Positions 1-39,201 of a DNA stretch of 39,201 bases are shown here, in pieces. The stretch comes from a virus. Position numbers and translations under genes: made by a program. Positions within the stretch are counted from its first letter, which is position 1, and the number at the start of each line of letters is the position of its first letter. The notes below the pieces were generated by a model, which saw nothing but the letters and a program-made list of their open reading frames with translations, was not told the origin of the DNA and did not search any database. The DNA is taken from the UHGV virus genome UHGV-0121072. One strand, given 5' to 3'.

Positions 1-1629
<1,629 letters not shown>

Positions 1630-1676
1630 TCACTCCTTAATCACAAACGCGAACAGAGGGACAGGACTCATTGTCC

Positions 1677-1698
1677 CATCCCTAAGGTGATAGTTTAG
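1677..1698 (-). promoter_or_regulatory. Phage RNAP promoter-like element, variant (minus sense CTAAACTATCACCTTAGGGA), upstream of gene 4
   Basis: Matches the genome consensus except 2 substitutions at -4/-3; same position as a T7 gene 4 promoter. Confidence 0.4.
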
Positions 1699-1910
1699 GC
1701 TTTGAAGAACTGAGCCAACTGGTTGGCTTTGGTGTCAGCTTGACGTGCCTTCATGCCCGCTTCCAGTGACGCTATGTTCAACTTGTCAGCCCGCAGCAAA
1801 GCATCAGCCCGCAGCAAAGCAGTCTTCTTTTCTACCTTTCGTTCCAGAACCGCAGCACGACGATAGCCACGCACCACCAGACGACCGAGAAATTCGATAA
1901 GTTTAATCAT
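1695..1910 (-). CDS. Hypothetical 71-aa protein, predicted coiled-coil, contains tandem ALLRAD repeat
   Basis: ORF with ATG at 1910 and AAGGAG SD; lies between lysozyme and gene 4 where T7 has gene 3.8; no recognisable motif. Confidence 0.45.
   Translation of the reverse strand: MIKLIEFLGRLVVRGYRRAAVLERKVEKKTALLRADALLRADKLNIASLEAGMKARQADTKANQLAQFFKA
1787..1822 (-). repeat. 18-bp perfect-but-one tandem duplication (cagcccgcagcaaagca t/g) inside the 71-aa ORF
   Basis: Two adjacent copies seen directly; encodes ALLRAD twice. Confidence 0.8.
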
Positions 1911-1934
1911 TTAGTTGTTCTCCTTTAGAGTTTA

Positions 1935-2396
1935 TTAACCGTGGTCAGATGTAACCAGTTCATTCTTGGTCCACCATCGCTTCACGTCGAAACTCGGACA
2001 GGCTTTGGCTGCTACTGAATGATGGGCCATTAGCTCTGCATTAGGGTACTTACTCATAAGCTCCTCCAGCTTGATGCGTAGGGAGTTCATCTGAGCAGGA
2101 GTGAAGTTAGCTTCAAACTTGCCCTTAGCGTCAATTCCACCTACAAGGCAGACGCCTACAGACCGTGAGTTCCAGTCCTTAACGTGTGACCCTACGACAT
2201 TGACCGGGCGACCCTCTTCCACAGTACCATCGCGCTTGATGATAAAGTGGTAGCCTACGTCCAGCCAGCCTTGCTGCTTGTGCCACATACGGATGGTCTC
2301 TACCCCGATGTCCATCTCTGGCTTGGTAGCCGAACAGTGAACGAAGATAGCGTCAGTCCGGGACCGTGGGTTGAATTGCACCTTACTCACCATCAT
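1935..2396 (-). CDS. gp3.5: T7 lysozyme / N-acetylmuramoyl-L-alanine amidase
   Basis: 153 aa; DAIFVHCSATKP, WLDVGYHFIIKRDGTVE, VCLVGGID, KACPSFD almost identical to T7 gp3.5. Confidence 0.93.
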   Translation of the reverse strand: MMVSKVQFNPRSRTDAIFVHCSATKPEMDIGVETIRMWHKQQGWLDVGYHFIIKRDGTVEEGRPVNVVGSHVKDWNSRSVGVCLVGGIDAKGKFEANFTPAQMNSLRIKLEELMSKYPNAELMAHHSVAAKACPSFDVKRWWTKNELVTSDHG

Positions 2397-2787
2397 ACAC
2401 CACCAGTTCTACTACCACTAGATTCAGGTGCTGGGTGAATCTTTGTGCGTCCGTGGTGTGCATCTGGAGACGCTTATGATTGAAGACGTGTGAGTTGCTA
2501 ATCTTCACGTAAACTTCGTCAGGCTTGCCGTGGACGATGAACGTCTGATCCACGGCAATCTTGTCGATTGTCAGGCGCTTACTGGTGATGGAAACTTCAG
2601 GAACCGCAGTCACAGGGTGGACTTCAGGTTTCACTTCCTCAAAGCGCCAGCGGAACATACCGTTGATGAATTCGTGGTTCTCTTCGGTAGCAACAAAGGT
2701 CTCACCAATTGGCGCGCAGTACTTGCTTAGCATTTCCGCAACGGAACGGTTCCAAAACGTATTTAGAACACGATAAGTCTTACTCAT
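2383..2787 (-). CDS. Hypothetical 134-aa protein with no T7 counterpart
   Basis: ATG at 2787 overlaps gp3 stop (ATGA) with AAGGAG SD 8 nt upstream; the track's upstream M is a GTG. No motif recognised. Confidence 0.5.
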   Translation of the reverse strand: MSKTYRVLNTFWNRSVAEMLSKYCAPIGETFVATEENHEFINGMFRWRFEEVKPEVHPVTAVPEVSITSKRLTIDKIAVDQTFIVHGKPDEVYVKISNSHVFNHKRLQMHTTDAQRFTQHLNLVVVELVVYDGE

Positions 2788-3239
2788 CACTTAACTCCTT
2801 TCTTCTTTGGAATGAGTATACCTGAAGGCATACGTACAGTCGCCTCTCGAAGCCACTCAACCGGGATGAATTTATCGGCAAACTTAAAGCCGTTCTTTTC
2901 GCACCATGCGCCATACGTGGTCGGAGACCCTTTGTATAACTTGGAGCGTGAACTTGAGAACACGAACCGAATGTCTAACTCTGGGTGCTGTTCTTTAATC
3001 AATAAGTGCTTCTTACGGTCTTCCACTGCGAAGATTCCCTTGGTCTCCACAATGATGCCATTTGGTAGCACAAAGTCTGGACAATAGGTATGAAGGGATT
3101 GAGGGATTGTGTACGCTATTTTATACATCTCGTACTCAGCCTTAACCCCGTTCTTCTCCAGCCACTCTTGGTTTTTTGCTTCCAGTCCAGACCGATAGAT
3201 TCCTACCGAGTGTCCTCTACTCATGCTACGTGTCGCCAT
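2787..3239 (-). CDS. gp3: Endonuclease I (Holliday junction resolvase)
   Basis: 150 aa; YCPDFVLPNGIIVETKG, DRKKHLLIKEQHPELDIRFVFSSS, KFADKFIP match T7 gp3. Confidence 0.85.
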   Translation of the reverse strand: MATRSMSRGHSVGIYRSGLEAKNQEWLEKNGVKAEYEMYKIAYTIPQSLHTYCPDFVLPNGIIVETKGIFAVEDRKKHLLIKEQHPELDIRFVFSSSRSKLYKGSPTTYGAWCEKNGFKFADKFIPVEWLREATVRMPSGILIPKKKGVK

Positions 3240-3670
3240 GTTTCTCTCCTTAGTATCTTACCTATTGTTGGCTGAGACACTCCGTAGATTGTGGCGAGTT
3301 GTCGCTGAGTAAGGATCGAAGACCTAATTTCCTTGACTTTAGTGTCAGTAAGTTTTGACATACCGCACTTCTCTCCCGGAACATGAGGAGGGTTTACACC
3401 GCGCCCCTTGTTACGCATGTCCTGAAGGTTATCCAATTGGGTCCCTACAGTAAGATGCTCAGGGTTACAACACAGCGGAGTATCACAGGTGTGTAACAGA
3501 ACGCCATTAGGTTCTTCACCTGTAATAAGCTCGTAGGCTACGCGATGTGCAAGCATGGTTTTTCCATTGTACCTAATCTGACCGTAGCCTTTGTTGTTAA
3601 CGCAGCCAGTGAAAAGCCAGCAGCTACCTGAAACCACAAGTCTCTGCTTAAGGCTTTCTACTGTAGCCAT
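3221..3670 (-). CDS. HNH homing-endonuclease-like protein
   Basis: 149 aa; HNH-like HTCDTPLCCNPEHLT and C-terminal IYGVSQPTIGKILRRETWRH as in T7 small HNH proteins; sits between SSB and endonuclease I. Confidence 0.8.
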   Translation of the reverse strand: MATVESLKQRLVVSGSCWLFTGCVNNKGYGQIRYNGKTMLAHRVAYELITGEEPNGVLLHTCDTPLCCNPEHLTVGTQLDNLQDMRNKGRGVNPPHVPGEKCGMSKLTDTKVKEIRSSILTQRQLATIYGVSQPTIGKILRRETWRHVA

Positions 3671-4368
3671 TAGAAGTCGTAATCGCCACCAGAGTTGGAG
3701 TCGTCACCACCTTCGGAACAATCGTCACCAAAGTCATCATCCCCGAAGTCACCATCGGTTGACGCTTTGTATCCAGTGCCTAGGTCTTCATCATCACCCC
3801 AGCCGCCATCTCCACCAGCGCCATCACCTTTCCATTCCTTCAGCTCTACCAGAAGGCAGGACTCAAGCTGGAGCTTAACGCTTGCACCAGTCGCAGCGTT
3901 CCACTTGAACGGTAGGACTTTAAACTTTACCTTCAGCTTTGAGCCAGCGCCAATATTCGGGACGTCACGGATTAACTTAGCATCGGTGTCGTAGAACCGT
4001 AATACGATAGGCTCTGACTTACCATCCTTCAGGTAAGACGCAAAGCATTTGAACTTCATGGTAACAGTGCCATCACCGTTCTCAATCCACGGCATGTCGC
4101 CTTCACGCGGTTCAATAGGCTTCTTGCCACGCTGAACCTGAGGTGGGTTCTTCTCGTGGTCTGCGAGTGCTTTTGCATACGCATCGTCGTGAATCTTCTG
4201 TAAGACATCAATCATCTTACGGACCTTCGGGTTGCGCAGGTCGAATGTCAGGTTGACTTTGTGTTCACCACGCTCGTTAAACTTGGTGTCTGCTTTGTTA
4301 AGCCATGCGTAAGGCTCAACGATACCAGCTACCGGAGTGGTGAAAGTCTTCAGTTGCTCTTTAGCCAT
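3670..4368 (-). CDS. gp2.5: Single-stranded DNA-binding protein
   Basis: 232 aa, same length as T7 gp2.5, with acidic Gly/Asp-rich C-terminal tail ending ...GGDYDF. Confidence 0.92.
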   Translation of the reverse strand: MAKEQLKTFTTPVAGIVEPYAWLNKADTKFNERGEHKVNLTFDLRNPKVRKMIDVLQKIHDDAYAKALADHEKNPPQVQRGKKPIEPREGDMPWIENGDGTVTMKFKCFASYLKDGKSEPIVLRFYDTDAKLIRDVPNIGAGSKLKVKFKVLPFKWNAATGASVKLQLESCLLVELKEWKGDGAGGDGGWGDDEDLGTGYKASTDGDFGDDDFGDDCSEGGDDSNSGGDYDF

Positions 4369-4408
4369 CGGTGTAAATCTCCTAATTTAAAAGTTACGAA
4401 CTGGACGT

Positions 4409-4430
4409 CTGTCCTACAGTGATAGTTTAG
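4409..4430 (-). promoter_or_regulatory. Phage RNAP promoter (variant CTAAACTATCACTGTAGGAC) upstream of gp2.5
   Basis: Consensus copy with one substitution at -3; position equals T7 phi2.5. Confidence 0.55.
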
Positions 4431-4585
4431 GTCTCAGGACGAATCCGTCCGACCACAAACCCAGCGTCCTCATACTCTTGGGACTTCAGGGTAGCCTCTT
4501 CAAGAGACTTTGCGTACACCGGGACCTCGAAGGACTGAACGCTGCCCTCAAGCTCCACGATGTATTTCTTCTCTACGTCAGTCAT
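4427..4585 (-). CDS. gp2: Host RNA polymerase inhibitor
   Basis: 52 aa from ATG at 4585 (AAGGAG SD); [14 protein letters not shown] resembles T7 gp2 SFEVPIYAETLDEAL. The track ORF extends further upstream in frame. Confidence 0.7.
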
Positions 4586-4700
4586 AAATCTCCTTGTCGA
4601 GAATCTCTTCCAGCTTAACAAGTTCCTCTTTGGATAAATCAGTGAAGTCCACGTACTCCTTAATAAGCTGGCACACAAAGTTAATCTGGTCTTGGTTCAT
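4578..4700 (-). CDS. Hypothetical small protein (gp1.8 position), 40 aa
   Basis: ATG at 4700 with AAGGAG SD 9 nt upstream; the longer track ORF starts at a GTG. Confidence 0.35.
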
Positions 4701-4778
4701 AAACCGCGCTCCTTCCATTGGTTGTATAACGTAATGTAGTCCGGGTTGAGAGTCTTCTCGTACATCTCCCTGCACCAC

Positions 4779-5117
4779 TCACTCGGCAGCATAGCACTTA
4801 CCTTTATGCAGGTCGAACAGATCCTGATAGAAGGCTGCTTTGTTCAGGTCCTTCTCCATAGTAGCCAGCTCTGACTTCTTGCCAGCCCGGAGTCGATACT
4901 TCAGGACGTTACCCATGCAGAACCCACGGAACTCACTCACAGTCATTGACCGTGCGATAATCTCAATGGATTCCACTCCGTCAAAGACTTGATAGTGAGA
5001 TGGCTTGCGAACCTCGTCATTTTTACTACACGCGTCGGCGATGACGCTGAAAACATCACCACAGTCGCACGGACCGAAGCTAAGGACCGAGCGGCACCAC
5101 TCCTTGTGCTTAGCCAT
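4779..5117 (-). CDS. gp1.7: Nucleotide kinase-like protein (C-terminal region of T7 gp1.7)
   Basis: 112 aa; KPSHYQVFDGVESIEIIARSMTVSEFRGFCMGNVLKYRLRAGKKSELA matches the T7 gp1.7 C-terminus; shorter than T7 (196 aa). Confidence 0.75.
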   Translation of the reverse strand: MAKHKEWCRSVLSFGPCDCGDVFSVIADACSKNDEVRKPSHYQVFDGVESIEIIARSMTVSEFRGFCMGNVLKYRLRAGKKSELATMEKDLNKAAFYQDLFDLHKGKCYAAE

Positions 5118-5370
5118 TTACCACCTCCTTCACGAACTCAACTAACAGACGAACGCGTGGCCACTTGGTGTAGACCACAGGTACGTTGGTCTCACGCTTT
5201 TGGCGAGCCTCTTCAGCTTTTCCCGGAGTAATCAGAGCGTAGACTGTAGGTGACAGCTTAACGGCCTTCCCGAAGTAGCCCAGCTTCTCGTCTCGCTTAA
5301 TGCAAGCGAACGGATTGTTAGACAGGTGGAATGTACCGGTATAACGATTGAACATTAAGTTCTTAAACAT
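5110..5370 (-). CDS. Hypothetical protein (gp1.6 position), 86 aa
   Basis: ATG with AAGGAGG SD; synteny only. Confidence 0.5.
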   Translation of the reverse strand: MFKNLMFNRYTGTFHLSNNPFACIKRDEKLGYFGKAVKLSPTVYALITPGKAEEARQKRETNVPVVYTKWPRVRLLVEFVKEVVNG

Positions 5371-5397
5371 GTCGGCCTCCTTAGGTCGAAGTTATGG

Positions 5398-5419
5398 TTG
5401 TCCTATAGTGATAGCTTAG
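5398..5419 (-). promoter_or_regulatory. Phage RNAP promoter (CTAAGCTATCACTATAGGAC) upstream of the gp1.6-like gene
   Basis: Consensus copy; position equals T7 phi1.5/1.6. Confidence 0.6.
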
Positions 5420-5435
5420 GGTCAGGATGGTGGCC

Positions 5436-5475
5436 CAGACGCAAAGAAACCCAGCAGTCCTAAGACCACTGGGTT
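5436..5475 (-). terminator. Intrinsic terminator candidate (TE-like) just after the ligase gene
   Basis: Minus-sense RNA AACCCAGUGGUC-UUAG-GACUGCUGGGUU gives a 12-bp stem (2 G.U) followed by UCUUUG; T7 has its host-polymerase early terminator TE after gene 1.3. Confidence 0.5.
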
Positions 5476-5484
5476 GACATTTAG

Positions 5485-6510
5485 TTAAATCTTGACTGTA
5501 GGATTATCCTCAGTCCCTCGCCATTGGTAGAATGACGGATGTCGCAAACTTCCATCTGGTGTCTCCTCCATGTAGGTAATCTGACAGGCCCAACCTTTGT
5601 AGTAATCTGGGTCTGACTTTACGTTCTCTGTGAACTCGGACATAAGGGCGCGACTAATGTTAGTTGCGGAGACCTCCATCCCGTTCTCGAGCATAACGTC
5701 GAAACCAATTACTAGACCTTCGTTTGCGAGACCTTCGGTTCCCCATACCGGGCGAACAACGTGACCGTCTGCCTCTTCGCTGGGCTTCATTTTCCACATG
5801 CCTGACTTCTTGCCACGCTTGTACTTACCCAGTGGGTCCTTGACCACCAGACCCTCATGTCCTTCAAGACGCTTCTGTTCGTACAGGGAGTTGAGCGACT
5901 CAAGGTCGTAGACCGTGTGTGACTCAGACAGAACCCAGTCGATTTCCGGGAAGTATTTCTGGAGGAGAGGGACGATAGCTTCGGCCTTCAGGCGTGTGAC
6001 GCTATGGATAGGACCTTCTGCTTTCGGGTCGGCAATGGTTGTCATGTCGACAATACCATAAACCACAACCTTAAGTCGTGACCGGGCGGCCCAGAACGGG
6101 ACCTTCTTGCCACGGTCCGGATAACATTCAGCGAACTCCTCGTTGCTGGGCTTGAGCCACTTGGTTCGAATGAGGCCTGAGGACGTATTAAAGTCCACAC
6201 CCTTGACCATGACCTCGCCATCAATCATTAGCCCGATACCTTCATAGCCAACTTGACGAAGGAACCACCGCCAGTCAGCCTGAGTCCACGCATTGCCTAA
6301 CTCAGAGTTCATCCACTCCAGTGCTGGCAGCGGTTTAGACTCACGACTTAACCAATAGGTCTCACCCTCTCGCAGCACCGGAAGATTCAACCGGACACCA
6401 TCGTACTTCACTTCAGCTTCCAGCGACCCAGCAGCTTCCAAAGCCTTCTTAATGCCAGACTCAGAGTAATCTACAGCGCGGTGCGGGTTGGTTTTGATAG
6501 TCATAGTCAT
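5485..6510 (-). CDS. gp1.3: ATP-dependent DNA ligase
   Basis: 341 aa; KxDGxR adenylation motif (EVKYDGVRLN), EGHEGLVVKDP, WKMKP, DGSLRHPSF match T7 ligase. Confidence 0.93.
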   Translation of the reverse strand: MTMTIKTNPHRAVDYSESGIKKALEAAGSLEAEVKYDGVRLNLPVLREGETYWLSRESKPLPALEWMNSELGNAWTQADWRWFLRQVGYEGIGLMIDGEVMVKGVDFNTSSGLIRTKWLKPSNEEFAECYPDRGKKVPFWAARSRLKVVVYGIVDMTTIADPKAEGPIHSVTRLKAEAIVPLLQKYFPEIDWVLSESHTVYDLESLNSLYEQKRLEGHEGLVVKDPLGKYKRGKKSGMWKMKPSEEADGHVVRPVWGTEGLANEGLVIGFDVMLENGMEVSATNISRALMSEFTENVKSDPDYYKGWACQITYMEETPDGSLRHPSFYQWRGTEDNPTVKI

Positions 6511-6758
6511 TATTTCCAGCTCCTATAAGCATTCAGTTGCTGCAAGCACCATTGCTCACAGCTAAAGATTTCGTGTTCGGTGAACTCGCGGGATACCAGA
6601 GGCTTCCCGTCTGCTTCCATGATGCTTACCAGAATTTTCCGGGAGCACGACAGGTCATCCATTCTGACCTCAAGTCCTGCCTCACTCATCTCGCGGTGGG
6701 TCCGGCCCAACGATGACCACTGGCTCGTGGACGCATCAAATAACCAACGTCTGCTCAT
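6510..6758 (-). CDS. Hypothetical protein (gp1.2 dGTPase-inhibitor position), 82 aa
   Basis: Synteny plus weak resemblance to T7 gp1.2, including the C-terminal ...WK. Confidence 0.5.
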   Translation of the reverse strand: MSRRWLFDASTSQWSSLGRTHREMSEAGLEVRMDDLSCSRKILVSIMEADGKPLVSREFTEHEIFSCEQWCLQQLNAYRSWK

Positions 6759-6761
6759 TCC

Positions 6762-6941
6762 TTATGCTCCTACGAAGTATTTCTCTTGGTTTACCAGCGA
6801 GTCTTTACCTTCAGCGTTACGGAAAGCACCTTTGACACCACCACCACGTTTAGTCTTGTTCAGCTTGCGGCCCTTCGGGATGTAGCCTTCAGTCTGCTGA
6901 CGTTCACGGATGCGCTCGAAGTTGATAGCGTTCTGATACAT
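6762..6941 (-). CDS. gp1.1: Small basic protein gp1.1-like, 59 aa
   Basis: Not in the ORF track (<60 aa); ATG at 6941, TAA at 6764..6762; contains KGRKLNKTKR as in T7 gp1.1. Confidence 0.55.
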   Translation of the reverse strand: MYQNAINFERIRERQQTEGYIPKGRKLNKTKRGGGVKGAFRNAEGKDSLVNQEKYFVGA

Positions 6942-6972
6942 ATGGTTAAATCTCCAGTAGTTTATTAGGGTT

Positions 6973-7013
6973 AATCATGAAGGCCACGACTTTGAGTCAT
7001 GACCTTGAGTCTA
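6973..7013 (-). promoter_or_regulatory. Conserved stem-loop, candidate RNase III processing site (upstream of gp1.1)
   Basis: Member of a repeated family TAGACTCAAGGTCAT-N-GTGGCCTT(T/C)ATGATTA (minus sense); stem AAGGUCAU/GUGGCCUU pairs only in minus-sense RNA because of G.U wobbles. Confidence 0.5.
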
Positions 7014-7033
7014 ATCCTATAGTGATAGTTTAG
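7012..7033 (-). promoter_or_regulatory. Phage RNAP promoter (CTAAACTATCACTATAGGAT) upstream of gp1.1
   Basis: Consensus copy; position equals T7 phi1.1. Confidence 0.7.
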
Positions 7034-7108
7034 GTTAACCTCTTCTTCGTTGGATTAAAGTGAATAATGCGAGTGCTCCTAGCCACAAGTCCAGTAACTG
7101 TAGGTCTG

Positions 7109-7324
7109 TCATTTGGTCTGCTCCAGCTTGGACACTGCGTCTTTCAGGTATTTCTCGTGGCTGGATTCCACAAGATAGACGAGGGTCTTGAATGGGACGT
7201 TAAGCTGTTTTGACATCTCGGTAGGAATGACCGTGGTCTTCACCAGACCCTTGCCGTTGTGTTCTGTTACGGTCACGATTTGAGTCCCACCATTAACGCC
7301 GGTCTGCTTGTGTGCAAATTTCAT
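7109..7324 (-). CDS. Hypothetical 71-aa protein immediately downstream of the RNAP gene
   Basis: ATG at 7324 with AGGAGA SD; no motif recognised. Confidence 0.5.
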   Translation of the reverse strand: MKFAHKQTGVNGGTQIVTVTEHNGKGLVKTTVIPTEMSKQLNVPFKTLVYLVESSHEKYLKDAVSKLEQTK

Positions 7325-7336
7325 AACTCTCTCCTG

Positions 7337-10018
7337 TTAAGCGAATGCATAGTCTGAAGACAAGACGTCTTCGATATTCAGTTTACCTTTCTTCGGAAGC
7401 TCTGGCAGCTTGTCGCGCTGGCTCTCATGAAGCTGGTATTCAAACTGCTCATAGAAGTCAAGCAGCACATCGTTGTCGCGGTAGGTCTCGACCATCGTCT
7501 CACGGACGCCACGGAACAGATACTCAGCGTCAGCCGGGATGGTACCGAAGCTATCGTGAATCACTGCGAATGACATCACGCCATACTTGCGGTGAGTGTG
7601 GACTACAGTCTTGCGTAGGTGGCTACCATCTTGTGAGTGGACGAAGTTCGGGCTAATGCCTGACTCCTGCTTGTGCTTGTCCAGCTCTTTCTTCATACCT
7701 TTATTGACTGTAGGCTGAAGGTTGAATGACCCTAAGAACATCAGGTTCAGACGAGTGGTATCCTTCTTGCGGTATTCCTGCCAGACCGGGAACCCATCAG
7801 GTGTGACCCAGTGTACCGGAAGGCAAGGCTTCAGTATTTCTCCAGTCTTCTTGTCCTTCACTTCAGCAGCCAGCAGCTTGGCAGCACCTTGAAGCCACTT
7901 CATCACGTCAACCGCAGCAACTACGGTCCCGCTCACAGCTTCCCAAATCATCTTAGCCATGAAGCGAGACGCTTGGCTTGGCTCGGTGAACATAGCTCCA
8001 GACCCTGAGTCAATCGCTGGCATCACGATGTCATCGTATACTTGGTCTGCGAATCCGTACTCTTTCGACCCGTAGGCCAGAGTCATGACTGAACGCTTAG
8101 GGACCTTACGTGACATACCGTAGGTCAGCCACTGACGGGCCAGCTCTCGTGTCCCCAGCTTGAGACGCTCGGTAATCTCACCAGTTTTCTTGTCCTCGTG
8201 AGTCACAACCTCGTTATCTGTACCGTTAACCAGCAGGACTTTAAGCTCCTCCTCAATGCGATCAGACACGATGCGGTAGATGTCTTGGACCTTACCGGAT
8301 GGCGTCAGGTTCACTGCATGTCCACCAATGTGGTCACGAAGCATCGCGCTGAAGTGCTGAATCCCAGAGCAGGACCCATCGAACGCTATCGGCAGCGAGC
8401 AGGAGTAAGACAAGCCGTGGTGCATTACGCCAGCATACTCGAAGCAGAACGCAAGGAAGCAGAACGGAGAGTCTAACTTGCCCCACCACTCAATGCTATC
8501 CATCGGTGCCTTAGCAGCAGCCATGATGTTGTCGTGGTTATCTTCCACCCACTTGATGCGCTCCTCGAAGGTGACTTTATCGACACCCGCACAGTTTGCA
8601 CCGTGGACCTTCAGCCATTTGAAACCATCAGCACCAATAGGCTTACCGACTGCCAGAGTAAGGAGACCCTTCTGCATGTCGTTACCCTGAGGGTTGAACA
8701 TCGGTACAGCGTAGACTCGACCGCGCCAGTCCATGTTGTATGGGAACCAGATGGCCTTGAACTGAGAGAACTTGTTCGCTTGGTTAACGATAAAGCTCAG
8801 TGACAATCTGCGTGACTGCCGGGCCTTCTCTCGGCGGTAGATACCGGCAGCAGCTTTCTTCCATGCCTTGAGTTCCTCTTCAGTCTCACCCACATAGTCT
8901 TCAGGCTTCAGTGGCTCCATCTGAGGGATGTCGTCAATAGGCGTGTTGTTCAACTTCTCGACCATGTTCACCACGTCCAGAACCTTCTTGTTCACTTTCC
9001 AAGGTGTATTCTGGATGATGTTGACAGCGTCATAGACTTCAGGCATGTACACGTCTTCGTAACGTGCCACCGCAGACTTAGACCCTAAGCGAATCAATGG
9101 TAACGGTCTGCGACCTTTGGCCCAGTACCCGCCGCCTACGACACCCGTCCACGGCTTAGGTGGAACGACGCAAGGCTGATAGACTGGTGCGATACCCGCA
9201 AGGCTGAATCCACGTTGTGCCATCTTCTTGACCCAGAAGTCTGACAGGTGGACCATCTCAACATCAGCCGCTGCATTGCCAGCACCATAACGCTTAAGCT
9301 CGACCAGTTGTGTGGACTGGATGACAATCTCAAGCATCTTGATGCCAACATGGACCGCCTCGGTCGGACTCCAAGTTCCCCACGCATCTTCCAGTTGACC
9401 CTGCTCCAGCATGGAGGCCTCAACCGCTTGCATGTAGGCTTTCTTGTAGGATGCCCCAGCTCGCTTGTTCAGGTTCTCAGCTATCGCCTTCTTGAAGTGC
9501 TCCTTCTCCTTGTCACGGATGCGACCGAAGCGGATTTCGTCCTCAAGTGTGCGACCTATCGCTGAGGCCATCGGTGTAATCGGTATCCCTTCAGGCTTGA
9601 CCAGCTTGGAGAGGATGACCTTCAGTATAATAACTGCAGCAGACTCGCAAGAGATACGCAGAGAGCGGTCCTTGACGGCCTTCTCTTCAGTGCTCAACAT
9701 GGTGAACGCTACGCTAGGACGAGAGGTTGACAGCTTCCCGTCTGGACCTTCATGCCACTCCCGAACGGCTTGCGCAATCTTAGGGACCAGAGTCTGCATC
9801 AAAGGCTTGGCGACCTGATTGTCTGCCAGTTCCCCGCGCTCTGTCTGGCGCTCAAGGTTCTTGATGAAACGTCGCTCGCCTTCAGTGTATGCCTCATGCT
9901 CAAGCTGAAGCTGCTTGACTGCAAGGTCTTGCCCGTAGTGGTCAGCCAGCAGGTTAAACGGCTCAATGGCGTTCGACACATCAGAGAAGTCGTGTTTGTC
10001 AATAGAGATGACGCTCAT
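7337..10018 (-). CDS. gp1: Single-subunit DNA-dependent RNA polymerase
   Basis: 893 aa; aligns along its length with T7 RNAP (FPYNMDWRGRVYA, DGSCSGIQHFSAMLRD, RSVMTLAYGSKE, HDSFGT, C-terminal ...FAFA). Confidence 0.97.
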   Translation of the reverse strand: MSVISIDKHDFSDVSNAIEPFNLLADHYGQDLAVKQLQLEHEAYTEGERRFIKNLERQTERGELADNQVAKPLMQTLVPKIAQAVREWHEGPDGKLSTSRPSVAFTMLSTEEKAVKDRSLRISCESAAVIILKVILSKLVKPEGIPITPMASAIGRTLEDEIRFGRIRDKEKEHFKKAIAENLNKRAGASYKKAYMQAVEASMLEQGQLEDAWGTWSPTEAVHVGIKMLEIVIQSTQLVELKRYGAGNAAADVEMVHLSDFWVKKMAQRGFSLAGIAPVYQPCVVPPKPWTGVVGGGYWAKGRRPLPLIRLGSKSAVARYEDVYMPEVYDAVNIIQNTPWKVNKKVLDVVNMVEKLNNTPIDDIPQMEPLKPEDYVGETEEELKAWKKAAAGIYRREKARQSRRLSLSFIVNQANKFSQFKAIWFPYNMDWRGRVYAVPMFNPQGNDMQKGLLTLAVGKPIGADGFKWLKVHGANCAGVDKVTFEERIKWVEDNHDNIMAAAKAPMDSIEWWGKLDSPFCFLAFCFEYAGVMHHGLSYSCSLPIAFDGSCSGIQHFSAMLRDHIGGHAVNLTPSGKVQDIYRIVSDRIEEELKVLLVNGTDNEVVTHEDKKTGEITERLKLGTRELARQWLTYGMSRKVPKRSVMTLAYGSKEYGFADQVYDDIVMPAIDSGSGAMFTEPSQASRFMAKMIWEAVSGTVVAAVDVMKWLQGAAKLLAAEVKDKKTGEILKPCLPVHWVTPDGFPVWQEYRKKDTTRLNLMFLGSFNLQPTVNKGMKKELDKHKQESGISPNFVHSQDGSHLRKTVVHTHRKYGVMSFAVIHDSFGTIPADAEYLFRGVRETMVETYRDNDVLLDFYEQFEYQLHESQRDKLPELPKKGKLNIEDVLSSDYAFA

Positions 10019-10087
10019 ACTTAAAGTCCTTGTTATTAGTCTTTCACTTAAAGTCTCTTTGGTCTTTCACTTGGAGTCTTAGACCTT

Positions 10088-10109
10088 GAGTCCTATAGTG
10101 ATAGTTAAG
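10088..10109 (-). promoter_or_regulatory. Phage RNAP promoter (CTTAACTATCACTATAGGAC) about 75 nt upstream of the RNAP gene
   Basis: Consensus copy with TTAAC variant also seen in two other copies; followed by two direct repeats gtctttcactt(a/g)(a/g)agtc in the leader. Confidence 0.6.
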
Positions 10110-10115
10110 TCAGAA

Positions 10116-10442
10116 TCACTTGCATATCAGTTGGTTAGCGTGAAGATGACTGAAGTCACCATGAGTCGTGTGCTTGATGGTTGACCGTTGGTCTATCGCC
10201 GTCCAGCCTGAGACCAGAAGTTTACCATCGTCAGTGATTGGTCGTCCACCATACGCCAGACACATCAGTTCGGACTTATGTCCCTCGGCCCTGAGCCTTG
10301 CTTGCAGTACCCGGTCGCGCTCCTGCTGTTGACGTTCTGAGTGACTTGAGGTCCCGTGACGGTAGCCCGTAGCCAGTGCTGAAAGCAGATTAAGGTCTGC
10401 GTCAAGTGCATGGACCAAGTTGATGCCATAAGATTTACTCAT
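10116..10442 (-). CDS. Hypothetical 108-aa early protein (occupies the slot of T7 protein kinase gp0.7)
   Basis: ORF directly upstream of the gene 1 promoter; start overlaps the stop of the preceding ORF; no kinase motifs. Confidence 0.5.
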   Translation of the reverse strand: MSKSYGINLVHALDADLNLLSALATGYRHGTSSHSERQQQERDRVLQARLRAEGHKSELMCLAYGGRPITDDGKLLVSGWTAIDQRSTIKHTTHGDFSHLHANQLICK

Positions 10443-10639
10443 TACAGTTTGCTCCCAAGAGTTGCTATATCCCAGACGTTCGCTAAGTTGCGCATGAATC
10501 GTCCGTTAGGTTGGCGCACAGTCCAGCGACCCAGACGTACATAGTTGAATTTGTAGACTTTACGCGCTTTGTTGATGTCTCTCACCAGCACGTAGACTAT
10601 AAGTCCATAGCCTATGGCTATCAATAGTGCGATACTCAT
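10442..10639 (-). CDS. Small membrane protein, 65 aa (N-terminal TM helix, basic C-terminus)
   Basis: ATG at 10639 overlaps the stop of the upstream 29-aa ORF (ATGA); hydrophobic segment IALLIAIGYGLIVYVLV. Confidence 0.45.
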   Translation of the reverse strand: MSIALLIAIGYGLIVYVLVRDINKARKVYKFNYVRLGRWTVRQPNGRFMRNLANVWDIATLGSKL

Positions 10640-10725
10640 AGTGATTTCCGTTTAATACAATCGTATATACCATAACCCATCATCCAGATAACTGGCGCTA
10701 GGCATACCCAGTAACCGATGTTCAT
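10636..10725 (-). CDS. Candidate 29-aa hydrophobic peptide
   Basis: ATG at 10725 with AGGAG SD 6 nt upstream; MNIGYWVCLAPVIWMMGYGIYDCIKRKSL; coupled to the next ORF. Confidence 0.25.
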   Translation of the reverse strand: MNIGYWVCLAPVIWMMGYGIYDCIKRKSL

Positions 10726-10751
10726 AGTTAACTCCTATCAATGTAAGTGAT

Positions 10752-10792
10752 AATCTTTGAGGCCACCTATCAGTCAGATGACCTCTCGTCTA
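10752..10792 (-). promoter_or_regulatory. Conserved stem-loop, candidate RNase III site (variant)
   Basis: aatctttgaggccac...atgacct... variant of the stem-loop family. Confidence 0.4.
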
Positions 10793-10798
10793 TCACTC

Positions 10799-11146
10799 CT
10801 ACACTTCCACCTCGATGGTTGTCATCTTGGTCACAGTAAGACCACCAGCAAGCTCAACCGCATAGCGTATCGCCTCCTCTTTGGACTTGAAGTCCTTTCC
10901 CGCAAGGTGGTATATGTCCCCTGTTATTACCTTAGATGGCCTGCGACTTACCGCAATAGCGTTTTCCATGGTAAGCTCACCACGGCTATACTGAGTAAAC
11001 CAGCGCTTCACCGAACTCGTCCCCACCCCGAACTTTTTGGCGGTTTCCGTCACCCTATCTATAACTCCCTCAGGCAGGGAGGTGTAGTAGTTAACAACGT
11101 TGAGTTTAAATGCTACCGAGAATACATTGCGAGTTTTAGCAGTCAT
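10799..11146 (-). CDS. Early protein with IS3/IS911 OrfA-type helix-turn-helix (HTH_Tnp_1-like), 115 aa
   Basis: N-terminus VFSVAFKLNVVNYYTSLPEGVIDRVTETAKKFGVGTSSVKRWFTQYSRG follows the IS3-family OrfA HTH pattern; no transposase catalytic domain follows. Confidence 0.55.
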   Translation of the reverse strand: MTAKTRNVFSVAFKLNVVNYYTSLPEGVIDRVTETAKKFGVGTSSVKRWFTQYSRGELTMENAIAVSRRPSKVITGDIYHLAGKDFKSKEEAIRYAVELAGGLTVTKMTTIEVEV

Positions 11147-11176
11147 TATTCTTTCCTTCTGTGGTTGTCAAGTGGT

Positions 11177-11210
11177 AATCACTCAGGCCACCATGTAGAT
11201 GACCTGTAGT
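11177..11210 (-). promoter_or_regulatory. Conserved stem-loop, candidate RNase III site (variant)
   Basis: aatcactcaggccacc atgtag atgacct variant of the family. Confidence 0.4.
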
Positions 11211-11217
11211 TTAACAC

Positions 11218-11343
11218 TCAGTACCCACCTGTCAGCGTTATGGTCAGACTTTGGTGATTAGCTACGTAGCAAGCACCACGCTTCATCATCTCGTAGCACC
11301 CATTGTAGAACGCCTGTTCACTGCTATAAGTTATCTGGTACAT
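11218..11343 (-). CDS. Candidate 41-aa early protein
   Basis: ATG at 11343 with GAGGA SD, TGA at 11220..11218; MYQITYSSEQAFYNGCYEMMKRGACYVANHQSLTITLTGGY. Confidence 0.3.
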   Translation of the reverse strand: MYQITYSSEQAFYNGCYEMMKRGACYVANHQSLTITLTGGY

Positions 11344-11500
11344 AGTTGCTTGTCCTCAGCGCGTAAGCTGTCGTATAGACGCTTGCGGCCCTCGTAGACC
11401 TCTTTCAGGTGACGCATAGTCGCATCGTGGTTTAACTGCCCGGTCTTGACCATAAGCCTGGCGTTGGTGACGTGGTGCTGGCAGAGACCATAAGTTAACA

Positions 11501-11845
11501 TCACTCGCAGTCCTCCTCGTCGCTCTCTTCAGCCTCAAACCAGACCACATCCGAGCTATCGAGCACGTCATTATATAGCGCCTCATAGATGCGAGCTTGC
11601 AATATACGCGTTACGTCCTTGGTCTCAGGCATCAGCCCAGAGTCTTCGAACTCGTGGTCTATACCATCAGCAGCCATCACCGTGAAGATCTCGTGGTAAT
11701 AGTGCGGAACCTGACTGTCTACGACTTCATGCAGCGCATCATGGTAGTCATCGCCTTCAGCTATTTCGTCGTACTGAATACGCTCGTTAAAGGCCTCAAC
11801 GGTTGCAGTCAGCAGCTCATAGTATGCGTTAGCGTTACGTTCCAT
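11501..11845 (-). CDS. ocr: Ocr (overcome classical restriction) DNA-mimic anti-restriction protein
   Basis: 114 aa; VPHYYHEIFTVMAADGIDHEFEDSGLMPETKDVTRILQARIYE nearly identical to T7 gp0.3; acidic C-terminus. Confidence 0.9.
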   Translation of the reverse strand: MERNANAYYELLTATVEAFNERIQYDEIAEGDDYHDALHEVVDSQVPHYYHEIFTVMAADGIDHEFEDSGLMPETKDVTRILQARIYEALYNDVLDSSDVVWFEAEESDEEDCE

Positions 11846-11876
11846 AGTTATATCCTCTCAGTTGTTAGTGACCATC

Positions 11877-11913
11877 AGTCAGGGCCTTCAGATGTAGACT
11901 CAAAGACCCTGTA
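11877..11913 (-). promoter_or_regulatory. Stem-loop upstream of ocr, candidate RNase III site
   Basis: Minus-sense CAGGGUCUU...AAGGCCCUG 9-bp stem; T7 has an RNase III site before gene 0.3. Confidence 0.4.
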
Positions 11914-12027
11914 GTTAGTCGCTATCGGCGCACATTAAGAGTTTATCCAGATTGTTAAAGAGCATTCCCTTCAGTCAGATGACTTCAGGTAGACCATTTC
12001 AGTGTTGGTCGTCACCGTTGTTTCGAT

Positions 12028-12064
12028 GTGGTACAGCTTACATCTTATCGTTACTGCTTGTCAA
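12028..12064 (-). promoter_or_regulatory. Host sigma70-type early promoter (T7 A2/A3-like)
   Basis: TTGACA, 18 bp, TAAGCT, then GTACCACATCGAAAC, closely resembling the T7 A3 region. Confidence 0.45.
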
Positions 12065-12169
12065 CTACTTTCTGTCATCTGCCTGTTGTTCGTATGACTT
12101 ATCAGGTTGTCTACTTAACCGGGATGACCCGGCGTCTTCACTATCCGGTTGTTGCCGTGTCGTGTTGAC

Positions 12170-12205
12170 GGAAGCTATTAAGCCATAGTCTAGACCTATA
12201 GTCAA
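12170..12205 (-). promoter_or_regulatory. Host sigma70-type early promoter (T7 A1-like)
   Basis: AT-rich upstream tract, TTGACT, 17 bp, CTTAAT; downstream ...CCGGTTAAGTAGACAACCTGATAAGTC resembles the T7 A1 leader. Confidence 0.4.
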
Positions 12206-12950
12206 TAGGAAATCTTAAATAATATTGATTAAGCTATCGTCGGCCCCATGGCGTAAGAGGATAGTCTTTGACTAACATGTATTAGACCTTAAGTCTATAG
12301 CTTTGTGTCTATTAGACTGTAGGTCTTTGACTGTAGGTAATGGCTTTACCGATGGTCGGTGACTGTAGGTTGTAGGACTGTAGGTTGTTGAGACCTATGG
12401 TTATACAGATAGGGACTCAGAGACAGACCAATAGTCCCTACCTATCGTCCTGACCTCCAGCCATAGCCTCTACCTATCGTTGACCAATAGTCCCACCTAT
12501 CGTTGACCAATAGTCCCACCTATCGTTGACCAATAGTCCCACCATCTGTCCAACCCTTATGATAGACTGGAGGTAGGGGCCACCCTTTGTCTGGACTGAA
12601 AGAGGGCCTATGGGGAGACTTGAGGTTCTTGAACTGTGAGATGTGGTCTCAAACTTTTGGTATAAAACTCATCGAAGACTGTAGGTGGCAGCTACTGTAG
12701 GTCAAGGACCGTAGGTCAGGCGACACTAGGATAGACCAATAAGTAGGATGACCCTAAGTGAGATTCTATTAAGGTGTTACCTAAAGTCCTTGACTACAGT
12801 ATCTAAGGTCAGTAGAGTAGCGTCAGCTATGAACTGACCTTAGGTCTTCAATGCGCGTATTCCCACTCCGTCTGATAATCTTCATCAGAGAACGACCCAT
12901 AAGACTCCTCGTCCATCCCTACCTCCTTTCGTTGATTGTTACCATGATTG
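12206..12950. repeat. Non-coding genome-terminus region with dispersed decamer repeats (plus-strand gactgtaggt and variants, at least 7 copies)
   Basis: No credible ORF; repeated decamers at 12315, 12329, 12361, 12377, 12677, 12693, 12707; position (between gene 19.5-like ORF and early promoters) equals the T7 terminal repeat/concatemer junction. Confidence 0.6.
12425..12551. repeat. Tandem repeat array, 23-bp unit acctatcgttgaccaatagtccc: 3 perfect copies (12472..12540) plus degenerate flanking copies
   Basis: Seen directly; contiguous identical units without spacers. Confidence 0.85.
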
Positions 12951-12952
12951 CG

Positions 12953-13111
12953 TTAATTACACTGAGACACCAGAGAACATACGAGAGTCTCGACCCACCC
13001 GACCCACTGACTTCCAGCAGTAACGCCAGCAGCAAGTAGAACAGCAGTAAGAAACCTATATGTAGCTCGATTGGTCGCCAGAGCTTTAAGTACAGCTTTG
13101 GTCTTTGCCAT
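12953..13111 (-). CDS. Candidate 52-aa membrane protein (gene 19.5 position)
   Basis: ATG at 13111 with AGGAGG SD; hydrophobic FLTAVLLAAGVTAGSQWVGWV; downstream of the terminal promoter as in T7. Confidence 0.3.
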   Translation of the reverse strand: MAKTKAVLKALATNRATYRFLTAVLLAAGVTAGSQWVGWVETLVCSLVSQCN

Positions 13112-13291
13112 ATGCTACATACCTCCTGTATCTATGGTCTGTGACTATCTGTATTGGAGGGATTATGATTAATATCACCCTCCTTCCATCGGTGCAAGCC
13201 TTAGGTAAGAACTCGGAGTCTGCCTCCTAAGGTCTTGCATAAAGTCTGCATATGTATATTCACTACAGTAATACTATAAGTAACCGGGGGT

Positions 13292-13313
13292 CTTCCCTAT
13301 AGTGATAGTTAAG
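13292..13313 (-). promoter_or_regulatory. Phage RNAP promoter (CTTAACTATCACTATAGGGA) after the terminase gene (phiOR-like)
   Basis: Consensus copy near the genome right end. Confidence 0.7.
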
Positions 13314-13408
13314 TCCAAACTCCTTGTAAAACAGTAGGTTAGACTGGTAGTAACTATAGGTTACTAACCGCGTATTAATGCAGCTTTCACCAATAGTTAT
13401 TCATTCAT

Positions 13409-15172
13409 CTAGTGGAACGTAACGTAGGACCCTAGTCCCAGCTCGTCGTCCGTATCGTGAGTTACCCGGACCCCATTGTCCCAGAACTCAGTGTGGATGG
13501 ACTCGAAGCCTTTCCGTGGGTTCTCCATCTGTTCCTCCAGCCACTCCTCAGTGACTTCACGTTCGCCTTTGTTGGCATCCTTAGCCATCGACTCAACGAA
13601 GAACTGTACACCGATAGCCAGCGCATCAAGTCGGTCATCGTGTGCCAAGGCTCCACGTTCACGAGAGATACGGGTCATCTGGTAGAAGAGAGAGTAGATA
13701 GGGTTACGAACACCATCCTTGTCAGAGGCTGTCTGGTAGTCTTGGACGATAGCAGCAGCGTTAACGATAAGTCGGTGAGACCCCATGATAGGCTCCAGAA
13801 CGTCACAGATGCGGAGTTCTTTCTGACCCTTACTCTTCACTTCAGTTACAGCAGCAGGATGGATACGGGCCGCTACAGGCTTGAATAGCTCAAGGTACAT
13901 ACCATCACCGAAGTTACCCTCAATGACGTATTCGTTGACCTTCCACTTATGACCAATCTTAGCCAGAGCTTCCAGAGTAGAGTCTTCGTATCCACCACGC
14001 ATACCACCAACCTCCATAGCGAAGATGTAGCCGTTGAGCTGGTACAATACCGCATAACCAGTTTCATCCTTACCACGACCACTAGGGTCAATGACCAGAA
14101 TCTTCTGGGTGTATGAGCTGAACGCAGAACCTACAGTCTGATACGTGTGGTACGAGTCACCAATGAGTCCAACGTTAGGAACGTCCTCACGCTTGTTCTG
14201 ATGGTTCGGCAACCATTGGTAGACCATTGGGCTAGACGCTGGGTCTAAGTCCGCTACGATAAGGTCACGGAGCTTCAGAGGGTATTTCTCGGCATCACTC
14301 AGGTTCGGGTTAAGCATGAACTGTAGAGCGAAGCCAGCTTTACCGTAGGACAGCTCACGTTCCTTCAGGTCAGTATCGTCGAATCGAACTTCATCGGTCG
14401 GACGCCAGTAGAAGGCCTCAGGGTCCTCTTCAAGCTCTGCCTGAAGCATAGGAGCCAGACGGTCTCCGTAAGACTGCCAGTCCTTCCTGTCGCGTGGATA
14501 ACGAGCAGGCCAGATAGTAGTGGTGTATCCACGGCCTTCTAGCTCACGATACAAGGTCATCTCGTTCTGAGGAGTACCCAGATAGATGATTGTACCTCCC
14601 GGCTTCAGGATAGCGTCGAACTCTTTCACAAGCTCTGACAGGCGGTCTCTTGCAGCCTGAGTCGCTGAGTTGTTCGGAACCTCAACGTCATCGGCAATCA
14701 GGATGTCAGCACGACTACCAGTCAACTGACCAGTGATACCAACTGACTTAACAGAAGGTGAGTGGTCAGGCTTGGCTGGCCCAACGTCGAAGCTAATAAC
14801 CGCATCTCGCTGTCCCTGCTTAGGTTTGAGTTCCTGAAGCTGAGGCATGAGGTCGATGATTCGCTTGATGAATATGGAGTTAGCATCAGCTCGTTCCTTT
14901 GAGGCAGACACAATCATGAACTTCAAGTCTGGGTTGTTCCATAGTTTCCAGACCACGAATGCACACGTAATGAAGGACTTCCCGATACCACGGAACGCCT
15001 GTAAGATGAAACGCCTGTTGTCCCCAGCCGATAGTTTCTTCGCCATGTCAATCTGACAGCGAGTCGGGACTGGGAGTGACAGAGCTTTCCATAGAACAAA
15101 CAGGAAGAACACGAAGTCTGCCTTCATACGGGCAGTCATTAGCGCCTGACGCGCCACTAAGTCTTTACTCAA
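13409..15172 (-). CDS. gp19: Terminase large subunit (TTG start)
   Basis: 587 aa; [73 protein letters not shown] match T7 gp19. Start codon at 15172..15170 is TTG with AAGGAGG SD 7 nt upstream. Confidence 0.93.
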
Positions 15173-15330
15173 GGTCTCACCTCCTTAGTTACCTTAAACC
15201 CAATCATCGTCGGGTTCTTACCGGAAGTCAGGGCCTCAGTAGCAACCCTGTAGGCAGACTCAATGCTTGTATAACGCCACCCAAGCATCTCAGAGCCGTC
15301 CAAGAACAGGTAGGTAGTCTTCCACATCAT
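15169..15330 (-). CDS. Candidate 53-aa protein between spanin and terminase genes
   Basis: ATGATG at 15330 overlaps the i-spanin stop with AAGGAGA SD; its TGA overlaps the terminase TTG start (TTGA). T7 has only a short gap here. Confidence 0.35.
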
Positions 15331-15773
15331 CTGGTCTCCTTATCTTGCTGTAAGGCTCTCACAGTGTCCTGAAGGGCCTTAATCCATTTGTCTCCTTTCA
15401 CTCCGATGGCGATAAGACGTTTAGCGTCTCGTTCGTCAAGTTCGGCGTAACCATCAATGACGCATCGACCGTCACTTTGCGTGGTTCCACTCGTTGGTTT
15501 GACTCGGATGCGCAACCGCTTATTGTCAGACTGAAGGTCAGCAATAATCCTATCAGTGCTGCCTTCCAGCGAGGACATTTCGTCCTGAAACCGTTTGGAC
15601 ACCTTGTTGACTTCAGCTTGGACAGCAAGTCTTGTATCCTCCGATGCCTTAAGATTCGAGGTGTATTCTGCATTGACCTTAGCCTCCCACTTATTGTTAG
15701 CGGTGTGGTAGCCGCCAGCAAACATCACTGCTGCAAGTAGCCACGGAGCCGCTCTCTTTAAAAATTCGAGCAT
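15327..15773 (-). CDS. gp18.5: i-spanin (Rz-like)
   Basis: 148 aa with N-terminal TM segment AAPWLLAAVMFAGGY and coiled-coil periplasmic part; GGGAGG SD. Confidence 0.8.
   Translation of the reverse strand: MLEFLKRAAPWLLAAVMFAGGYHTANNKWEAKVNAEYTSNLKASEDTRLAVQAEVNKVSKRFQDEMSSLEGSTDRIIADLQSDNKRLRIRVKPTSGTTQSDGRCVIDGYAELDERDAKRLIAIGVKGDKWIKALQDTVRALQQDKETR
15398..15673 (-). CDS. gp18.7: o-spanin (Rz1-like lipoprotein), embedded in the i-spanin gene in another frame
   Basis: ATG at 15673 with GGGAGG SD; lipobox LTISGC after hydrophobic ALIGLLLTFS; Pro-rich mature part. Confidence 0.7.
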   Translation of the reverse strand: MQNTPRILRHRRIQDLLSKLKSTRCPNGFRTKCPRWKAALIGLLLTFSLTISGCASESNQRVEPRKVTVDASLMVTPNLTNETLNVLSPSE

Positions 15774-15825
15774 AGTTGCCCTCCCAGTTTTCCAGATTTC
15801 ACGTAGCGTTACCTACGATAGTGTT

Positions 15826-15867
15826 AATCATAAAGGCCACCTACTACATGTAGATGACCTTGAGTCT
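15826..15867 (-). promoter_or_regulatory. Conserved stem-loop, candidate RNase III site (between gp18 and gp18.5)
   Basis: aatcataaaggccac ctactacatgtag atgaccttgagtcta; T7 has an RNase III site at this junction. Confidence 0.5.
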
Positions 15868-15882
15868 AACACTTAAGAGATA

Positions 15883-16146
15883 TTACTGTACTCCATATCC
15901 AGTGTCATTATCTTCCGTAGCGGAGAGCACCTTATCGTACTCTGCGTTCAGGGCCTCCATATCAGCCAGCGTCTTCTCGTCCACAGACACCTTGCTTAAC
16001 ACAAAGTTGTGACGAGCTAGCAGCTTCTCAATGGCGTTGTAGAGCTGAGGTGAACGCTTAGAGTCATCCCGCAGGTCTTGCAGCATGAGTCGAGCACGTT
16101 CAGTATCCAGCATCAAGAGGAACTTCTCTAAGTCCATCTGCGTCAT
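15883..16146 (-). CDS. gp18: Terminase small subunit
   Basis: 87 aa; synteny (after holin, before spanins) and RSPQLYNAIEKLLARH resembling T7 gp18. Confidence 0.7.
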   Translation of the reverse strand: MTQMDLEKFLLMLDTERARLMLQDLRDDSKRSPQLYNAIEKLLARHNFVLSKVSVDEKTLADMEALNAEYDKVLSATEDNDTGYGVQ

Positions 16147-16337
16147 GTTTTACCACCTCCTTTAATCGTTTTGTAGACTAGCACACCAATCTGGACAACG
16201 GTGTACGCGATAGCTGCAACGTAGAACCATTCGTTCAGTGTAAGTCCGAAGAAGAACCGACTGGCACCATCAGCCGCAGCGGTCCCGACGATAGGAGAGG
16301 CTTTAAGGACCTCATTCTTGAAGTCTAACTCAATCAT
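16143..16337 (-). CDS. gp17.5: Holin (class II)
   Basis: 64 aa; KASPIVGTAAADGASRFFFGLTLNEWFYVAAIAYTVVQIG nearly identical to T7 gp17.5. Confidence 0.85.
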   Translation of the reverse strand: MIELDFKNEVLKASPIVGTAAADGASRFFFGLTLNEWFYVAAIAYTVVQIGVLVYKTIKGGGKT

Positions 16338-16448
16338 AAAACCTCCAGTTTAAAGCGGGACGTCCGTGACCCAAAGTTGTTACCTTACGTTGGTCAGCGT
16401 GTAGTTAGCCTATAATGAGAAACTAACACCGCCGAAGCTGGGTTTTGA

Positions 16449-18782
16449 TTATGCACTATTAGCGGGTCTGTCTAAGTACCATCCATAGTTTGTTTTAGTC
16501 AATTGTATAAGCTCCCCGTTTGTTTTGTATTGAGTAACACCAGACGCCGTATTGTACATTATCCTCTCATTAACATTAACGCCACCTCCTTGTTTGACAA
16601 GGGTAACTACTGTACGTGACGAGAGTGGGAGTATACGTATTGTTTTGCCTACATACCCACCAGTTATTTTAGTGATCGCCGAGCCAGAGGCCCCCGAATC
16701 GAGATACAATAAATCCACCGCATCGGCATCAATGGTAGAAACAACTGAGTTTACGGTAGAAGTTGTTGCAGCGTTTTCCCTTACGAAAGACGAGCCATTC
16801 CAGCGGTACATCAACCCATCCGACAGACCAATAACCTTCTCATTAACCCCAATATCAGGCGCGTAAGTTTTAGATGTATCCACTATTTTAAAAGTACCGC
16901 AAAACGGAACGGGGATAATATTCGAGCCAGTTAAACGGTTAACTGTATATAGGGAGTTATTGACAGTCCATTGCCTACCATTCCATACACTCATGAAAGC
17001 CCCTGACGACAAAAGAACCGTAGAACTATAGCCGGTTTCAACATGCGCAGATTCAGACAATAACCCTTTATCTTGTGGGTTACTGAAATCGTCAGTGCAA
17101 TCAAATAGTCTTAAGTTAGCGCGCCCCTCGAATTTTCCTGTAGAACCAACAGGGGCCACAACGAAAAGATAATCCTTATCAAAACCATAATCAGGGCCAA
17201 CGCGTAAGAACGACGCCATACAGTTAGTGGTAGGGAACTGCCCTTTTACAACCCACTTTCCACTAGAATCTTGCATTAATAGCTTTTGAATGGCTATTGT
17301 GTACGACTTAGTAGTGGTATCCGCAGCACGCTCAATAGCGAAAGGCGTTCCGTCATAAAAATTTCCGAAACCAATTTCACCACCAGATGTGCCTATAGTA
17401 TCGGTATCTGTGTCTTTCCTGACATCTTCACCATAAATATAATTGCCGTCTTCGTCAGTAGTTATATACCCTTCTACAATACCTGAAGAAATAGTAGTAA
17501 GGTAGTAATAGGGTATCGCAGGCCTGCCATTAATGTATCCTACTTGCGTTGGTGCGATAGATGAGAAATACGCACCTGCAGGCTTAACGGCGGATGTAAT
17601 ATCAACTGGCGCACTCCATGTCTCCCCCCGATCTTTAGATACGCAATATTCAATAGTGGATGTGTTGTCCGGGTTTGTGCCTTGTTGTGCGTGACCCCAC
17701 CCCGTAATCCCCTTCATTGATGTAAAGAAACAATACAAATAGCCATCAAGATTATTCAGGAATAGTACCGTTTCAGATGTGGCATACCCTGGACCTTTGT
17801 TAACAACAGTTCCAGTTGTCCAGTTCACACCGTTATCATCAGATATTAGGTAATCGATGTGCATAGGTGTACCGTCCTGTCCTGGGTCAATATTGGCACC
17901 ATCCTTCACTGTGTAGATGCATACCACCCTACCACCTGGAAGTGATACCGCTTTTGGTGCAAAGTTAAATACATTCTCTACATAAGTTTGCAACTGTAAG
18001 CTCAAATTATTGTTAAAGCTTCTTGAGTGTTTATTCCCAAAAGTGAAATTAAATCTATTTTTTGCAAATGATAGCCTTTTGTAAAGCTCAAAATCTTTAT
18101 CCTTGACCGCTCCGTTAACTAAATCAACTCCGTCATCACCAGCTAGGTCACTTCTTAAACTTGCATCGCCAACACTAACCCATGCGTCAGATGATTTAGG
18201 AGTTGAACCAGCAGGAACGTTCTTTGGAAGAGTACCGTCCCAGCGGTAATACTCACCATCCTCTTCCCATAGCAGGACCTCGTTCCATTTTGTAACGTTG
18301 AAGCCTTTCTCGAAGGAGCGGCGGGTAATATAGCCAAATAGACCAGCTTCCTTTATACTAGCAGCGATTCGGCGTGCTTCATCCTCGCTATCCTTAGCGT
18401 TGCCAGCAGAGCTACCAGCAGCCTCGGCATACTCCTTCGCCAAGTCAACCGTTTGGTCTCGACCTTCTTCTGCAATATGGATAGCCTGAAGCTCTGCATT
18501 GGTCAGGTCAATAGCTGTTAAGACTGAGCCATTCCTGAAGTCTACCACTAAGTCAGTTCCAGTCTGACGGTGAATACGAACGATGTCAAAACCTGATTGG
18601 TCAACCAACATCTCAATCATCGTTGGGTTAAGGAATCGGTAATCTCGACCAACTTCCAGTACACGGTTCAGGGTAGGGTTAGAGCTATTCACCAGCGTAA
18701 CAACAACAAACGTTCTGGCTAGGTAGTCGAACTCGATCCTGTACCGAGTGCTTCCTGAAGGGAATTGTGTAATCGTTGACAT
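16449..18782 (-). CDS. gp17: Tail fiber/tailspike: T7 gp17-like N-terminal anchor domain fused to a sialidase-like (Asp-box) C-terminal domain
   Basis: 777 aa; first ~150 aa resemble the T7 gp17 N-terminus (FDYLARTFVVVTL, LVDFRNGSVLTAIDL); C-terminal part has two Asp-box motifs SDDNGVNW and SKDRGETW. Confidence 0.88.
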   Translation of the reverse strand: MSTITQFPSGSTRYRIEFDYLARTFVVVTLVNSSNPTLNRVLEVGRDYRFLNPTMIEMLVDQSGFDIVRIHRQTGTDLVVDFRNGSVLTAIDLTNAELQAIHIAEEGRDQTVDLAKEYAEAAGSSAGNAKDSEDEARRIAASIKEAGLFGYITRRSFEKGFNVTKWNEVLLWEEDGEYYRWDGTLPKNVPAGSTPKSSDAWVSVGDASLRSDLAGDDGVDLVNGAVKDKDFELYKRLSFAKNRFNFTFGNKHSRSFNNNLSLQLQTYVENVFNFAPKAVSLPGGRVVCIYTVKDGANIDPGQDGTPMHIDYLISDDNGVNWTTGTVVNKGPGYATSETVLFLNNLDGYLYCFFTSMKGITGWGHAQQGTNPDNTSTIEYCVSKDRGETWSAPVDITSAVKPAGAYFSSIAPTQVGYINGRPAIPYYYLTTISSGIVEGYITTDEDGNYIYGEDVRKDTDTDTIGTSGGEIGFGNFYDGTPFAIERAADTTTKSYTIAIQKLLMQDSSGKWVVKGQFPTTNCMASFLRVGPDYGFDKDYLFVVAPVGSTGKFEGRANLRLFDCTDDFSNPQDKGLLSESAHVETGYSSTVLLSSGAFMSVWNGRQWTVNNSLYTVNRLTGSNIIPVPFCGTFKIVDTSKTYAPDIGVNEKVIGLSDGLMYRWNGSSFVRENAATTSTVNSVVSTIDADAVDLLYLDSGASGSAITKITGGYVGKTIRILPLSSRTVVTLVKQGGGVNVNERIMYNTASGVTQYKTNGELIQLTKTNYGWYLDRPANSA

Positions 18783-18828
18783 TATGCCTCCTTTGTGATT
18801 TAAATGGAGACCTATGGTAGCGCCTCCC

Positions 18829-18850
18829 GTTTCCTATAGTGATAGTTTAG
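18829..18850 (-). promoter_or_regulatory. Phage RNAP promoter (CTAAACTATCACTATAGGAA) upstream of the tail fiber gene
   Basis: Consensus copy; position equals T7 phi17. Confidence 0.7.
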
Positions 18851-21800
18851 TCCTTGATGTGGATACCTTGCTCCTCAAACGTTCCAAGCAACAGCTTCTG
18901 GGTAATTGGGTCGTTCGGAACCAGTTCACGGAACGTATTATACATCCCGGTCATGTAGTCACGCTCGTTGACACGAGTATCAGCCTTGAGGTAGCCAGCC
19001 AAGTTGTAAGCCGAAGCGCCAACGTTAGCAGCATATCCGAAAGCTGGAACCTGCTCCAAGAAGTTACCAACAACATTCATCACAGGGCCACTTGTAGCTG
19101 CACCATATGCGATGGCACGTTCAGGCTTCTCTGTAGGCGAACGAGGTAGGATAGACGAACGGAGCATCTTAGTGTCCTCATATCCAGCGATGCCACCCAG
19201 AATGTTGGCGACACCAAGTGGTCCACCGAGATGTGAGCTACGGGACAGAGCCGCATATCCAATCATCGTCGGGTCCAGAGCTTGCTTGAGGTAGTCGCGG
19301 TCACGACCGTCCTGCATAGCGTAAGCCTTGATGTGTGCCTGAGTCATGTAGTAGATACCAGCAAGACCCATAGACATCACAGTGGACAGAGCAGCGTCCA
19401 TCGCTCGGTTGTTCTTCGTTGCGTTATAGAAGGTCCGCATGGTACGCCCATTGATGGACTTGATGACGAAGTTCTTAAACTGAAGGACAGTCTTAGCTAG
19501 AGGACCATAAGCCTTGGCGTCCATGTTGCTCAGCTTGTGTGGACGAAGCAGTGTCTCGTCAGCGATGGTGTCACCCATACGCCACAGGTCCATAGCCCTT
19601 GGGTCCTGACTGAACGCCTTCTTATCCTTGATGATGTGCTTCCCGTCTGGACCACGCGTCACTGACTCACGGATGAGGGACTTAATGCCCTTCCATTGGT
19701 CATCCGAGATACCAGCGGTCTTCAGCCATCGGTCATCGAACTTACGCTTACTACCAGTCAGGCTATGCTCCACGATGTCAGACAGGAATCCTTGACGTCC
19801 AGCATCTAACAGGTAGTTGGTCGTACCGTTGAGGACTTTAGTGAACGGAGAGCGTACTGCAAGTTCACCAGTGTAATACTTGGCAGTCCCCAGAGCTGTA
19901 GCTGTACCACGACCTAGGTCACTGTAAGACCTCAGACGGTCAATGACATCCTGTTTAGACGGACGGATTGAGTCATCCAATTCCTTACCGAAGATGACAT
20001 TGTGCAGGTCCTTAATCTCTGAGGCCCCCACCTTCTTGTTACGGAAGGCTAGGTCACGGAACATCGGGACTCCATGCAGCAGCGCCCGAACGTTACCACG
20101 AGCCAGCATACCACCAATCTCCGTTAAGTTCTGAACACCCATGTAGGCATTCTTAGCGAAGAACGATAGGTCTGTCATTGTGCGCATCACTGTAGCGAAG
20201 GCCGCATCATCAGCACCATCACGTCGAGCGCGACCAGTTAGAATCTTCAATGTGTCACGTAAGGTAGATACTTCACCTTTCAACTTACCGTCATCCCCAG
20301 CCTTGTTCATCATGGTCTCAACCAAATCCTTCATGTCCTTCGTGGTTTTGCCTGTACCAGCCATGATAGCAATATCGCCATTAACTCGACGGTTGTAGGC
20401 CGGGACAATCTTGTCCATGTCCCACTCACGCAGGTTGTTGACACTGAAGGTCTGACCATTAGGTAGGACGATTGACATATCGCTATCGAACAGGTTACGA
20501 GCCTCAAGGAAGCTGTTGTTCTCCAGACCAACCAGACCGTTGATGTTCTCTTCCATTACGGATGAACGTTCGAACTGCTCGGTGTGAGAGATACCGTAAG
20601 CCTTATCGTTGGCGTACTTATCGACCGCAGCAGCAAGTCCATCTGGAGTCAACGTAGGGTCAGCCTCTAAGAGTGCCTCGTCCACGCGTTTCTTGACTTC
20701 AGGTCGAGACGCATAGCTGGTCAACCATGACTTCTTGATGGCCTCCTGCAACGCCTCTGGACTCCCAAGCTCCTTGATGTACAGCTCCTTCATCTGTTTG
20801 CTATACACATGAGGGACGTAGGTTCCCTTGAAGCGGCTACCAGGAAAGATAGACTTAGCGTCTGCGCGACCGAACATAGCCGGGTTCTCCATCATCTCAC
20901 GCTTGGCGTCGAACTGGTTCTTCAGCAGGTCATAGACTTTCAGTTCTCCCGGAGTAAGTTCAGCCTTCAGGTTTCCGCTACCATCTTCGATAGCCATAGA
21001 CACCCGCTGGTAGATGTCCTGACGGAATGCGCCAGAGTCTCGCCAGAATGCTGTCTGGAAGTACGGGTCCTTGAGTGCCTCAGTAACCGCATCGTCGATG
21101 TCGTTGTAGAACCGATGGTCCACAGCACGAAGTCTCTCGAATACGTCTGACGCAGTGGTCCCGATTTTACCTGAAGCCCCAGACTGCATACCAGTTGGTG
21201 AACGCACTAAGTCAGCAGCGACCCCACGAATCTCAGGGTTCTCAGACCGAAGCAGCTTCAGACCAATCTCGGTAAGTCCACTAAGGTTCACACCAGCAGC
21301 GGCACGTTCCGGCTCAATCACTTCGTCAAAGACCTGACGTGTCTTAGGGTTCAGAGGGTTCTCACCAATCAGGATTGAACCATCCTCCAGCCGCACACTA
21401 CCCGGCTCATTCGGAACGTCAGCGAACTTAACGCCTTGATGACTAAAGGTCTGCTCACCTTCCTGAATAGGGAGACGAGACAGGTCCTGACCATCAACGT
21501 TACGAGCGGTCTCACGAGCTTCCAGACGTGTAGCTGGGCCAGCAAACTCATTAGTGTTGCGACCTAAGGCTCTTCCTAACCCATCAGCGATAGCAGTCAT
21601 ACCACCACCGAAGAGAGCACCACCAAGGATAGCTTCAGCCACATGAGCATCACCACCAGACACTGAGGTACGGGCCATCTCGGACACACCAGCCAGTGCT
21701 CCAGATTGAGCAGCCACGGTGAACATCTTGTTGACCAGCTTACCGCCTTTACCAACCTGTCCAGCGATAGGAACGTATGTCAGAGGGTCTACACCAGCAC

Positions 21801-22734
21801 CAATCACACCAGCGGCTAACTGAGCACCAGTCCCAGCCTTGGCCTTCTCTTGGTCCAACTTCTGGTTCTCAAGCGCCAAGTTAATAAGCTCAGTAAGGTT
21901 CTGAGGAGAGCCACCAGTAATGACTCCGTAATACTGAGGCAGAACCCCAGCGTTACGAATCTGGTCCAGCTCCTCACGAGACCACTTATGGTTGTTCCAT
22001 CGGGTTGGGTTGAACACATCGCCAATGACATCAAGTGAGTCCTCGGTCTGACCAGCGCGGATAGCCACGCCGACCATAGAGTTCTTCACTTCAGCTTCTG
22101 TAGCAGGACCAAAACCGAACCACGTAGAGCGGTCCTCTCGTTCCTGCATGGTATCGCCAGTAGCCTTATAGAACATCTCACCGAACGATTCGTTTGGAGC
22201 TTCAGGTGCTTGACCCTCAATGTTCAGACCAGCAGCGGTCGGAAGGTTCTCACCCAGAGCTACTTTAGGTTTCGCCTTTAATCCTTCCGTGAGTGCGTCA
22301 AATACGTTAGCGCTTACTGGTGGAGTCTTTGGGCTAATGCCATTGAGTGCTCGTGCGACTCCCTTCTGATAGACTTCAGGGTTGTACCGGGAGCCTGTCT
22401 CATGGAAGCTTATAGCTTGAGCCAGAGAAGACAGGGTGTCAGGGTCCGATAGGTCTAGACTCTGGGTAGCTGGAATACCAGTTGCAGCCACCACTGAGTC
22501 AATATAAGCCTTAGTGTCGTTCTCGTTAGGAGGCGCCCATCGGTTGATAATCTTCTCGATGGAGTCATAACCTTGGCGACTGTATGACAGCAGGTTTTTA
22601 CCTAAAGCTCGGACGCCAGACTCTGGACTATCGAAGGTGACGAATGCGCCATCATCTCCAGTCATTCCTTCCCATTGGTCCTTACTTACCCGGATATTAC
22701 CCGGATTGTTATTGCGAATACCACGAGTCGCCAT
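18847..22734 (-). CDS. gp16: Internal virion protein D (ejectosome core)
   Basis: 1295 aa; central and C-terminal regions match T7 gp16 (GVIGAGVDPL, RLEARETARN, VRSPTGMQSGASGK, NSFLEARNLFDSD, MDLWR); N-terminal ~180 aa differ from T7. Confidence 0.9.
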   Translation of the reverse strand: MATRGIRNNNPGNIRVSKDQWEGMTGDDGAFVTFDSPESGVRALGKNLLSYSRQGYDSIEKIINRWAPPNENDTKAYIDSVVAATGIPATQSLDLSDPDTLSSLAQAISFHETGSRYNPEVYQKGVARALNGISPKTPPVSANVFDALTEGLKAKPKVALGENLPTAAGLNIEGQAPEAPNESFGEMFYKATGDTMQEREDRSTWFGFGPATEAEVKNSMVGVAIRAGQTEDSLDVIGDVFNPTRWNNHKWSREELDQIRNAGVLPQYYGVITGGSPQNLTELINLALENQKLDQEKAKAGTGAQLAAGVIGAGVDPLTYVPIAGQVGKGGKLVNKMFTVAAQSGALAGVSEMARTSVSGGDAHVAEAILGGALFGGGMTAIADGLGRALGRNTNEFAGPATRLEARETARNVDGQDLSRLPIQEGEQTFSHQGVKFADVPNEPGSVRLEDGSILIGENPLNPKTRQVFDEVIEPERAAAGVNLSGLTEIGLKLLRSENPEIRGVAADLVRSPTGMQSGASGKIGTTASDVFERLRAVDHRFYNDIDDAVTEALKDPYFQTAFWRDSGAFRQDIYQRVSMAIEDGSGNLKAELTPGELKVYDLLKNQFDAKREMMENPAMFGRADAKSIFPGSRFKGTYVPHVYSKQMKELYIKELGSPEALQEAIKKSWLTSYASRPEVKKRVDEALLEADPTLTPDGLAAAVDKYANDKAYGISHTEQFERSSVMEENINGLVGLENNSFLEARNLFDSDMSIVLPNGQTFSVNNLREWDMDKIVPAYNRRVNGDIAIMAGTGKTTKDMKDLVETMMNKAGDDGKLKGEVSTLRDTLKILTGRARRDGADDAAFATVMRTMTDLSFFAKNAYMGVQNLTEIGGMLARGNVRALLHGVPMFRDLAFRNKKVGASEIKDLHNVIFGKELDDSIRPSKQDVIDRLRSYSDLGRGTATALGTAKYYTGELAVRSPFTKVLNGTTNYLLDAGRQGFLSDIVEHSLTGSKRKFDDRWLKTAGISDDQWKGIKSLIRESVTRGPDGKHIIKDKKAFSQDPRAMDLWRMGDTIADETLLRPHKLSNMDAKAYGPLAKTVLQFKNFVIKSINGRTMRTFYNATKNNRAMDAALSTVMSMGLAGIYYMTQAHIKAYAMQDGRDRDYLKQALDPTMIGYAALSRSSHLGGPLGVANILGGIAGYEDTKMLRSSILPRSPTEKPERAIAYGAATSGPVMNVVGNFLEQVPAFGYAANVGASAYNLAGYLKADTRVNERDYMTGMYNTFRELVPNDPITQKLLLGTFEEQGIHIKD

Positions 22735-22738
22735 TATG

Positions 22739-25021
22739 TTACTCCTTACCGATTAAGGTGTTTGCGATACCCTCCAGTGAGACATCATTGTACATCCCAC
22801 CGCGCTTCTCGATGTTGGCCTCTCGGTCAGCTCGACGTTTGTCACCAGCAGCTTTAGTCCCGACGATACGCGCTCGCTTGTTAGCGTCACGTTCTGCCTG
22901 AGCGTATGCGGCATCTTGTGCCTTCTGCTGTTGTTCGCGGTAGAGTTTACCTACAAGTTCTTTATCGTAGCGAATACGAATAGTCCCTGTAGCGTCTTGG
23001 AGGAAGATAGAGCCGTTCTGTTCAACAACGGACAGCTGAGAGTTCACTACCCAAGGGTTGGCCTTAATGAGCTGCTGACGAGCGGTGTCTATAATGTCTC
23101 GACCCACCTGCCATGACTCTGGGTTATCCCCGACCATAAGCTGGTGCTTGGACACCATGCCTATTGACTTACCGTCAGAACCTTCAGACTGGAACGTTAC
23201 GGTGTTCTCATTCAGCCAGCGTTGAGTCTGCTGAGTTGCAGCGTCAGCGTTACCTGTACGATAATACCATGAGTCCCAGACCTTACGAGCACTTGAGTCC
23301 AGAGACGTAGGAAGACGCGAAAGGTCCTTATTACGAGAGTCGTTCTTCAACTCCTGCCACGACTTGTCTGACTCCATGCGCATCTCACGGCTTTGACTTG
23401 CAGCTTGCTTATCAGCTTCAATCATCGTCTGAGGGTCCAGACCCATCTTGTCCATCTGGTCGAACGTAGAGAACAACTGAGCTTGGTCAGGATACAGAGC
23501 AGCAAAACTTGAAGGGTCCTGAGTGTAGGCACGACGAAGAGACTCGAAGCGTTGCATCTTGTCTGGGTCGTACTGCCCACGGATGACCGCAGCTTGCCAC
23601 TCACCAGCAGCGTCCTGAGTAAGCGTCTGGAAGGCATTACGGAACGGACCGTTGTTAGTGTCAGCTCTTAACAATGCCACCTTCTGAGCGTCCTTAGCAG
23701 CCTCAGGGATGTCCATCTGGTCAATCTGCTGTAGCTTGGCAGACGCATAGTTGTTCATGTCTGAACGCTTAAACTCTCCTGTAGCTTCAGATACCGGAAG
23801 GTCCTCATAGTTGGTGGACACGTTGTCCCCAGCCAGACGTCGCTGATAAACTTGGTCAATGACCAGTTGCTTGTTCTGGGTCTGGATTAACTTCGTGTTC
23901 TCCTTCGCCTGTTCAGCAGACTTACGCTTTACCGCTTCCAGTAGTGTGGCTTCGGCGTTAATAAGCATCTGGCGCTGAGGGGTGAGTTCTTCACCGGGTT
24001 GAAGCTGGTTGTTCTGCTCCTTGAGTTTCTGAATCTGGGCAAGACCAATGGTTGGGTCATCCTGAAGAATTGCAGACTGAACGCCTAACGCCAAGTCTTC
24101 CTGATACTTAGCCACCAGTTTATACTCAGTGCCTTGGGCCTCAACCATAGCAGCATTGAAGACGTCAGGTCCTACAATCTCTTCGATGGTAGCGTCAACA
24201 CCATTAAGGGTGATACGCTCGCCACGGACTTGCTGTAGGAAGTTTGAGCCTCCTGACTTCTGTATTGCGTCACGGACAGTCTGGGTGATGACCTCTCGTG
24301 CTCTCTGGTCCGAAGGTATAGCAGCAGTCGTCAATCCATCCCGAAGGTAGGCCATGAAGGTCTTTCCAGACTCAGGCGAACGCAGCAGGTCCCCATCGTT
24401 AAGGAACGAGTTCATCTCAATACGAGTGTTCAACATTGCTGTCTCTTCAGACTGCTTGCTGAAATACTTATTGAATGACCCGTAGATAGCGATGTTTCGG
24501 TCCGTGATGTTATCGTTGAATCCACGCTGGAAGAACTCGTCGGTAGGGTTAATACCCGCCTCTTCAGCATAGGACTTAGCGGCATCCTGAAGTCGCTGGT
24601 GGCGATACTCTTCCATGTCCTGACGTGTACGGAACTCACCGTTCTGAATCTTAACGTTAATCTCGTCATCCACCGCAAAGGCAGCGTTACGACCGGTCTT
24701 GACTCGAAGTGCTTCCATAGCGTAAGGGTCATCCTGATACAGCAGTGTTCCGTTCTGGATAGCCTCACGTCTTTGCTGAGGTGTCAGTTTACGGATAATC
24801 TCGTTAGACCGCTCGTCGGCCCGTGTCTTCTCCTCGTCTTTGAACTGCTTGTATAGTCCAGTACCAGACTCAACGAAGTTGGTTAACGCCCGAGCCAGAC
24901 CTGAGTCACCAGTTGGAGCCTGAACGTTTGCTGCTTGATAGTTGACGGCGATAGTTTTACCCGGCGCTCTGCCACGACCCATAGTCCGATTAGCCAGAGC
25001 TGATTCAATATTACTAGCCAT
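22739..25021 (-). CDS. gp15: Internal virion protein C
   Basis: 760 aa; synteny between gp14 and gp16 and size close to T7 gp15 (747 aa). Confidence 0.85.
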   Translation of the reverse strand: MASNIESALANRTMGRGRAPGKTIAVNYQAANVQAPTGDSGLARALTNFVESGTGLYKQFKDEEKTRADERSNEIIRKLTPQQRREAIQNGTLLYQDDPYAMEALRVKTGRNAAFAVDDEINVKIQNGEFRTRQDMEEYRHQRLQDAAKSYAEEAGINPTDEFFQRGFNDNITDRNIAIYGSFNKYFSKQSEETAMLNTRIEMNSFLNDGDLLRSPESGKTFMAYLRDGLTTAAIPSDQRAREVITQTVRDAIQKSGGSNFLQQVRGERITLNGVDATIEEIVGPDVFNAAMVEAQGTEYKLVAKYQEDLALGVQSAILQDDPTIGLAQIQKLKEQNNQLQPGEELTPQRQMLINAEATLLEAVKRKSAEQAKENTKLIQTQNKQLVIDQVYQRRLAGDNVSTNYEDLPVSEATGEFKRSDMNNYASAKLQQIDQMDIPEAAKDAQKVALLRADTNNGPFRNAFQTLTQDAAGEWQAAVIRGQYDPDKMQRFESLRRAYTQDPSSFAALYPDQAQLFSTFDQMDKMGLDPQTMIEADKQAASQSREMRMESDKSWQELKNDSRNKDLSRLPTSLDSSARKVWDSWYYRTGNADAATQQTQRWLNENTVTFQSEGSDGKSIGMVSKHQLMVGDNPESWQVGRDIIDTARQQLIKANPWVVNSQLSVVEQNGSIFLQDATGTIRIRYDKELVGKLYREQQQKAQDAAYAQAERDANKRARIVGTKAAGDKRRADREANIEKRGGMYNDVSLEGIANTLIGKE

Positions 25022-25032
25022 TAGTCCTCCTC

Positions 25033-25623
25033 TTAGCTATGACCTGTAGGTGTACCTTTAGCAGCACTAATTGGTGCAGCACCACCACCAGAGCGGGACG
25101 CTCCAGAGATTGACTTACCAGCGGCGTAGCCTTGCATCCCGGCGGTAGCAACATTAAGTGCATGAGCCAGTGGGTTGGTCTTAATGATTTTACCTTGACC
25201 ACGGATAGCAGACTTGGTGTTCTCAATGTTGGCGATACGGTTCCCGAAGATAGCCGCATAATCGCGGTTGTAACTTTCGGTAATCCCTGCTCGCTCCTTG
25301 ACTGTATCTCCTTCGACCTGACGTTCAATCCTGTCCATAGAGTTACCTTCTAGACCGGACTCAGCCACCGCAGCTCGGACCATGCCCTGATTGCGGATAC
25401 CGTTGAGCGTGATCTCTGTCAGTTCAGCCATCTGCTGCTCCTTCAGGCCTCGCTCCTGCATCCTCAGGTTGGCGTCAGAGTAGTTCATCTGCTTAACCAT
25501 TTCCTGAGCCTGTCGGTTCTGAGCGTCAATTGCTGCACCTTCTGCCTTGGCCTGTTGGGATGCGGACATAGTGGCACCAGCTACAGACATGACTCCTAGA
25601 CCGATGGATACTGGTTCACACAT
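25033..25623 (-). CDS. gp14: Internal virion protein B
   Basis: 196 aa (same as T7); N-terminal MC...; EGNSMDRIER resembles T7 EGSSMDRIKR. Confidence 0.85.
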   Translation of the reverse strand: MCEPVSIGLGVMSVAGATMSASQQAKAEGAAIDAQNRQAQEMVKQMNYSDANLRMQERGLKEQQMAELTEITLNGIRNQGMVRAAVAESGLEGNSMDRIERQVEGDTVKERAGITESYNRDYAAIFGNRIANIENTKSAIRGQGKIIKTNPLAHALNVATAGMQGYAAGKSISGASRSGGGAAPISAAKGTPTGHS

Positions 25624-26078
25624 ACGTCCTCCTTAGAGATAGTGAATAATTGAAAACGCTCACCAGTTACTGGGCTGATAGTCCAATCATCATGGAACTT
25701 AGCCCCAAGCAACTTCAAGAATTTAATGTGAGACTTATTGCCTGACCACACGTAGTTCCAGATGGTCCCGTATTGGTCTAACATTAAGTCCCTGTACTCA
25801 GAGATGCAGCGAATGAACTCTCGCTTCTCTTTAGGTCTCAGCTTATAGACCAGACCGGAAGTCAAGAACCATACGTTATCCCCTTGGTTTCCACCATAGG
25901 CAAACACTTCGCCTACACCGTTCGTTAAAACCACAGATGACGGGGATAAATGCTTAAGCAGTCTTTCAGATAGACCCACGGTTGACCCGTAGTTTGCTTT
26001 GCACTCATTAACATCATCTGCTGAAAGATGCCACAGAAAGTAGTGGACATCTGGTTCCGTAGCCTTGCGAATATACAT
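25596..26078 (-). CDS. Hypothetical 160-aa protein in the gp13 (internal virion protein A) position
   Basis: ATG with AAGGAG SD directly downstream of a promoter; assignment by synteny only. Confidence 0.45.
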   Translation of the reverse strand: MYIRKATEPDVHYFLWHLSADDVNECKANYGSTVGLSERLLKHLSPSSVVLTNGVGEVFAYGGNQGDNVWFLTSGLVYKLRPKEKREFIRCISEYRDLMLDQYGTIWNYVWSGNKSHIKFLKLLGAKFHDDWTISPVTGERFQLFTISKEDVCVNQYPSV

Positions 26079-26097
26079 AAAGTCTCCTTATAACCTT

Positions 26098-26147
26098 AAG
26101 GGCCTATAGTCCCTATAGTGATAGTTAAGGTAAATCTATAGGCCCTT
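26098..26147. repeat. Perfect 12-bp inverted repeat (AAGGGCCTATAG ... CTATAGGCCCTT) enclosing the phi13-like promoter
   Basis: Arms at 26098..26109 and 26136..26147 are exact reverse complements; the loop contains the promoter core. Confidence 0.8.
26108..26129 (-). promoter_or_regulatory. Phage RNAP promoter (CTTAACTATCACTATAGGGA) upstream of the gp13-position gene
   Basis: Consensus copy; position equals T7 phi13. Confidence 0.7.
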
Positions 26148-26154
26148 CAATAAG

Positions 26155-28512
26155 TTAGACGGAACGAGCTTTCTTAGCGTATGACGCCTCCCAGCCACAC
26201 CCAACGATTGACACTGGGGTAGGGTAGTCGGACTCTAAGGTTAGACTCGTGGTTAATGCGTTACCATTCATAGCGAAGCGATACTGTCCATCCCCAATGC
26301 TGGTAGTCCCAATTGTCTGCTGACCAAGGGTGTACCCGTTGAAGGTGTTCACGAACTCACGCTCACCGTTTCTGACAATTAGTCTCAGAGCGCCAGTGTC
26401 CTTGTAGTTTACCCAAGCCCTGCGAAGCTGTAGACGCCCAGTGTCTTCAGACTGAGTACCACTATCGTCTTCAATCTTAATAAGGAACCGTGAGAACTTG
26501 TAGGACATCAGATAAGACCTTCCGATGAACACTGTACGTCCTGACCAATCGCCGTTGAGTACAGCCACAGTTGAGATGTCAGTCAATTCACCAAGGTCCA
26601 CGTAGGCACCCTGACTGTCAATAAGATAGTACCGACCGGGAGACGGAGCGTTTCCACCATAAGCAGAACCAATGTCAACCGTAGTCTTATAGGTGTCAGA
26701 GTTGTATGAGTCAATTGGTATTACCATAGACACCTTGGAGTCAACGTGGAGTCTATACGGCTCTAATGGAAAGTCAGTTGCCTCCTTGATGAACTTAAGG
26801 TGCTCAAGGTCCACGCCGCCTTGGTGCTGACGAACAATGAACATGGTAGAGCCAATCGACGCAGACGCCAGAATCTTATCAGTTTTAGGGAACTCCCAGT
26901 GCGACCAAGAGGCTTGAAGCTGTACGCCGTCCTTAAACAAGAACTTGTAGATGTAGATTCGGTTGTATGCACCTGTAGAGTTTACGCAGATGTAGTTCTC
27001 AGTCCCGGTACCTTGAATATCGAACACCCCGTTAGGGATGTAGGACAGTACGTGACCAGTTGTATCATCGGCATCCTTCACATCAGACACATCAGCTACA
27101 GCGAAGTATCGCTTAATGCTGGTGAATGACCCACGAGGCGCTGAGAAGAAGACTGAGCGTCCTACAGCGAACGGTCTGGCATTGTCACCTAGGGCAAACT
27201 CTGAGCCTACATCAAGCTGGATAGACTTCGAGGTAAGTACCCCAGAGCTTGTCATCACGAACTGCACCTCGTCAGACCAAAGTAGTAGCTGCTCGCTAAA
27301 CGGAACGGCATACTTAAGGATTGAGATTCGAGGGTGACTTACAGCTACGTCAATAGGGTCATCATCACTCAGTGTCGCCACACTCTTAGGGAAGAACGCA
27401 AAGTAGCTGGCTGAACGGCTCATGATTACGTTCTCACCTGACAAGAACCCAAGCCTGTTCCTGTAGAAGAACACATCGTTAATCGTAGCATCCACGAAGC
27501 TAGGCATAGGGTTTGTGTCATCATTACCAGCACCACGCTTAGACCAGTCCAGAGTCTTGAACTCAAAGGAGCCATCAGATTGTCGTACCAGAGCGTGTGG
27601 CATTGTGGTGTTATCGAACCCAGTGACAACTCCCGGCTCCACTGTCTCCTTCCACGTCTTAGTGTTGGAGTCATATATCACGTAGTATTCATCGGCGCTA
27701 CTGTTTGTCTCGCCTTGAATCTTAATGATATACCCATTAGGAGCGGCAAGAGGTAGTTTAGAGATTGTCTGCACAGTGTCTAGGACTGGGCTTATTAGCT
27801 GGTTAGCGTAGCCGTCCTCCGTCTCCACTGAGTTAATATCGGTCCCTGAAGGAGCTGTGATTAGCAGGAATCCAGACCCAAGGTCAAACGTGAAGGTAGG
27901 ATAGGCAGCAACAAGAAGGTCTCTCAGAGCTGCTCCAATGGCTTGAGCGTCCACCTTAGGTGGGTCATTCTTGGCATCATTACCTGCTGGCAACTTATGC
28001 GAAACCTTAACGCCTCCGTTGATTCCTACCTTAAGGGTGCGACCATACTGTCCCCCACGAAGGTTGATTAAAGCATGAGCTTTACGATTATAACCAGAGT
28101 GTGACTTCTCGCTTCCACCTTTAACGACAACCTTACGGTTAACGACGAACGTATAGTCTGCCACGGTAACGACACGGATGTCATCTCGGGGGTTGGAGGA
28201 CTTAACGTAGTCTACCGCACCTGACACTGAGTATTGATTGCCACTCAAGTCAACTACCTGAATGTTGGACCCATTGAACACGATGTAATACTGCTCATGC
28301 TCGTCACGGTTAATCAGATGGAACTTAGGGTTGCTCCCAACGTCGATGTTAAGACGTCTCTTGAAGACTGTAGGTGGGCGCTTCTGGAGGCCATCACTCT
28401 CGGATGACCAGCAGTTAACCTGTTCCTCGCCTTGGTCTGAGAACCTCAGTATATCAGGCTGCTGGCTAATGCCACCTTTAAGATTTTTTATGCTTTGTGT
28501 GATAAGCGGCAT
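26155..28512 (-). CDS. gp12: Tail tubular protein B
   Basis: 785 aa; QSIKNLKGGISQQPDILRF, FYRNRLGFLSGENVI, DDDPIDVAVS, RLQLRRAWVNY, IVGCGWE match T7 gp12. Confidence 0.93.
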   Translation of the reverse strand: MPLITQSIKNLKGGISQQPDILRFSDQGEEQVNCWSSESDGLQKRPPTVFKRRLNIDVGSNPKFHLINRDEHEQYYIVFNGSNIQVVDLSGNQYSVSGAVDYVKSSNPRDDIRVVTVADYTFVVNRKVVVKGGSEKSHSGYNRKAHALINLRGGQYGRTLKVGINGGVKVSHKLPAGNDAKNDPPKVDAQAIGAALRDLLVAAYPTFTFDLGSGFLLITAPSGTDINSVETEDGYANQLISPVLDTVQTISKLPLAAPNGYIIKIQGETNSSADEYYVIYDSNTKTWKETVEPGVVTGFDNTTMPHALVRQSDGSFEFKTLDWSKRGAGNDDTNPMPSFVDATINDVFFYRNRLGFLSGENVIMSRSASYFAFFPKSVATLSDDDPIDVAVSHPRISILKYAVPFSEQLLLWSDEVQFVMTSSGVLTSKSIQLDVGSEFALGDNARPFAVGRSVFFSAPRGSFTSIKRYFAVADVSDVKDADDTTGHVLSYIPNGVFDIQGTGTENYICVNSTGAYNRIYIYKFLFKDGVQLQASWSHWEFPKTDKILASASIGSTMFIVRQHQGGVDLEHLKFIKEATDFPLEPYRLHVDSKVSMVIPIDSYNSDTYKTTVDIGSAYGGNAPSPGRYYLIDSQGAYVDLGELTDISTVAVLNGDWSGRTVFIGRSYLMSYKFSRFLIKIEDDSGTQSEDTGRLQLRRAWVNYKDTGALRLIVRNGEREFVNTFNGYTLGQQTIGTTSIGDGQYRFAMNGNALTTSLTLESDYPTPVSIVGCGWEASYAKKARSV

Positions 28513-28521
28513 AGGCCCTCC

Positions 28522-28749
28522 TTAAATCATACTCATTAGGACGTATCCGTCAGCGATGTCACCAACGTCAGCAATGTGGACAACCTTACGTGCTACCTGT
28601 TGTCCAGTATACCCGTTGTCCCACTCGTTCAGGATAAGCCAGTCGCCAACCTTAAAGTCCCGGTCGTTAAGTCTCAGCTCTGCTGTCTTTAGACCTAGCT
28701 GTACCGGACCAAAGTGCTGGCGGTGAATCTTCAGGTTGTGACTAGCCAT
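28522..28749 (-). CDS. Small ASCH-like (DUF3850-type) protein, 75 aa, inserted between tail tubular genes
   Basis: ATG overlaps gp11 stop (TAATG) with GGAGG SD; pattern LKIHRQHFGPVQLGLKTAELRLNDRDFKVGDWLIL...YTG...GYVLMS recalls DUF3850 proteins (from memory). Confidence 0.5.
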   Translation of the reverse strand: MASHNLKIHRQHFGPVQLGLKTAELRLNDRDFKVGDWLILNEWDNGYTGQQVARKVVHIADVGDIADGYVLMSMI

Positions 28750-29315
28750 TAGTCCCTCCCGATGTCAGACATCATGTTGTAGCGACCAGTGTCCATCTCG
28801 TACTCCATAACCTGCTGATAGAGTTCTGCTTCCTGCTCACGAAGGTATAGCTCTGACTCTTGGCTACCGAAGAACTTAGCGTTGAACTCACGGCTGGCCT
28901 TGGTAACGATGTAGTCCCTGAATACCACTGGCATCTCAGAGAATGGTTTCATCTCAACAAGCTCCACCGTTATAGGGTCGGTGAAAGTGGTTGACTGAGT
29001 GGACAGGTCGTACAGGTATCCACCCATGTTGCTGTAGTAGCTGGTGGCCCCGGCAGTCATTACACGAAGGTATGACGGTAGGAATCGAATCCTATTGTCT
29101 TGGACATCAGGTGTCAGGACAGCAGCTTCGTTGATATTAAAGTTCCAGCCTTTAGCTTGGACCTGACGATTGACACGATGCAGTATACGTTGAGCGTTCG
29201 AGACGTCAGCGTTCCCCTCGTCAAGCTGTAGGACTGCTGGTTCACCGATAGCAGCTAACATATCGTTGATGGCATCTAAGTCATCGTTAGCATTCAGTGG
29301 AATGTAGTGAGCCAT
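28749..29315 (-). CDS. gp11: Tail tubular protein A
   Basis: 188 aa from ATG at 29315 (AGGAGG SD); INDMLAAIGEP, RILHRVNRQVQAKGWNFNI, IVTKASREFN resemble T7 gp11. The track's upstream ATG (29345) lacks an SD. Confidence 0.85.
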   Translation of the reverse strand: MAHYIPLNANDDLDAINDMLAAIGEPAVLQLDEGNADVSNAQRILHRVNRQVQAKGWNFNINEAAVLTPDVQDNRIRFLPSYLRVMTAGATSYYSNMGGYLYDLSTQSTTFTDPITVELVEMKPFSEMPVVFRDYIVTKASREFNAKFFGSQESELYLREQEAELYQQVMEYEMDTGRYNMMSDIGRD

Positions 29316-29323
29316 ACTCCCTC

Positions 29324-29413
29324 CTATCTGTCGTAAGGACTGCATGGTCCAGTTAGTAGCATAGTCACCCAGAAACTAACAAATAGTCCCAAGGCTATAA
29401 GTAAATAGCACAT
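29324..29413 (-). CDS. Candidate 29-aa hydrophobic peptide between the terminator and gene 11
   Basis: ATG at 29413 with GAGGAG SD; MCYLLIALGLFVSFWVTMLLTGPCSPYDR; stop lies within the gp11 SD. Confidence 0.2.
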   Translation of the reverse strand: MCYLLIALGLFVSFWVTMLLTGPCSPYDR

Positions 29414-29437
29414 AAGTCTCCTCTCACTTTAAGCACG

Positions 29438-29478
29438 AAAAAAAAACCCTCAAGCACCCGAAGGCACCCAAGGGTTTT
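29438..29478 (-). terminator. Tphi-like transcription terminator after gene 10
   Basis: Minus-sense RNA ACCCUUGGGUGCC-UUCG-GGUGCUUGAGGGU (13-bp stem with G.U pairs, UUCG loop) followed by a run of 9 U; same position and style as T7 Tphi. Confidence 0.75.
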
Positions 29479-29488
29479 CATATAGTTA

Positions 29489-30663
29489 TCATTCAGTAGC
29501 AGCTAACTCAGCTTCCTTTCGAGCCTTGTTTGCCGCACGGGTACGGGCAGCTTTCTGTTGTGGCGTTAGCTCTTGCTCAACTTCAGTAAGGGACTCAGTG
29601 TCCCCTACGAGTTTGCGAGAAGTTAAGCCTCGTTGAAAACCAGCGCACCACATGCTTCAGGACGCAGACCACCGTGACCCATAGCGTACTTACCAACAAT
29701 CAGGTCACCCTGAGCATCGACGTCGCGGTCACGTTCCAGCGCCAAGTCACGCAGCTTAACAGTACCCACAGCAGAGCGGTGAGAGAACAGACCCACAACG
29801 TTGTCAATAGCAACTTTAACGTCGCCAGTAACAGTCGCCGGGAATGCGTGTTTCTGACCTGAAGCGATAGTGATACCGTCGGCACCACGGGTCTCACCAG
29901 CACCACCCTGTACCAGATGCGGAACTTCAACAACAACGAAGCCCATCACGTTACGGATGTTACCAGTCTCTGGGTCAATCAGCGCAGCATAGTTAGCAGC
30001 GTTCGGCATCAGAGCCGCGAGGATTGCAGAGTAGTTGTCCGGCGTGGTGTAGAAGTAACGGTCGCCAGCAGGAACGTAGTTGGAGGTCAGCTTCGCACGA
30101 GCAATGGTCAGTTGACCGATGATTGCTTCACCCAGTTTAGCCGGGGTATCGAGGTCAGCCTTCTTACCAACTTCCAGTACGGACGCAGTACCCAGACCTG
30201 CGATGTTCTCGTTGGATGCAGCCGGGAGGTTACACAGGATGGCCATTTCAGCAAGCACCGCACCATCGGCAGCGATAGCCAGAGCTTCACCCAACTGGTT
30301 GGAATACTCGCCAGCCACGTCATAGTGGTTCATCGCGTCTTCAATGTCGAAAATCATCACATCGGCAGTCAGCAGACCATCAATGGTAATCACTTTCTCG
30401 GTATGTTTAATACCTTTACGCTTATCGGACAGTCGCTCACCCGGAGCCAGATACACACCAGAGGTGCGACCCATGACCGGGAACTGAGCAGACTTACCGT
30501 TCTGAATGGTACGGACAATATGTTTGTCAGCAGTTACAGAGCGGCGAGTGAATGCGGTCAGGACTTCACCAGCAAATACCTTCAGGAACAACGCCAGAGC
30601 GTCGGAACTGGATTTGCCTTTACCTTGGTCTGTACCAATTTTCTGACCCGGAACGTTTGCCAT
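29489..30663 (-). CDS. gp10B: Minor capsid protein 10B produced by -1 frameshift near the end of 10A (predicted)
   Basis: Slippery G GTT TTC (29641..29635) four codons before the 10A stop; the -1 frame stays open for 48 codons and stops at 29491..29489 just before the terminator. Confidence 0.55.
29623..30663 (-). CDS. gp10A: Major capsid protein 10A
   Basis: 346 aa; KHTEKVITIDGLLTADV, DIEDAMNHYDV, ALMPNAANYAALIDPE, HRSAVGTVKLRDLALER, KYAMGHGGLRPEA match T7 gp10A; AGGAGA SD. Confidence 0.96.
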   Translation of the reverse strand: MANVPGQKIGTDQGKGKSSSDALALFLKVFAGEVLTAFTRRSVTADKHIVRTIQNGKSAQFPVMGRTSGVYLAPGERLSDKRKGIKHTEKVITIDGLLTADVMIFDIEDAMNHYDVAGEYSNQLGEALAIAADGAVLAEMAILCNLPAASNENIAGLGTASVLEVGKKADLDTPAKLGEAIIGQLTIARAKLTSNYVPAGDRYFYTTPDNYSAILAALMPNAANYAALIDPETGNIRNVMGFVVVEVPHLVQGGAGETRGADGITIASGQKHAFPATVTGDVKVAIDNVVGLFSHRSAVGTVKLRDLALERDRDVDAQGDLIVGKYAMGHGGLRPEACGALVFNEA

Positions 30664-30777
30664 ATGATAATTCTCCTATTCAATTGAAAGATAAAGTTTA
30701 TTACTTACTGTATGCCCAATCCGTATGGACTGAAGTAATAGGGAAACATTGAGTCTCTTCCTTTCAGAGTCTCTTGG

Positions 30778-30799
30778 TCTCCCTATAGTGATAGTTTAG
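30778..30799 (-). promoter_or_regulatory. Phage RNAP promoter, best consensus copy (CTAAACTATCACTATAGGGAGACC), upstream of the capsid gene
   Basis: Position equals T7 phi10; carries the GGGAGA initiation sequence. Confidence 0.8.
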
Positions 30800-30801
30800 T
30801 C

Positions 30802-31686
30802 CTACAGGCTTGAGGCGGCTACCTTAGCGCGAACTTCCATCGTGTACTTAGCGTCACGCAGGTATCGCGGGTCACTCATAGCCTTAATCATGTCAGCCTT
30901 GGAGCTGAATGCTTCGGTCTGAGGAGCCTTAGGTGCGACCACAGGTTTAGCCTGAGTGGTGATGGTACGCTGAGGTTTAACGCCCACAGCTTTACCCAGA
31001 GTCTTGCCAGCCAGATTCAGCAGAGCTTTGGTAGTCGCAATGTCCTTACGAACGATAGCAGCTTCCAGTGCCTCACGAGTTGACGGGTCGTTTGACTCAA
31101 GGTGTGACAGGATTCGATTAAACTGTTCAGCACCACCAGCGTAGCGAACCACACCAGCAGCATACTGTTCAGCCAGAGCTTCCTGACCACGGACAAACGA
31201 ATCTACGAAACGCTTGGTGTAACCTGCTTCCTGCAACTTAGCGTAGGATGCGTCAGACAGCTTACCGTCCTTGGCGTATTCAGCCTTGATAGCGGCAATT
31301 TCATCAGCAGTGACCTTGCCAGCTTCTACAGCAGAAGACACCATGTCGTCAAATGCAGCTTCGTTTTCATCCAGAGCGGTGACACTTTCGGTCAGCTCTT
31401 TCGGAGCATCACCCAGTTCAACGAACTCAGGTTGCTCACCATCGGTCTCAGACTCGTCGTCGTCGGACTCGTGGTCATCTTCACCTTCAGTCTCTTCGAC
31501 GTTTTCGTCTTCTTCGGTCGCCTCTTCGTTTTCGGCTTCCAGTTGCTTGAAGGTAATAGCGTCATCGCCATCACGAACAGCTACGTCCTGTTCAAGCATA
31601 GACTTCTGGTGTTCGTTCAGGTCCTCAACGGAACCAGTGATTGCATTAGAGCTAACGCCGAACTCGGCATAAACTGATTGAGACAT
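30802..31686 (-). CDS. gp9: Capsid assembly (scaffolding) protein
   Basis: 294 aa from ATG at 31686 (AAGGAG SD); acidic central region; KAMSDPRY and GYTKRFVDSFVRGQEAL match T7 gp9. Confidence 0.88.
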   Translation of the reverse strand: MSQSVYAEFGVSSNAITGSVEDLNEHQKSMLEQDVAVRDGDDAITFKQLEAENEEATEEDENVEETEGEDDHESDDDESETDGEQPEFVELGDAPKELTESVTALDENEAAFDDMVSSAVEAGKVTADEIAAIKAEYAKDGKLSDASYAKLQEAGYTKRFVDSFVRGQEALAEQYAAGVVRYAGGAEQFNRILSHLESNDPSTREALEAAIVRKDIATTKALLNLAGKTLGKAVGVKPQRTITTQAKPVVAPKAPQTEAFSSKADMIKAMSDPRYLRDAKYTMEVRAKVAASSL

Positions 31687-31757
31687 TGAGTCATTCTCCT
31701 TTGATTGAAATGGTAGGAACAACGGGACTAGAAACCTACAAATTGTAGACCAGACGT

Positions 31758-31779
31758 TGTTCCTATAGTGATAGTTTAG
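31758..31779 (-). promoter_or_regulatory. Phage RNAP promoter (CTAAACTATCACTATAGGAA) upstream of the scaffold gene
   Basis: Consensus copy; position equals T7 phi9. Confidence 0.75.
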
Positions 31780-33344
31780 GCTTGAGCCATGTCCTCACCA
31801 GCTCCCTGACCTACAGCAGCACCCATGTTAGCACCAGCAGCAGACGCACCGTTGACCACAGCTCCTTGAGCGGATTGTTCAGCAATACGTTGCATCTTCT
31901 CGTCCTGAGTAAGCAGTAAACCAGCCGTGTCAATACCTAAGGCGTTCAGCAGTCGCAGCTTCAGGGTCGGCAAGTTAATGTCTGGGTCCTGTTGCAGAGG
32001 CTGTAGCCCGGTCATCATGTTGACTGCCTGAGTCAGCTTCTCCAAGTCCTGACCACGTCCCAGAGCTTCCAGACCAGTGGAGACCGTAGGCTCTACCGCT
32101 TCTTTCGGAAGGTCAGGAATCATGCCAGCAGACTGAAGCTGGTTCATCAACACACGGACTATAGGTAACTGAAGCTCTTGTGACTGCACTGAGTACACGC
32201 CACCTAAGGTCGCCTCCAGTTCGCCTGCAACATAACGAATCTCTTCAGCAGTGACCCGCTCGGCATTACGCTGAACAGCACTATTAAGAAGGAAGGCCCA
32301 GCCTAAACGTTGCTCGATAGCGTCAGCCACCGACTTGGCAATCGTAAAGTCCTGACCTTTCGTCAGTTGCAGGAAGTTGATGTCCTCAACTCGACCAGCC
32401 ACGAACTCACCTGTAGCCGCCTTGTTCAGACGACGAGGTTGCGTGATACCGTTCGGGTTAACGAGGCCCACCACCTTGGAGGCTACCTTAGCCATTTTGG
32501 TGATAGCTTCTGTAATCGTCTCCAGCGAGTTCAGGTCTCCCAGATACTCCTCGCAGTAAGAACGACCATAGTCTTCACCATCTAGTCGAACCATTCGTAC
32601 TGGGATGTACGGACATGCAGTCAGCGGGTATGAACCATCGGTCCCTGCTACCTCAATGCCTTCAACTTCCTCGTAGCGCAGATACTCGTCGTCCTGACGG
32701 TAGATGTGCGTATACACTTCAAGCTCTGTGTCAGGCTCATAGTCGTCTGCGTTGAGTTGAGACTTCACGTCTTCCGGTAGAGCACTAAACGCTACCTTGT
32801 CGAGAGTCACAATCTGCAAGATGTTACCGAACGCATCACGTTGAACAACGTAAGACACTAAGCGGTACATTCGCATGGGACTGTAAGTACCCTGTTCAGG
32901 CTCTGGAATGTAGAGCAGACAGTTACCGGAGACGATAAGCTGCTTCAGAGCTTCGAACAATGGGACACGGAAACTGTTGGTCTCCATGTAGGCCATCAAC
33001 ACACGCTCTACCATAGCCAGTCCTTCGTCAACACGAGCAGCAGCCTCTGAGTCCTGACTCAAGGTCTTTGCCTCATATTCGGAGACTGTCAGTCGCATCC
33101 ACGGTGACTGAGGGAATAATGCCAACATCAGCTTTGCAGCCAAGTTGTTCAAGCAGCGAGCACCTACAGCTTGCCACGGAGTTGTGTACTCAGTAGACGA
33201 GTTGTCGGACTCCTTAGGAAAAAGTGACGGGATAGTGACAGCAGCACAGTTCTGAGCGCGTGTCTCGTAAGGCTGTCGTCCGTTCTTCAATCTATCATAA
33301 ACTGACTTCGCGCCTTCAGCAGCAAATCCTTCACGTTCAGCCAT
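31776..33344 (-). CDS. gp8: Portal (head-to-tail connector) protein
   Basis: 522 aa; GAKSVYDRLKN, PYETRAQNCA, TPWQAVGAR, YRLVSYVVQRDAFGN, ACPYIPVRMVRLDGEDYGRSY match T7 gp8. Confidence 0.96.
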   Translation of the reverse strand: MAEREGFAAEGAKSVYDRLKNGRQPYETRAQNCAAVTIPSLFPKESDNSSTEYTTPWQAVGARCLNNLAAKLMLALFPQSPWMRLTVSEYEAKTLSQDSEAAARVDEGLAMVERVLMAYMETNSFRVPLFEALKQLIVSGNCLLYIPEPEQGTYSPMRMYRLVSYVVQRDAFGNILQIVTLDKVAFSALPEDVKSQLNADDYEPDTELEVYTHIYRQDDEYLRYEEVEGIEVAGTDGSYPLTACPYIPVRMVRLDGEDYGRSYCEEYLGDLNSLETITEAITKMAKVASKVVGLVNPNGITQPRRLNKAATGEFVAGRVEDINFLQLTKGQDFTIAKSVADAIEQRLGWAFLLNSAVQRNAERVTAEEIRYVAGELEATLGGVYSVQSQELQLPIVRVLMNQLQSAGMIPDLPKEAVEPTVSTGLEALGRGQDLEKLTQAVNMMTGLQPLQQDPDINLPTLKLRLLNALGIDTAGLLLTQDEKMQRIAEQSAQGAVVNGASAAGANMGAAVGQGAGEDMAQA

Positions 33345-33356
33345 CTACGTGCCTCC

Positions 33357-33605
33357 TTATAAAGAAATACCGCCACCAGAGGTACGAGAGACCTGAAGGC
33401 TACGCTTACCAGAACGCTTCACTTTCTTCTCATCAGATGCGGTTGTTTCAGTATCCACATCCTCCACTTTGTCGTTCGGTACTTCCACTGGTGCTGCTGG
33501 GGCCTGAGCCTCAACAACCTTAGGTGCATCGTCAGCTCCAAGACCAACGGTACCTAGCGTACTTTTCACCACTTTCTTGAATGCCTTACTGATTGATTTA
33601 CCCAA
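33357..33605 (-). CDS. gp7.3: Tail/ejection protein gp7.3-like
   Basis: 82 aa; MGK..., Lys-rich N-terminus and C-terminal SGGGI as in T7 gp7.3. Confidence 0.75.
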   Translation of the reverse strand: MGKSISKAFKKVVKSTLGTVGLGADDAPKVVEAQAPAAPVEVPNDKVEDVDTETTASDEKKVKRSGKRSLQVSRTSGGGISL

Positions 33606-34002
33606 GATTAATCTCCTTAGTTGTTACGATGTCTACCGACCCTGAAACATGCTTGACACGAGAATACCAGTCAAGACCCCAACGCTTGCACTCTTCGTTT
33701 ATGATGTGCCTGACAGTCTCAAGAACCTTGCGGGAGGACTGCGAGTCACGACGAATAGCGACGATTGAAAGGTCAAGACCGGGAGTCGGTCGGTGCCAAG
33801 ATGCGGTAGCCAGCATGTAGAGATACGCTACTGGTTGACCTGAGACATCGTAGATTGTGTACTCTTCACCGTCGAACTCGTCAGCCATACGGTAAGTATG
33901 AGCCTTGAAGTCCTCGAATGTCTTGAAGTTAGACTGCCCGTCTTCCCAGAGGCGACAAGCGCACATGTGGCGACCTTCGCGTGAGTTGAGATATGGTAGC
34001 AT
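33598..34002 (-). CDS. gp7: gp7-like virion protein
   Basis: 134 aa; C-terminal half resembles T7 gp7; start choice uncertain (weak SD at both candidate ATGs). Confidence 0.65.
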   Translation of the reverse strand: MLPYLNSREGRHMCACRLWEDGQSNFKTFEDFKAHTYRMADEFDGEEYTIYDVSGQPVAYLYMLATASWHRPTPGLDLSIVAIRRDSQSSRKVLETVRHIINEECKRWGLDWYSRVKHVSGSVDIVTTKEINLG

Positions 34003-34006
34003 TGTC

Positions 34007-34231
34007 TTACCCCATGTTTACGCCAGAGGCTCGCATAGCGCGGCTCACTGACGATTTATCTTTAGGTGCAGACTCCTTCTTGACCTTCAGGTCTTTGATA
34101 CCTTTGGTCTCGTTGATGTCCACATCCGATTCAGCCCCGATGTCAACTGACGCAACTTCCTCACTCAGAGGTGCTGGTTCAGGTGCTTGGACCGAAGGCT
34201 TCGGAGTGCTAATCTTCGGACTGAAACACAT
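34007..34231 (-). CDS. gp6.7: gp6.7-like virion protein
   Basis: 74 aa; N-terminal MCFSPKI and PEPAPL as in T7 gp6.7; AGGAGG SD. Confidence 0.75.
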   Translation of the reverse strand: MCFSPKISTPKPSVQAPEPAPLSEEVASVDIGAESDVDINETKGIKDLKVKKESAPKDKSSVSRAMRASGVNMG

Positions 34232-34245
34232 AGTCCCTCCTATAG

Positions 34246-34518
34246 TTAATCGAACTGAACGGTATCTTTCAGCTCACGACGCATAGCAATCGCAGAGTCT
34301 AGAGTGTCAGAGCAATACTGGAGACCCTTGATAAACCCGGCAATGAACGCATCGCTGTAGCCCTGCTGCTTGAGGAGACTAATAGCTCCCATCTTCTCAG
34401 CGTAGCTTGCGTTGAACAATACGTGCAGGAACTGGATGGCAGACTGGGAGATGTTCGGGACATCAAGTCTTTCTTCCTGTAACTGCTTAACAACGTTTTC
34501 AATAGCATTAATCGCCAT
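34246..34518 (-). CDS. Hypothetical protein (gp6.5 position), 90 aa
   Basis: ORF downstream of the phi6.5-like promoter with AGGAG SD; synteny only. Confidence 0.5.
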   Translation of the reverse strand: MAINAIENVVKQLQEERLDVPNISQSAIQFLHVLFNASYAEKMGAISLLKQQGYSDAFIAGFIKGLQYCSDTLDSAIAMRRELKDTVQFD

Positions 34519-34579
34519 CTTGAAGCTCCTCTTTAAGTTAAGACTAAAGTCTATCTTATAGTCATATCTTAGGTCCTAA

Positions 34580-34601
34580 AGTCCCTATAGTGATAGTTTA
34601 G
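34580..34601 (-). promoter_or_regulatory. Phage RNAP promoter (CTAAACTATCACTATAGGGA) upstream of the gp6.5-position gene
   Basis: Consensus copy; position equals T7 phi6.5. Confidence 0.75.
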
Positions 34602-34654
34602 TGTTTCACCTATGGATGACTGTTGGATTGATAGGATATGACTATCGGTTAGAC

Positions 34655-34747
34655 TCAGTGTTTAGGGCGGTTGTTCGACCCGAACCACTTATACATGCAG
34701 TAAAGGGCCAGAAGTCCGACCCAGTAGATTACATGGATGGTGTCCAC
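34655..34747 (-). CDS. Candidate 30-aa hydrophobic peptide with GTG start (gp6.3 position)
   Basis: GTG at 34747 preceded by AAGGAGG at 7-nt spacing; overlaps the 3' end of gene 6 in another frame. Confidence 0.2.
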   Translation of the reverse strand: MDTIHVIYWVGLLALYCMYKWFGSNNRPKH

Positions 34748-35598
34748 AGGATGACCTCCTTGGACTTAGGGTCATAGTCGGAGGCTCGACAAATACGAGC
34801 GACCTGAGCTTGGACCAGAAGTTCCTCCTCGGTCATCCCAGCTTTAGCAGCCAGAGTCACCATGCAGTCCCACAACGTCATGTCCTCTCGCTTAGGATAC
34901 TTCTTCCACTCAGTCTTAATCTGGCCTTTGTTCTTACCAGTCTTAAGCTCACGGCTCTCCTGCACGAAGTAGTATGGCTCGTCAAGGAACTCACGAGTTG
35001 TGTCCTCACCCATACCCGGAATCCCACCGTAGCCATCTGTAGTATCACCCTTGATGGTCTGCTCCATGTGCCAGTAGTCTGCCTCGGCAGTCGTATGACT
35101 CAGGATTTCACCAGTTGTCAACCAGAAGAACTCACAGTTCGGGATGGTCTTGAAGTCCTTATCACAGGACACCAGCACCGCATGGTCGCACCCAACAATC
35201 TGAGGTCGAGTACCAATGATACCCATGCAGTCATCGCCCTCAAGCGTAGGACGCAGGAAGCTGTTGAACCGTGGGTCAGCCATCACTTCGGCTACGAACT
35301 TCTTGTAACCTACAGGCTTGCGAGAACCTTTACGGTTGGCCTTATAGGTAGGTAGGACGTCCTTACGCCAGTTGTAATCGTCGGTGAAGCACATCACAAT
35401 CTTAGCGTCTTTCCACGCCTTGCGCTTCTTAACGATTTCAGCTATGGTGTTCTCAAGGATACGACGAGCCTTCTCGTGGTCGCAGATAAGTGTCCAGATG
35501 TCATCACCCCAGTCTGTCTCGTCCTCGGCAGCAGCCATAGAGGAGAAGACCAGATAGTCACCATCCAGCACCAGAGCTATCTTCTTCTCAGAACCCAT
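34729..35598 (-). CDS. gp6: 5'-3' exonuclease (FEN-like)
   Basis: 289 aa; CDHEKARRILE, NYKANRK, PVGY, LEGDDCMGIIG, SCDKDFKTIPNCEFFW, WHMEQTIKGDTTDGYGGIPG, TLWDC...AKAGMTEEEL match T7 gp6. Confidence 0.93.
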   Translation of the reverse strand: MGSEKKIALVLDGDYLVFSSMAAAEDETDWGDDIWTLICDHEKARRILENTIAEIVKKRKAWKDAKIVMCFTDDYNWRKDVLPTYKANRKGSRKPVGYKKFVAEVMADPRFNSFLRPTLEGDDCMGIIGTRPQIVGCDHAVLVSCDKDFKTIPNCEFFWLTTGEILSHTTAEADYWHMEQTIKGDTTDGYGGIPGMGEDTTREFLDEPYYFVQESRELKTGKNKGQIKTEWKKYPKREDMTLWDCMVTLAAKAGMTEEELLVQAQVARICRASDYDPKSKEVILWTPSM

Positions 35599-36037
35599 CG
35601 TCTAGACCTCCCGTAGCCATAGCGACCGTAGCTGGCATCAAGGTAACTTTCGGCTCCTCAATACGTTCCAGAGTTACCCCAGGCTTCAGCCATTTGTTGG
35701 CGAACTCATGGGCCATGTCATTATCCTCTGAGTTGAGGTGTGACATCAAGCTCCAGAAGTTGGAAGATATTTCGGTCTCCTTCTCAACCTGGCGATATAC
35801 GCCCCAGTCATTTACCTCTGAACCGCAGCTGTCACTCCACATACCACTGGCTACGATGGTCAGCCCGATGAACGGACGCCACTCATAGGCATCAGAGGGA
35901 GACTCTGCGTATGCCTCAACGTCCTTCTCGGTCAAGGTGTATGACCAAGATGCGTAGAACTCATCGTACTTTCTGTGCTCCGTCTCGCACTCACCCATGT
36001 CAAGGACCAGCTCTTTCAGACTTTCAGGTATCTTCAT
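35588..36037 (-). CDS. Strongly acidic 149-aa protein in the gp5.9 (RecBCD inhibitor) position; function unknown
   Basis: ATG at 36037 overlaps gp5.7 stop (ATGA) with GGAGG SD; about 29 Asp/Glu versus about 12 Lys/Arg/His; ends ...GGLDDGF; no resemblance to the 52-aa T7 gp5.9. Confidence 0.55.
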   Translation of the reverse strand: MKIPESLKELVLDMGECETEHRKYDEFYASWSYTLTEKDVEAYAESPSDAYEWRPFIGLTIVASGMWSDSCGSEVNDWGVYRQVEKETEISSNFWSLMSHLNSEDNDMAHEFANKWLKPGVTLERIEEPKVTLMPATVAMATGGLDDGF

Positions 36038-36243
36038 AGACAGCCTCCATGTTGATTCAGGAACTTGGTGCCCGCAGCGGTAATCTCCCATGCACCGTTG
36101 TTACGCCCATCCGTAGACAGGCAGCTCAGATGTCCACGACTCGCAGCCTCAGCCACAAGTGCAGCGTTGTTGCGCACATAGTTGGACTGAAATGTCTTCG
36201 GGCAGGACTTAAGGGCCGCTAGGACCCGTAAGTATTCACTCAT
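36034..36243 (-). CDS. gp5.7: gp5.7 homolog (host stationary-phase sigma factor inhibitor in T7)
   Basis: 69 aa; KSCPKTFQSNYVRNNAALVAEAASRGHLSCL and GGAWEITAAGTKFL nearly identical to T7 gp5.7. Confidence 0.85.
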   Translation of the reverse strand: MSEYLRVLAALKSCPKTFQSNYVRNNAALVAEAASRGHLSCLSTDGRNNGAWEITAAGTKFLNQHGGCL

Positions 36244-36524
36244 TGCTTGACCTCGAATCGCAGGTTGGATACTCTGAACTGGCCATCACCAAAGGCGTCT
36301 ACCAGCTCCTCCTTGATGATCTTCTTGGCGACAATCTCAATGGCAGACTCAGGACCTGACTCGATTGCTGTTTTGACAAGAGCCACCTGAAGTCCATCCA
36401 GCTTCTCACCCTCAGCGTAGGCTTTAGTCATCTCAGCCAGTTGGCGACACACGGTCTCTTCTTCTTTTGAGTTGACAACCATCTTCAGGTCTAAACTCAC
36501 ACGAATACGTTTAGTAATAGCCAT
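36240..36524 (-). CDS. gp5.5: gp5.5-like protein (H-NS-binding protein in T7)
   Basis: 94 aa; N-terminal MAITKRIRVSLDL pattern like T7 gp5.5, plus synteny. Confidence 0.6.
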   Translation of the reverse strand: MAITKRIRVSLDLKMVVNSKEEETVCRQLAEMTKAYAEGEKLDGLQVALVKTAIESGPESAIEIVAKKIIKEELVDAFGDGQFRVSNLRFEVKQ

Positions 36525-36685
36525 TAGCCTTCTCCTTCTTCTTCGTTATGCTCTTTCAGAATTTCATGAATGTCTCGACTGCATGAACCACTGAGGTTTG
36601 GATTATAACCAGACTCCTCGTGTCCACACCACCAAGCTGACCGCATCAGGTCTTTGACCTCCTGCTCGCTATAAGTTTTAGCCAT
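36524..36685 (-). CDS. Candidate 53-aa protein directly after the DNA polymerase gene
   Basis: ATG overlaps the DNAP stop (TAATG) and its TAA overlaps the next ATG; MAKTYSEQEVKDLMRSAWWCGHEESGYNPNLSGSCSRDIHEILKEHNEEEGEG; below the track cutoff. Confidence 0.4.
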   Translation of the reverse strand: MAKTYSEQEVKDLMRSAWWCGHEESGYNPNLSGSCSRDIHEILKEHNEEEGEG

Positions 36686-38856
36686 TAGTGACACTCCTTC
36701 CACGTTGGTCCAATCTTACCTTCGGTATCAAGGACACATTTAAAGTTATAGAACTCACCCACCTTACGCATAGCAAGTTGAGCAATCTTGACGACTTCTT
36801 CGGCAATCTCCTGAGTACGACACGCAATCTGCAATTCGTCATGCACCCAAGCCATGTACGCAAAGTCGCCTTCCCAGCCGTGAACATACCCTGCCTCTTC
36901 GAGCATACGTTCAGTCTCCACAATCCAGTGCTTACAGACTACCGCACCATCACCTTGAAGTAATGCGTTCAGTGCTGAGTGTGGCGACCGGATGTGGATA
37001 CGGCGACCATCAAGTCCACGCAACCAACGGCGTTTCCACTTGACGATGTTCTCTCCGTCCACCCACTTAGAGTCTGAGATTAACGTACTACTAACAGCTT
37101 CCCTGAGGTCTTTGATGGCTGGTGTACCCTCAATGAATTTCTTCATGAGAGCTGAACCTTCCTTCTTACCGCCTCCGACTATCAGTCCAATCTTAGCGGC
37201 CCCTGCACCATACAGGAACGCATAGATGAACGTCTTGGCGTTGTTACGGAAAGCCTCATGATCGTGGTTCGATTTATCGCGTGGGACGTTAGGTGCTAAC
37301 CCAGCGTTTACTGCGTTGGCCCAGTGGATGTCACCTTCTACCACAGTCTTCGCATAGTCACCACCATCAAACGGAGCCGCTCGGTTCCCCAGACAACGAA
37401 GCTCAAGACCTGAGGCATCCACGCCTACTTGAATCCAAGGGTCTGGCTTACCGTCCTTCTTGTTCCACGCTGCACCGAAAGCACCACGGCAAGTCTCACC
37501 ATATGGGGCACCATTAGCCGGGACCTGAGCCATGTTTGGTGAACTATGGGTCGCACGTCCGGTTACTGCCCCGCATGGGTTGATTGAACCGTGCATACGT
37601 CCGTCTGGACCTACAAGTTTCAACCATGCGTTCTTACCTTCAGCCGCCTGACCGATGCGCTTCTGGACTACCAGATACTCACGGACCAGCTCTACGCAAG
37701 CCTGAGCCTCTGCGTCTGGCAACTTAACGTGTTCTAACGTCTCGTCATCGACTACAGGTTTACCAGTGTCAGTGAAGTCAACAGGCTCCCAGCCACGCTC
37801 CATCAGGACTTTCGCTAAGTGGTCTCCGCTTCCCGGATTAAACTCAACGTAAGTGATTGGCGTGAATGGTGCTCCTTCCATCGTGTCTCGCGTATCGAGT
37901 TCACAAGGTTCAAGACCTAAGCGTTGAGCTTTGTTCTTCGGCTTCTTAAAGATGCCACCGACCTTGGGATACACGACTCTCGGATACTTCGGGAGGTCCT
38001 TACCTGTCCGTGGATGCCTGAAGAACTCCTTGCCTCCCTTCGGTGCATACCAGCTACCGAAAGTCGAACGCAGCTTGTCCAGCAACTCCGCACGTTTGAC
38101 GGTGAGTTCACGATATAAGCCTTCGACCATCTCGGTGTTCATCGGATAGCCGTTACGCTCCATCTTCGCACAGGTCCACGCAGCATCATGTTCCAGACGC
38201 AACGCATAAATCTGTTCGAAAGCGAACTGTCCAGACTGGAAGTAATACTTGTCAGTCAGGAACTTCTTGAACAATGCCAGTGTGACCACAACGTCTTGAA
38301 CGTTATAGTCCAGCATCTCCTGAGACGGGAACAACCATTCGTCCCCAGACTTATATTCGATACCTTCGGCCTTGCACTTGGCAACGTAATCGTGTTTGTA
38401 TTCACCCTTCATCTCACCTAGACGATAGCCCCAAGCCTCAAGAGACTGGCGTCCCATCATCTTAGGTGGAAGACGACCAGATTTCACCGCGCCCATGTCT
38501 GAGAACTTAATGTTTGGATACATCAAGCGGCCCAGCACCAAGGTATCAATCATCTTGTGTTTCGGGAAGTTAAAACGTTTCCCAAAGTACAGACGTTTCA
38601 GCTTGTCAATAGCCGGGACGTCATAGTTGATACCGTTGTGAAATACCAGCATACCATCAGGCGATGCGGCAATCTCTTCCACTTTATGAACATACTCTTT
38701 GAAGCCACCGACGATACCGACCATCGGCGCTACCCCATACTTAAGGGTCTCATTCGACTCGGCATTAATCAGGACCCCACAATGGAACTGGGACACGGTG
38801 TCAAGGAGACCGTTTGTCTCGATGTCCGAACCCCAAATATCCTTAAGGTCAAACAT
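36685..38856 (-). CDS. gp5: DNA polymerase (family A, with 3'-5' exonuclease domain)
   Basis: 723 aa from ATG at 38856 (GGGGGA SD); DIETNGLL, FHNGINYDVPAI, QDVVVT, SGSGDHLAK-region, RAAPFDGGDYA, YMAWVHDE match T7 gp5. The track's longer ORF starts at an upstream GTG. Confidence 0.96.
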   Translation of the reverse strand: MFDLKDIWGSDIETNGLLDTVSQFHCGVLINAESNETLKYGVAPMVGIVGGFKEYVHKVEEIAASPDGMLVFHNGINYDVPAIDKLKRLYFGKRFNFPKHKMIDTLVLGRLMYPNIKFSDMGAVKSGRLPPKMMGRQSLEAWGYRLGEMKGEYKHDYVAKCKAEGIEYKSGDEWLFPSQEMLDYNVQDVVVTLALFKKFLTDKYYFQSGQFAFEQIYALRLEHDAAWTCAKMERNGYPMNTEMVEGLYRELTVKRAELLDKLRSTFGSWYAPKGGKEFFRHPRTGKDLPKYPRVVYPKVGGIFKKPKNKAQRLGLEPCELDTRDTMEGAPFTPITYVEFNPGSGDHLAKVLMERGWEPVDFTDTGKPVVDDETLEHVKLPDAEAQACVELVREYLVVQKRIGQAAEGKNAWLKLVGPDGRMHGSINPCGAVTGRATHSSPNMAQVPANGAPYGETCRGAFGAAWNKKDGKPDPWIQVGVDASGLELRCLGNRAAPFDGGDYAKTVVEGDIHWANAVNAGLAPNVPRDKSNHDHEAFRNNAKTFIYAFLYGAGAAKIGLIVGGGKKEGSALMKKFIEGTPAIKDLREAVSSTLISDSKWVDGENIVKWKRRWLRGLDGRRIHIRSPHSALNALLQGDGAVVCKHWIVETERMLEEAGYVHGWEGDFAYMAWVHDELQIACRTQEIAEEVVKIAQLAMRKVGEFYNFKCVLDTEGKIGPTWKECH

Positions 38857-38877
38857 GGTTAATCCCCCGTTTAATCT

Positions 38878-38916
38878 AATCATAAAGGCCACTCGCTGTG
38901 AATGACCTTGAGTCTA
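38878..38916 (-). promoter_or_regulatory. Conserved stem-loop, candidate RNase III site (upstream of gene 5)
   Basis: aatcataaaggccac tcgctgtga atgaccttgagtcta, third near-identical copy of the family. Confidence 0.5.
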
Positions 38917-38919
38917 GAC

Positions 38920-39084
38920 CTAGAAGTCTGTACGTAAGAAGTGGTACATGAACTTACGGTTAGCCTTCTTCCATGCCTTAGAGTCGAACCTTTGGTCTCC
39001 CAGAATGTTGGACAGGCAGGTTGCTTCATCGCTCCACCATTTGTACATGAACCGATGGTAGCGAGCTTTAAGTTTCTTTAGCAC
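38920..39084 (-). CDS. Candidate 54-aa basic protein with GTG start (gene 4.x position)
   Basis: GTG at 39084 with GGAGG SD 7 nt upstream; ends ...RTDF; between gene 4 and gene 5. Confidence 0.3.
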   Translation of the reverse strand: MLKKLKARYHRFMYKWWSDEATCLSNILGDQRFDSKAWKKANRKFMYHFLRTDF

Positions 39085-39126
39085 TAACGGTCCTCCATAA
39101 AATTCTTATAATCAGCTATATCACGC

Positions 39127-39201
39127 CTAGAAGTCTTGATCTTCCCACGAGCCGCTATCCTCTTCTCCGCTGCTGCCAGTGAAGCTAATTGGTTCAAGCC
39201 A
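39127..39201 (-). CDS. gp4: DNA primase/helicase, C-terminal 24 codons (continuation of 1..1626 across the window boundary)
   Basis: Minus-sense WLEPISFTGSSGEEDSGSWEDQDF* matches the acidic T7 gp4 C-terminus and joins in frame to ...LEYNKTTG ending at position 1. Confidence 0.85.
   Translation of the reverse strand, partial: WLEPISFTGSSGEEDSGSWEDQDF

Follow-up and report, generated by a model that had tools for sequence, protein, structure and literature searches.

Between the two tail tubular protein genes of the virus genome UHGV-0121072 lies a small gene of the DUF3850 family. It is a genuine gene, beyond what chance would give, and its protein is under purifying selection. We give about even odds to the reading that its product is a non-structural accessory protein, soluble and made late, with a modified base or nucleotide as its ligand and possible substrate for hydrolysis. 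About 150 deposited phages carry this gene at the corresponding position, so gene, family and location are already known at the level of annotation. Because all three stand in RefSeq and GenBank for many Kayfunavirus genomes, the finding by itself changes nothing. DUF3850 is a very large and largely phage-borne family with an invariant polar putative pocket.

A small gene between the tail tubular protein genes

The window, meaning the whole stretch of 39,201 nucleotides that was analysed, looks like a complete Kayfunavirus-type (K1F/EcoDS1-like) genome of a T7 relative, circularly permuted and in reverse orientation. Its landmarks are the genes for DNA polymerase (36685-38883), RNA polymerase (7337-10018) and terminase (13409-15139), and the probable site of its physical ends and early promoters is an ORF-poor stretch at about 11850-13400, between the terminase and the early genes. 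The features on which the analysis turns are the following.

28522-28749, minus strand: DUF3850/ASCH-fold gene (75 amino acids, 8.5 kDa, pI 6.4, ATG start), equivalent to CR44b gene 11.05 and EcoDS1 AS9_0040
28754-28760, minus strand: Shine-Dalgarno sequence GGGAGGG of the DUF3850 gene, read from the sequence, within the last codons of gene 11
28749-28751 (gp11 stop TAA) and 28747-28749 (DUF3850 ATG), minus strand: upstream overlap TAATG, read from the sequence
28510-28524, minus strand: downstream junction, with TAA at 28522-28524, GGAGGG at 28516-28521 and the gp12 ATG at 28510-28512
28749-29315, minus strand: gene 11, tail tubular protein A or adaptor (188 amino acids; Pfam Tube, E 1.7e-46)
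26155-28512, minus strand: gene 12, tail tubular protein B or nozzle (785 amino acids; Pfam Phage_nozzle, 1095 bits)
30778-30800, minus strand: phage RNA-polymerase promoter upstream of gene 10, ACTAAACTATCACTATAGGGAGA, identical to the EcoDS1 'phi' promoter just upstream of gene 10A
29443-29478, minus strand: terminator after gene 10, corresponding to T7 Tphi and EcoDS1 'phiTE', located by its match to the annotated EcoDS1 terminator
26108-26130, minus strand: phage promoter phi13, downstream of gene 12 at the end of the unit, identical to EcoDS1 phi13

An earlier note on this DNA had described a 75-amino-acid ORF between the tail tubular genes, overlapping the upstream gene through TAATG and preceded by its own GGAGG Shine-Dalgarno sequence. 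Its coordinates and ATG start are exact, the flanking genes belong to the Pfam families Tube and Phage_nozzle, the gp11 stop codon shares one base with the start codon, and the ribosome-binding sequence reads GGGAGGG; the note named no strand, which is minus. The start of gene 11 at 29315 was picked by homology (the mechanical ORF reaches 29345), and the resulting gp11 is 98% identical to that of EcoDS1. The upstream junction is preserved in 13 of 13 related loci, as GGGAGGGACTAATG in 11 of them and as GGGAGAGACTAATG in the remaining two (L011 and L012). In T7, genes 11 and 12 are indeed adjacent, as the earlier note had said, with a 23-nt spacer and no ORF in it, and in K1F they overlap directly and the DUF3850 gene is absent.

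The ORF is intact in all 14 related copies that were read out and translated, namely the window and 13 further loci. By the Nei-Gojobori method its dN/dS is 0.146 at a dS of 0.185, compared with 0.028 for gp11 and 0.059 for gp12; the gene is thus under purifying selection that is somewhat more relaxed than that on the tail proteins. The copy in Klebsiella phage SAKp10309 is identical at the protein level, and that in EcoDS1 (AS9_0040 / YP_002003774) shares 98.7% identity. Deposited records label the gene variously as hypothetical, DUF3850, RNA-binding protein or activating signal cointegrator.

The earlier note had also raised the possibility that the ORF is simply a divergent N-terminal extension of gp12, and this reading is refuted. 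The cassette that carries the gene is 237 nt long, a multiple of three, so in the window the ORF and gp12 share a frame and are separated only by TAA GGA GGG CCT. The stop codon TAA and the Shine-Dalgarno-bearing spacer before gp12 are kept in 14 of 14 copies, which counts against both an extension and a read-through form. In most phages 236 nt separate the gp11 stop from the gp12 start, and in a GA2A-like locus 238 nt; because the frame relation is not conserved there, a read-through fusion of DUF3850 to gp12 is unlikely. Moreover, K1F, which is without the gene, begins gp12 at the identical methionine.

The promoter at 30778-30800 is the nearest one upstream of the unit formed by gene 11, the DUF3850 gene and gene 12, and nothing promoter-like was seen between the terminator after gene 10 and gene 12. 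From this promoter and terminator map, the DUF3850 gene should be made late, by read-through of the terminator within the gene 11-12 unit, at roughly the level of the tail proteins. Its translation would be coupled to that of gp11 via TAATG, and ribosomes would be passed on to gp12 via TAA-GGAGGG-N3-ATG. The RNA fold of the locus is unremarkable (z -2.1), and a search of Rfam over the whole window found nothing.

Several observations elsewhere in the window are recorded here in their own right. A free-standing HNH_3 endonuclease gene (3221-3670, minus strand, 149 amino acids), probably a homing endonuclease, overlaps the start of the endonuclease I gene (2787-3239). In the tail fibre or spike gene (16449-18782, minus strand), a T7 tail-fibre N-terminal domain is accompanied by a Tail_spike_N domain and by BNR/sialidase-like repeats just under the Pfam cutoffs; its product may have a depolymerase or sialidase-type receptor-binding domain different from that of some relatives. 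In the early region, an ORF of 115 amino acids (10799-11146, minus strand) gives a sub-threshold match to a Brinker-type HTH (22.2 bits versus 23.4).

Presence and absence among relatives

The gene is polymorphic as a precise 237-bp cassette between genes 11 and 12. When K1F is aligned with the window, GGGAGGGACTAATG of K1F runs straight into gp12; in the window, this 14-mer and gp12 are separated by 237 bp whose end is GGAGGGCCTATG. The alignment thus shows that the cassette is bounded by an imperfect direct repeat of a Shine-Dalgarno-plus-start motif, one copy being GGGAGGGACTAATG upstream and the other the downstream junction, and that coupling is preserved whether or not the cassette is present.

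A 601-bp query covering the K1F junction was used to size the locus in relatives. Most of them span 838 bp, an addition of 237 bp, and the span of 601 bp without an insert was found in K1F, 216Ecol046PP, pO2, IME177, ZG49 and ST0223. The more distant MopsHU1, Dev2, SFPH2, GW1 and IME278 match in one piece over the junction, the insert being apparently absent, and the Dev2 record places gp11 and gp12 11 nt apart. The earlier note had proposed that presence or absence in related phages be checked, and both occur: in 155 phage records a tblastn search turns up the protein with at least 80% identity, and K1F, pO2, IME177, ZG49, ST0223 and Dev2, in which gp11 and gp12 are joined directly, show that the gene is dispensable.

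In trees of the flanking sequences (neighbour-joining, no bootstrap), the deepest branches, vB_EclP_26, CR44b and the GA2A-like phage, carry the gene, and the phages without it are nested within the trees in three or four separate positions. The GC content (0.496), GC3 and codon usage of the gene are indistinguishable from those of the neighbouring late genes. The scattering of non-carriers suggests repeated loss, and the deep carriers and matching composition suggest an old resident of the lineage, with the proviso that recombination could mimic multiple losses. The term 'inserted', which the earlier note had used, is misleading here for a gene that appears old and repeatedly lost. A recent foreign insertion was considered separately and is ruled out by the neighbour-like GC, GC3 and codon usage and by the presence of the gene in the deepest branches.

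The junction between genes 11 and 12 is a hot spot for insertions. An extra gene lies between the DUF3850 gene and gp12 in KM02, yong1 and phage B1; it is a Pfam Endonuclease_7 gene in KM02 and is annotated 'endonuclease' in yong1. This extra gene, which the window does not have, encodes about 146-158 amino acids and overlaps the start of gp12 (KM02, L002:2391-2831; yong1, L089:1340-1780; phage B1, ORF41). Elsewhere in the structural region, genes 13 and 14 of EcoDS1 flank an endonuclease VII gene, 13.5 (region L001:6672-8111); the window has no 13.5, and its genes 13 and 14 overlap directly (region 25033-26078). Gene 13.5 is another presence/absence polymorphism, a mobile nuclease in the structural region.

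Such a setting invites the explanation that the DUF3850 gene is a functionless hitch-hiker, cargo or a mobile-cassette remnant kept at the hot spot by linkage. The extra genes of KM02, yong1 and phage B1 speak for it, as do the HNH endonucleases that recur among the neighbours of the family elsewhere and the repeated loss of the gene. We nevertheless give it very little credence. A dN/dS of 0.15 at a dS of 0.19 (rounded), together with 14 of 14 intact ORFs, indicates selection on the protein; across the roughly 18,000 clusters of the family, the polar residues of the pocket are conserved; and no endonuclease adjoins the gene in the window.

The position of the gene between gp11 and gp12, and its coupling to both, would be explained if the product were a component of the virion or of tail assembly, such as a chaperone or a minor decoration of the adaptor-nozzle. 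A tail protein would be expected wherever the same adaptor-nozzle tail is built, and the DUF3850 gene does not follow that pattern: T7, K1F, 216Ecol046PP, pO2, IME177, ZG49, ST0223 and Dev2 assemble the same tail without it. The solved adaptor-nozzle PDB 9VVR (chains S and T) is nearly identical to that of the window (adaptor, E 4e-122; nozzle, 1722 bits), and the best phage matches to it, at 98%, include both carriers and non-carriers of the gene. Although this adaptor-nozzle has been solved, the only DUF3850 chain in the PDB is 3IUW. The GenBank record of CR44b has the remark 'matches in mass spectrometry analysis' on gp10A, gp11 and gp12 and not on 11.05, which is an absence of remark only; the virion mass spectrometry of phage B1, confined to excised bands, missed even gp11 and gp12. 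The family also lies outside structural modules in other phages. We therefore consider a structural role highly improbable, and the product most likely acts as a soluble cytoplasmic protein and not as part of the tail.

A minimal ASCH-type barrel and its neighbours elsewhere

The earlier note had recognised an ASCH/DUF3850-like pattern in the 75-amino-acid protein and proposed a Pfam search, which bears this out with two matches above cutoff. PF12961 (DUF3850) is matched over profile positions 2-76 of 77 (E 1.6e-19; 70.3 bits, cutoff 22.9) and PF04266 (ASCH, of the PUA-like clan) over positions 2-60 of 103 (25.8 bits, cutoff 21.2); PHROG 986 is matched at E 2.7e-35. None of the NCBIfam profiles matched the protein, and the PADLOC models gave only a partial match of 14.6 bits (E 0.006). 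The only solved relative is PDB 3IUW, found by sequence at E 2.8e-10 alone and at E 1.3e-21 with a profile. An AlphaFold2 model built from 24 sequences (pLDDT 96.2) has the same fold as 3IUW, the sole solved DUF3850 member. Profile and predicted fold together show the protein to be a minimal ASCH-superfamily beta-barrel of the DUF3850 family. Canonical ASCH domains run to about 100-110 amino acids with a C-terminal helical part, and this protein stops at residue 75.

The DUF3850 signature, H-x-L-K ... G-x-K-T-x-E-x-R-x-N-D-R ... G-D in a domain of about 75 amino acids, is complete in the window protein, and the ASCH motif GxKxxExR is present as G19-L-K21-T-A-E24-L-R26. At E <=1e-3 the family comprises 17,993 clusters at 50% identity. 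In 149 representatives, no two of them closer than 50% identity, there is no variation at K21, R26 and R30, and H4, L6, K7, G19, E24, N28, D29, G35, D36, L38, L40, E42, G49 and Y69 are conserved in at least 90%. So many conserved polar residues within 75 amino acids suggest a specific pocket or an enzyme.

The earlier note had found such a gene unexpected inside a structural operon, and the genomic context elsewhere agrees. In 52 non-redundant viral loci outside the T7 group, the annotated neighbours of DUF3850 genes are helicases, primases, HNH and endonuclease VII nucleases, Holliday-junction resolvases, origin-nicking proteins, regulators, sigma factors and DNA methyltransferases; a tail protein is an annotated neighbour in only one case. 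Domain fusions are rare: apart from unknown extensions, a census recovered DUF551 four times and a single instance each of LexA_DNA_bind, DUF7415 and a DnaA_C HTH, and it is mostly uninformative as a clue to function. A DNA-associated regulatory role could equally fit the HTH, ParB, DnaA_C and LexA fusions.

The same note had described the family as thought to bind RNA. An RNA-binding protein acting on phage or host RNA might modulate late translation or RNA stability, and PHROG 986 and many GenBank records do use the label 'RNA-binding protein'. RNA association was the original prediction for the ASCH superfamily. The label goes back to a prediction rather than to an assay, and it is left unsupported by a protein that is slightly acidic (pI 6.4, net charge -1.1). 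Neighbours elsewhere are DNA replication and nuclease genes, fusions are to DNA-binding HTH and ParB domains, and YqfB-type ASCH proteins bind no RNA (PMC9599836). We regard RNA binding as unlikely, and the claim of the earlier note comes down to a database label.

Candidate functions and comparison with known systems

Under the preferred reading, that of a soluble accessory protein that handles modified bases or nucleotides, a putative pocket formed by K21, E24 and R26 together with the DUF3850-specific H4, K7, N28, D29 and R30 would take up a nucleobase. Its probable ligand would be a base that is modified or flipped out, or else a modified nucleoside or nucleotide in free form, and by analogy with YqfB and EOLA1, which act on N4-acetylcytidine, a substituent might be removed by hydrolysis. 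The pay-off could be conditional, lying either in sanitation or salvage of the nucleotide pool or in disturbing a host reader of modified bases. A benefit of this kind would explain why the gene is retained under purifying selection in most lineages and lost in several.

A more specific proposal is that the barrel serves counter-defence as a scavenger, sequestering or de-modifying methylated mononucleotides such as m6dAMP or 5-methyl-dCMP released from the host chromosome by gp3 and gp6 and so blunting Metis or PUA-Cal-HAD. According to two recent preprints, both of these E. coli systems sense m6dAMP and protect against T7, PUA-Cal-HAD doing so through a sensor of the PUA/ASCH clan, and the trigger of Metis is m6dAMP from phage-degraded host DNA (10.1101/2025.11.05.686725). 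The window encodes both a Phage_endo_I protein (gp3) and a 5'-3' exonuclease (gp6), and a variable accessory gene under purifying selection is in keeping with such a role. The proposal is pure analogy, however: the available text of the Metis and PUA-Cal-HAD papers ties no phage-encoded inhibitor to ASCH or DUF3850, late expression at tail-protein levels would poorly suit a stoichiometric sponge, and the protein shows no relationship to the PADLOC models. We consider it distinctly unlikely.

Extended to the family, the idea would make DUF3850 proteins phage 'mirror images' of the PUA-family danger sensors of the host, capturing or de-modifying the modified mononucleotides (m6dAMP, 5-methyl-dCMP, ac4C) set free as gp3 and gp6 break down host nucleic acids, and thereby silencing abortive-infection systems of the Metis or PUA-Cal-HAD type or cleaning the precursor pool. 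This is a long shot. If it were true, DUF3850, with its roughly 18,000 clusters, would have its first function, and counter-defence would gain a new class.

The locus is a handy one for the study of DUF3850, since nature supplies clean knock-outs among phages whose flanking tail genes share about 95% identity. The phage is small and engineerable, and recent work on ASCH enzymes and on PUA-family sensors of modified mononucleotides supplies concrete candidate ligands. Our literature search found no paper on a ligand, activity, phenotype or function of any DUF3850 member, no functional work on gene 11.05, and no report that connects 'activating signal cointegrator' with T7-like phages.

Comparison with known systems begins with Kayfunavirus gene 11.05 (Citrobacter phage CR44b, YP_009007176; also EcoDS1 and SAKp10309), which is the same gene in the same place with the same TAATG coupling and no material difference. 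The solved relative 3IUW is a bacterial or prophage protein of Enterococcus faecalis, deposited under the name 'Activating signal cointegrator' with no further description of function. Orf91 of phage P2 belongs to the same family at about 40% identity, and it follows the replication gene A and the origin, by tin and old. ORF45 of the Kagunavirus phages K1ind1 and DS8, siphoviruses of the same enterobacterial hosts, shares about 60% identity and lies among small non-structural genes.

The Kagunavirus genes (DS8/K1ind1; L014-L016 and L083), whose hosts include K1 strains, are the closest homologues outside the T7 group and would be consistent with gene exchange among co-infecting phages. Taking the longest ORF in the IMG/VR loci L014-L016 would lengthen the protein at its C-terminus by about 65 amino acids of unknown fold; despite this possible longer ORF, the K1ind1 record annotates a stand-alone protein of 76 amino acids. 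The same Pfam domain also occurs in ParB-CTPase-DUF3850 fusion proteins of prophages, which are encoded beside parA (10.1101/2025.10.10.680097). There it is carried on a CTP-binding ParB fold, whereas here it is a stand-alone protein of 75 amino acids in a lytic phage.

Two groups of ASCH enzymes offer the closest functional comparison. E. coli YqfB (PDB 1TE7 and 9KYF) is an N4-acetylcytidine amidohydrolase with the catalytic residues K21, T24, R26 and E74 (PMC9599836). Its HMM alignment with the DUF3850 protein is co-linear over residues 9-47 only, pairing K21 with K21 and R26 with R26. Of the YqfB catalytic set only these two residues are present, as the nucleophile T24 is replaced by E24, and the C-terminal 30 or so residues, including the acid E74, have no counterpart; T7 of YqfB is likewise replaced by K7. 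In the clade of TRIP4 and EOLA1, the active motif is K21/E24/R26, and human EOLA1 deacetylates free N4-acetylcytidine, with R26A inactive and murine EOLA1 reported as inactive in vitro (10.64898/2026.08.01.741249). This TRIP4-like clade, human EOLA1 included, has in common with the DUF3850 protein both the K21/E24/R26 motif, in co-linear order, and the stand-alone domain. It differs at position 7, where a Ser or Thr facing the pocket is stated to be universal in the clade and the DUF3850 protein has a Lys that is conserved in at least 90% of its family. Catalysis of the YqfB or EOLA1 type by the DUF3850 protein is uncertain on these grounds, since the C-terminal third with E74 is absent and position 7 is Lys rather than Ser or Thr. 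Having neither Ser/Thr7 nor the C-terminal third of the domain, DUF3850 is a member of neither enzyme clade.

Follow-up and report, generated by a model that had tools for sequence, protein, structure and literature searches.

The 3' end of the major capsid gene in the virus genome UHGV-0121072 raises the question of whether some ribosomes shift into the -1 frame just before its stop codon and so make a longer capsid protein, 10B, beside the usual 10A. We addressed this question on the whole stretch of 39,201 nt (hereafter, the window) and on a comparison set of ~110 related loci, including annotated records. The original prediction had proposed an arrangement like that of T7, whose 10A/10B -1 frameshift was reportedly described by Dunn and Studier in 1983 and by Condron, Atkins and Gesteland in 1991. 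In our reading, the locus very probably carries the programmed -1 ribosomal frameshift of gene 10 of the T7-group phages. The features concerned are the following.

30663..29623, minus strand: gene 10A, major capsid protein of 346 aa, ending in ...GALVFNEA and the stop codon (ORF list and Pfam)
29641..29635, minus strand: slippery heptamer G_GUU_UUC (GGTTTTC), G GTT TTC in the 0 frame (read from the sequence)
29635..29489, minus strand: -1 extension of 10B, 48 codons plus TGA (reading frame and homology)
29628..29575, minus strand: predicted two-tier hairpin, candidate 3' stimulator, starting 6 nt 3' of the heptamer (RNA fold)
29479..29438, minus strand: Tphi-like terminator (fold and alignment to the annotated T7 Tphi)
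29660..29480, minus strand: Berlinvirus-type recombinant segment, with the end of 10A, the slip site, the hairpin, the tail and the start of the terminator (identity per 50 nt)
10018..7337: RNA polymerase-sized ORF (size and order alone)
38883..36685: DNA polymerase-sized ORF (size and order alone)
15139..13409: terminase-sized ORF (size and order alone)

Slip site and -1 reading frame

The window phage is a K1F-like Kayfunavirus, as Kayfunavirus (K1F-like) coliphages are ~94% identical to 25 kb of the window, over ~90% of the length, and the nearest deposited Kayfunavirus is ~6% different from it. The genome is reverse-complemented and circularly permuted with respect to the T7 convention, and the genes of the capsid region lie on the minus strand. 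The 10A product matches the Pfam family PF21703 (Gp10A-like, E 6e-104) and solved capsid chains including T7 10A (E 2e-145), and is 97-99% identical to the capsid proteins of the K1F group. Exactly the same 10A protein is encoded on at least nine metagenomic contigs, each of ~39 kb, and the three of these that we read reproduce the window identically from 29760 to 29300 (the L120 contig stops at ~29329). The phage is recurrent in metagenome assemblies, one of which is labelled human gut.

The heptamer G GTT TTC had been placed at 29641..29635, just before the 10A stop, and both its coordinates and its phase on the minus strand were verified. It is followed by AAC GAG GCT TAA, with the 10A stop at 29625..29623, three sense codons beyond the heptamer. 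That this is the heptamer of T7 had been proposed and proved correct: T7 reads G GTT TTC AAA GTG GAG TAA, also with three sense codons before the stop. After a slip the sequence would be read GGT TTT CAA CGA GGC..., a frame that stays open for 48 codons, as predicted, and ends at the TGA at 29491..29489, adding the 48 residues QRGLTSRKLVGDTESLTEVEQELTPQQKAARTRAANKARKEAELAATE. The predicted junction peptide of the window 10B is YAMGHGGLRPEACGALVFQR. The fused protein, join(30663..29635, 29635..29489) on the minus strand, would have 391 aa and 41.2 kDa vs 36.3 kDa for 10A, and the calculated difference of 4.95 kDa agrees with the ~5 kDa expected beforehand. The annotation of this genome should carry that joined 10B CDS. 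Existing records vary: 10B is a joined CDS in T7 and is annotated as arising from ribosomal frameshifting in Kvp1, and most Kayfunavirus records have no joined 10B, those of K1F, vB_EcoP_F, SP7 and PRF-SP2 having 10A only.

Judged on the window alone, the heptamer and the open frame both fall short of significance. GGTTTTC occurs twice vs 4.3 expected occurrences, a 48-codon open frame has P ~0.09 under the triplet frequencies of the genome, and in 12 of the 28 long genes the -1 frame remains open for 45 codons or more beyond the stop, mostly because the next gene sits in that frame. We therefore took significance from conservation across genomes. GGTTTTC is present in all 26 Kayfunavirus-level relatives, and the same heptamer is found in T7, K1F and Kvp1. 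A -1 frame closed in close relatives had been named as an outcome that would speak against 10B; we found it open for at least 44 codons beyond the 10A stop in 25 of these 26 sequences. Relatives with GTCTTC or GTATTC at the site mostly have short -1 frames, and BA14 has a different site, G GTT TTA AAA AAG, its record saying that the product is possibly translated via a slippery sequence. For the shift motif of T7 gene 10, the Atkins 2016 review lists G_GU in the role of X_XX (PMC5009743).

The window tail belongs in one family with the 10B tails of T7, Berlinvirus and K1F, and it matches PHROG 12582 ('head protein') with an E-value of 1.7e-19; a Pfam search with the 48 residues gave no match. 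Its protein is identical to Kvp1 10B at 47 of the 48 positions, the single difference being QR in the window vs QQ in Kvp1, from an A to G change at 29631, and downstream of the 10A stop the DNA of the two tails agrees at every position (100%). When 36 distinct tail sequences are compared, the amino acid is invariant in 12 of 14 columns of the core LTPxQKAARTRAAN, and the extra states seen in the core are 28 synonymous vs 2 amino-acid ones. Third codon positions in the core are free, with Ala written by all four of its codons and Arg as CGT, CGC, CGG and AGA. Only when read in the -1 frame does the core give a dN/dS ratio of 0.04-0.12 (Nei-Gojobori); the relation is reversed in the other two, pN (0.19-0.38) exceeding pS (0.04-0.18). 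The -1 tail is under purifying selection in the family. Given the conservation of the core, its dN/dS and the PHROG match, we regard translation of the -1 frame within the family as settled, and the proposed T7-like arrangement with a functional 10B is supported by the tail homology together with this selection. Because the basic motif LTPxQKAARTRAAN(K/R)A is conserved, it argues for a specific interaction of the tail rather than for a mere spacer.

One relative departs from the rule. In vB_EcoP_F (L011 / L118, NC_047808), a net 1-nt deletion beside the 10A stop shuts the -1 frame after 15 residues, and a fully intact K1F-type tail remains in the +1 frame. Either the sequence is in error there, or 10B was lost recently, or the tail is reached by a different shift; if the deletion is real, 10B would be dispensable in at least one relative.

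Local hairpin and terminator

Bacterial -1 frameshift sites in general have a 3' RNA structure 5-9 nt from the slippery site, a rule that is not established for T7. In the window, the RNA following the heptamer is predicted to fold into a hairpin of two tiers. The basal stem GCUUAACUUC/GAAGUUGAGC pairs 29628-29619 with 29584-29575 and holds the 10A stop codon within its 5' arm, and the apical stem GUAGGGGAC/GUCCCUUAC pairs 29608-29600 with 29594-29586 around the loop ACUGA. The 90-nt fold has -27.4 kcal/mol and a z-score of -2.5, and the 80-nt fold a z-score of -3.3. In 11 distinct Berlin-type sequences, the pairing of the hairpin is retained in 99% of cells vs 29-53% in slid controls, and four hairpin pairs are changed on both sides, most of the double changes coming from one divergent sequence, L029. 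In this covariation test the structure was taken from the window itself, and both hairpin arms are also coding. Within-group differences fall in the loop or preserve the pairing. The two-tier hairpin, which the original prediction did not contain, thus appears to be kept by compensatory changes, and lying 6 nt downstream of the heptamer, it would act as a local stimulator of the shift. A hairpin is predicted in a similar place in T7-type cassettes, in T7 itself 4-5 nt past the heptamer, and is missing from K1F-type cassettes, the fold for K1F giving no significant local hairpin (z 0.0). An Rfam scan of the whole window gave no family at the gathering score. The Kvp1 paper makes no mention of a local hairpin and describes a 'pseudoknot' 144 bp downstream (PMC2579914), which we find to be the terminator. 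In the IMG/VR genome L093 (38,616 bp), the basal stem has lost a pair through a G to T substitution on its 3' side; the same substitution makes a -1 TAG, and the tail ends early there, after ...SLTEV.

A terminator hairpin 3' of the TGA had been predicted correctly, and only the gap from the TGA to the stem needs the trivial correction from 10 to 9 nt. The hairpin (29479..29442) has 17 pairs and the loop UUCG, with -23 kcal/mol and a z-score of -3.7, and is homologous to T7 Tphi according to the alignment. A run of nine T follows at 29446..29438, its first five T lying inside the terminator stem. Of the 46 sequences with the tail family of the window, 45 have a recognisable terminator; in the remaining one, none was seen within 100 nt. 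The 5' arm carries CCCC in 44 of the 45 terminators, and the exception is the window, with ACCC/GGGU in place of CCCC/GGGG, its arms being AAAACCC / GAGGGUUUU vs AAACCCC / GAGGGGUUU in the 44 relatives. The change from C-G to A-U is compensatory, so that the hairpin is kept and CCCC is lost. This CCCC has been described as involved in T7 frameshifting (Atkins review, PMC5009743), and the departure from T7 at the implicated bases is a further point that goes beyond the original prediction. The terminator would contribute to the shift as reported for T7, possibly less here because CCCC is ACCC in the window; with CCCC missing, the frameshift efficiency could therefore be below that of T7 or Kvp1. 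We also looked for a simple pairing partner of the terminator CCCC and rejected the idea: GGGG is present in the T7 and Berlin-type local hairpins and absent in K1F, and no consistent long-range pairing emerged. A natural variant at the terminator CCCC could help resolve the long-range stimulation of T7 gene 10 frameshifting.

The same differences bear on another reading, namely that the window holds an inherited cassette that no longer works, in which the spacer change and the ACCC terminator have brought slipping down to background and the frame is open only owing to its recent acquisition. The window terminator is the one among 45 that lacks CCCC, the A to G change at 29631 lies 4 nt past the heptamer in comparison with Kvp1, and the tail, being identical to Kvp1 in its DNA, is too young to show selection of its own; loss of the tail from the -1 frame is moreover possible, as vB_EcoP_F suggests. 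However, the heptamer and the whole local hairpin are intact in the window, the terminator change is compensatory with the hairpin preserved, and the occurrence of the same sequence in at least three samples speaks for a successful lineage. In addition, the T7 heptamer put back on a helper plasmid served to drive -1 frame EYFP fusions for display (PMC1635266). We accordingly consider a dead cassette improbable, and retain a working gene 10 frameshift as the preferred reading.

Proposed mechanism and precedents in virions

The closest experimental precedent is Kvp1, for which the virion mass spectrometry suggested with the original prediction has in effect already been published. In MALDI MS of Kvp1 virions, Lingohr et al. 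(2008) obtained 70% coverage of Gp10 from a 43.6 kDa band, together with three extra peptides of m/z 2244.123, 2372.219 and 2692.310, and concluded that a -1 frameshift occurs at TTTTCA (PMC2579914). The window encodes LVGDTESLTEVEQELTPQQK, with a calculated MH+ of 2244.124, and KLVGDTESLTEVEQELTPQQK, with a calculated MH+ of 2372.219, which equal the first two Kvp1 peptides. By an assignment made in the present analysis, the third mass is that expected of YAMGHGGLRPEACGALVF-QQGLTSR, the junction peptide of Kvp1, when its Cys is carbamidomethylated and its Met oxidised (2692.308), and this would therefore place the shift at the Phe codon. For fused 10B in virions, then, Kvp1 is the precedent, and two of its three peptides are encoded exactly by the window. 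In T7, the gene 10 frameshift takes place in ~10% of translations (PMC1635266), and in K1F the gene10b frameshift product serves for capsid display of GFP and an adhesin (PMC6277420, PMC13370021). Since display on T7 and K1F capsids normally uses the C-terminus of 10B, this end should offer the same engineering handle in the window phage. The 10A/10B frameshift of the window is very probably functional; it is an already known feature, of which a version has been demonstrated in Kvp1.

We propose the following course of events. The majority of ribosomes on the late capsid mRNA would read G GUU UUC AAC GAG GCU UAA and release 10A of 346 aa. A minority would move one base back on G_GUU_UUC, where the Val and Phe tRNAs would re-pair on GGU UUU, so that C29635 would be used twice, the second time to open the following codon, giving CAA CGA GGC.... 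After 48 further codons these ribosomes would meet the UGA just before the terminator and release 10B of 391 aa, which would co-assemble into the capsid as a minor subunit with its charged tail on the outer surface. That slipping occurs in the window phage is what we infer.

The tail could in principle be made unfused to the capsid protein, as a separate protein of 54 aa starting at a -1 frame ATG at 29653, since the ORF 29653..29489 does begin with ATG and the records of Yepe2 and vB_YenP_AP5 give 10B as a separate CDS. This ATG, however, has no Shine-Dalgarno sequence (upstream it reads GGTCTGCGTCCTGAAGC) and is a by-product of the Berlin-type codons GCA TGT for Ala-Cys; T7 and K1F lack it (GCx GCA GG), yet keep a homologous tail. 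The Kvp1 tail peptides, moreover, came from the same 43.6 kDa band that gave 70% coverage of Gp10 (PMC2579914), with one mass fitting the junction peptide by our assignment, which makes an unfused tail highly improbable.

A shift at the RNA level, in which the phage RNA polymerase would slip on the T run and a fraction of the mRNA, shorter by one U, would give 10B, has the same protein outcome and is more plausible in some relatives with longer runs, such as BA14 with its seven-A run (TTA AAA AAG). Productive polymerase slippage needs ~7-9 identical bases, and the run at the window site has four T only. What is conserved, furthermore, is an in-frame tandem-slippery arrangement with a hairpin 6 nt downstream, which is how sites of ribosomal -1 frameshifting are built, and the literature handles T7 gene 10 as ribosomal frameshifting (PMC5009743); we give polymerase slippage hardly any weight, and keep to the ribosomal shift at G_GUU_UUC.

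Exchange of the capsid C-terminal module

The slip site, tail and terminator start of the window form a Berlinvirus-type cassette within a K1F-like genome. Per 50 nt, identity to K1F is 82-100% down to ~29650 and drops to 54-70% over the cassette; with Kvp1 the trend is the opposite, reaching 98-100% in the cassette. The stretch from ~29655 to ~29480 agrees at 98-100% with Berlinvirus phages (Kvp1, 285P, FE44, BA14 and others). The left crossover falls within 29661-29653, at the end of a stretch encoding KYAMGHGGLRPEA that is near-identical in both genera. The right boundary lies inside the terminator, whose loop UUCG is, like the downstream sequence, K1F-like or vB_EcoP_F-like. A search of the phage collection for the hybrid junction gave nothing above 87% identity, and IMG/VR held no exact junction. 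We considered an assembly chimera and rejected it: the identical sequence was found in three samples, with contig names of the NODE_, k119 and k99 types that indicate different assemblers and k-mer sizes, and since three independent assemblies carry the identical sequence, an artefact of assembly is ruled out. The tail is the Berlinvirus version and not that of K1F, which is another point beyond the original prediction.

Kvp1 shares with the window GGTTTTC, the local hairpin, the length of the tail and the distance from tail stop to terminator, but differs in the capsid gene body, where, the window being a Kayfunavirus, identity per 50 nt is no more than 56-88%. It also differs in the one base after the heptamer, by which the window has R for Q in 10B and E for K in 10A, and in the terminator, which has CCCC/GGGG and the loop UUCGCG in Kvp1 vs ACCC/GGGU and UUCG in the window. 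T7 has in common with the window the heptamer, the three sense codons to the stop, the predicted hairpin after the heptamer, a homologous tail core (TPAQEAARTRAANKARKEAELAA), and a tail stop just before a homologous terminator; however, its tail has 56 new residues with an N-terminal half unlike that of the window, and more than 200 nt separate its shift site from the terminator (PMC5009743) vs ~155 nt in the window. K1F agrees in genus, in the capsid body (97% identical), in the heptamer and in a 48-residue tail with the core TPQQKAARTRAAN, whereas outside the core its tail, QPSGVSTFSQPNVATVAAAPEEE...RAAKLAESNN, departs from that of the window.

In T3-type phages, too, the capsid gene ends with a -1 frameshift, which there adds an Ig-like domain as a surface-exposed C-terminal module (PMC5009743), and many Kayfunavirus relatives with the heptamer of the window carry such modules of 87-94 residues. 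The window tail differs from these in being short, charged and probably helical, with neither an Ig-like domain nor a Pfam match: an Ig-like domain (e.g. Big_2) of ~80-90 residues is absent from its 48 residues, while L027 and L043/L056 do match Big_2. The T3 shift, moreover, takes place at lysine codons, not phenylalanine (PMC2579914, PMC5009743).

Within Kayfunavirus, at least three alternative modules follow the same heptamer: the K1F-type tail of 48 residues; modules of 87-94 residues, which are either PHROG 7473 without a Pfam match or Big_2; and the Berlin-type tail, as in the window. Extensions of 91-94 residues in the -1 frame, with beta-strand-like, Ig-like sequence features, follow the same heptamer in L012-L022, L073, L074, L019-L021 and L069. 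The one representative of these that was tested, L013, matches PHROG 7473 (unknown function) and no Pfam family, and L027 has a Big_2 module in place of the PHROG 7473-type one. The module of L012 is truncated, its frame continuing across the terminator into the small hydrophobic ORF described below. In two IMG/VR sequences (L043, 3300034349_000001; L056, 3300034127_000003), the -1 frame after G GTT TTT continues for more than 400 codons, off the end of the locus, and contains a Big_2 domain (E 9e-12) and then a region with a FEGDSLT motif reminiscent of GDSL/SGNH hydrolases. Judging from the sequence of this extension, frameshifting may here link an enzyme to the capsid.

A wider reading would be that the slip site, hairpin, tail and terminator make up an exchangeable capsid-decoration cassette, which recombines between T7-like genera at the invariant stretch coding for KYAMGHGGLRPEA. 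We put this forward as tentative, and consider it rather unlikely. If it were true, the window would be a natural Kayfunavirus/Berlinvirus hybrid without the terminator CCCC, and hence a ready-made test of whether the local hairpin or the long-range effect of the terminator is the real stimulator. For biology the gain is small, chiefly one more case in which the C-terminal module of the capsid protein has been swapped; together with the conserved hairpin and the ACCC variant of the terminator, this exchange is a minor addition to a known feature.

Two small reading frames near the cassette, both on the minus strand, are also worth recording. A gene of 75 residues at 28522..28749, sited between gene 11 and gene 12, has a DUF3850 match and a weak ASCH match in the precomputed Pfam calls of the identical contig L119, and K1F has no counterpart of it, gene 12 coming directly after gene 11 there. 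Between the terminator and gene 11, at 29324..29413, lies a strongly hydrophobic ORF of 29 codons, MCYLLIALGLFVSFWVTMLLTGPCSPYDR, for which searches of Pfam and PHROGs gave no match. It takes the GGAG ribosome-binding site and the ATG that gene 11 uses in K1F, and the gene 11 start is then at 29315. The homologous region of vB_EcoP_F has no annotated CDS, and L012 encodes a peptide related to that of the hydrophobic ORF.

Follow-up and report, generated by a model that had tools for sequence, protein, structure and literature searches.

A modular acidic protein in the gene 5.9 position of a Kayfunavirus: a candidate host-interaction protein with possible ties to the gp5.9 pathway

In a K1F-like coliphage (Kayfunavirus), the gene flanked by genes 5.7 and 6 codes for an acidic protein that is a three-module chimera, consisting of a domain (A), a helical hairpin (B) and a disordered tail. 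This protein, referred to here as the slot protein, is neither a gp5.9 homolog overall nor a classic elongated DNA mimic. The 5.7/6 site in which it is encoded is a hypervariable cassette hot spot. We propose, at a probability of roughly 0.4, that it is a dispensable, horizontally exchanged host-interaction protein (host takeover or counter-defense), which would bind stoichiometrically to a host complex that processes DNA ends or binds DNA. As the specific target, RecBCD is favored over other candidates, but only tentatively.

The window, which is the whole stretch of DNA analyzed (39,201 nucleotides, UHGV virus genome UHGV-0121072), comprises the whole phage genome in reverse orientation and permuted form, with gene 4 cut by the window ends. 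Features are listed in Table 1. A preliminary description of this DNA had reported the open reading frame, its length, its net charge of -17 and its overlaps with both neighbors. All of these were reproduced, and the gene is located exactly where T7 and T3 encode gp5.9. Its start codon (ATG at 36037) overlaps the stop codon of the gp5.7-like gene as ATGA and is preceded at a distance of 6 nt by GGAGG, which lies within the 3' end of that gene. At the other end, gene 6 overlaps by 11 nt and is translationally coupled. The longest mechanically called ORF reaches an ATG at 36091 and has 167 aa. The start resulting in 149 aa is preferred because the homologs all begin with MKIPES and because a Shine-Dalgarno sequence precedes 36037. 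The protein starts with MKIPESLKEL and ends with ATGGLDDGF. The 29 acidic residues (19 Glu, 10 Asp) are as described before, while the earlier count of about 12 Lys, Arg and His has to be corrected to 12 basic residues (8 Lys, 4 Arg) plus 3 His. The charge is -17.2 at pH 7 and the pI is 4.35. The closest copy (98.7% identical) is from phage SD6 (XNY80042) and is annotated as "hypothetical protein". For the body of the gene (residues 1-125), a pN/pS of 0.17 was obtained from five Kayfunavirus copies; this is thus a real gene under purifying selection.

Table 1. Features of the 5.7/6 region and the Ocr gene of the window.
Feature	Position	Strand	Details
Slot-protein ORF	35588..36037	(-)	149 aa; PHROG 4382 member; gene 5.9 position
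gp5.7-like gene	36034..36243	(-)	PHROG 1334/17900; conserved left flank of the cassette site
Gene 6, 5'-3' exonuclease	34729..35598	(-)	PF02739 + PHROG 107; conserved right flank
Module A (aa 1-87)	35777..36037	(-)	beta-rich acidic domain; AF2 pLDDT 84-93
Module B (aa 88-116)	35690..35776	(-)	FWSLMSHLNSEDNDMAHEFANKW; helix-turn-helix / helical hairpin; PHROG 6163
Strand/linker (aa 117-125)	35663..35689	(-)	KPGVTLERI; closes the folded core; AF2 strand 120-125
Tail (aa 126-149) and stop	35588..35662	(-)	EEPKVTLMPATVAMATGGLDDGF; disordered appendage; pLDDT <50 for 129-149
Gene 6 initiation region inside tail	35596..35611	(-)	GGAGGT (35606..35611) + 7 nt + ATG (35596..35598); encodes ...G-G-L-D-D-G
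Ocr	11501..11845		PF08684; 111 bits

The slot protein matches PHROG 4382, a family of unknown function, with an E-value of 3.3e-46 and 157.7 bits, its residues 1-130 aligning with positions 6-129 of the 130-position profile. This family is small. An exhaustive HMMER search among 1.84 billion representative proteins resulted in 44 clusters at 50% identity. The lengths are 68-163 aa in all clusters except for one repetitive 1124-aa protein, which is probably a spurious match. Family members from the phage collection belong to phages annotated with Enterobacterales hosts. A homolog is encoded directly before gene 6 in Berlinvirus (Citrof5), Przondovirus (KMI2 and many Klebsiella phages), Jarilovirus and Elunavirus, while the homologs from Ounavirinae (Moogle, SUSP2) are located between nrdD and nrdG and are coupled to nrdG. 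The slot protein has no match in Pfam, NCBIfam or PADLOC and no sequence match in the PDB; only sub-threshold noise was seen in NCBIfam, PADLOC and the PDB. The family searches did not reveal any structural or metabolic protein as a clear homolog, a finding that the preliminary description would have taken as refuting its proposal. Literature searches did not find a functional study of this family. It is uncharacterized, restricted to phages and devoid of a solved structural relative, and it probably belongs to a familiar category (small acidic accessory protein in the anti-RecBCD slot).

Among the modules, A has the widest distribution in the family. Its conserved positions are E20-H21-R22-K23, F27-Y28 and G65-x-W67-x-D69-x-x-G72-x-E74. 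The slot protein is a true member of the family formed by PHROG 4382 and the proteins similar to gp59 of Erwinia phage Y2, with which it has domain A in common. It differs from other members in its remaining modules: those from Przondovirus, Berlinvirus and Ounavirinae lack the tail seen in Kayfunavirus, many metagenomic members have a segment "..IPE.VIPAHT.." in place of B, and A and B are fused the other way round (B-A) in the metagenomic protein P0092.

Module B provides the link to gp5.9. It matches positions 2-28 of PHROG 6163 (E-value 1.8e-4) and has 68% identity to Y2 gp58 over 25 aa (35702..35776). In Y2 gp58, in the 66-aa slot protein of Cronobacter phage GW1 (locus L016) and at locus L044, a PF25708 domain ("Phage_T7_Gp5_9") follows downstream of B. 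The PF25708 domain scores 35-56 bits in Y2 gp58, the GW1 protein and a PP74-type 73-aa protein, and by sequence alone the layout of B followed by GVDNW was recognized in Salmonella phage SB18 (65 aa) and in flopper gp55. Fusions of B upstream of PF25708 occur in Studiervirinae, Chaseviridae and Ounavirinae. As judged from these comparisons, B is the N-terminal extension of a widespread long-form gp5.9, and the slot protein has B without the gp5.9 domain. The long-form proteins (PHROG 6163; Y2 gp58, the 66-aa GW1 and the 65-aa SB18 protein) have the pattern F..LMSHLN.E[DE]N.MA.EF in common with the slot protein, and some of them occupy the same slot in Studiervirinae. In these, however, B runs into PF25708, whereas the slot protein has A ahead of B and the tail behind it. 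The preliminary description had called the protein unrelated to gp5.9. This holds for the protein overall but not for residues 88-116, which are homologous to the extension. The polar motif of B (SHLNxE[DE]N) is retained across very different structural contexts, which suggests an external binding partner.

gp5.9 binds the arm of RecB and the DNA entry site, abolishing DNA binding by RecBCD. This inhibitor of RecBCD is a parallel coiled-coil dimer of about 50-60 aa that is braced by an N-terminal strand (PMC9836394). The slot protein resembles gp5.9 from T7 and T3 in its position between 5.7 and 6, and in being small, acidic, non-essential and coupled to gene 6. It is, however, three times larger, and Pfam searches at E <= 1 and even at E <= 10 did not result in a match to PF25708. 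The positive controls were recovered with 27.8 bits (T7 gp5.9), 71.2 bits (gp5.9 from the T3-like phage phiYeO3-12), 52.5 bits (Y2 gp58) and 55.8 bits (GW1 protein). The size of 149 aa and the absence of a long helix from the AF2 model do not fit the gp5.9 type: in contrast to the 50-residue coiled-coil dimer (PMC9836394), a globular alpha/beta core is predicted, and the slot protein lacks both the coiled coil and the GVDNWxGY half. A gp5.9-type (PF25708) or Gam-type gene was not found elsewhere in the window.

Module A also has a connection to gp5.9, by gene neighborhood. In Chaseviridae (Loessnervirus Y2, Aioli), a gene for an A domain directly follows the gene for B+gp5.9 with an overlap of 8 nt. 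The products, Y2 gp59 and Aioli gp35, have HMM scores of 33 and 23 bits. When a family profile built from 64 sequences was compared by HHalign with Y2 gp59 plus the C-terminus of P0092, the result was a probability of 95.4% with an E-value of 1.8e-8 over 79 columns. An earlier single-sequence comparison of A2 with Y2 gp59 had returned a probability of only 2%, and it took the profile of 64 sequences to make the relationship convincing. In Suwonvirus Okapia, a weaker A match (8.3 bits) is found at the corresponding position after B+gp5.9. Module A, module B and the gp5.9 domain thus form an association network by fusion, adjacency and a common slot, which is the strongest, though indirect, pointer to the gp5.9 pathway. 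Because A co-occurs with a gp5.9-domain gene in Chaseviridae, it is not simply a substitute for gp5.9, and it may have another role, which weighs against our main reading. Mutual exclusivity between the slot-protein family and gp5.9-type genes was considered and rejected; the loci are too few for statistics, and it is contradicted by the Chaseviridae neighbors.

The acidity had been taken in the preliminary description as a sign of nucleic-acid mimicry. A classic mimic would imitate the DNA backbone by its charge pattern and, like Ocr and gp5.9, would competitively block RecBCD or enzymes of the restriction type. The net charge of -17 and the pI of 4.35 are consistent with this, as are the gp5.9 position of the gene and the acidity that is kept family-wide: nearly all full-length relatives have a net charge of -8 to -19, a range that leaves out the 1124-aa protein and one truncated sequence. 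The charge density, however, is only -0.11 per residue (rank about third to fourth among the 49 ORFs of the window). The scaffold protein has a similar value (-0.105), T7 gp5.9 is more densely charged (-0.154), and the Ocr encoded by the phage itself reaches twice the density (-0.237), so that the acidity is notable yet not extreme. Several of the conserved positions are basic or aromatic (R22, K23, W67). The AF2 model shows a compact, globular alpha/beta protein with five strands, several short helices and no long helix, and this predicted fold resembles no solved structure, including those of gp5.9 and Ocr and thus of any solved mimic. With Ocr (gp0.3, PF08684), the slot protein shares being an acidic phage protein that acts ahead of structural-gene expression. 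It does not belong to the Ocr type, having no PF08684 match by profile or fold and too low a charge density, and the window has its separate Ocr. With PF25708 missing as well, the mimicry argument was not sustained, and we consider a classic mimic very unlikely.

The variability of the 5.7/6 site was assessed with eighty Studiervirinae loci that were fetched through gp5.7, 23 of them from Kayfunavirus. At one extreme, genes 5.7 and 6 overlap by a few bases, and at the other they are roughly 600 nt apart. In Kayfunavirus, the slot is empty in 8 of the 23 loci and holds small beta proteins of PHROG 2251 in another 8. The slot-protein family (PHROG 4382) is found in four, acidic proteins of PHROG 18166 in two, and B+gp5.9 in one. 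Other fillings occur in other genera of the Studiervirinae, including T7 gp5.9, a short T3-type gp5.9, a 54-aa protein of PHROG 12303 and an HNH endonuclease. Only about 57 of 232 related GenBank phage records carry the slot gene. Given this sporadic carriage in a variable slot, the gene is dispensable and exchanged, as is typical of accessory and counter-defense genes. The empty slot in a third of the close relatives implies a conditional function, and it is also a point that the host-interaction reading has to accommodate.

The genomic context would also fit a helper in DNA or nucleotide metabolism. The slot protein would then be a small protein that partners or regulates the enzyme encoded next (gp6 in Studiervirinae, NrdG in Ounavirinae) and is kept stoichiometric by coupling. 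The slot gene is always coupled to the next gene: in addition to the 11-nt overlap with gene 6, the overlaps are 8 nt in KMI2, Citrof5 and Jarilo, and 1-4 nt with nrdG in Moogle and SUSP2. In addition, PHROG 18166, another family found in the slot, is similar to PHROG 2294, whose annotation is ribonucleotide reductase. However, overlapping stop and start codons are usual among T7-like genes, and the two downstream enzymes, gp6 and NrdG, are unrelated to each other. Moreover, Kayfunaviruses with a 98-99% identical gp6 have an empty slot or unrelated cargo, and a near-identical gp6 beside an empty slot means that gp6 does not need the slot protein. A helper function is thus distinctly unlikely. 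The copies between nrdD and nrdG nevertheless count against the host-interaction reading, as they fit nucleotide metabolism or merely another accessory hot spot.

The conserved cluster of His, Arg, Lys, Trp, Asp and Glu residues in A could be a ligand pocket, which is a further point against the host-interaction reading. The protein might then be a small-molecule binder, such as a sponge for a defense signaling nucleotide, or a small enzyme that uses the EHRK / W-D-G-E cluster. H21, R22, K23, F27, Y28, W67, D69, G72 and E74 are conserved even in distant members, and the size of the slot protein is typical of phage sponge proteins. In contrast, H21 and W67 are replaced in the Jarilo-type subfamily, there is no fold or sequence similarity to solved sponges or enzymes, and a PADLOC or Pfam signal is lacking. 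The chance that the slot protein is a ligand binder or enzyme is slight.

The C-terminus ...DDGF had been compared in the preliminary description with the acidic C-terminal Phe of gp2.5 and gp4, by which these proteins bind the phage DNA polymerase. The endings of gp2.5 (...GGDYDF) and gp4 (...WEDQDF) in the same genome were confirmed, and this is what such replisome docking could build on. The analogy itself fails because the ending corresponds to the ribosome-binding site and start codon of gene 6 and because the terminal Phe is not conserved. The last eight codons and the stop codon (ACG GGA GGT CTA GAC GAT GGG TTC TGA) hold the GGAGGT of gene 6, the 7-nt spacer and the ATG. The end ...GGLDDGF is a by-product of these signals and not a polymerase-docking signal. 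A terminal Phe is found in 16 of 28 clusters (98 of 233 member sequences), with Cys, Glu or other residues elsewhere, so that the C-terminal aromatic residue is not invariant as it is in the gp2.5/gp4 type. The endings shift with the start of gene 6 (...DDGF, ...DDGC, ...DDEF, ...DDDFE, ...DDDSE, ...GLRDE). A dense acidic run before the Phe, as found in gp2.5 and gp4, is also missing: the last 17 residues (...LMPATVAMATGGLDDGF) include only two acidic ones, while gp2.5 from this phage ends with GDDDFGDDCSEGGDDSNSGGDYDF. Most members outside Kayfunavirus, from Przondovirus, Berlinvirus, Elunavirus and Ounavirinae, do not have the tail at all. Comparisons between tail types gave a pN/pS of about 0.3-0.9 for the tail, and those within the clade gave about 1.0, values that are based on only 9-16 codons. 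Replisome docking is, as far as sequence data can tell, already largely refuted and is exceedingly improbable.

The tail is not confined to the slot protein. Its motif, (E)EPKxxL[LM][PG]AT[VL]AMA[KT]GG, is attached to three or more mutually unrelated bodies that occupy the slot in Kayfunavirus, one of them being a basic protein of 92 aa from phage SP7, which has the same tail. Jarilovirus and locus L059 have related forms. The motif may serve as a docking peptide or else mark an old recombination junction. A conserved RNA structure was not detected in the region of the tail and the initiation signals (z = -0.14).

Kayfunavirus gp6 lacks the N-terminal segment of about 20 aa that is present in T7 gp6, which had prompted the idea that the tail is a relic of the gp6 N-terminus. 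This was rejected, since both Jarilo and L059 have the tail motif together with a long gp6 N-terminus, and since the gp6 start from Pantoea phage SK1, MNKLPLTLAMFEAL, aligns with LLDLKQFYEL from T7 instead. A programmed +1 frameshift that joins the slot protein to gp6 was also rejected. The 7-nt spacing between GGAGGT and ATG is normal for translation initiation, and gp6 is expressed without the slot protein in phages whose slot is empty.

The proposal of the preliminary description that the slot protein is an anti-defense candidate was based on its position, on mimicry and on the C-terminal Phe. The latter two arguments do not stand, while the candidacy as such is somewhat strengthened by the links of A and B to gp5.9-type proteins. 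The following mode of action may be envisaged. The slot protein would be made together with the class II DNA-metabolism genes, being translationally coupled to 5.7 and 6. It would bind stoichiometrically to a host DNA-end-processing or DNA-binding complex, for which RecBCD leads and a factor acting alongside RecBCD is the alternative. We infer that the contact would involve both the conserved polar side of B and the acidic surface of A, and that binding would protect replicating or linear phage DNA. In the structure of the RecBCD-gp5.9 complex, the N-terminus of gp5.9 is directed toward the RecB/RecC core (PMC9836394). In this geometry, an N-terminal extension like B would fall near that core.

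RecBCD is a central hub of bacterial immunity, and its phage inhibitors are sensed by abortive-infection systems (PMC9836394, PMC13434337, 10.1101/2020.06.21.156273). gp5.9 triggers retron Ec48 (10.1101/2020.06.21.156273) and type III Sir2-HerA (PMC13434337). That it is sensed by these two systems provides a rationale for inhibitor turnover at the 5.7/6 site. A second target of gp5.9 is MukBEF (PMC7617805), and T3 Gp5.9 provided in trans suppresses a RecBCD-dependent defense synergy (PMC13192584). A more far-reaching possibility, which we regard as unlikely, is that A and B together represent a previously unrecognized inhibitor fold directed against the RecBCD hub or against a guard system for RecBCD inhibition (retron Ec48-, Sir2-HerA- or OLD-type). 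In that case, inhibitors would be swapped at the 5.7/6 site as an arms-race locus. If so, T7 gp5.9, the long-form B+gp5.9, A+B, PHROG 2251 and PHROG 18166 would be exchangeable cassettes, joined to a common C-terminal peptide, and their swapping would maintain the protection of DNA ends while evading detection.

The gp5.9 position, the common module and the adjacency in Chaseviridae make the slot protein a concrete candidate for a new inhibitor architecture, and further candidates can be drawn directly from the catalog of cassettes at the 5.7/6 site. Even if the family should turn out to be unrelated to RecBCD, the association of A, B and gp5.9 would still point to a function that is tied to this pathway.

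The interval between genes 5.7 and 6 is a cassette hot spot throughout the Studiervirinae. It carries at least nine unrelated fillings, and about a third of the Kayfunavirus loci have it empty. Within the PHROG 4382 family, internally deleted or truncated copies exist, e.g. with residues 1-52 fused straight to the end of module B, which suggests that in some phages the cassette is still decaying or being rearranged.

A C-terminal peptide, (E)EPKxxL[LM][PG]AT[VL]AMA[KT]GG.., is found on at least three unrelated protein bodies, all of them encoded immediately 5' of gene 6, while other slot bodies end in the variant KLLAATVPAMSKAKAVSDE. The ribosome-binding site of gene 6 accounts for only the last ~8 codons of this peptide. 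The N-terminus of the gene 6 product was compared between the window and the fetched loci L003-L006 and L033-L088. The Kayfunavirus exonuclease begins with MGSEKKIALVLDGDY and is devoid of an N-terminal segment of ~20 residues (MALLDLKQFYELREG.. or MSKHTLLSFSDYRAT..) that is found in T7, Przondovirus, Jarilovirus and others.

The long-form gp5.9 proteins (module B followed by PF25708) have a helix of the type LLSHLNxEENxMAxEF at their N-terminus. They occur widely in Ounavirinae, Chaseviridae and Studiervirinae, and one of them comes from a Pseudomonas phage. The gp5.9 proteins of T7 and T3 seem to be short versions in which a beta-strand takes the place of this helix. In Chaseviridae (Loessnervirus, Suwonvirus), the long-form gene is directly followed by a domain-A gene with an 8-nt overlap, and the pair is flanked by the dUTPase and terminase genes.

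The phage also encodes a bona fide Ocr DNA mimic (114 aa); with a net charge of -27, it is the phage's most acidic protein. The window shows the genome in circularly permuted order, with the break lying within gene 4 (primase-helicase); the C-terminus of gene 4 (...GSWEDQDF) is found at the high-coordinate end of the window.

Coordinates of the features discussed (L, fetched phage loci with their own numbering; P, proteins homologous to PHROG 4382)
Feature	Location	Strand	Remark
5.7/6 interval, fillings	window 35599-36033 region; L009-L088
C-terminal peptide	window 35588-35662	(-)	3' end of slot ORF
C-terminal peptide or variant	L002 2501-2575; L012, L014, L022, L030, L059, L005		3' ends of slot ORFs (L012 to L005)
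Gene 6 exonuclease	window 34729-35598	(-)
Deleted/truncated PHROG 4382 copies	P0031; P0062; L083 2384-2590		P0031 and P0062, 91 aa each
Long-form gp5.9 + domain-A pair	L090 1453-2095; L093 1201-1777; L094 1183-1774		L090, Erwinia phage Y2 gp58-gp59
Long-form gp5.9	L091 2992-3189; L092 2004-2210; L096 1183-1434; L016		L016, slot ORF
PHROG 18166 slot ORFs	L014, L017, L031, L056, L060, L073, L078
Ounavirinae nrdD/nrdG site	L007 and L008 2468-2872		
Ocr	window 11501-11845	(-)	PF08684, 111 bits
Gene 4, permutation break	window 1-1900 and 38893-39201

PHROG 18166 represents a second slot family, with acidic proteins of 94-121 aa. It additionally shows similarity to PHROG 2294, a family that carries the label "ribonucleotide reductase". 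In Ounavirinae, members of the PHROG 4382 family are located between nrdD and nrdG. Thus, two unrelated slot families both have relatives in or near the nrd operons of large virulent phages.
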